DNA from: Heyndrickxia shackletonii
GTDB taxonomy: Bacteria; Bacillota; Bacilli; Bacillales; Bacillaceae_C
Direction: 5' to 3'
Length of the DNA stretch: 32,000 nt
NCBI RefSeq assembly: GCF_001420715.1
Contig: NZ_LJJC01000006.1
Location: forward strand, 522,770 to 554,769
Shown here: in pieces, positions 1-32,000 of the stretch
How positions within the stretch are numbered: the stretch's first letter is position 1
Layout: each line of letters begins with the position of its first letter
Program-made: the position numbers and the translations under genes
Notes under the pieces: model-generated
What the model was told of the DNA's origin: nothing
Seen by the model: the letters and a program-made list of their open reading frames with translations, nothing else
Databases searched by the model: none

Positions 1-1
1 T

Positions 2-619
2 GGAGGGAACGTTTCCCTTTACAATGAGACAAAAGGTACGGCTATTTATCCAACACCTGTAGTGGGGATGGTTGGTTTAATCGAGGACCTTGATCATATT
101 ACTACTCAAAGCTTCAAGAAAGCAGGAGATTTGATTTATGTCATAGGGGAAACAAATCCTGAGTTCGGGGGAAGCGAACTCCAAAAATATCAAAACGGCA
201 AGATTTTTGGTAGAGCACCAGAATTGAACTTAGATAAAGAACTTAAAAGACAGAAACAATTATTAGCCGTCATTAAACAAGGCTTGGTTTCTTCTGCACA
301 CGATATTGCGGAAGGCGGAACAGCAGTGGCGCTGGCAGAAGGTCTATTTGGTACAGACAATCTTGGGGCGGATGTACTTTTACAAGGGGATGCAACAGTC
401 GCTTTATTCAGTGAAACACAATCACGTTTTATTGTTTCAATTCGTCCGGAGTTTAGAGAGGAATTTGAAAACATAGTTGAGGATGCAAGATTCATAGGGA
501 CGGTTACGAACACGGGAGAACTTTTCATAAAGGATGAGCAAGGAGAAATAATCATTCAAACGAACGTGCAAGAATGTGAAGAAGCTTGGAGAGGAGCGAT
601 TTCATGCTTGCTGAAATAA
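2..619 (+). CDS. purL: Phosphoribosylformylglycinamidine synthase subunit PurL, C-terminal fragment (5' end lies outside the window)
   Basis: Frame 2 is open from base 2 ([26 protein letters not shown]...), so track ORF 62..619 is only the part after the first Met. The sequence looks like a PurL C-terminal domain ([10 protein letters not shown]). It sits directly upstream of purF-M-N-H-D, and its stop TAA 617-619 overlaps the purF start. Confidence 0.85.
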
Positions 620-2025
620 GGGGATTGAACGAGGAATGCGGTGTATTTGGAATTTGGGGACATCCGGATGCAGCGAAAATCACGTATTATGGGTTACACA
701 GTTTGCAACATCGTGGTCAAGAAGGTGCGGGAATTGTCGTTACAAATGGTGAGAGCTTGTACGGTATAAGGGGAGAAGGGCTGCTCACGGAAGTATTTAA
801 TGAAGGTAAACTAGAAAATTTACAAGGATATTCAGCGATTGGTCATGTTCGGTATGCAACAGCTGGCGGAGGCGGGATTGAAAATGTTCAACCGCTTCTC
901 TTCCATTCGCAAACAGGCAGCATGGCGCTTGCCCATAATGGAAATTTAGTCAATGCGAACGGTCTTAAACATCAGCTTGAAGCACAAGGCAGTATTTTTC
1001 AAACTAGCTCAGATACAGAGGTGTTCGCACATCTTATAAAAAGAAGCGGGTACATTTCTCTTTCGGATAAAATGAAAAATGCACTAACGATGGTAAAAGG
1101 TGCATATGCATTTCTTTTAATGACAGAAACGGAATTAATGGTGGCACTGGATCCAAACGGATTGCGCCCACTATCGATTGGTCGTGTTGGGGACGCATAT
1201 TGTGTGGCGTCTGAGACTTGTGCCTTTGATATTATCGGGGCTAAGTTTGTAAGAGATGTGATGCCGGGAGAATTACTGACCATTAATGATAATGGCCTTC
1301 ACTCGGAACCATTTACTCTTTCCACCAACAGTGCTATTTGCACGATGGAATATGTTTATTTTTCAAGACCGGATAGCAATATACACGGAATTAATGTGCA
1401 TACGGCTCGTAAAAATATGGGAAAACGCCTTGCTGCGGAAGCGCTTATAGAAGCAGATGTAGTGACAGGTGTACCGGACTCCAGTATTTCCGCAGCGATT
1501 GGATATGCGGAGGCGGCAGGTATTCCATATGAAATGGGACTAATTAAAAATCGTTATGTAGGAAGAACGTTTATTCAACCATCTCAATCGTTAAGGGAAC
1601 AAGGCGTAAAAATGAAGCTTTCGGCTGTAAGAAAAGTCGTGGAAGGCAAACGGGTAGTAATGGTGGATGATTCGATCGTCAGGGGAACCACAAGCAGACG
1701 AATTGTCTCCATGCTAAAGGAAGCCGGGGCAACGGAAGTTCATGTTTGCATCAGTTCACCTCCTATGAAGAATCCTTGCTTTTATGGAATTGACACTTCC
1801 ACACATGAAGAACTGATTGCGTCCACGCATAGTGTTGAGGAGATTCGCGAGTTAATTGGTGCAGATTCCTTAACCTTCTTAAGTGTCGAAGGAATGTTAG
1901 AAGCGATTGGCAGACCAAAGATGAATGAAAGCTGCGGTCAATGTTTGGCTTGCTTTACGGGAAAATATCCTACTGAAATTTACCCGGATACAGTATTACC
2001 TCATGAGAAAGAACTTGTGCGCTAG
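604..2025 (+). CDS. purF: Amidophosphoribosyltransferase (glutamine PRPP amidotransferase)
   Basis: Track ORF 586..2025. I prefer the ATG at 604 ([20 protein letters not shown]), which gives the Bacillus-type 11-residue propeptide before the nucleophile Cys12. It carries the PRPP-binding motif [13 protein letters not shown] and a C-terminal CGQCLAC Fe-S ligand region. It overlaps the purL stop by 16 nt. Confidence 0.95.
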
Positions 2026-2037
2026 GGGGCTTAGCAA

Positions 2038-3078
2038 ATGGCAAATGCATATCGACAAGCGGGAGTAGATATCGAGGCAGGATATGAAGCAGTAGAAAGA
2101 ATAAAAAAACATGCAGACAGGACAAAGCGGCCTGGGGTTTTAGGTCAGCTTGGCAGCTTTGGAGGAGTGTTTGATCTTTCTGCTTTAAATATGAGGCAGC
2201 CTGTTCTTGTTTCTGGAACGGATGGAGTTGGAACGAAGCTAAAGCTGGCTTTTTTAATGGATAAACATGACTCAATCGGGATTGACTGTGTCGCGATGTG
2301 TGTCAATGATATCGTGGTGCAAGGAGCTGAACCGCTGTATTTTCTTGACTATATCGCATGCGGAAAAGCGAGCCCCGTAAAAATAGAGCAAATTGTGAAA
2401 GGGATTGCCGATGGCTGTGAGCAAGCAGGCTGTGCATTAATCGGAGGAGAAACAGCAGAAATGCCAGGATTGTATCAAGAAGAGGAATATGACTTGGCAG
2501 GCTTTTCTGTTGGTGCATGCGAAAAAAGCGAGCTAATAACTGGTGAAACCATTCAAGAAGGAGATGTCCTTATAGGACTTTCCTCCAGTGGAATTCATAG
2601 TAATGGCTATTCTTTGGTTAGGAAAATCTTCTTTGAAGATCACACTTTCTCATTAGAAGAACGCCTACCAGAACTTAACCGTCCACTTGGGGAAGAGTTG
2701 CTGGTACCAACTAAAATTTATGTCAAGCCTGTTTTAAAAGCGATTAGAGAGTTCGAAATAAAGGGAATGGCACATATTACAGGCGGCGGGTTCGTTGAAA
2801 ATATCCCGAGAATGCTTAACGGAGATTTAGGTGTAGAGATAGAGCAAGGTACTTGGCCAATCTTGCCAATATTCGAGGTACTGGAGAAGTATGGAGGAAT
2901 TCCCCACGCGGAAATGTTTAATATTTTTAACATGGGGATTGGCTTTGTGGTAGCAGTGGATAAATCCATTGCCGACACTGTTGTTGAATTTTTTAATAAG
3001 AATGGCGAGTCTGCTTATCGAATTGGCCAAGTTACAAAAGAGCCTGGAGTACGTTTTACAGGTAAGGGGTCATGGTAA
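2038..3078 (+). CDS. purM: Phosphoribosylformylglycinamidine cyclo-ligase (AIR synthase)
   Basis: 346 aa with an N-terminus [16 protein letters not shown] and the [13 protein letters not shown] motif typical of PurM. It occupies the operon position after purF. Confidence 0.95.
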
Positions 3079-3677
3079 TGGTGAAAATAGCAGTATTTGC
3101 TTCTGGGAGCGGCAGCAACTTTCAATCTATCGTGGATTCCGTTCAATCTGGTCAGTTAGATGCGTCAGTGGAACTCCTAGTGTGTGATAAATCAAATGCT
3201 TATGTGATTGAAAGAGCCGAACAAAATGGGATTGAGGCATTTGTTTTTAACCCCAAGGAATACCAATCAAAAACGGAATATGAAAAGAAAATTGCACTAG
3301 AGCTCCAAAAGAGAGGAATTGAATATCTGATCTTAGCAGGATATATGAGGCTGATTGGCCCAACGCTTCTCCGTGAATTTGAAAATCGAATCATTAATAT
3401 ACATCCATCCTTGCTCCCGATGTTTCCCGGAAAGGATGCAATTGGTCAGGCTATTGCCGCAGGTGTAAGTCTGACGGGAGTAACGATTCATTACGTAGAC
3501 GAAGGCATGGATACAGGACCTATTATTGCCCAAGAGTCTTTAACTATTACGGAGCATGATACAGCAGAAACGCTAGCGGAAAGAATTCACGAAATAGAAC
3601 ATCGCTTATATCCAATAACATTACAAACTATATTTAACCGTGGAGGTGTCAGGCACCATGAAAAGAGCGCTCATTAG
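3072..3677 (+). CDS. purN: Phosphoribosylglycinamide formyltransferase
   Basis: GART motifs are present: [22 protein letters not shown] and [13 protein letters not shown]. The start is either ATG 3072 or ATG 3078, where the purM stop TAA 3076-3078 and the ATG form TAATG. Both imply translational coupling. Confidence 0.93.
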
Positions 3678-5187
3678 TGTTTCAGATAAGACAGGTGTAG
3701 TGGAATTTGCAAAAGGGTTAGTAGAAGTTGGATTTGAGATCATTTCGACAGGCGGTACAAAAAAAGCATTGGAGGAAGCAGGTTTAGCTGTCATTGGAAT
3801 TGATGATATTACCGGATTTCCCGAAATGCTGGAGGGTCGAGTGAAAACTCTGCATCCTAATGTTCATGGCGGTTTACTTGCAAAGAGAACTCCGGATCAT
3901 CTGAAACAAATCGCAGATCAAGGCATTCATCCAATTGATTTAGTTTGTGTTAATTTATATCCGTTTCAGCAGACCATTTCCAAGCCGGATGTTACGGAAG
4001 CGGAAGCGATTGAAAATATTGATATCGGCGGACCATCCATGCTGCGTTCTGCAGCGAAAAATCATGCGTATGTTACCGTGGTAGTAGATGCGAATGATTA
4101 TGATACGGTGCTTTCAGAGTTAACGGAGTTTGGAGATGTTACAACACTAACAAAGAAAAAACTAGCTGCGAAAGTATATCGCCATACTGCTTCTTACGAT
4201 GCAATTATTGCGGATTACATGACAACTTTGGTTGGTGAAGAAAATCCTGAGCGAGTGACGTTTACTTATGAACGTAAGCAATCGCTTCGTTATGGTGAAA
4301 ATCCACATCAACAAGCAACTTTTTATGTCAATCCACTTGGCTCTACTTTCTCCATTGCACATGGTAAGCAATTACATGGTAAAGAGCTTTCCTACAATAA
4401 TATTCGCGATGCAGACGCAGCATTGCAAATCGTGAAAGATTTTTCAGAACCAGTGGCGGTAGCGGTTAAGCATATGAACCCTTGTGGTGTGGGAACAGGA
4501 AACACTATTTTAGAAGCATATAAAAAGGCATATGAAGCGGATTCTACTTCCATTTTTGGCGGCATTGTCGCTTTTAATCGCGAGGTTGATGCAGAAACCG
4601 CAAAGCTATTACATGAAATATTCCTTGAAATTATCATTGCTCCTTCCTTTTCTGAAGAAGCATTATCTATTTTGACTTCTAAGAAAAATATTCGTTTATT
4701 AGCAGTGGAAACAAGTGAAAAGAACAAACAGGAAAAAGTAATGACCTCCGTAGAAGGCGGATTACTAACGCAAGATTTAGATACTTATACATTAGAGTAT
4801 GCCGACATCACCATTCCAACGAAACGAAAACCTACAGATGCTGAATGGGAAGCATTGAAGCTTGGCTGGAAAGTTGTGAAACATGTGAAATCCAATGCGA
4901 TTGTTGTAACGAATTCCGATATGACTTTAGGGATTGGTGCAGGTCAAATGAACCGCGTGGGAGCGGCGAAAATTGCACTTGAACAAGCGGGAGCTAGAGC
5001 AGAAGGTGCTGCACTTGCTTCAGATGCTTTCTTCCCAATGGATGATACGGTTGAGGCAGCGGCCAAAGCGGGAATCACGGCAATCATTCAACCGGGTGGT
5101 TCTATTAAAGATGCCGATTCTATCAAAAAGGCGGACGAATACGGTATAGCAATGGTCTTTACAGGGATTCGACATTTTAAACATTAA
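3658..5187 (+). CDS. purH: Bifunctional AICAR formyltransferase / IMP cyclohydrolase
   Basis: The track ORF starts at GTG 3640. ATG 3658 ([13 protein letters not shown], the canonical PurH N-terminus) follows a GGAGGTG RBS at 3642-3648. C-terminal motifs include AIIQPGGSI. It overlaps the purN 3' end by 20 nt. Confidence 0.95.
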
Positions 5188-5210
5188 GCAGTTGCGTGAA
5201 TACAAATAAG

Positions 5211-5389
5211 CGGACAGAGAATCCGTTATTTTAATAAAATGACCATCATTTAAAGGTTTAGGGGACACAGATTCCGTTATTTGAGAAAAAACATGAAGAA
5301 TTCACTGCTTTTTGCAAAATAACGGAATCTGTGTCCGCAAACATAGGTAAATAGCCCGATTTGTCACAGATAACGGAACTAGTGTCCGG
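5211..5389. repeat. Nested inverted-repeat element in the purH-purD gap: four copies of a ~20-bp unit with core GGACA-N5-TCCGTTAT
   Basis: Copies are A 5211-5232 and B 5263-5282 on the plus strand, and C 5317-5336 and D 5368-5389 as reverse complements. B and C form a perfect 20-bp inverted repeat (ggacacagattccgttattt / aaataacggaatctgtgtcc) with a 34-nt spacer. A and D are the diverged outer pair, about 15/21 matches by hand alignment. Confidence 0.8.
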
Positions 5390-5449
5390 CAAATTTATTA
5401 AATATAGTTAATGATACCCCTTGCATTGTTGTTCAACACTAAGATTTGA

Positions 5450-6724
<1,275 letters not shown>

Positions 6725-6813
6725 GTAAAGTCCTGTTTTACACTATTTAAGTGAACTTTCGAACTGTTTAAGTATGAATTCACGCGGTTCATTGAAGGAC
6801 TTACACAAAAATG

Positions 6814-6845
6814 CCGGACAAGGTTGTTGTCCGGTGTTTTTCTTC
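6814..6845 (+). terminator. Intrinsic terminator of the pur operon
   Basis: 8-bp GC-rich stem ccggacaa (6814-6821) / ttgtccgg (6827-6834), loop ggttg, then tail tgtttttcttc. Confidence 0.75.
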
Positions 6846-7114
6846 TATTCAAGTAAACTTCCTATCGTTTGGAGTGTTTTAATTTTTTCATAGGAGATAA
6901 AAAATACTTGTTAGAAAAGAAATGGTTAGAGGTAATGATATAAATTTTAAAACTGGACGTGCTTTCCCCTTTCCTTGTGGGGGTTTTTTGTATTGATAAT
7001 TAATTTTTATTCTCCCATTCTCCACTAATAGACAATAGGTTATTAAAACATTACAATTATAACAATCATACTTTTGTAATATTCAAACTACTGTGACTAA
7101 AGGGGTAGATTACA

Positions 7115-8362
7115 TTGTTAGCTGTAGCAAGTGATTTACTATTTAACTTACTGGTGATTCTTATCACGATGATTGTGCACCAATTTTGGATTGAAAGTAA
7201 ACCAAATTGTAAGCTTGTCATAAAATATTCCATTTTAGTCACATCCGGATTAGCAATTTTTATTTGTATGGTGTTTTCTTTTTACGAATATGAAGGTGTG
7301 CGCTATGATTTGCGACGGATACCATTATGGTTCGGTACTATTTATGGGGGACCAATTGTTGGATTTGTTCTTTTAGTACTTACTAGTGTTATTCGATTCA
7401 TACAAGGTGGAACAGATGTATATTCATCGATTATGAACACCGCACTGATGTTTTTTTCGACTGTTATGATTACTCCATTATATTTTCGTTTAGGAACCTA
7501 TAAGAAAATAGTTTTAAGTACATTTATGAATATTTTCTTTTCATTCCTTGTTTTAATAGCGTTCACTTTTCTTCATCATGATTCATTTAAAATAGATTAT
7601 TGGTTCGAATTTTTAATCATCAATGCAATTGGAATCATACTGGTCAGCCTATCAGTTGAAATGATTCAAAGCAATTATGAATGGCGAATGAAGGTGATCT
7701 ATGCTGATAAATTAGATGTGGTAGGTCACCTAGCAGCTGCGGTTAATCATGAAATCAACAACCCTTTAACGACTATTCGGGGACTGATTCAACTTGTTAA
7801 AGAGGACCCCGGCCTTACAGTAGAAAAGGAGCAAACCTTTTTACAGTTGGCATTAGAGGAAGTGGATAAAGTGAACCATATAATAAAAGATTATTTGACT
7901 TATGCGAGGCCGTATCCCACAACAAATGAGGTATTTCAACTGGACGAAGTACTGCATAATTCCATTAATATTGTAAGGCCTTTAGCGGAGATGGAAGATG
8001 CATTGATAGTAATGGGTGATACTCCAGCCTGCTGCTTAATGGGGGATCCGAAGCAATTAGTTCAAGCACTTGTAAACCTATTAAAAAATAGCATTAACGC
8101 AGTAAAAAAAGGGGGCAATATCGAATTAAAGGTGAAGGTAAAAAATAAAGAATGCTATATTTACATAATAGATAATGGAATCGGAATGGATAAAGCGTTG
8201 CAGAAAAGGCTTGGAGAACCTTACTTCACAACAACAAGTAGGGGTACTGGGCTTGGACTTATGGTTGTCTATAGGATTGTCGATAGTATGAAGGGCGAAA
8301 TAAAAATAGACAGCAGGCAAGGCGTAGGAACAAAGGTTTTACTAAAGTTGCCAATCCTATAA
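7115..8362 (+). CDS. Orphan membrane sensor histidine kinase (5TMR-LYT-type N-terminal domain, then HisKA and HATPase_c)
   Basis: TTG start preceded by AAAGGGG. The N-terminal ~190 aa are polytopic and include YDLRRIPLWFGTIYGGPIVGFVLLVLTSVIRFIQGG, which resembles the LytS/YhcK 5TM receptor signature. H-box is LAAAVNHEINNPLTTIRG, N-box is LLKNSINA, and G-boxes are IDNGIGM and GTGLGL. No response regulator gene lies nearby. Confidence 0.85.
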   Translation: MLAVASDLLFNLLVILITMIVHQFWIESKPNCKLVIKYSILVTSGLAIFICMVFSFYEYEGVRYDLRRIPLWFGTIYGGPIVGFVLLVLTSVIRFIQGGTDVYSSIMNTALMFFSTVMITPLYFRLGTYKKIVLSTFMNIFFSFLVLIAFTFLHHDSFKIDYWFEFLIINAIGIILVSLSVEMIQSNYEWRMKVIYADKLDVVGHLAAAVNHEINNPLTTIRGLIQLVKEDPGLTVEKEQTFLQLALEEVDKVNHIIKDYLTYARPYPTTNEVFQLDEVLHNSINIVRPLAEMEDALIVMGDTPACCLMGDPKQLVQALVNLLKNSINAVKKGGNIELKVKVKNKECYIYIIDNGIGMDKALQKRLGEPYFTTTSRGTGLGLMVVYRIVDSMKGEIKIDSRQGVGTKVLLKLPIL

Positions 8363-8395
8363 AAACCGGGTAAAATAAGTCACCCGGTTTATTTC
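8363..8395. terminator. Bidirectional intrinsic terminator between the kinase gene (+) and the small membrane protein gene (-)
   Basis: Stem aaccgggt (8364-8371) / acccggtt (8382-8389), flanked by an A-run on the left and tttattt on the right, so it would work for both convergent genes. Confidence 0.7.
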
Positions 8396-8418
8396 TAACT
8401 ATATTTTAGAGAAAGTTT

Positions 8419-8757
8419 TTACTCTAATGCATTCTTTAATGAATCAGCAAGTTCCGGTGGAATATTTGGCTGATCCTGCTTTTTATTTTCCTGTTTATTT
8501 TGTGAAGGCTGCACATTTTGTTGCTGGCCGTTAGCCTGTCCCATCATCCCTTGCCCCTTCTGAAACAGTTCGGTAACAGGGCAATAGCGTACAATTCCTT
8601 CTGCAACCTTCATAGCTCCTATAATAATCATAATTAAATAGGAGTTACACCAAGGTTTTCTGGATAATTTTGCTGTAAAAAAGGCAACCATCGTAAGCCC
8701 GCAGGTTATACGAATTAGAGCGTTAATGATTCCAATATTAGGAGAAGTTTTCATCAT
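8419..8757 (-). CDS. Small membrane protein, DUF2892/YgaP-like transmembrane domain with a Q/N-rich C-terminal tail
   Basis: RBS GAAGGTG sits 5 nt before ATGATG. NIGIINALIRITCGL...GAMKVAEGIVRYCPVTELF resembles the DUF2892 pattern (N..DR..R...G ... CP) as I remember it. Two hydrophobic helices are followed by a tail GQANGQQQNVQPSQNKQENKKQDQ. Confidence 0.5.
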   Translation of the reverse strand: MMKTSPNIGIINALIRITCGLTMVAFFTAKLSRKPWCNSYLIMIIIGAMKVAEGIVRYCPVTELFQKGQGMMGQANGQQQNVQPSQNKQENKKQDQPNIPPELADSLKNALE

Positions 8758-8872
8758 TCACACACCTTCACAAATTTTTTACATTTTTTTTCAAAACTTT
8801 AATGCGTTAAACGGTTTAATATGTTAACATATTAACAAATAGAGAGACGATCTCCCTAGGGAGGAATACTTG

Positions 8873-10615
8873 ATGTTAGATCAACGTTATCGATGGAAAA
8901 ACAAGCAGATTCGTGACCATGTTGCAATTGTAAGCGGACACAAATCACCGACATTGCTTTTAAAAAATGCTCGTTTTCTTCATTCCATTCTTCGTAAATG
9001 GATAGTAGGAAACATATGGATTCACGATGACCGTATTGTATATGCAGGAGATAAAATGCCTGATAATATTCATGATTGTGAAGTAATGGACTGCAAAGGA
9101 CTTACACTAGTTCCAGGATATATAGAACCACATGTTCATCCGTTTCAATTATATAATCCCCAAACATTTGCGAGGTATGCATCTCAAACAGGGACAACCA
9201 CAATTATTAATGATAATATTATGTTAGTTTTATTATCAGGAAAAAAGAAAGCGTTTTCTTTATTGAAACAATTGAGACATTCACCAGTTTCCATGTATTG
9301 GTGGAGTCGTTTTGATTCTCAAACGGAATTGCGCGAAGAGGAAACGGTATTTTCCCACAGTGAAGTGAAATCATGGTTAGAACATGATGCAGTTCTTCAA
9401 GGGGGAGAATTGACAGGATGGCCAAAGCTTTTAGATGGGGATGATTTAATCCTCCACTGGATACAAGAAGCGAAAAGAATGAGGAAAAGAATTGAAGGTC
9501 ATTTTCCTGGTGCTTCAGAAAAAACACTTGCTAAAATGATGTTATTTGGTGCTGATTGTGATCATGAAGCAATGACGGGTAAAGAAGTGTATGATCGTTT
9601 ATTACAAGGTTTTACAGTTTCTTTAAGACATTCCTCTATCAGACCGGATCTTCCAGTGCTTTTAAAAGAAATGAATGAGCTTGGAATTAACCAATATCAA
9701 TCGATGTTTTTTAATACGGATGGGTCAACACCGGCATTTTATGAAGACGGCATCCTTGATATGACGATTCGCATGGCTTTAGAGAATGGAATCCCGACAA
9801 TTGATGCTTATCACATGGCTTCTTATAATGTAGCCAGATATTATAATATTGAGCATTTACACGGCATGATTGCAACGGGTAGGGTTGCTAGCATTAATTT
9901 TCTTGAAAGTGAAATGAATCCTACACCGATTCATGTTCTTTCAAAAGGAATATGGCTGAAAAAAGATGGGGCGGCCACCGTACAGGATCAATATATTAAT
10001 TGGGATGAGGCAGGTTTTCCACCGTTAGAGTTAAATTGGAAATTAGATCATGATGATTTACAATTTTCGATGCCTTTTGGTATTGAAATGGTGAATGATG
10101 TAATAACAAAGCCTTATTCTGTAACATATGATGTGTCAGTAGATGAGCTACCCACTGACCATAACGAAAGTTTTCTCGTCCTGCTTGATCGTAAAGGAGA
10201 ATGGAGAACTAACACCATAGTAAAAGGCTTTGCCGATAAAGTTATGGGATTTGCCTCATCGTTTTCTAATACAGGCGACATCATATTAATCGGGAAAAAT
10301 AAAGAGGATATGGCTATTGCCTTTAATCGCATGAAGGAAATTGGCGGGGGAATTGTGTTAGTTGAAAATGGAGAAGTGATTCACGAAATCCCATTGACAT
10401 TAGCAGGGGTAATGTCTGATAAGGATATGGAAACACTTATTGAAGAAGAAAAGCAATTAAAAAATCTGCTTAAGGAACGCGGATATCCTTTTGGGGATCC
10501 AGTCTATTCATTACTGTTTTTTTCAGCTACGCATTTGCCGTATATCCGAATTACACAACAAGGCATTTACGACGTGATGAATAAAACAGTACTCTTTCCG
10601 ACTATAATGCGTTAA
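8873..10615 (+). CDS. yerA: Adenine deaminase-like amidohydrolase (YerA type)
   Basis: About 580 aa. The amidohydrolase metal motif is GYIEPHVHPF. The position between purD and yerB-yerC matches B. subtilis yerA. ATG 8873 lies 9 nt after the RBS AGGGAGG, and the track starts one codon earlier at TTG 8870. Confidence 0.8.
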   Translation: MLDQRYRWKNKQIRDHVAIVSGHKSPTLLLKNARFLHSILRKWIVGNIWIHDDRIVYAGDKMPDNIHDCEVMDCKGLTLVPGYIEPHVHPFQLYNPQTFARYASQTGTTTIINDNIMLVLLSGKKKAFSLLKQLRHSPVSMYWWSRFDSQTELREEETVFSHSEVKSWLEHDAVLQGGELTGWPKLLDGDDLILHWIQEAKRMRKRIEGHFPGASEKTLAKMMLFGADCDHEAMTGKEVYDRLLQGFTVSLRHSSIRPDLPVLLKEMNELGINQYQSMFFNTDGSTPAFYEDGILDMTIRMALENGIPTIDAYHMASYNVARYYNIEHLHGMIATGRVASINFLESEMNPTPIHVLSKGIWLKKDGAATVQDQYINWDEAGFPPLELNWKLDHDDLQFSMPFGIEMVNDVITKPYSVTYDVSVDELPTDHNESFLVLLDRKGEWRTNTIVKGFADKVMGFASSFSNTGDIILIGKNKEDMAIAFNRMKEIGGGIVLVENGEVIHEIPLTLAGVMSDKDMETLIEEEKQLKNLLKERGYPFGDPVYSLLFFSATHLPYIRITQQGIYDVMNKTVLFPTIMR

Positions 10616-10804
10616 AATATTAAAGTGATTGTCATAAGGCTATTTTCTTATTGAGAATCTTGAGGGTTTTCTTATTTTATTCAAGCACGATATCTTTTTT
10701 AAGCAAAGATGCCCCGAAACGTAACTTTAATACGGTTTTAAAATACGAAAAGCAACTATTTAACGAAAACAGTCTTATATACCAAAGGGGTTGGGCATAG
10801 AATA

Positions 10805-11842
10805 ATGCACAAAAAGTTGTATATGTTTGCTGTTATATTGTTATTAGCTCTATCAGGATGTGCTCATAAGGAAAAAACGGTCCATAATGAGCCCAATAAA
10901 CCTCCTGAAAGCGGGGAAGTTTCCGAAAATGAAAAGGAATCATTGCCAAAGTATTCCTACCCGTTAACTGGAGCAGAAGCAAAAGAGCCTTCTGAAAATC
11001 GTTCTGTAGCGGTCATGATTAATAATTACCCGGCAGCAAGACCACAATCAGGACTGGCAGAAGCGGATATTGTGTATGAAGTATTGGCAGAAGGCGATAT
11101 TACAAGATTTTTGGCTATCTATCAAAGCGAAAAGCCGAAAAGAATCGGCCCAGTCAGAAGTGCCAGGGATTATTTTATCCATTTGGCAAAAGGGTATAGC
11201 AGTCTTTATATTGCTCATGGATATAGTCCGGAGGCACGTAAAATGCTTTCCTCTGGATATATCGATAATATTAATGGGATGCAATATGATGGAACACTAT
11301 TTAAACGTTCTAGTGACCGGAAACCGCCGCATAATTCTTATATCTCTTATGAGAATATTTTAAAAGGTGCTAAGTTAAAGCATTACCAGATGAACACTCC
11401 ACCGAGTGGCTTGGACTTTATGAATGCTGCTGAAACAATGCAAGTACATGGACAGGATGCCAAAAACGTTAGAATTCACTATTCGCATGAACCATTATTT
11501 AATGTGGAATATGAGTACAATGCAGATTCAGAAAAATATAAGCGGTTTTCCGGAGGCGAGCAAACGGCTGACCTCGAATCAAAAAGACCCGTACTTTTAG
11601 ATAATTTATTTATTGTGGAAACAAAACACAAGGTTATTGATGGAAAAGGACGCCGCGATATAAACCTAACATCTGGCGGTAAAGCGTATCTATTCCAAAA
11701 GGGAAAGTATCGTGAGGTAGAATGGCGAAATATAGATGGTCGTATTCTTCCATTTGAGAATGGTGAAAAAGTGAAATTTGTACCAGGAAAAACATGGATT
11801 AATATTGTGCCGAACTTAAATATAGTTGGAATTGACAAGTAA
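10805..11842 (+). CDS. yerB: DUF3048-family lipoprotein (YerB-like)
   Basis: Signal peptide with lipobox MHKKLYMFAVILLLALSGC. Size (345 aa) and position between yerA and yerC match B. subtilis yerB. Confidence 0.75.
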   Translation: MHKKLYMFAVILLLALSGCAHKEKTVHNEPNKPPESGEVSENEKESLPKYSYPLTGAEAKEPSENRSVAVMINNYPAARPQSGLAEADIVYEVLAEGDITRFLAIYQSEKPKRIGPVRSARDYFIHLAKGYSSLYIAHGYSPEARKMLSSGYIDNINGMQYDGTLFKRSSDRKPPHNSYISYENILKGAKLKHYQMNTPPSGLDFMNAAETMQVHGQDAKNVRIHYSHEPLFNVEYEYNADSEKYKRFSGGEQTADLESKRPVLLDNLFIVETKHKVIDGKGRRDINLTSGGKAYLFQKGKYREVEWRNIDGRILPFENGEKVKFVPGKTWINIVPNLNIVGIDK

Positions 11843-11863
11843 TAGATAGAAGGAGATTACAAT

Positions 11864-12175
11864 ATGCAAATTGAAAAATTAAGGGGAAAAGCGTTAGATC
11901 AATTATTTCAATCCATATTATCATTAAAAGATGTCGAAGAATGTTATCGATTTTTTGATGATCTTTGTACGATAAATGAAATTCAAGCACTTGCACAACG
12001 CCTGGAAGTTGCAAGAATGCTTCAGGAAAAAAAGACGTATCATGTAATTGAAAAAGAAACTGGTGCCAGTACAGCAACCATTTCACGTGTAAAAAGATGC
12101 TTGAATTATGGAAATGATTCCTATCAAATGGTGTTAGATAGGATTAAAGAAAAGGAATCAGATGTTTCACAGTAA
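11864..12175 (+). CDS. yerC: TrpR-like YerC/YecD family protein
   Basis: 103 aa. LFQSILSLKDVEECYRFFDDLCTINEIQALAQRLEVARML...GASTATISRVKRCLNYG is the characteristic YerC/YecD sequence. Confidence 0.85.
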   Translation: MQIEKLRGKALDQLFQSILSLKDVEECYRFFDDLCTINEIQALAQRLEVARMLQEKKTYHVIEKETGASTATISRVKRCLNYGNDSYQMVLDRIKEKESDVSQ

Positions 12176-12193
12176 ATGAATAATAGCTTATGA

Positions 12194-12228
12194 GAAGGAG
12201 TGGATGCTATGTCACTCCTTTTTTATTT
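12194..12228 (+). terminator. Intrinsic terminator after yerC
   Basis: Stem gaaggagtg (12194-12202) / cactccttt (12213-12221), followed by ttttatttgg. Confidence 0.75.
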
Positions 12229-12312
12229 GGATTTAATATTATCCCTTATTTCATCCGGATCTTGCTTTTACAGCCTTAAATATTTGAAAGGGACTTTCAT
12301 ATCAAAAAAAAG

Positions 12313-12342
12313 TTGACATAAATACTTTAAATAGTTAATAAT
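12313..12342 (+). promoter_or_regulatory. Candidate sigma-A promoter of the siderophore-uptake operon
   Basis: Perfect -35 TTGACA (12313-12318), an 18-nt spacer, then AATAAT (12337-12342). Fur box 1 follows immediately downstream. Confidence 0.45.
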
Positions 12343-12346
12343 ATAA

Positions 12347-12370
12347 TTGAAAATGAATCTCAATATCAAT
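12347..12370 (+). promoter_or_regulatory. Fur box 1
   Basis: In ttgaaaatgaatctcaatatcaat, the core GAAAATGAATCTCAATATC matches the classical 19-bp Fur box GATAATGATAATCATTATC at 14/19 positions. Confidence 0.6.
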
Positions 12371-12424
12371 AAGACTGGAAGAGTGAATCCAATTTTGAGG
12401 TATTCATTTTTTTAATAATTATAG

Positions 12425-12448
12425 TTGATAATGAATCTCATTATCATA
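12425..12448 (+). promoter_or_regulatory. Fur box 2
   Basis: In ttgataatgaatctcattatcata, the core GATAATGAATCTCATTATC matches the 19-bp Fur consensus at 16/19 positions. It lies about 55 nt upstream of the permease start. Confidence 0.7.
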
Positions 12449-12501
12449 ATTTGTCTACATAACTCTAATCATCTTCAAAAAGAGAAAAGTAGGTTTTTTA
12501 T

Positions 12502-13452
12502 ATGAAAAAGATAGTTTTAATTATCTTATTTGTTGTATTATCTATCGTTTCCTTATTTGTTGGAGTAAAGGGTATTACACCCTTTGAACTCTTTCATCTA
12601 AATGAGGAACAACAAGATATATTTTTTATTAGCAGGTTCCCTCGATTAATAAGTATTATTATCGCAGGTGTAAGCATGAGTATATGCGGGCTTATCATGC
12701 AGCAGCTTTCCCGCAATAAATTTGTGTCACCGACAACTGCGGGGACAATGGATTCGGCAAGATTAGGAATTCTTGTTTCTCTAATTTTATTTTCCTCTGC
12801 AACCATGCTTACGAAAATCATCATTGCATCGATATTTGCTTTAGTTGGAACTTTCTTGTTTATGAAGATATTAGACAATATTAAGTTCAAGGATGCGATT
12901 TTTATTCCTTTAGTAGGTTTGATGTTCGGAAATATTATTAGTTCCATCACTACCTTTTTCGCTTATAAACATGATTTGATTCAAAGCATCTCAGCCTGGC
13001 TTCAAGGCGATTTTTCCATGGTGATGTCAGGAAGATATGAAATGATCTATATTAGTGTTCCGCTTGTCATCATTGCCTATCTTTTTGCGAACAAATTTAC
13101 CCTTGCAGGAATGGGAGAAGATTTCTCTACTAATCTGGGTTTAAATTACCGACTTGTCGTAAATATTGGATTAATCATCGTTGCGTTGTCCACAGCTGCT
13201 GTTTTACTTACGGTAGGAACCATTCCTTTTCTTGGTTTAATCGTTCCAAACATTGTCTCCCTATACAATGGTGATAACCTGAAAAAAAACTTATTTCAAA
13301 CCGCCTTACTTGGAGCGGACTTCTTGCTGTTTTGCGATATATTAGGCCGTATCATTATTTATCCATACGAAATTCCAATCGGCTTAACAGTAGGAGTAAT
13401 AGGAAGCGCTATTTTCCTTTACTTATTAATAAGGAGAAGGGCTTATGCGTAA
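12502..13452 (+). CDS. yclN: Iron-siderophore ABC transporter permease (FecCD family, YclN-like)
   Basis: 316 aa, polytopic. It is the first of four genes whose sizes (316/315/252/315 aa) closely match B. subtilis YclN/O/P/Q (316/315/252/317 as I recall). Fur boxes lie upstream. Confidence 0.8.
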   Translation: MKKIVLIILFVVLSIVSLFVGVKGITPFELFHLNEEQQDIFFISRFPRLISIIIAGVSMSICGLIMQQLSRNKFVSPTTAGTMDSARLGILVSLILFSSATMLTKIIIASIFALVGTFLFMKILDNIKFKDAIFIPLVGLMFGNIISSITTFFAYKHDLIQSISAWLQGDFSMVMSGRYEMIYISVPLVIIAYLFANKFTLAGMGEDFSTNLGLNYRLVVNIGLIIVALSTAAVLLTVGTIPFLGLIVPNIVSLYNGDNLKKNLFQTALLGADFLLFCDILGRIIIYPYEIPIGLTVGVIGSAIFLYLLIRRRAYA

Positions 13453-14392
13453 TAAAATTAAATTAACTATATTAGCCGCAATTACTATTGCTTTAATTTT
13501 GATCTTTTTGTTTACAGATATCGGAAACTATTGGGAGTATGTGGTGCCGAGGCGGGCAATTAAGATACTGGCAATTATTTTAACAGGTGCTTCCATTGCG
13601 TTTTCAACAGTTGTTTTTCAAACAATCACGAATAACAGAATTCTGACGCCGAGTATTATTGGGCTGGATTCTCTTTATATGTTAATCCAAACCTTTTTAA
13701 TATTTGTATTTGGTGCAACAAGCGGAATCGTCATGAATAAAAATCTTAACTTCCTTATTTGTGTAGTATTAATGATCTTATTTGCAGGGCTTCTATATAA
13801 GTTTCTTTTTAAAAAAGAAGGTAAGAATATTTATTTTCTCCTGCTAGTTGGATTGGTAATGGGAACTTTATTCCAAAGCTTCTCATCCTTTATGCAAGTC
13901 ATTATTGACCCAAATGATTATATGGTCATTCAGGATCGAATGTTTGCAAGCTTCAATAATATTAATACGGATTTATTAACGTTGTCTATCGTATTAATTG
14001 CAATCATTTCCATCTACTTTGTGAAATTTATTAAATATCTTGATGTGCTCTCGCTAGGAAGAGAAGAAGCGATTAATCTCGGGGTTGACTATGATTATGT
14101 TGTGAAAAGACTCTTAATCATTGTTGCAATTCTAATTTCCATTTCCACTGCATTAGTTGGACCAATTACCTTTTTAGGGTTGCTTGTTGCGAATGTATCC
14201 TACCAATTTTTAAATACTTATCGTCATTCTTACTTAATAACGGGTGCAGTTTTTATTAGTATTATTGCACTGGTAGGCGGTTTGTTGATTGTAGAGAGAG
14301 TATTTACATTTTCAACCACTTTGAGTGTGATCATTAATTTTATCGGCGGTGTTTATTTTATCTATTTACTGTTAAGGGGGAGTAAGGCGTGA
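13445..14392 (+). CDS. yclO: Iron-siderophore ABC transporter permease (FecCD family, YclO-like)
   Basis: 315 aa, polytopic. It overlaps the yclN 3' end by 8 nt, and the ATPase gene overlaps its own 3' end by 4 nt. Confidence 0.8.
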   Translation: MRNKIKLTILAAITIALILIFLFTDIGNYWEYVVPRRAIKILAIILTGASIAFSTVVFQTITNNRILTPSIIGLDSLYMLIQTFLIFVFGATSGIVMNKNLNFLICVVLMILFAGLLYKFLFKKEGKNIYFLLLVGLVMGTLFQSFSSFMQVIIDPNDYMVIQDRMFASFNNINTDLLTLSIVLIAIISIYFVKFIKYLDVLSLGREEAINLGVDYDYVVKRLLIIVAILISISTALVGPITFLGLLVANVSYQFLNTYRHSYLITGAVFISIIALVGGLLIVERVFTFSTTLSVIINFIGGVYFIYLLLRGSKA

Positions 14393-15147
14393 TTACAATC
14401 CAAAATGTTTCTAAAAGGTACGGGAATAAAAGTGTAGTAAACGATGTTAATTTAACGATCGAAGAAGGTAAAATTACCTCTTTTATTGGACCTAATGGAG
14501 CGGGAAAGAGTACTCTTTTGTCCATGGTGAGTCGTCTTATTCCAAAAGATTCGGGTGAAATTATAGTAGATGGCAAAGAAATTAGTAAATGGAAGCCAAA
14601 TGAGCTTGCCAAAAAACTTTCTATCTTAAAGCAATCCAATCATATCAATATTCGTTTGACCGTAAGAGAACTCGTTTCTTTTGGGCGTTTTCCTTATTCA
14701 AAAGGGAAATTAACAAAGGAAGACTGGAAATATGTAGACGAGGCAATTACCTATATGGAGCTTGAATCCATCCAAGACAAATTTTTGGATCAGCTAAGCG
14801 GCGGACAGCAGCAAAGGGCATATATTGCCATGGTCATTGCACAGAACACGGAATATATTTTACTGGATGAACCACTAAATAATTTGGATATGAAGCATTC
14901 TGTACAAATTATGAAGGTGTTAAGAAGATTAACGGATGAGTTAGGAAAAACAGTTGTTATTGTTATCCATGATATCAATTTTGCTTCCTGTTATTCCGAT
15001 CATGTCGTTGCTCTTAAAGATGGAACCGTAGTTCAAGATGGACCAACAGAGAATATAATTGATTCGTCTGTCTTAGGCGATATTTATGAAATTGATATTG
15101 CGATTCAAGAAATTAATGAAAATAAAATTTGTGTTTACTATGCATAA
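14389..15147 (+). CDS. yclP: Iron-siderophore ABC transporter ATP-binding protein (YclP-like)
   Basis: Walker A GPNGAGKST, ABC signature LSGGQQQR and Walker B ILLDEP. 252 aa. Confidence 0.88.
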   Translation: MITIQNVSKRYGNKSVVNDVNLTIEEGKITSFIGPNGAGKSTLLSMVSRLIPKDSGEIIVDGKEISKWKPNELAKKLSILKQSNHINIRLTVRELVSFGRFPYSKGKLTKEDWKYVDEAITYMELESIQDKFLDQLSGGQQQRAYIAMVIAQNTEYILLDEPLNNLDMKHSVQIMKVLRRLTDELGKTVVIVIHDINFASCYSDHVVALKDGTVVQDGPTENIIDSSVLGDIYEIDIAIQEINENKICVYYA

Positions 15148-15246
15148 AGAAGTAGTTTTGAAATTTTAGGATATACTTTGTGATGATGCTAATCAAAGAT
15201 AACAGAATGAGCGGAAGGTGCCCGTGTTCTGTTATCACACCTCGTA

Positions 15247-15268
15247 TTGAGAATGAATTTCAATATCA
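15247..15268 (+). promoter_or_regulatory. Fur box 3 (upstream of the binding-protein gene)
   Basis: ttgagaatgaatttcaatatca has the same GA-AATGAAT-TCA-TATC word as boxes 1 and 2. It lies about 57 nt upstream of ATG 15325. Confidence 0.55.
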
Positions 15269-15324
15269 TCTAAATAGCGGTCACAATTAAATAAATAAAT
15301 TTTAATAAAAGAGGGGTAATCATA

Positions 15325-16272
15325 ATGAAAAGAAAATCAATCTTACTTTTTATAATCTCTATGTTTGCCATATTTGCGGCAGCATGTGGTTCTAATAATG
15401 CAGAAAAGAAAACGGTCAGTAAAGAAGATGTGATGGTGATTAAACATCAATTAGGAGAATCTAAAGTAACGAAAAATCCGAAAAAAGTAGTTGTATTTGA
15501 TATGGGAACATTAGATACATTGGATAAACTAGGTCTAGGGGATCGAGTAGCAGGAGTTCCACAAGACAGTATCCCATCTTATCTAAAAAAATATAAAAGC
15601 TCCAAGTATAAAAATGTAGGAACCTTGAAAGAACCTGATTTTGAAGCAGTGAATGCCATTAAGCCAGATTTAATTATTATTTCTGGAAGACAGCAAGATT
15701 CATATGATAAGTTCCAAGAAATTGCCCCAACTATTTTCTTGGGAGTCGACAATAAAAAATATATGGAGTCATTCAAAGAAAACGTAACAACTATTGGTAA
15801 AATATTTGGGAAAGAAAATCAAGTGAAACAAGAACTAACAAATATTGATAACGATATTGCTAGCTTAAAAGAAAAGGCAAATACAAGTGATGCGAAGGCT
15901 TTAATTACGTTAACAACTGGTGGAAAGGTTACTGCATATGGACCAGCCTCAAGATTCGGGTTAATTCACGATGTATTTGGGATTAAAGCATCAACAGCTG
16001 ACCTTAAAGCTGACCCTGTGCACGGACAAAATATTTCAATGGAGTTCATTTTAGAGAAAAACCCTGACATTCTTTACGTTATTGACCGTGACGCTGCCAT
16101 TGGTGAGGGAAATAATGCGAAAGAAGTAATTGAAAATAGTTTAGTGAAGAAAACAAAAGCATATAAAAATGGCAAAATCATTTACCTTGACCCAGGCTAC
16201 TGGTATTTATCAGGCGGAGGATTAGAATCTGTATCTGAAATGGTGAAAGAAGCTGCGAAAGGGTTAGAATAG
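15325..16272 (+). CDS. yclQ: Siderophore (petrobactin-type) substrate-binding lipoprotein, YclQ-like
   Basis: Lipobox FAAACG. Long stretches match B. subtilis YclQ as I remember it: PKNPKKVVVFD.G.LDTLDKLGL, LKEPDF, PDLIIIS.RQ, APTI.LGVD..KYMESFK, YLD...WYLSGGGLES. Confidence 0.85.
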   Translation: MKRKSILLFIISMFAIFAAACGSNNAEKKTVSKEDVMVIKHQLGESKVTKNPKKVVVFDMGTLDTLDKLGLGDRVAGVPQDSIPSYLKKYKSSKYKNVGTLKEPDFEAVNAIKPDLIIISGRQQDSYDKFQEIAPTIFLGVDNKKYMESFKENVTTIGKIFGKENQVKQELTNIDNDIASLKEKANTSDAKALITLTTGGKVTAYGPASRFGLIHDVFGIKASTADLKADPVHGQNISMEFILEKNPDILYVIDRDAAIGEGNNAKEVIENSLVKKTKAYKNGKIIYLDPGYWYLSGGGLESVSEMVKEAAKGLE

Positions 16273-16284
16273 AAATTCGAATTA

Positions 16285-16318
16285 AGGCATCCTTCGTTGG
16301 GTGCCTAATTTTGTTTTG
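16285..16318 (+). terminator. Intrinsic terminator after yclQ
   Basis: Stem aggcatcc (16285-16292) / gggtgcct (16299-16306) with one G-U pair, loop ttcgtt, tail aattttgttttg. Confidence 0.7.
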
Positions 16319-16320
16319 TA

Positions 16321-16540
16321 GTATCGTGTAGCAAGGTTGATGCAAGAGCAAGGGGAAAGAAGGTAGTACAGTTGCCATTGAGGTGAATCGTGCCGGAAAA
16401 TGAGAATGGATTGCGAGAACGGTAACGATCAGGGGCTGAATGTACCCGAAAATGGGCAAGGAACACGGGAACGGTAACAAACAGTGGATAAAAGTGCCTG
16501 ATAATGAATCAACGGAACAATAAAACAGTAATAATTATTG
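16321..16540. repeat. Decaying tandem repeat, period ~53 bp, purine-rich on the plus strand
   Basis: Units 16383-16432 (gtgaatcgtgccggaaaatgagaatggattgcgagaacggtaacgatcag) and 16436-16484 (ctgaatgtacccgaaaatgggcaaggaacacgggaacggtaacaaacag) are about three-quarters identical by hand alignment. Weaker copies flank them on both sides. Neither strand has a convincing ORF. Confidence 0.65.
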
Positions 16541-16879
16541 ATAATTCGCAACCATAAATGAGAAAGGAGGAATTCGGACGAATCTCTTTAAATTTCGATA
16601 ATATTTTACCAATTAATAGTTTAATCAAACGTTTGTTTAAATTACCGAAAACCTAATAACTCACTAGATTTATAGTAATTATGCAGCGCAAGAGATGTTA
16701 AATATTGACGGATAAATAAAGCAACCCATCGAAAAAAATATAACAATTTACAAATTTCAACATGGAAAGTTTTTATCAAACGTTTGATTAAAACTAAAAA
16801 AACATTGTATATAAAACATTTCCCGAGCAATAATGCCTGCAAAAAAGGGAATTTATTGACCAATGAATTAAATAATTTT

Positions 16880-16923
16880 TCGACAAAATGAAAAGGTATC
16901 CGCATTCAAATGTGGATACCTTT
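16880..16923 (-). terminator. Intrinsic terminator of katA
   Basis: On the minus strand, the stem aaaggtatccaca / tgcggataccttt (plus-strand coordinates 16892-16923) is followed by ttttcattttg. It lies directly downstream of the katA stop. Confidence 0.75.
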
Positions 16924-16932
16924 CAAAATATA

Positions 16933-18384
16933 TCAAACTAGTTGTGGTACTGACAATCCGAGACCCTCTGCGATACGAGTACCATATTCAGGGTCAGCTT
17001 TATAGAAATGTGCTATTTGACGAAGTTTAATTTCATCTTTTGTTACTGGCTTCATTGCTTCCACGATATTTTTAACAAGTCTTGTTTTTTCGTCCTTACT
17101 TAATAAACGGTATAGATCGCCAGCTTGTGTATAATGATCATTATGGTCATACGCTACACTATCCGCAACCCCTGAAACAGTGTAGGCAGCTTGCTTATCT
17201 TCTGCAGATTCTTTAGGGCCGCCAAAACTATTTGGTTCATAGTAAACGGAACCGCCGCCATTATTATCAAAACGCATTTGTCCATCACGTTGATAATTAT
17301 TTACCTCATTTCGGGCACGGTTAATCGGTAGTAACTGATGATTAGCTCCAACACGATATCTATGTGCATCGTGATAAGCAAATAAACGTCCTTGCAGCAT
17401 TTTGTCAGGGGAGACATCAATGCCCGGCACTAATGTTCCTGGTGAGAAGGTAGCTTGCTCCACTTCAGCAAAGTAGTTTTCAGGATTTTTGTTCAATACC
17501 ATCCGACCTACTTCAATTAATGGATAATCCTTTTGAGACCAAACCTTTGTCACATCAAATGGATCAAAACGGTACGTATTGACATCTTCTAAAGGCATGA
17601 TTTGAACATAAAGCTTCCATGCAGGGAAATCGCCTTTTTCAATCGCATTATAGAGATCCTCTGTATGATAGTCAGGATTTTCTCCTGCAAGTTTTGAGGC
17701 AACGTCTACTGCCAAGTTCTTCACACCTTGTTCTGTTTTGAAATGGTATTTAATCCAAACACCATCACCATCTGCATTTACCCATTTAAATGTATGACTT
17801 CCATATCCGTGCATATGACGGAAAGTTGCTGGAATACCACGGTCACTCATTAAAATCGTAACCTGATGCAAGGACTCAGGTGATAATGACCAGAAGTCCC
17901 AAACAGCATCTGGGTTCTTTAAGTGTGTAGCAGGATGTCTTTTTTGTGTATGAATGAAATCAGGAAACTTAATTGCATCACGAATGAAGAATACAGGTGT
18001 ATTGTTTCCGACAATGTCATAGTTTCCATCTTCAGTATAAAACTTCACTGCAAATCCACGAGGATCACGTACAGTATCGGCAGATCCATTTTCACCCGCA
18101 ACAGTAGAAAAGCGAATAAATAGTGGAGTCTTTTTCCCTACTTTTGATAAAAACTTTGCCTTTGTGTATTTCGTTACATCATTGGTTACTTCAAAATATC
18201 CGTGTGCCCCTGCACCTTTTGCATGAACAACTCGCTCAGGTACCCTTTCTCTGTTAAAATGGGCAAGTTTCTCAAGTAAATGAACATCCTGTATTAATGT
18301 TGGCCCACGTGATCCAGCGGTCAATGAATTTTGATTATCTCCAACCGGTGCTCCCCAACTAGTAGTAAGTTTATTTGTACTCAT
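16933..18384 (-). CDS. katA: Monofunctional heme catalase (vegetative catalase)
   Basis: 483 aa, the same length as B. subtilis KatA. Catalase signatures are [24 protein letters not shown] and [14 protein letters not shown]. The RBS is AGAGGTGA. Confidence 0.95.
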
Positions 18385-18422
18385 GTTAAAATCACCTCTT
18401 CAGATTTTTATAGCTTACTATC

Positions 18423-18450
18423 ATTATAACTATAATAAATTAAAAATCAA
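18423..18450 (-). promoter_or_regulatory. Candidate katA sigma-A promoter with an overlapping PerR box
   Basis: On the minus strand, TTGATT (plus 18445-18450), a 16-nt spacer and TATAAT (plus 18423-18428). TTATAACTATAATAA at 18424-18438 matches the PerR box TTATAATNATTATAA at 12 of the 14 specified positions. A second, weaker AT-palindrome lies at 18459-18473. Confidence 0.55.
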
Positions 18451-18665
18451 TATTTATTTAAAATAATTATAAACAAATATTAATTGTAAGTATAAAGACT
18501 TAATAAAGATAGGGGTTGACCTCCTATATATTTATTAAGCTTGTAATCAAAATATGATTCGAAAATGAAATTTGTAGTTGAAAAAATAGTTCATTTATTG
18601 ATAATACCCATAATTTTTTTGTGCGTAACATTTTTTATTTTTTTCGATTCCGCATTTTATAGAAA

Positions 18666-18674
18666 TGGTATAAT
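18666..18674 (+). promoter_or_regulatory. Candidate extended -10 promoter for the plus-strand islet operon
   Basis: TGgTATAAT lies about 38 nt upstream of the TTG at 18712. There is no good -35. Confidence 0.4.
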
Positions 18675-18711
18675 TTTTAAAAGACTTAGATATTGAGTGA
18701 GGTGAAATCAT

Positions 18712-19310
18712 TTGTTTGATCAATCTCCTTTTCAATGTAGGATGGAATGGGGCGCACGAGGTGCAAGAGAAGCGGCAGAACGGAATCGGTGAAGCTTGGT
18801 AATCCAACCCTTTCACCTGTTACCTTCAATCAAACTCACAAACACAAAAAATATGTTTTATGTTCTTTGAATGGTGCTCTTTGCTCATGGGTTGCCGCGA
18901 AAGTTCCTGCGCTCTTAATTGGCAGCCTATTGAATGCCTCCTCCGTCGCGACTTACGCTAGTAAGCTACAATCACAAACTAATACGGATATTACAGTAAT
19001 CTCATGTGGAGAGCAGTGGGAAGATGTTTTCGATAGGGAAAATAAGCTGCGGCCTGCTATGGAGGATTATTTAGGGGCAGGGGCTATTTTATCTAAACTA
19101 AATGGAGAGAAATCTCCAGAGGCTGAGCTTTGTGCAAGTGCTTTTAAAAGTGTTGAAGAAAGAGTGCAAGATCTCATTTGGGATTGTGGAAGTGGAAGGG
19201 AATTAAGATTAAAGGGCTTTGAAAAAGATGTTCTCCATGCTGCTCAGATAGATGCTTTTAAGAATGTTCCTATTTTAACAGATTCCTATTTTATTAATGC
19301 AGAGGTGTAG
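18712..19310 (+). pseudogene. 2-Phosphosulfolactate phosphatase (ComB) family gene, disrupted by an internal deletion and frameshift
   Basis: Frame 1: RBS GAGTGAGGTGA, then TTG 18712 gives LFDQSPFQCRMEWGARGAREAAERNR with stop TGA 18790-18792. The homology continues in frame 3 (track ORF 18747..19310) from KLGNPTLSPVTF...LNGALCS...GSLLNASSVA...ISCGEQW...LRPAMEDYLGAGAILSKL...SPEAELCASAF...GSGRELRLKGFEKDVLHAAQIDAF..VPIL. The DVLSFST-type segment expected after AAER in intact family members is missing. Confidence 0.6.
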
Positions 19311-20169
19311 GGTGGAATCGATTATAAAAGAATTGATTAAAAAAGGAATTATTGATAAAAATGTTTTAGATTTTAAGCTTTTTAATGGCGGAACATCCAG
19401 TCAAATAGGCTGCCTTCGGATGGAGGATGGCAAAAAAATTGTGGTGAAGTCTAATGTACCGAAAGTTTTAGAGGCAGAAATCTACTTTTTGAATTTTTAT
19501 CAAGACGTTTCTCTTTTCCCAAAAATTATTTATGCAGATCCAGCATTTAAATATATTTTGTACACATATGTTGAGGGAGAGATGTCTGGAGACTTTCAAA
19601 GAAAAGATGCATTAAAGGATTTAGTTCATAAGGTTATTAACCATTACAAACCGGCAGAAACCCATAATATTTGGGGATTGATGGAGGAGCCTGTTAGTTC
19701 GTGGCAGGATTTTCTTTCAGCGGAGGTAGAGGTTGCGGATGAACGACTGTCCGCTATATTAAGCAAAGAGGATTATCGTCTTATTAAGTCTTTCGTTATG
19801 AATTCTAATCGAAATGAATTGGACACTCCTTATTTGCTTCATGGTGATTGTGGAGTTCATAATTTTTTATTTAAAAATAGTAACTTAATTGGAGTAATTG
19901 ACCCGACTCCGATTATAGGTATGCCTATTTACGATTTAGTTTTTGCTTTTTGCTCCTCACCAATTGATTTATCTTGGGAAACGATAACAGAAGCAGCAGA
20001 GGAATTAAAATTTCCGATTATGGAAGAGAATTTGATTAAAGAAGTGATGATTGGATTATATATTCGTATTTCAAGATGCGTAGCCTATCATCCGAATGAT
20101 TTACCTATGTACTTAAAAGCATGGAGTGAATGGAAAGAAATATTAAAGCGAAAAGGTGGAACATGCTGA
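19297..20169 (+). CDS. Phosphotransferase of the APH/choline-kinase (kinase-like fold) family, substrate unknown
   Basis: Gly-rich loop FNGGTSSQ, Lys in IVVKS, catalytic loop LLHGDCGVHNFLF and Mg-binding VIDPTP. The start is uncertain: ATG 19297 overlaps the upstream pseudogene, and in-frame GTG 19312 follows GAGGTG. Confidence 0.75.
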   Translation: MQRCRVESIIKELIKKGIIDKNVLDFKLFNGGTSSQIGCLRMEDGKKIVVKSNVPKVLEAEIYFLNFYQDVSLFPKIIYADPAFKYILYTYVEGEMSGDFQRKDALKDLVHKVINHYKPAETHNIWGLMEEPVSSWQDFLSAEVEVADERLSAILSKEDYRLIKSFVMNSNRNELDTPYLLHGDCGVHNFLFKNSNLIGVIDPTPIIGMPIYDLVFAFCSSPIDLSWETITEAAEELKFPIMEENLIKEVMIGLYIRISRCVAYHPNDLPMYLKAWSEWKEILKRKGGTC

Positions 20170-20774
20170 TGAATAACCTATTTGAAAAGCAACCAGTATT
20201 AGACCACAAACAATTGAGGTTATTACCGATGGAGGAAGTGCATGTAAAGGATTTGTTTGATATTAATGATCCGAGTGTATGGAATTATATGCTGCTGCAA
20301 GTGGATACTCTTGAAAAGATGCAAAATTGGGTCCATGCTGCATTGACGGGAAAAGTACATAACCAAATTTTACCTTATGTTGTACAGTTGAAGGAAACTG
20401 GAAAAATCGTAGGGACGACTCGAATTTATGGATTGGATTTTCAGAATCGTTCCTGTGAAATAGGATCAACCTGGTATGCACCTGAATTTCAAAGAAGCTT
20501 TGTTAACACAGCGTGTAAACTAACCCTGTTCCAATTTTGCTTTGAAGAACTTAACATGATCCGGGTACAGCTCAAAACCGATGAACGAAATGTACGATCC
20601 CAAAAAGCTATTGAAAGAATAGGGGCCAAAAAGGAAGGGATTCTGCGTAACGAAAGAATTTTAGAAAATGGATATATTAGAAATGCATGTGTATATTCCA
20701 TTACTGCGGAGGAATGGCCAGGTGTGAAGAAGGGGTTGTTGGAGAAAGAGAAGTACTACGAAACACGATTATAG
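20163..20774 (+). CDS. GNAT family N-acetyltransferase (RimJ/RimL-like, Acetyltransf_3 type)
   Basis: LRLLPMEEVHVKDLF..., then IVGTTRIYGLDFQNRSCEIGSTWYAPEFQRSFVNTACKLTLFQFCFEELNMIRVQLKTDERNVRSQKAIERIGAKKEGILRN is a typical GNAT core. The track start 20130 is probably too far upstream. ATG 20163 and ATG 20169 are both candidates, and 20169 overlaps the kinase stop as TGATG. Confidence 0.8.
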   Translation: MLMNNLFEKQPVLDHKQLRLLPMEEVHVKDLFDINDPSVWNYMLLQVDTLEKMQNWVHAALTGKVHNQILPYVVQLKETGKIVGTTRIYGLDFQNRSCEIGSTWYAPEFQRSFVNTACKLTLFQFCFEELNMIRVQLKTDERNVRSQKAIERIGAKKEGILRNERILENGYIRNACVYSITAEEWPGVKKGLLEKEKYYETRL

Positions 20775-20785
20775 GGAGAATTTAA

Positions 20786-21190
20786 ATGAAATTTTATATA
20801 GCTTCAAGTTTTCAAAATGTAGAGACGGTAAATGCCCTTTCTAGTAAACTTGTCGAAAATGGTTTCCAGCAAACTTATGATTGGACCCAAAATGAAAAAT
20901 CTGTAGGAATAGAAGAACTTAAGGAAATTGCGATAAAAGAGAAAGAAGCTGTTATGGAATGTGAACTCTTTATTCTCCTTTTGCCGGGCGGGAAGGGAAG
21001 TCATACAGAGTTGGGAATTGCCTTGGGCTCTGGTGTAAAGAGTATCTACATATTTGCTCCGCATTCTGAAAATAAAAAGGACAGTTTAGCAACGACGTTT
21101 TATCATTTACCGGAAGTGCAGATATTTTGCGGGTCGATGGGGGAGTTTGTGGATAAGATTTTAAAGATTTTGGATAATAAAAAAAGATAA
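20786..21190 (+). CDS. Nucleoside 2-deoxyribosyltransferase-fold protein (NDT/DNPH1-like), function unknown
   Basis: 134 aa. It begins MKFYIASSF (beta1 of the flavodoxin-like NDT fold), and CELFILLLPGGKGSHTELGIALGSGVKSIYIF matches the D/E-x-vv-ll...G-(S/T)-x-x-E-x-G-x-A motif that carries the catalytic Glu. Confidence 0.6.
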   Translation: MKFYIASSFQNVETVNALSSKLVENGFQQTYDWTQNEKSVGIEELKEIAIKEKEAVMECELFILLLPGGKGSHTELGIALGSGVKSIYIFAPHSENKKDSLATTFYHLPEVQIFCGSMGEFVDKILKILDNKKR

Positions 21191-21212
21191 CCATGAAGTT
21201 ATCTTTTTTTAT
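21178..21212. terminator. Bidirectional intrinsic terminator between the plus-strand operon and the minus-strand peptide gene
   Basis: Stem agataac (21185-21191) / gttatct (21198-21204), extended by an A6 run on the left and a T7 run on the right. Either strand reads a stem followed by a U-tract. Confidence 0.75.
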
Positions 21213-21215
21213 TAA

Positions 21216-21398
21216 TCATAGTTCAACTGAAAAAGCGGAGGCACTATAAGTAGAGAAAAGACGTGGTTCTTTTTCACCGATTGCTACATTTTTAGTATCT
21301 GAACTCTTATCATTATTATTTTGCAAAGTTTGAGATGTAACGAATGCTCCACTCATAAGTAATGCACCTATCCCTAATGATAATATAATTTTTTTCAT
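21216..21398 (-). CDS. Secreted 60-aa pro-peptide, candidate signalling-peptide precursor for the adjacent RNPP regulator
   Basis: A strong RBS AGGAGGG sits 6 nt before the ATG and begins only 11 nt after the regulator stop. Sec-type signal peptide is MKKIILSLGIGALLMSGAFV. The remainder is hydrophilic (QNNNDKSSDTKNVAIGEKEPRLFSTYSASAFSVEL). Confidence 0.65.
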   Translation of the reverse strand: MKKIILSLGIGALLMSGAFVTSQTLQNNNDKSSDTKNVAIGEKEPRLFSTYSASAFSVEL

Positions 21399-21409
21399 GA
21401 TTTACCCTC

Positions 21410-22675
21410 CTAAATATGCGTGATTTGTTTATATGAGAAGTTGACAAGCTTATAATATTTGGTAGCATTTTTATATTTATGTAAATTTTCAAAATGGCTT
21501 GCTAAAAACTCTGCATATACTGTCAACTTTGCATAATCCTTTTGTTCCTCTAAATAGGGAATAAATTCTTCGACCATCATTTTCTCAAATTTTTCGTGTT
21601 GTTCTTCAATCATATATAAAAATGCTCTTATTTCGTGATAAAACATTACATGTTTATCTTTACCATCTAAATCAATCCATTTGAGACCTTCAGAAATTCT
21701 TTGTTTAGCTTCTTTAAAATAACCATTTTGGTAATATTCTTTAACTATAGTAGTTAGGGCCGAAAGACGGTCTTCTAATAATGATTCGTCTTCATTGATA
21801 ATCATATCTAAATGATCAATTGCTAAATTAGTATCACCTTGTACGGAATACAAATAGCCAAGATTTAAGTGTGTTAATTGAATAATATCTTTATTATTTG
21901 TATGCTCAGCTAATTGTTTAGCTAATTGGTAATTTTTTATTGCCTTTTCATGATTGTGAATGCGTCTATAGGAAATACCCAGTATCAAATGGCATTCTGC
22001 ACAACGTGAAAAATGATAAATCTGTCTATATAAGTCCAAAGCTTTATATGCGGCTCTTAATGCTAACGATGTAATCCTTAACTTACTATATGTTAGTGCT
22101 AATGAGTATTCCAAATCAGCATTTTCTTCTTCGGAAACATCAAGATGTGCTATAAAATCTTCAGATAAAGTATAAAATTTAAGAGCCTCATTATAATCTT
22201 CTTTTAAATAATAGTAGTTCCCATTAAATTTATTCCAAAAATACTTTTGCTCAGTTGTAAAAGTATTGCTGAAATCTTTTAAATGATTAATTTGTTCAAA
22301 TGCAGGATCTAGTTTTCCTAGTTTTAAATAGTATCTTATCAAATGAATTTTTAATAGAATTTGCAATTCAACATCTTCTATAGTATTAGTTAATTCATTT
22401 ATAATGTTATACTTCTCTTTTAACTTCTCAACATCAGTACATGACAATAGCAATCGAAACCATTCGTGACATAGTGCTTTTGTTTCGTCATCGATTTGTC
22501 TGTTAATTTCTATGCCCAGCCTTAGGCAAAGGAGTTTGATGACTTCGTCGTTTGGTTCGATTTTACCGTTTTCAATTTTTGATAGGTATGAAATTGATAT
22601 GATTCCTTCGGCTAGCTCTTCTTGCGTCAAGTTTTGTTTGATTCGATTCAATTTAATAATTGCACCAATGTTCAT
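21410..22675 (-). CDS. RNPP-family transcriptional regulator (N-terminal XRE HTH plus TPR-like repeats; NprR/PlcR-like)
   Basis: 421 aa. The HTH is IIKLNRIKQNLTQEELAEGIISISYLSKIENGK. The remaining ~350 aa are helical repeats with TPR-like spacing (EALKFYTLSE, ALRAAYKALDLY, KAIKNYQLAKQLAE, NLGYLYSVQGDTNLAIDHL, EAKQRISEGL, ATKYYKL). RBS is AGGTGG, and a TATAAT (plus 22696-22701) lies upstream. The gene is clearly more AT-rich than its neighbours. Confidence 0.8.
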   Translation of the reverse strand: MNIGAIIKLNRIKQNLTQEELAEGIISISYLSKIENGKIEPNDEVIKLLCLRLGIEINRQIDDETKALCHEWFRLLLSCTDVEKLKEKYNIINELTNTIEDVELQILLKIHLIRYYLKLGKLDPAFEQINHLKDFSNTFTTEQKYFWNKFNGNYYYLKEDYNEALKFYTLSEDFIAHLDVSEEENADLEYSLALTYSKLRITSLALRAAYKALDLYRQIYHFSRCAECHLILGISYRRIHNHEKAIKNYQLAKQLAEHTNNKDIIQLTHLNLGYLYSVQGDTNLAIDHLDMIINEDESLLEDRLSALTTIVKEYYQNGYFKEAKQRISEGLKWIDLDGKDKHVMFYHEIRAFLYMIEEQHEKFEKMMVEEFIPYLEEQKDYAKLTVYAEFLASHFENLHKYKNATKYYKLVNFSYKQITHI

Positions 22676-22773
22676 ATATTAACCACCTAGAATATATTAT
22701 AGCTTAAATATTATTTAAAGTGGTAATAATAAGAAAATTCCCGAGAGAAATTATTTATTTTTCATTTAAATGC

Positions 22774-22803
22774 TATGCAGGGAATGATATTATTCCCTGC
22801 ATA
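22774..22803. promoter_or_regulatory. Perfect 12-bp inverted repeat with a 6-bp spacer, upstream of the RNPP regulator
   Basis: tatgcagggaat gatatt attccctgcata. No U-tract follows on either strand, so it is not a canonical terminator. It lies ~100 bp upstream of the regulator ATG and ~50 bp downstream of the mini-ORF stop. Confidence 0.5.
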
Positions 22804-22852
22804 TGAGAAGATTGTTTCTATTAATGATAAGTAATTTAGTCTGTGTCAAAGG

Positions 22853-22978
22853 TCATACTGATACTTTCACTTTTTGAAGATTTGAATCTTTTTTATCATT
22901 CAGCAGAATATCAATTTTGTAAATTAAGGAATCAATGTCTCTTTTTGTAATCTTCGTTGGGGTCTTTTTCTTACGCAT
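22853..22978 (-). CDS. 41-aa basic mini-protein (below the ORF-track cutoff), hypothetical
   Basis: On the minus strand, AAGGAGGAG, 6 nt (ttataa), then ATG gives MRKKKTPTKITKRDIDSLIYKIDILLNDKKDSNLQKVKVSV and stop TGA (plus 22853-22855). It has the same orientation as the regulator and lies immediately upstream of it. Confidence 0.45.
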   Translation of the reverse strand: MRKKKTPTKITKRDIDSLIYKIDILLNDKKDSNLQKVKVSV

Positions 22979-23282
22979 TATAACTCCTCCTTACAAATTT
23001 TTTTGCTGGGTATAACTTCTTATTGTTATCATAACACACTTTATAGGACAATTAACTTGGGAAAATAACATGAAATATAGAGCAAAAAATACTCATTTTC
23101 TTTCAAGTTTTCCTAAATGAAACACAAAAATCAAGAAAATAGATGACATTTTTCCTATGATTTAATGAAAGTGTAAAAAAATTAATGCAACTGTAACTTC
23201 GGTCGTATATATTTTTGCATTTTTCAATAAATGGCGTAGCCCAAATGTCTTGCGGAAAATCTTTTTTGTAGCATATAACAAA

Positions 23283-23291
23283 TGCTATAAT
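23283..23291 (+). promoter_or_regulatory. Candidate extended -10 promoter of pcrB-pcrA-ligA-yerH
   Basis: TGcTATAAT lies ~35 nt upstream of the pcrB ATG. The -35 is weak. Confidence 0.4.
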
Positions 23292-23325
23292 GTTGTATGG
23301 AATATAGGAATGGAGGATACGCTCG

Positions 23326-24015
23326 ATGTACGACGTTCGCGAATGGCGACACGCCTTTAAGTTGGATCCTAATAAGGAAATTTCCGATAAAGATTTAGAA
23401 AAAATATGTGAATCCGGTACAAATGCCGTTATTATTGGAGGAACAGATGGTGTAACATTGGAAAATGTTCTACATTTAATGGCGCGAGTGCGGAGATACA
23501 CAGTTCCATGTGTGTTGGAAATTTCTAACTTTGAATCTATTACACCTGGTTTTGACCTATATTTTATCCCATCCGTCCTAAATAGTGAAAATGTGAAATG
23601 GGTAACTGGTTTGCATCACGAAGCAGTGAAGGAATACGGAGAGTTAATGAACTGGGACGAGATATTGGTAGAAGGCTATTGTATTTTAAACAGTGACTGT
23701 AAAGCTGCAAAGCTCACGCAATCGAATACAAATTTAAGTGTAGAAGACGTAGAAGGATATGCTATGATGGCAGAAAATTTATTTAAGATGCCTATCTTCT
23801 ATTTAGAATATAGCGGTTCTTACGGAGATGTAGAGGTAGTAAAAGCCGCAAAAGGCCACTTAACAAATACTAAATTGTTTTATGGCGGCGGTATTGTGTC
23901 CGAGGAGCAAGCTAAAGAAATGAGCAAGTATGCAGATGTCATTGTAGTTGGTAATATTATTTATGAGGATTTAAATCAAGCTTTAAGAACAGTGCAAGTA
24001 GTAAATGAAATATAG
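23326..24015 (+). CDS. pcrB: Heptaprenylglyceryl phosphate synthase
   Basis: [17 protein letters not shown]...[11 protein letters not shown]...PCVLE.S...[14 protein letters not shown]...[12 protein letters not shown]...LFYGGGI...ADVIVVGN closely parallels B. subtilis PcrB. It is followed by pcrA. Confidence 0.93.
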
Positions 24016-24072
24016 ACTTTATTGGTTTAAAAAATATATAATAAGAACAAATGTTCTGGTGGTGAATAAGCA

Positions 24073-26286
24073 ATGCAATTTCTAAAAGATCGCCTGCTTT
24101 CTGGATTAAATCCTGAGCAACAAGAAGCGGTGAAAACAACGGACGGCCCCCTTTTAATTATGGCAGGTGCGGGAAGTGGTAAAACACGTGTGTTAACTCA
24201 TCGTGTCGCTTATTTAATGGTGGAAAAGGGAGTCAATCCTTATAATATCTTGGCTATTACCTTCACCAATAAGGCTGCACGTGAGATGAAGGAACGGATT
24301 GAAAAAATTATGGGTGGTGCAGCAGAAGAAGTTTGGATATCCACTTTTCACTCTATGTGTGTAAGAATTCTGAGACGAGATATTGATCGGATTGGGATAA
24401 ATCGCAATTTTACCATTTTAGATCCTACCGATCAGCAATCAGTTATTAAGGGGATTTTGAAGGATAAAAATATTGATCCGAAAAAATTCGAGCCTCGGGC
24501 TATTCTTGGTACCATAAGCAGTGCAAAAAATGAATTAGTAACTCCTGAGGAGTATTCGAAGCTTGTTGGGGGTTTTTACGAACAAGTTGTGAGTGACGTT
24601 TACGAAGAGTATCAAAGACGTCTCCGCAAAAATCAAGCGCTTGACTTTGATGATCTCATTATGATGACGATTCATCTATTTCAGCGTGTGCCGGAAACAT
24701 TGGAATTTTATCAGAGAAAATTTCAATACATTCATGTAGATGAGTATCAAGATACAAATAGGGCTCAATATATGCTTGTTAAAATGCTCGCATCCCGATT
24801 CCAAAACATTTGTGTCGTTGGGGATTCAGACCAATCCATCTATCGCTGGCGCGGTGCAGACATCGCGAATATCCTCTCTTTTGAGAAAGATTATCCTCGT
24901 GCAAAGGTTATCATGCTTGAGCAAAATTACCGTTCTACCAAGAGAATTCTTCATGCAGCAAATGAAGTAATTAAAAATAATGCAAACAGAAAACCGAAAA
25001 AATTATGGACGGAAAACGCCGAAGGGCAAAAAATCAGCTATTACCGAGCAGACAGTGAACAATCCGAAGCACAATTTGTGGCGGGGAAAATTAAAGAAAT
25101 GGTGGATTCAGGAGATCGTAAATTCTCCGACATCGCGATTCTTTACCGTACAAACGCCCAATCACGTGTAATGGAAGAGGTTTTACTGAAATCTAATATT
25201 GATTATCACATTGTTGGCGGAATTAAATTCTATGATCGTAAAGAGATTAAGGATATTCTTGCTTACTTGCGTCTAGTGGCTAACCCAGATGATGATATTA
25301 GCTTACAGCGGGTCATCAATGTACCAAAGCGCGGAATTGGTTCTACCTCACTAGATAAAATTGCTCGTTATGCTGCAGATAATGATATTTCTATTTATGC
25401 AGCATTGAAGGAAATTGATTTTATAGGCGTAAGCCCGAAAATTGCCAAAGCTGCATATGAGTTCTATGAATTAATCAGAAACTATACTCAAATGCAGGAA
25501 TATTTATCGGTTACGGAACTTGTAGACGAAATTTTAGATAAATCTGGCTACCGCGAAATGCTAAAAGCGGAAAAATCATTAGAAGCACAAAGCAGACTTG
25601 AAAATATCGATGAATTTTTATCCGTTACCAAAAGCTTTGAGGAAGGCAGTGAGGATAAAAGCTTAGTTGCTTTTTTAACAGATCTTGCATTAGTGGCAGA
25701 TATTGATCGGTTAGATGAAAAAGAAGAAAACAACAATGATGCGATTGTTTTAATGACATTACATTCAGCAAAGGGATTGGAATTCCCAGTTGTCTTTTTA
25801 ATTGGACTCGAGGAAGGGGTTTTTCCGCATAGCCGTTCTTTAATGGAAGAGGCTGAGATGGAAGAGGAAAGACGCCTTGCTTATGTAGGAATTACCCGTG
25901 CAGAACAAGAATTATTTTTAACCAATGCCGCTATGCGAACATTGTTTGGCCGGACAAATATGAACCCTGTTTCCCGATTTATTAACGAAATTCCGGAAGA
26001 TCTTCTTGAAGGCTTGAATAAAGAAGTAAAACCACAAACTAGCCCATTCGGCTCCGGGCAAAAAAGACCTGTCAGTCGTCCGGTGTCACGACCAATTCCA
26101 ACAAGTACTGGTGCAAATGATTTGGAATGGAAGGTTGGCGATAAGGCTGAGCATAAGAAATGGGGAATTGGAACGGTTGTCAGTGTGAAAGGCAAAGATA
26201 AATCGATAGAGCTTGATATTGCTTTTCCGAGTCCTGTCGGTATCAAACGATTACTCGCAGAATTTGCGCCAATTCAAAAAGTATAA
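24073..26286 (+). CDS. pcrA: ATP-dependent DNA helicase PcrA (UvrD/Rep superfamily 1)
   Basis: LNPEQQEAV, Walker [33 protein letters not shown] and [15 protein letters not shown]. 737 aa. Confidence 0.95.
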
Positions 26287-26300
26287 TATTGGAATGATGA

Positions 26301-28322
<2,022 letters not shown>

Positions 28323-28555
28323 GTTGAAACATTTCTTATGCTAAAGTAGTCTTAATAAGAGGATAAGAAAGTATAAAATTTTTAATCATATAAGATATTT
28401 AACAAGTTAAGTCTATGTCTAGCTCTAGGTGAAATTTGCACTTCCATTTCAATAGCGCCTATGGCTAGCGGATTTCTAAATAGTTTTATACTACTTTGCA
28501 AAATAGAAAATAAGTGTGAACGGGCACTTATTTATGAAATAAAGGTGGCATTTTC

Positions 28556-29704
28556 ATGAAAAAGTGGTTACCGGTGCTCCTAACTGTCATTTTAACGGCG
28601 GGTTGTGCGCCCCATTTTAGTAAGCAGGATCAAATTGTACAAAAGAAAAACGATAAAAAGGAAACAGCGATAGTTCCAAATTATCAAATTTCCAATCAAT
28701 ATTACCGAACTATTCTTCCATTTAAGCCAAGTAAATCAAGAGGACTAACGGTAAGCAATTTAAATACTCGCTATGATATAGATGAGTTTGAAACAGGTCT
28801 AATGCGTGTGGCTCAGAAACAATATTCACCAAATGATTATTTGTTTCAGGAAGGCCAATATTTAGATAAGAATACAGTTGTTTCTTGGCTTAATCGGAAA
28901 TATACAGCTAGTCAATTAAAAGCGCAAAAATTAAAGCCGGCCGATAATCTTGGATTAAATCCAGTTGCAAGCGGCAAGGATGCTGCAAGTACACCAATTT
29001 ACTTAGCACATATTTTAGAACAGGATTATTTAATTAAGAGTAATAAAAATACAGTTAAGCTTGGTGGAGTAGTAATTGGACTTGCCTTGAATTCTGTCTA
29101 CTATTATCAAAAACAGCAATATGGTGCTACTTATGATAAAACGATTAGCCATGCGCAAGTAGCGAGTCATGGAAAAAGTATTGCTCAGGAAGTAATTAAA
29201 AGGCTTCGCAATATTAGTGGATTGAAAAATGTACCAATTACAATTGCTCTATATGAGCAAAAGGGAACAGATTCTGTCGTTCCTGGGAACTTTTTTGCCT
29301 ATACAACGGTATCTAATGGAAGCACATCTATCGATAATTGGAAAACGGTAAATGAAAAGTATTACTTGTTTCCATCAGATCAAGCGACGAAGGATTATCG
29401 TGATGACTCTCAATCATTTAGTAATTTTAAAGACGATGTGGAAAAATACTTTCCAAATTATAATGGTGTAGTTGGCCGTGGACTGTATGAAGATGGGCAA
29501 TTAACGAAATTAAACATCGAAATCCCGATGCAGTTTTACGGACAATCTGAAGTAGTTGGCTTTACCCAGTATGTTGCTGGAATAGTAAGTGACTTTCCAG
29601 ATCATATATCTTTAGAGATTAGTGTAACTTCCGTAAATGGTCCAAAAGCACTTATTGTCCGAGAACCGGGTGAGAAAGAACCATTTGTTCATATTTACGA
29701 TTAG
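28556..29704 (+). CDS. yerH: CamS-family lipoprotein (YerH-like)
   Basis: Lipobox MKKWLPVLLTVILTAGC. 382 aa. The position after ligA matches B. subtilis yerH, and the composition is that of a CamS-like secreted protein. Confidence 0.75.
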   Translation: MKKWLPVLLTVILTAGCAPHFSKQDQIVQKKNDKKETAIVPNYQISNQYYRTILPFKPSKSRGLTVSNLNTRYDIDEFETGLMRVAQKQYSPNDYLFQEGQYLDKNTVVSWLNRKYTASQLKAQKLKPADNLGLNPVASGKDAASTPIYLAHILEQDYLIKSNKNTVKLGGVVIGLALNSVYYYQKQQYGATYDKTISHAQVASHGKSIAQEVIKRLRNISGLKNVPITIALYEQKGTDSVVPGNFFAYTTVSNGSTSIDNWKTVNEKYYLFPSDQATKDYRDDSQSFSNFKDDVEKYFPNYNGVVGRGLYEDGQLTKLNIEIPMQFYGQSEVVGFTQYVAGIVSDFPDHISLEISVTSVNGPKALIVREPGEKEPFVHIYD

Positions 29705-29708
29705 TAAG

Positions 29709-29747
29709 AAAGCTGCTGACAATAAATTGTCGGCAGCTTTTATTATT
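29709..29747 (+). terminator. Intrinsic terminator after yerH
   Basis: 14-bp stem aaagctgctgacaa (29709-29722) / ttgtcggcagcttt (29727-29740), loop taaa, then tattatt. Confidence 0.8.
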
Positions 29748-30007
29748 GTCTAGGGAAAACATTGTGTGTTGAAAGGGAATCAAGAGGGATTTGTGCCTAA
29801 ATCAGGGGGGATTTACTGTGATGGAATGTTAAATTAAGCGAGCAGTTTCGCTTATCAATTGTAAAGGAACTTGGCCGTTTAGTAATCTCGATAAATGTCG
29901 AAAGAACACGAGCGAAAATATAGAAATAAAGGTTCCTTTTTTGATTTTCTGTTATATAATACATTTAAGTTTAATAGTCTGTATTATAACATGTAAGAGG
30001 TGATGAA

Positions 30008-31600
30008 ATGAGCACACAAACAAGCGGAATAACAGTAATAGGGCAAATGAAGCCTGGGTTTGAACAAATACTTACTCCGGCAGCATTGCATTTTATTGAA
30101 CAGCTTGAAAGACATTTTGGTGAAAAAAGAAGGAGACTGTTACAGTACAGAATACAAAGACAAAAGGAAATCGATCAAGGAACCCTTCCTCACTTTTTGC
30201 CGGAAACAAAGCATATTCGTGAGGGGGAATGGACAATTTCGCCATTGCCAGATGATTTGCGAGATCGCCGCGTGGAAATTACCGGCCCTGTTGACCGTAA
30301 AATGGTTATTAATGCACTAAACTCCGGAGCGAATGTATTCATGGCATGCTTTGAAGATGCAACATCACCTACTTGGGACAATGTAGTTGAAGGACAAATT
30401 AATTTAAATGATGCTGTAAATAAGACGATATCCTATGAAGGTCAAAATGGGAAAAAATATGAATTGAATAAGAAAATAGCTGTATTAGTAGTTCGACCGC
30501 GCGGATGGCATCTGGAGGAAAAACATGTGCTAATCGATGGAAAGCCGATTTCCGCAAGTCTTTTTGACTTTGGTTTATATTTTTTTCATAATGCTGCCCG
30601 TCTGACACAAAATGGAACGGGGCCATATTTTTATTTACCAAAACTGGAAGGTCACCTCGAAGCAAGGCTTTGGAATGATATTTTCTCCTTTTCGCAAAAA
30701 TATATTGGAATTCCAAAAGGAACGATTAAAGCGACTGTATTAATTGAAACCATTATGGCTGCATTTGAAATGGATGAGATTTTATATGAATTGAAGGATC
30801 ATTCAGCGGGTTTAAATTGCGGGCGTTGGGACTATATTTTCAGTTTTATCAAGAGACTGCGGAATCATGAAAATGTGATTTTACCGGATCGATATTTTGT
30901 AACCATGACCGTTCCGTTTATGAGGTCGTATTCACTATTAACCATTCAAACCTGTCATCGCAGGAAAGCACCTGCTATTGGCGGAATGGCAGCGCAAATT
31001 CCGGTGAAAAATGATCAGAGGAAAAATGAGGAAGCATTTGCAAAGGTAAGAGCGGATAAAGAAAGAGAAGCACGCGACGGTCACGACGGAACTTGGGTGG
31101 CACATCCGGGGCTAGTACCTATTGCAATGGAAGTCTTCAATCGCGAAATGCCGACACCAAACCAGATCCATACATCGAAACAGCAGCATATTCAAATCAA
31201 AGAATCTGATTTATTAGAAATTCCTGGTGGAGTCATTACAGAGGAGGGAGTAAGGCAAAACATAAGTGTCGGAATTCGATATATCGAATCATGGTTGAGT
31301 GGAAAGGGCGCGGCACCTCTTGACCATTTAATGGAGGATGCGGCAACAGCAGAAATTTCCCGAGCACAAGTTTGGCAATGGATACGTCATCCGAAAGGTG
31401 TTTTAGAGGATGGACGGAAAATAACGATGGAAATGTATCAGGAATTAAAAGCAGAAGAGTTAGAAAAAATTCACTGTGTTGTTGGTGAAAAAGAGTATAG
31501 AACTAGACGATATGAAGAAGCTGTGCATTTATTTGATAGGCTAATCCAGGATGGGAATTTTATAGAGTTTTTAACATTACCAGGTTACGAGATTTTGTGA
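30008..31600 (+). CDS. aceB: Malate synthase A
   Basis: 530 aa. Typical malate synthase A blocks are RRVEITGP, DFEDA-type CFEDATSPTW, YFYLPKLE, AGLNCGRWDYIFS and RDGHDGTWVAHP. It is followed by isocitrate lyase. Confidence 0.92.
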   Translation: MSTQTSGITVIGQMKPGFEQILTPAALHFIEQLERHFGEKRRRLLQYRIQRQKEIDQGTLPHFLPETKHIREGEWTISPLPDDLRDRRVEITGPVDRKMVINALNSGANVFMACFEDATSPTWDNVVEGQINLNDAVNKTISYEGQNGKKYELNKKIAVLVVRPRGWHLEEKHVLIDGKPISASLFDFGLYFFHNAARLTQNGTGPYFYLPKLEGHLEARLWNDIFSFSQKYIGIPKGTIKATVLIETIMAAFEMDEILYELKDHSAGLNCGRWDYIFSFIKRLRNHENVILPDRYFVTMTVPFMRSYSLLTIQTCHRRKAPAIGGMAAQIPVKNDQRKNEEAFAKVRADKEREARDGHDGTWVAHPGLVPIAMEVFNREMPTPNQIHTSKQQHIQIKESDLLEIPGGVITEEGVRQNISVGIRYIESWLSGKGAAPLDHLMEDAATAEISRAQVWQWIRHPKGVLEDGRKITMEMYQELKAEELEKIHCVVGEKEYRTRRYEEAVHLFDRLIQDGNFIEFLTLPGYEIL

Positions 31601-31615
31601 GGAGGATGGTTAAGA

Positions 31616-32000
31616 ATGAAAGAGAGAGTAATGAAGCTGCAAAACGAATGGGAATTAGCAGAGAGATGGAAGGGTGTTACTAGAACTTATAGTGCTGAAG
31701 AGGTCATTAAGTTAAGGGGCTCCATCGATATTGAGTATACTTTGGCACGGCGCGGTTCGGAAAAACTGTGGGAAATACTGCATACGGAGGATTATGTTCC
31801 TGCACTAGGCGCTTTAACGGGTAATCAGGCGGTTCAGCAGGTAAAGGCTGGGCTTAAAGCAATTTATCTTAGCGGCTGGCAGGTGGCAGCTGATGCAAAC
31901 TTAGCAGGTCATATGTATCCGGATCAAAGTCTATATCCAGCAAATAGCGTCCCACATGTGGTAAAGCGGATCAATCAGGCGCTGCAACGTGCAGATCAAA
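31616..32000 (+). CDS. aceA: Isocitrate lyase, N-terminal fragment (3' end lies outside the window)
   Basis: Not in the ORF track because it is open to the window end. RBS GAGGAGGA, then ATG 31616 gives [52 protein letters not shown]...[31 protein letters not shown], the canonical ICL N-terminus. Confidence 0.9.

Follow-up and report, generated by a model that had tools for sequence, protein, structure and literature searches.

Among relatives of the Rap proteins with a helix-turn-helix (HTH) domain, none but NprR has, to our knowledge, been studied in depth, and nearly all that is known of NprR comes from the Bacillus cereus group. In a survey that classed Rap-like matches carrying an HTH as NprR, this subfamily was found in 21 genera, with mature peptides repeated in up to six copies (PMC9765709). 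RRNPP_detector, whose clusters are named at 30% identity, has comparable proteins in its NprR cluster at 25% (PMC10075063), and its 'subfam_05_NprR' includes HTH-TPR receptors of 421-426 aa from Sediminibacillus and Virgibacillus (PMC10075063, supplementary file 4); the peptide ORFs of these receptors lie 15-24 nt downstream, and the receptors share 25-30% identity with NprR of B. thuringiensis (PMC10075063). In NprR itself, the peptide site includes Asn275, Tyr193, Trp167, and His201, the signal NprX is internal in its propeptide, and the protein binds DNA centred on the -35 box of PnprA (PMC3763537); Spo0F is bound through Asp107, Tyr118, Glu188, and Tyr223 (PMC4970707).

We analysed a 32,000-nt stretch of Heyndrickxia shackletonii DNA (the window) and compared the cassette that it contains with 80 related loci, giving 81 loci together with the window. 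The cassette is very probably a chromosomal RRNPP quorum-sensing module of NprR type, including its peptide circuit, its switch, and a candidate operator. The central proposal of the preliminary description, that an RNPP-type regulator is paired with its own secreted pro-peptide, is upheld by fold, sequence, the conserved partner gene, and receptor-peptide covariation.

The regulator gene lies on the minus strand at 21,410-22,675 (421 aa), where it had been placed before, and was recognised from the ORF list together with Pfam, fold, and profile matches. The protein consists of an XRE-type HTH (residues 1-58), three Rap-like N-terminal helices (63-118), and TPR helices up to residue 420; Pfam places an HTH_3 domain at 7-57 (E=7e-13) and TPR_1/TPR_12 repeats at 226-290. 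A sequence search of the PDB matched RapH (E=4e-16) and NprR (E=1e-11), both over residues 59/69-411, with RapH in its Spo0F complex (3q15) as the best match and without a match to PlcR. The all-helical AF2 model (pLDDT 90) retrieved only Rap or NprR structures at Foldseek ranks 1-35 (E of about 1e-9 to 1e-6), and superposed best on apo NprR (5dbk_B; target-normalised TM-score 0.83, rmsd 3.4 Å). PlcR was retrieved with an E of 9e-7 (TM-score 0.40 query-normalised and 0.57 target-normalised), and AimR was absent from the top 50 structural matches. The proposed XRE HTH and TPR superhelix are thus present both in the Pfam matches and in the model, and the superhelix is the TPR-type peptide-binding domain shared by the RRNPP(A) receptors Rap, NprR, and PlcR, with Rap and NprR ranking first. 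In profile comparison (hhalign), the homology to NprR extends over the full length (99.3% probability, E=1.2e-20, 344 columns, 20% identity). The size and architecture class had been given as NprR/PlcR/AimR; the NprR part stands, by fold and profile as well as by the arrangement of HTH, Rap-like helices, and TPRs in about 420 aa, but PlcR and AimR are poorer matches. Nor does the system lie outside the known families: surveys already class Bacillaceae receptors of this type with the NprR subfamily (PMC9765709; PMC10075063). Judged from its sequence and modelled fold, the 421-aa receptor is a member of the NprR subfamily as the surveys define it, with an identity to NprR (20%) that lies below the 30% naming threshold of RRNPP_detector.

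At the residue level, both HMMER and hhalign align NprR Asn275, the peptide-backbone Asn of RRNPP(A) receptors, with Asn271, which is invariant in 47 relatives. NprR Tyr193 corresponds to the invariant Tyr190, Trp167 to F/Y161, and His201 to Lys198. The NprR interface residues are retained as well: Tyr223/Phe225 of the tetramer interface correspond to Tyr220/Phe222, both invariant, and Tyr410 of the dimer interface corresponds to Tyr408. By contrast with these, Arg126, which is essential in NprR and reads the Asp of NprX and the peptide C-terminus, aligns with Gly120, the family consensus, in a correspondence drawn from sequence alignment within a loop and not from structure superposition. With Gly120 in place of Arg126 and no conserved Asp in the peptide (see below), the activation trigger would have to differ from that of NprR.

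The Rap-like N-terminal helices, and a best sequence match to RapH bound to Spo0F, also fit control of sporulation by protein-protein contact, in which the regulator would bind Spo0F when free of peptide, as Rap proteins and apo-NprR do, the peptide would undo this interaction, and transcription would be secondary. Such control is compatible with our main explanation rather than exclusive of it, and we consider it rather unlikely. The hosts are spore formers, Trp72 (the equivalent of RapH W17 and NprR W79) and Tyr220 (NprR Tyr223) are invariant, and NprR Glu188 falls in a gapped part of the alignment beside Glu184; but NprR Asp107 corresponds to Asp101 here and to Ser in most relatives, and Tyr118 to Leu112, so that about two of the four Spo0F contacts are kept family-wide, and the catalytic Gln47 of RapH aligns with Val102. 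Moreover, no part of the regulator is better conserved than the HTH, which shows 100% identity even between alleles that have diverged; this speaks for the importance of DNA binding. A Rap phosphatase identity was rejected on account of the HTH and of the Gln47 to Val102 correspondence.

The NprR-type module includes a second gene, a 60-aa propeptide ORF on the minus strand at 21,216-21,398, as the preliminary description had it. The region between the two genes (21,399-21,412, minus strand) contains the regulator stop and an 11-nt intercistronic spacer; here, as claimed, a strong RBS (GGAGGG) is found, which overlaps the TAG stop of the regulator. The propeptide begins with an MKK n-region followed by a hydrophobic, uncharged stretch (residues 4-20, by hydropathy), and candidate signal-peptidase I sites follow residues 16, 18, or 22 by the -3/-1 rule. 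This confirms the suggested Sec-type signal peptide (about residues 1-18/22), after which come a hydrophilic pro-region, a conserved core, and a variable tail. Since the propeptide has no Cys, it is not a lipoprotein. Matches to Phr and AimP signal-peptide models were weak and below cut-offs (AimP family model, E=0.043). The product is predicted to be of the Sec-exported type, and the adjacent secreted-propeptide gene characteristic of RRNPP(A) systems is thus found 11 nt downstream of the receptor. Just beyond it lies a perfect 17-bp AT-rich inverted repeat (21,175-21,214; 100% complementary, 6-nt loop) with A/T runs on both flanks, likely a bidirectional terminator that serves both the peptide gene and the 134-aa ORF converging on it; a consensus terminator scan did not call this repeat because its stem has few G-C pairs.

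A signal-peptide ORF of 42-99 aa with an RBS is found 7-29 nt downstream of the regulator in 67 of the 81 loci, and the RBS and short gap are kept across loci. Whether such an ORF always follows the regulator had been posed as a check: it does so in most of the family, but the peptide gene is missing from eleven relatives. With the ORF present in 67/81 loci, the pairing is not due to chance: a regulator gene followed by a translationally coupled propeptide gene is conserved as a unit across the Bacillaceae, in a clade for which species-representative genomes contain at least 215 matching stretches. The eleven relatives could be taken to mean that regulator and small ORF do not form a signalling pair, with the ORF coding for an independent secreted or membrane peptide while the regulator senses something else. 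We regard this as highly improbable, given the coupled pair in 67/81 loci, the invariant RNPP peptide-binding Asn, and the receptor-peptide covariation at a homologue of an NprR peptide-site residue.

This covariation involves the propeptide core, which across loci reads [D/E]-x-[E/H]-P-[S/T/R]-[I/V]-[F/L] (the position after Pro is also given as x). Among the 67 peptides, the residue after Pro is S/T/P/G/R, and Asp just once. All 45 peptides with Glu before Pro pair with a receptor that has Lys198; for the other 22 peptides, 13 of the 22 receptors have a different residue at this position (Fisher p=2e-8, uncorrected for phylogeny). Covariation of the peptide with the TPR pocket, which had been proposed as a check, was observed at this position; Lys198 is the only column reported because it is homologous to an NprR peptide-site residue. 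A mutual-information scan over all receptor columns was dominated by phylogeny.

The family core, its repeats, the natural C-termini, and codon changes together place the predicted mature signal at G41-F48 (GEKEPRLF; codons at 21,255-21,278, minus strand). In six lineages with tandem-repeat propeptides, the core is the repeated unit (2-6 copies), and in three loci (L004, L068, and L072) the propeptide terminates exactly three residues past Pro. On the basis of the repeats and the three natural C-termini, the signal probably ends ...EPRLF, as (G)EKEPRLF, with the heptamer EKEPRLF and the octamer GEKEPRLF equally possible. A competing reading is that the signal is the variable C-terminal tail STYSASAFSVEL and the conserved core a processing site. 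The mature peptide is C-terminal in the PlcR, Rap, and AimR systems (PMC9765709), many tails have an aromatic last residue, and tails differ between alleles, as specificity determinants often do. Yet the three lineages named above have no tail (EPRVL*, EPSIF*, QPGAF*), L072 has two successive cores separated only by 'RY', NprX is itself internal (PMC3763537), and it is the core rather than the tail that covaries with Lys198 and that is under purifying selection (see below); we therefore find the tail an improbable signal.

Selection on the core was assessed in H. sporothermodurans, in whose strains near-identical flanks enclose receptor alleles that are old and divergent and that are swapped by recombination within the species. 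Propeptide tails vary between these alleles, but the core is kept despite saturated synonymous divergence, with five synonymous changes against one conservative change over nine codons, a pattern indicating that the peptide core is under purifying selection in this species. Classic pherotype co-divergence was rejected: the receptors diverge while the core differs by K/R only, and dN/dS is about 0.1. Because the peptide core barely changes, receptor divergence does not simply track peptide specificity.

Upstream of the regulator lies a family-wide promoter (23,028-23,064, minus strand), composed of TTTCCCAA (23,057-23,064) over the -35 box, TG at 23,035-23,036, and TATGAT at 23,028-23,033 (an extended -10); the conserved element ACTTTCCCAA overlaps the -35 box of this cassette promoter. 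Of the 81 loci, 71 have TTTCCCAA ahead of the regulator gene, and in 58 of these 71 it stands 27-28 nt before TGnTAnnnT. Motif and peptide gene are both present in 65 loci, the motif only in 5, the peptide only in 2, and neither in 6. About 49 nt upstream of the motif there is a distal element, AGGAAAAC..TGAAAG (23,100-23,114, minus strand), an inverted counterpart of ACTTTCC: in 60/71 loci, GGAAA is positioned at -52 to -49 relative to the motif (background 0.011 per bin), TTTCC-N7/8-GGAAA is formed in 36/71, and the element is kept in all four Heyndrickxia genomes of the alignment. Among metagenome contigs with the composite promoter pattern, eight have a regulator homologue 85-96 nt downstream and a ninth has the pattern beside a partial regulator copy; the remaining matches, in unrelated contigs, are due to chance. 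Within the window, TTTCCCAA occurs four times against three expected, which is the chance level, and neither the window nor the metagenome contigs yielded a regulon member when other targets of the promoter element were sought there. Covariation between HTH and operator was uninformative as a test of autoregulation, since loci without the promoter motif have the very same recognition helix; a different factor could bind the motif. No published NprR DNA site for comparison was found in the searchable literature.

The first gene past this promoter is a 41-aa Lys-rich ORF with a strong RBS (22,853-22,978, minus strand; core KITK[R/K][D/E]ID.LI.K[I/L]D). It is annotated by NCBI as hypothetical and belongs to no Pfam, NCBIfam, or PHROG family; homologues are found in H. 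camelliae (95%), two further Heyndrickxia genomes (56-64%), five H. sporothermodurans strains, and Weizmannia. The preliminary description had treated it as a mere neighbour, but its conservation in Heyndrickxia and Weizmannia, between the conserved promoter and the regulator, contradicts this. Between the 41-aa ORF and the regulator, a 30-bp palindrome (22,774-22,803; 93% complementary), conserved only in H. camelliae, is possibly a hairpin acting as a partial terminator. The proximal promoter region of the regulator (22,696-22,739, minus strand) includes TATAAT at 22,696-22,701 and the block TTTTCTTATTATTACCACTT at 22,718-22,737, conserved across the four aligned Heyndrickxia upstream regions. 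Within this region, AATTTTCTTATTATT (22,725-22,739) is a candidate CodY box, agreeing with the consensus at 12 of 15 positions as judged by eye.

The surroundings of the cassette are core chromosome (pur genes, yerA/B, and pcrB-pcrA-ligA-camS). In 74 of the 80 related loci, from several genera, pcrB-pcrA-ligA adjoins the cassette, and pcrB does so in every Heyndrickxia and Weizmannia locus examined. Only the far side is variable, with a catalase, the APH-like kinase, GNAT, and 134-aa ORF that had been noted as neighbours; the 134-aa ORF has weak similarity to nucleoside deoxyribosyltransferases (NDT), and the genes from the catalase to this NDT-like ORF are shared only with H. camelliae. As claimed, there is no adjacent protease, toxin, or phage target in the annotated contexts: no protease gene of nprA type occurs within the 32-kb window or the annotated contexts of relatives, and no phage, integrase, or transposase gene occurs near the cassette in these contexts. 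An Rfam scan of the window gave nothing above threshold.

The cassette is AT-rich, as had been observed (GC 0.30 against 0.38 in the rest of the window), and this, with a supposed strain-variable slot, had been taken to suggest horizontal acquisition. Low GC is however a property of the whole family (76/76 loci), and together with the synteny in 74/80 loci it led us to reject horizontal acquisition and a variable slot. Recent acquisition of the cassette as a mobile or phage-derived, arbitrium-like module is accordingly scarcely credible, even though its GC lies about 8 points under the flanks, the regulator matches the phage Rap-like family phrog_5208 (E=7e-29), the far-side genes are shared only with H. 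camelliae, and alleles recombine within H. sporothermodurans. Phage genes are absent, and the PHROG match is merely to a Rap-like family, so a phage or arbitrium origin was discarded; likewise, membership in the arbitrium systems, coded by phages or prophages with aimX downstream, does not agree with a core-chromosome location or with the absence of AimR from the top structural matches. The module is inherited vertically in a conserved chromosome region of many Bacillaceae.

For this NprR-type module we propose the following circuit. The propeptide would be exported and its signal peptide removed, the pro-region would be trimmed on both sides to the 7-8-residue peptide (G)EKEPRLF, and this peptide would be re-imported via an oligopeptide permease. 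In the TPR groove, the invariant Asn271 would hold the peptide backbone, and Lys198 would pair with the Glu before Pro. Binding would probably switch the oligomeric state, as in NprR, a step that we propose because Tyr220, Phe222, and Tyr408, the equivalents of NprR interface residues, are conserved; the switch would then allow the invariant HTH to bind DNA and turn on transcription. As operator, the best candidate is ACTTTCCCAA over the -35 box of the extended -10 promoter, together with the inverted GGAAAGT about 50 bp upstream. Located at the cassette's own promoter, it would provide positive autoregulation, and in Heyndrickxia this promoter would transcribe the conserved 41-aa protein first.

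More tentatively, and in a reading that we hold less likely than not, the pcrA-linked clade may be a functionally distinct branch of the NprR/Rap lineage, with its own peptide code, a two-site operator, the 41-aa output, and old alleles. The code would be acidic-x-acidic-Pro, read by Lys198 and possibly by the invariant Arg237/Arg238, in place of the Asp-Arg126 pair; the operator would be the dedicated, autoregulated GGAAAGT ... ACTTTCCCAA; the 41-aa Lys-rich protein would be the first quorum-controlled product in Heyndrickxia and Weizmannia; and receptor domains would be kept as old recombining alleles within species. The clade is widespread, vertically inherited, and easily recognised, and it offers a predicted peptide, contact pair, and operator. 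Lacking the NprR trigger, it could shed light on the rewiring of peptide recognition and activation during the NprR/Rap radiation, and it represents a likely density-sensing switch in Heyndrickxia and Weizmannia, genera with food-spoilage as well as probiotic spore formers.

Compared with Rap-Phr systems (RapH 3Q15, RapF, RapI, and the Rap of phage phi3T), the module shares the best TPR-domain matches and a downstream Sec-exported propeptide; but Rap proteins lack an HTH and have Spo0F or ComA as targets, Gln47 is not kept here (Val102), and Phr signals are C-terminal pentapeptides or hexapeptides. PlcR-PapR is similar in having an HTH-TPR regulator and a downstream secreted peptide, which is re-imported in that system, but PlcR has about 285 aa and five TPRs, and the PapR signal is a C-terminal heptapeptide. 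The order of regulator and peptide is that of AimR-AimP, and the small output gene aimX is loosely paralleled by the 41-aa ORF; however, aimX is downstream and the 41-aa ORF upstream, and our cassette is chromosomal, in the core genome, with no phage genes. The closest likeness is to NprR-NprX of the B. cereus group (PDB 4GPK, 5DBK): HTH, Rap-like helices, and TPRs in 421 versus about 423 aa; a propeptide gene with a Sec signal directly downstream; a predicted active peptide internal in the C-terminal part, with Pro followed by hydrophobic residues (SKPDIVG in NprX, EKEPRLF here); retained equivalents of Asn275, Tyr193, Tyr223/Phe225, and Tyr410; tandem-repeat propeptides on both sides; and a candidate operator over the -35 box, as for the NprR site at PnprA. 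The differences are an identity of about 20%, Gly120 in place of Arg126, conserved acidic-x-acidic-Pro residues in the peptide without the Asp that follows Pro in NprX, no nprA downstream and a fixed place beside pcrB-pcrA-ligA, the extra upstream 41-aa ORF in Heyndrickxia and Weizmannia, and Spo0F-contact residues that are partly kept. The NprR-subfamily surveys (RRNPP_detector; Felipe-Ruiz et al., 2022) are bulk catalogues; in the papers that could be searched, neither the E-P core nor the linkage to pcrA is described, nor are the promoter element, the 41-aa ORF, or H. shackletonii.

We identified two adjacent genes on the minus strand by ORF calling: a 421-aa regulator (21410-22675) and, after an 11-nt spacer, a 60-aa propeptide gene (21216-21398), served by a GGAGGG ribosome-binding site that overlaps the stop codon of the regulator. 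Pfam matches in the regulator are an XRE-type HTH (HTH_3, E=7e-13) at residues 7-57 and TPR repeats at 226-290. The propeptide starts with MKK and has a stretch of 17 uncharged residues, possible signal-peptidase I cleavage sites after residue 16, 18 or 22, and a hydrophilic pro-region; it is not a lipoprotein, since it has no cysteine, and its matches to the Phr and AimP signal-peptide models are weak and under the cut-offs. Positions, spacing, ribosome-binding site, Pfam domains and signal-peptide features thus all confirm the preliminary description of an HTH-TPR protein followed by a signal-peptide ORF. The two proteins are identical to Heyndrickxia shackletonii KQL51430.1 and KQL51429.1, annotated as no more than hypothetical or "HTH domain-containing". 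An inverted-repeat search found a perfect AT-rich hairpin at 21175-21214, probably a shared terminator of the cassette and the convergent operon.

Among solved structures, RapH matches best by sequence (E=4e-16 over residues 69-411), followed by NprR (E=1e-11 over 59-411), and the family profile aligns with HTH-less NprR at 99.3% probability (E=1e-20, 344 aligned columns, 20% identity). The AlphaFold2 model, built from an alignment of 47 relatives, is all-helical with a pLDDT of 90: a four-helix HTH, three helices at 63-118, and paired helices up to residue 420. In a Foldseek search of the PDB, ranks 1-35 were Rap and NprR chains only, with the best superposition on apo NprR (5dbk_B; target-normalised TM-score 0.83, rmsd 3.4 A); so the earlier grouping with NprR, PlcR and AimR holds for NprR, but PlcR is a weaker match and no AimR is found among the top 50. 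HTH presence is the rule by which Felipe-Ruiz et al. split NprR from Rap (PMC9765709), and the regulator has the NprR architecture, a Rap-like domain fused to an HTH.

A scan for relatives, with one genome per species, gave 215 stretches, from which 80 loci were fetched. Counting the window, 67 of 81 loci have a propeptide-type ORF 7-29 nt past the regulator (42-99 aa, starting with MKK and having both a hydrophobic stretch and a ribosome-binding site). Among the remainder, two loci end at a contig edge, one (L080) has a disrupted regulator frame, and eleven truly lack the ORF; a downstream signal-peptide ORF is therefore common among homologues but not universal. These eleven orphan receptors (L053, L059, L060, L062, L063, L065, L066, L070, L071, L073 and L075) are divergent relatives, found in Oceanobacillus sojae, O. 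jeddahense, O. oncorhynchi, Aquibacillus and Radiobacillus, and six of their loci also lack the promoter motif described below. Some single loci deserve mention. The Tigheibacillus jepli regulator (L078, 6001-7276) is split by a frameshift into 328 and 99 aa, with peptide ORF and promoter motif intact, and is probably a recent pseudogene. One Virgibacillus chiguensis genome has three paralogous pairs with differing peptide cores (L056, L067 and L076), the motif being confined to the pcrA-linked copy, L067. Two loci titled "Roseburia sp. 1XD42-34" (L061, beside pcrA, and L080) hold a Bacillaceae-type cassette; this assembly is probably mislabelled or contaminated.

Comparison of the propeptides revealed a core with the consensus [G/M/S]-[E/D]-x-[E/H]-P-[S/T/P/G/R]-[I/V]-[F/L]-S (GEKEPRLFS in the window), in which the Pro is invariant. 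Among the fetched loci, six lineages carry tandem cores: two copies in H. camelliae and Weizmannia; three in Sediminibacillus halophilus, Terrihalobacillus and Terribacillus halophilus; and six in Sediminibacillus terrae, where just "RY" lies between two consecutive cores. In three of these lineages the propeptide terminates exactly three residues past the Pro (...EPRVL*, ...QPGAF* and ...EPSIF*). NprR-type propeptides with up to six repeated mature peptides have been reported (PMC9765709), and the NprX signal (SKPDIVG) is internal in its propeptide (PMC3763537). When diverged H. sporothermodurans alleles are compared, the nine codons of the core differ by five synonymous substitutions and a single K/R exchange, unlike the signal peptide, pro-region and tail, which are free to vary. 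Sequence comparison and analogy with NprX point to the core, not the C-terminal tail, as the signal. From the tandem copies, the published repeats, the codon constraint on the core and the internal position of NprX, we infer a mature 7-8-mer ending at Phe48, EKEPRLF or GEKEPRLF.

Four H. sporothermodurans strains (L086-L089) served for a population comparison. PcrA, PcrB, the small ORF, YerC and YerB are 98-100% identical, and the regulator HTH 100%; from about codon 135-235 on, the regulators share 82-85% protein and 62-84% DNA identity (dS 0.5-1.4, dN/dS about 0.1), and the propeptides 43-67% identity. The divergent segment has sharp edges and takes in regulator codons ~135-421 and the propeptide; the peptide core within it is nearly constant, and its breakpoints differ between strain pairs. 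These variants are old alleles shuffled by recombination, as known at other pherotype loci; distinct pherotypes cannot be claimed, since the cores differ by K/R only.

Receptor residues were assigned from the NprR-NprX structure (PMC3763537), with HMMER and hhalign alignments in agreement. NprR Asn275, which contacts the peptide backbone and is conserved across all RNPP proteins (PMC3763537), corresponds to invariant Asn271. Tyr193 and Glu241 correspond to Tyr190 and Arg238 (both invariant), Trp167 to Phe/Tyr161, and His201 to Lys198. In NprR, Arg126 reads the sole conserved side chain of NprX, an Asp, and is essential for activation (PMC3763537); this trigger appears to be absent here, as the aligned position, which lies in a loop, is Gly120 and the clade's cores have no conserved Asp. 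All 45 peptides with Glu just before the Pro are paired with a Lys198 receptor, whereas 13 of the 22 others (His, Gln, Asn, Thr and so on) are paired with another residue, position 198 taking eight kinds of residue among these pairs (Fisher p=2e-8, ignoring kinship of loci). A contact between this Glu and Lys198 is thus a reasonable reading of the covariation. The NprR tetramer-interface residues Tyr223/Phe225 are invariant Tyr220/Phe222, and dimer-interface Tyr410 is conserved as Tyr408. The Spo0F-contact residues of NprR (PMC4970707) are kept only in part (Asp101, which is Ser in most relatives; Leu112 for Tyr118; Glu184 near Glu188; Tyr220), so the regulator may also have a Rap-like second function.

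With an invariant HTH recognition helix (S-x-S-Y-L-S-K-I-E-N), the family should share an operator. Upstream of the regulator, 71 of 81 loci have the 8-mer TTTCCCAA as part of the consensus aAcTTTCCCAATATGAAT; in 58 of the 71 it lies 27-28 nt ahead of an extended -10 (TGnTAnnnT), so that it spans about -42 to -28, over a poor -35 hexamer. Half of all copies in 1.04 Mb of fetched DNA fall in one 250-nt interval upstream of the regulator. About 50 nt further upstream is GGAAA(G/A)T (60/71 loci), the reverse complement of ACTTTCC, often duplicated; this distal element forms TTTCC-N7/8-GGAAA in 36/71. The window has the motif at 23057-23064, the TG at 23035-23036, the -10 (TATGAT) at 23028-23033 and the distal element at 23100-23114, all minus strand. 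A proximal TATAAT of the regulator (22696-22701, minus) lies just downstream of a block conserved in the Heyndrickxia upstream alignment; this block contains AATTTTCTTATTATT (22725-22739, minus), which, judged by eye, agrees with the CodY-box consensus at 12/15 positions. Motif and peptide gene occur together in 65 loci, motif only in 5, peptide only in 2 and neither in 6 (p=4e-5, kinship uncontrolled); loci without the motif have an unchanged recognition helix. In a metagenome scan, eight contigs carry the composite pattern 85-96 nt ahead of a regulator homologue, and a ninth (L103) has it with a partial homologue; no second target came up, and the other matches were chance hits in unrelated contigs, e.g., fungal. 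NprR-NprX binding is centred on the -35 of the target promoter (PMC3763537), and by this analogy we read the motif as a candidate operator: the regulator would bind this -35-overlapping element at its own promoter, giving positive autoregulation.

The conserved promoter lies 388 nt upstream of the regulator in the window, where it serves a Lys-rich 41-aa ORF with a strong ribosome-binding site (22853-22978, minus), whose protein would be its first product. This ORF is kept in H. camelliae (95%), two other Heyndrickxia genomes (56-64%), five H. sporothermodurans strains and Weizmannia, which shares the core KITK[R/K][D/E]ID.LI.K[I/L]D; it has no family match in Pfam, NCBIfam or PHROGs. Given this conservation behind the conserved promoter, the Heyndrickxia/Weizmannia module is a three-gene unit; in the Virgibacillus-type arrangement the ORF is absent and the promoter abuts the regulator.

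The window's gene order is pur genes, histidine kinase, adenine deaminase (yerA), DUF3048 protein (yerB), iron-siderophore ABC transporter, catalase, truncated ComB-like ORF, APH-like kinase, GNAT, 134-aa ORF, the leftward cassette (peptide, regulator, 41-aa ORF), rightward pcrB, pcrA, ligA and camS, and malate synthase. The cassette is divergent from pcrB and flanked by yerC and pcrB in Heyndrickxia/Weizmannia; in genera such as Virgibacillus and Sediminibacillus it comes after camS and an aldehyde dehydrogenase gene and ahead of gatCAB. As first described for the window, no protease, toxin or phage gene adjoins it, nor a transposase gene, in any arrangement examined. Its AT-richness had been read as horizontal acquisition, which is not supported: cassette GC is below the flanks in 76/76 full-length loci (mean gap 8 points), a family trait and thus no sign of recent import, and pcrA is less than 6 kb away in 74/80. 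Nor is a strain-variable slot supported for the pcrA-linked cassette; the variable part, in H. shackletonii and H. camelliae, is the block beyond the peptide gene. Within that block, the 134-aa ORF (20786-21190, plus) is weakly similar to nucleoside deoxyribosyltransferase/CMP N-glycosidase (PDB 4jen, E=0.006; phrog_12607, E=2e-4), so the NDT-fold label, though plausible, has thin support. The ComB-like 2-phosphosulfolactate phosphatase ORF (18747-19310, plus) lacks about the first 55 residues of its family profile and overlaps the kinase start; H. camelliae does not have it, and it is possibly the remnant of a gene. CamS (28556-29704, plus), in the conserved pcrB-pcrA-ligA-camS block, belongs to the family of the enterococcal cAM373 pheromone-precursor lipoprotein, probably a coincidence. 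No Rfam family reached its gathering score over 1-32000.

NprR-type systems have been surveyed in 21 genera, including Virgibacillus (PMC9765709), and Sediminibacillus/Virgibacillus receptors of 421-426 aa with downstream peptides were filed as "subfam_05_NprR" (PMC10075063); the literature searched contained neither experiments on this clade nor a description of it. The receptor class is thus already known, and the cassette is a further NprR-type member, from a clade that offers specific, testable predictions (mature peptide, contact pair and operator). Unlike NprR-NprX it has no adjacent nprA gene, but it shares the architecture, fold, conserved Asn and interface residues, and on sequence and model the module is predicted to work like NprR-NprX.
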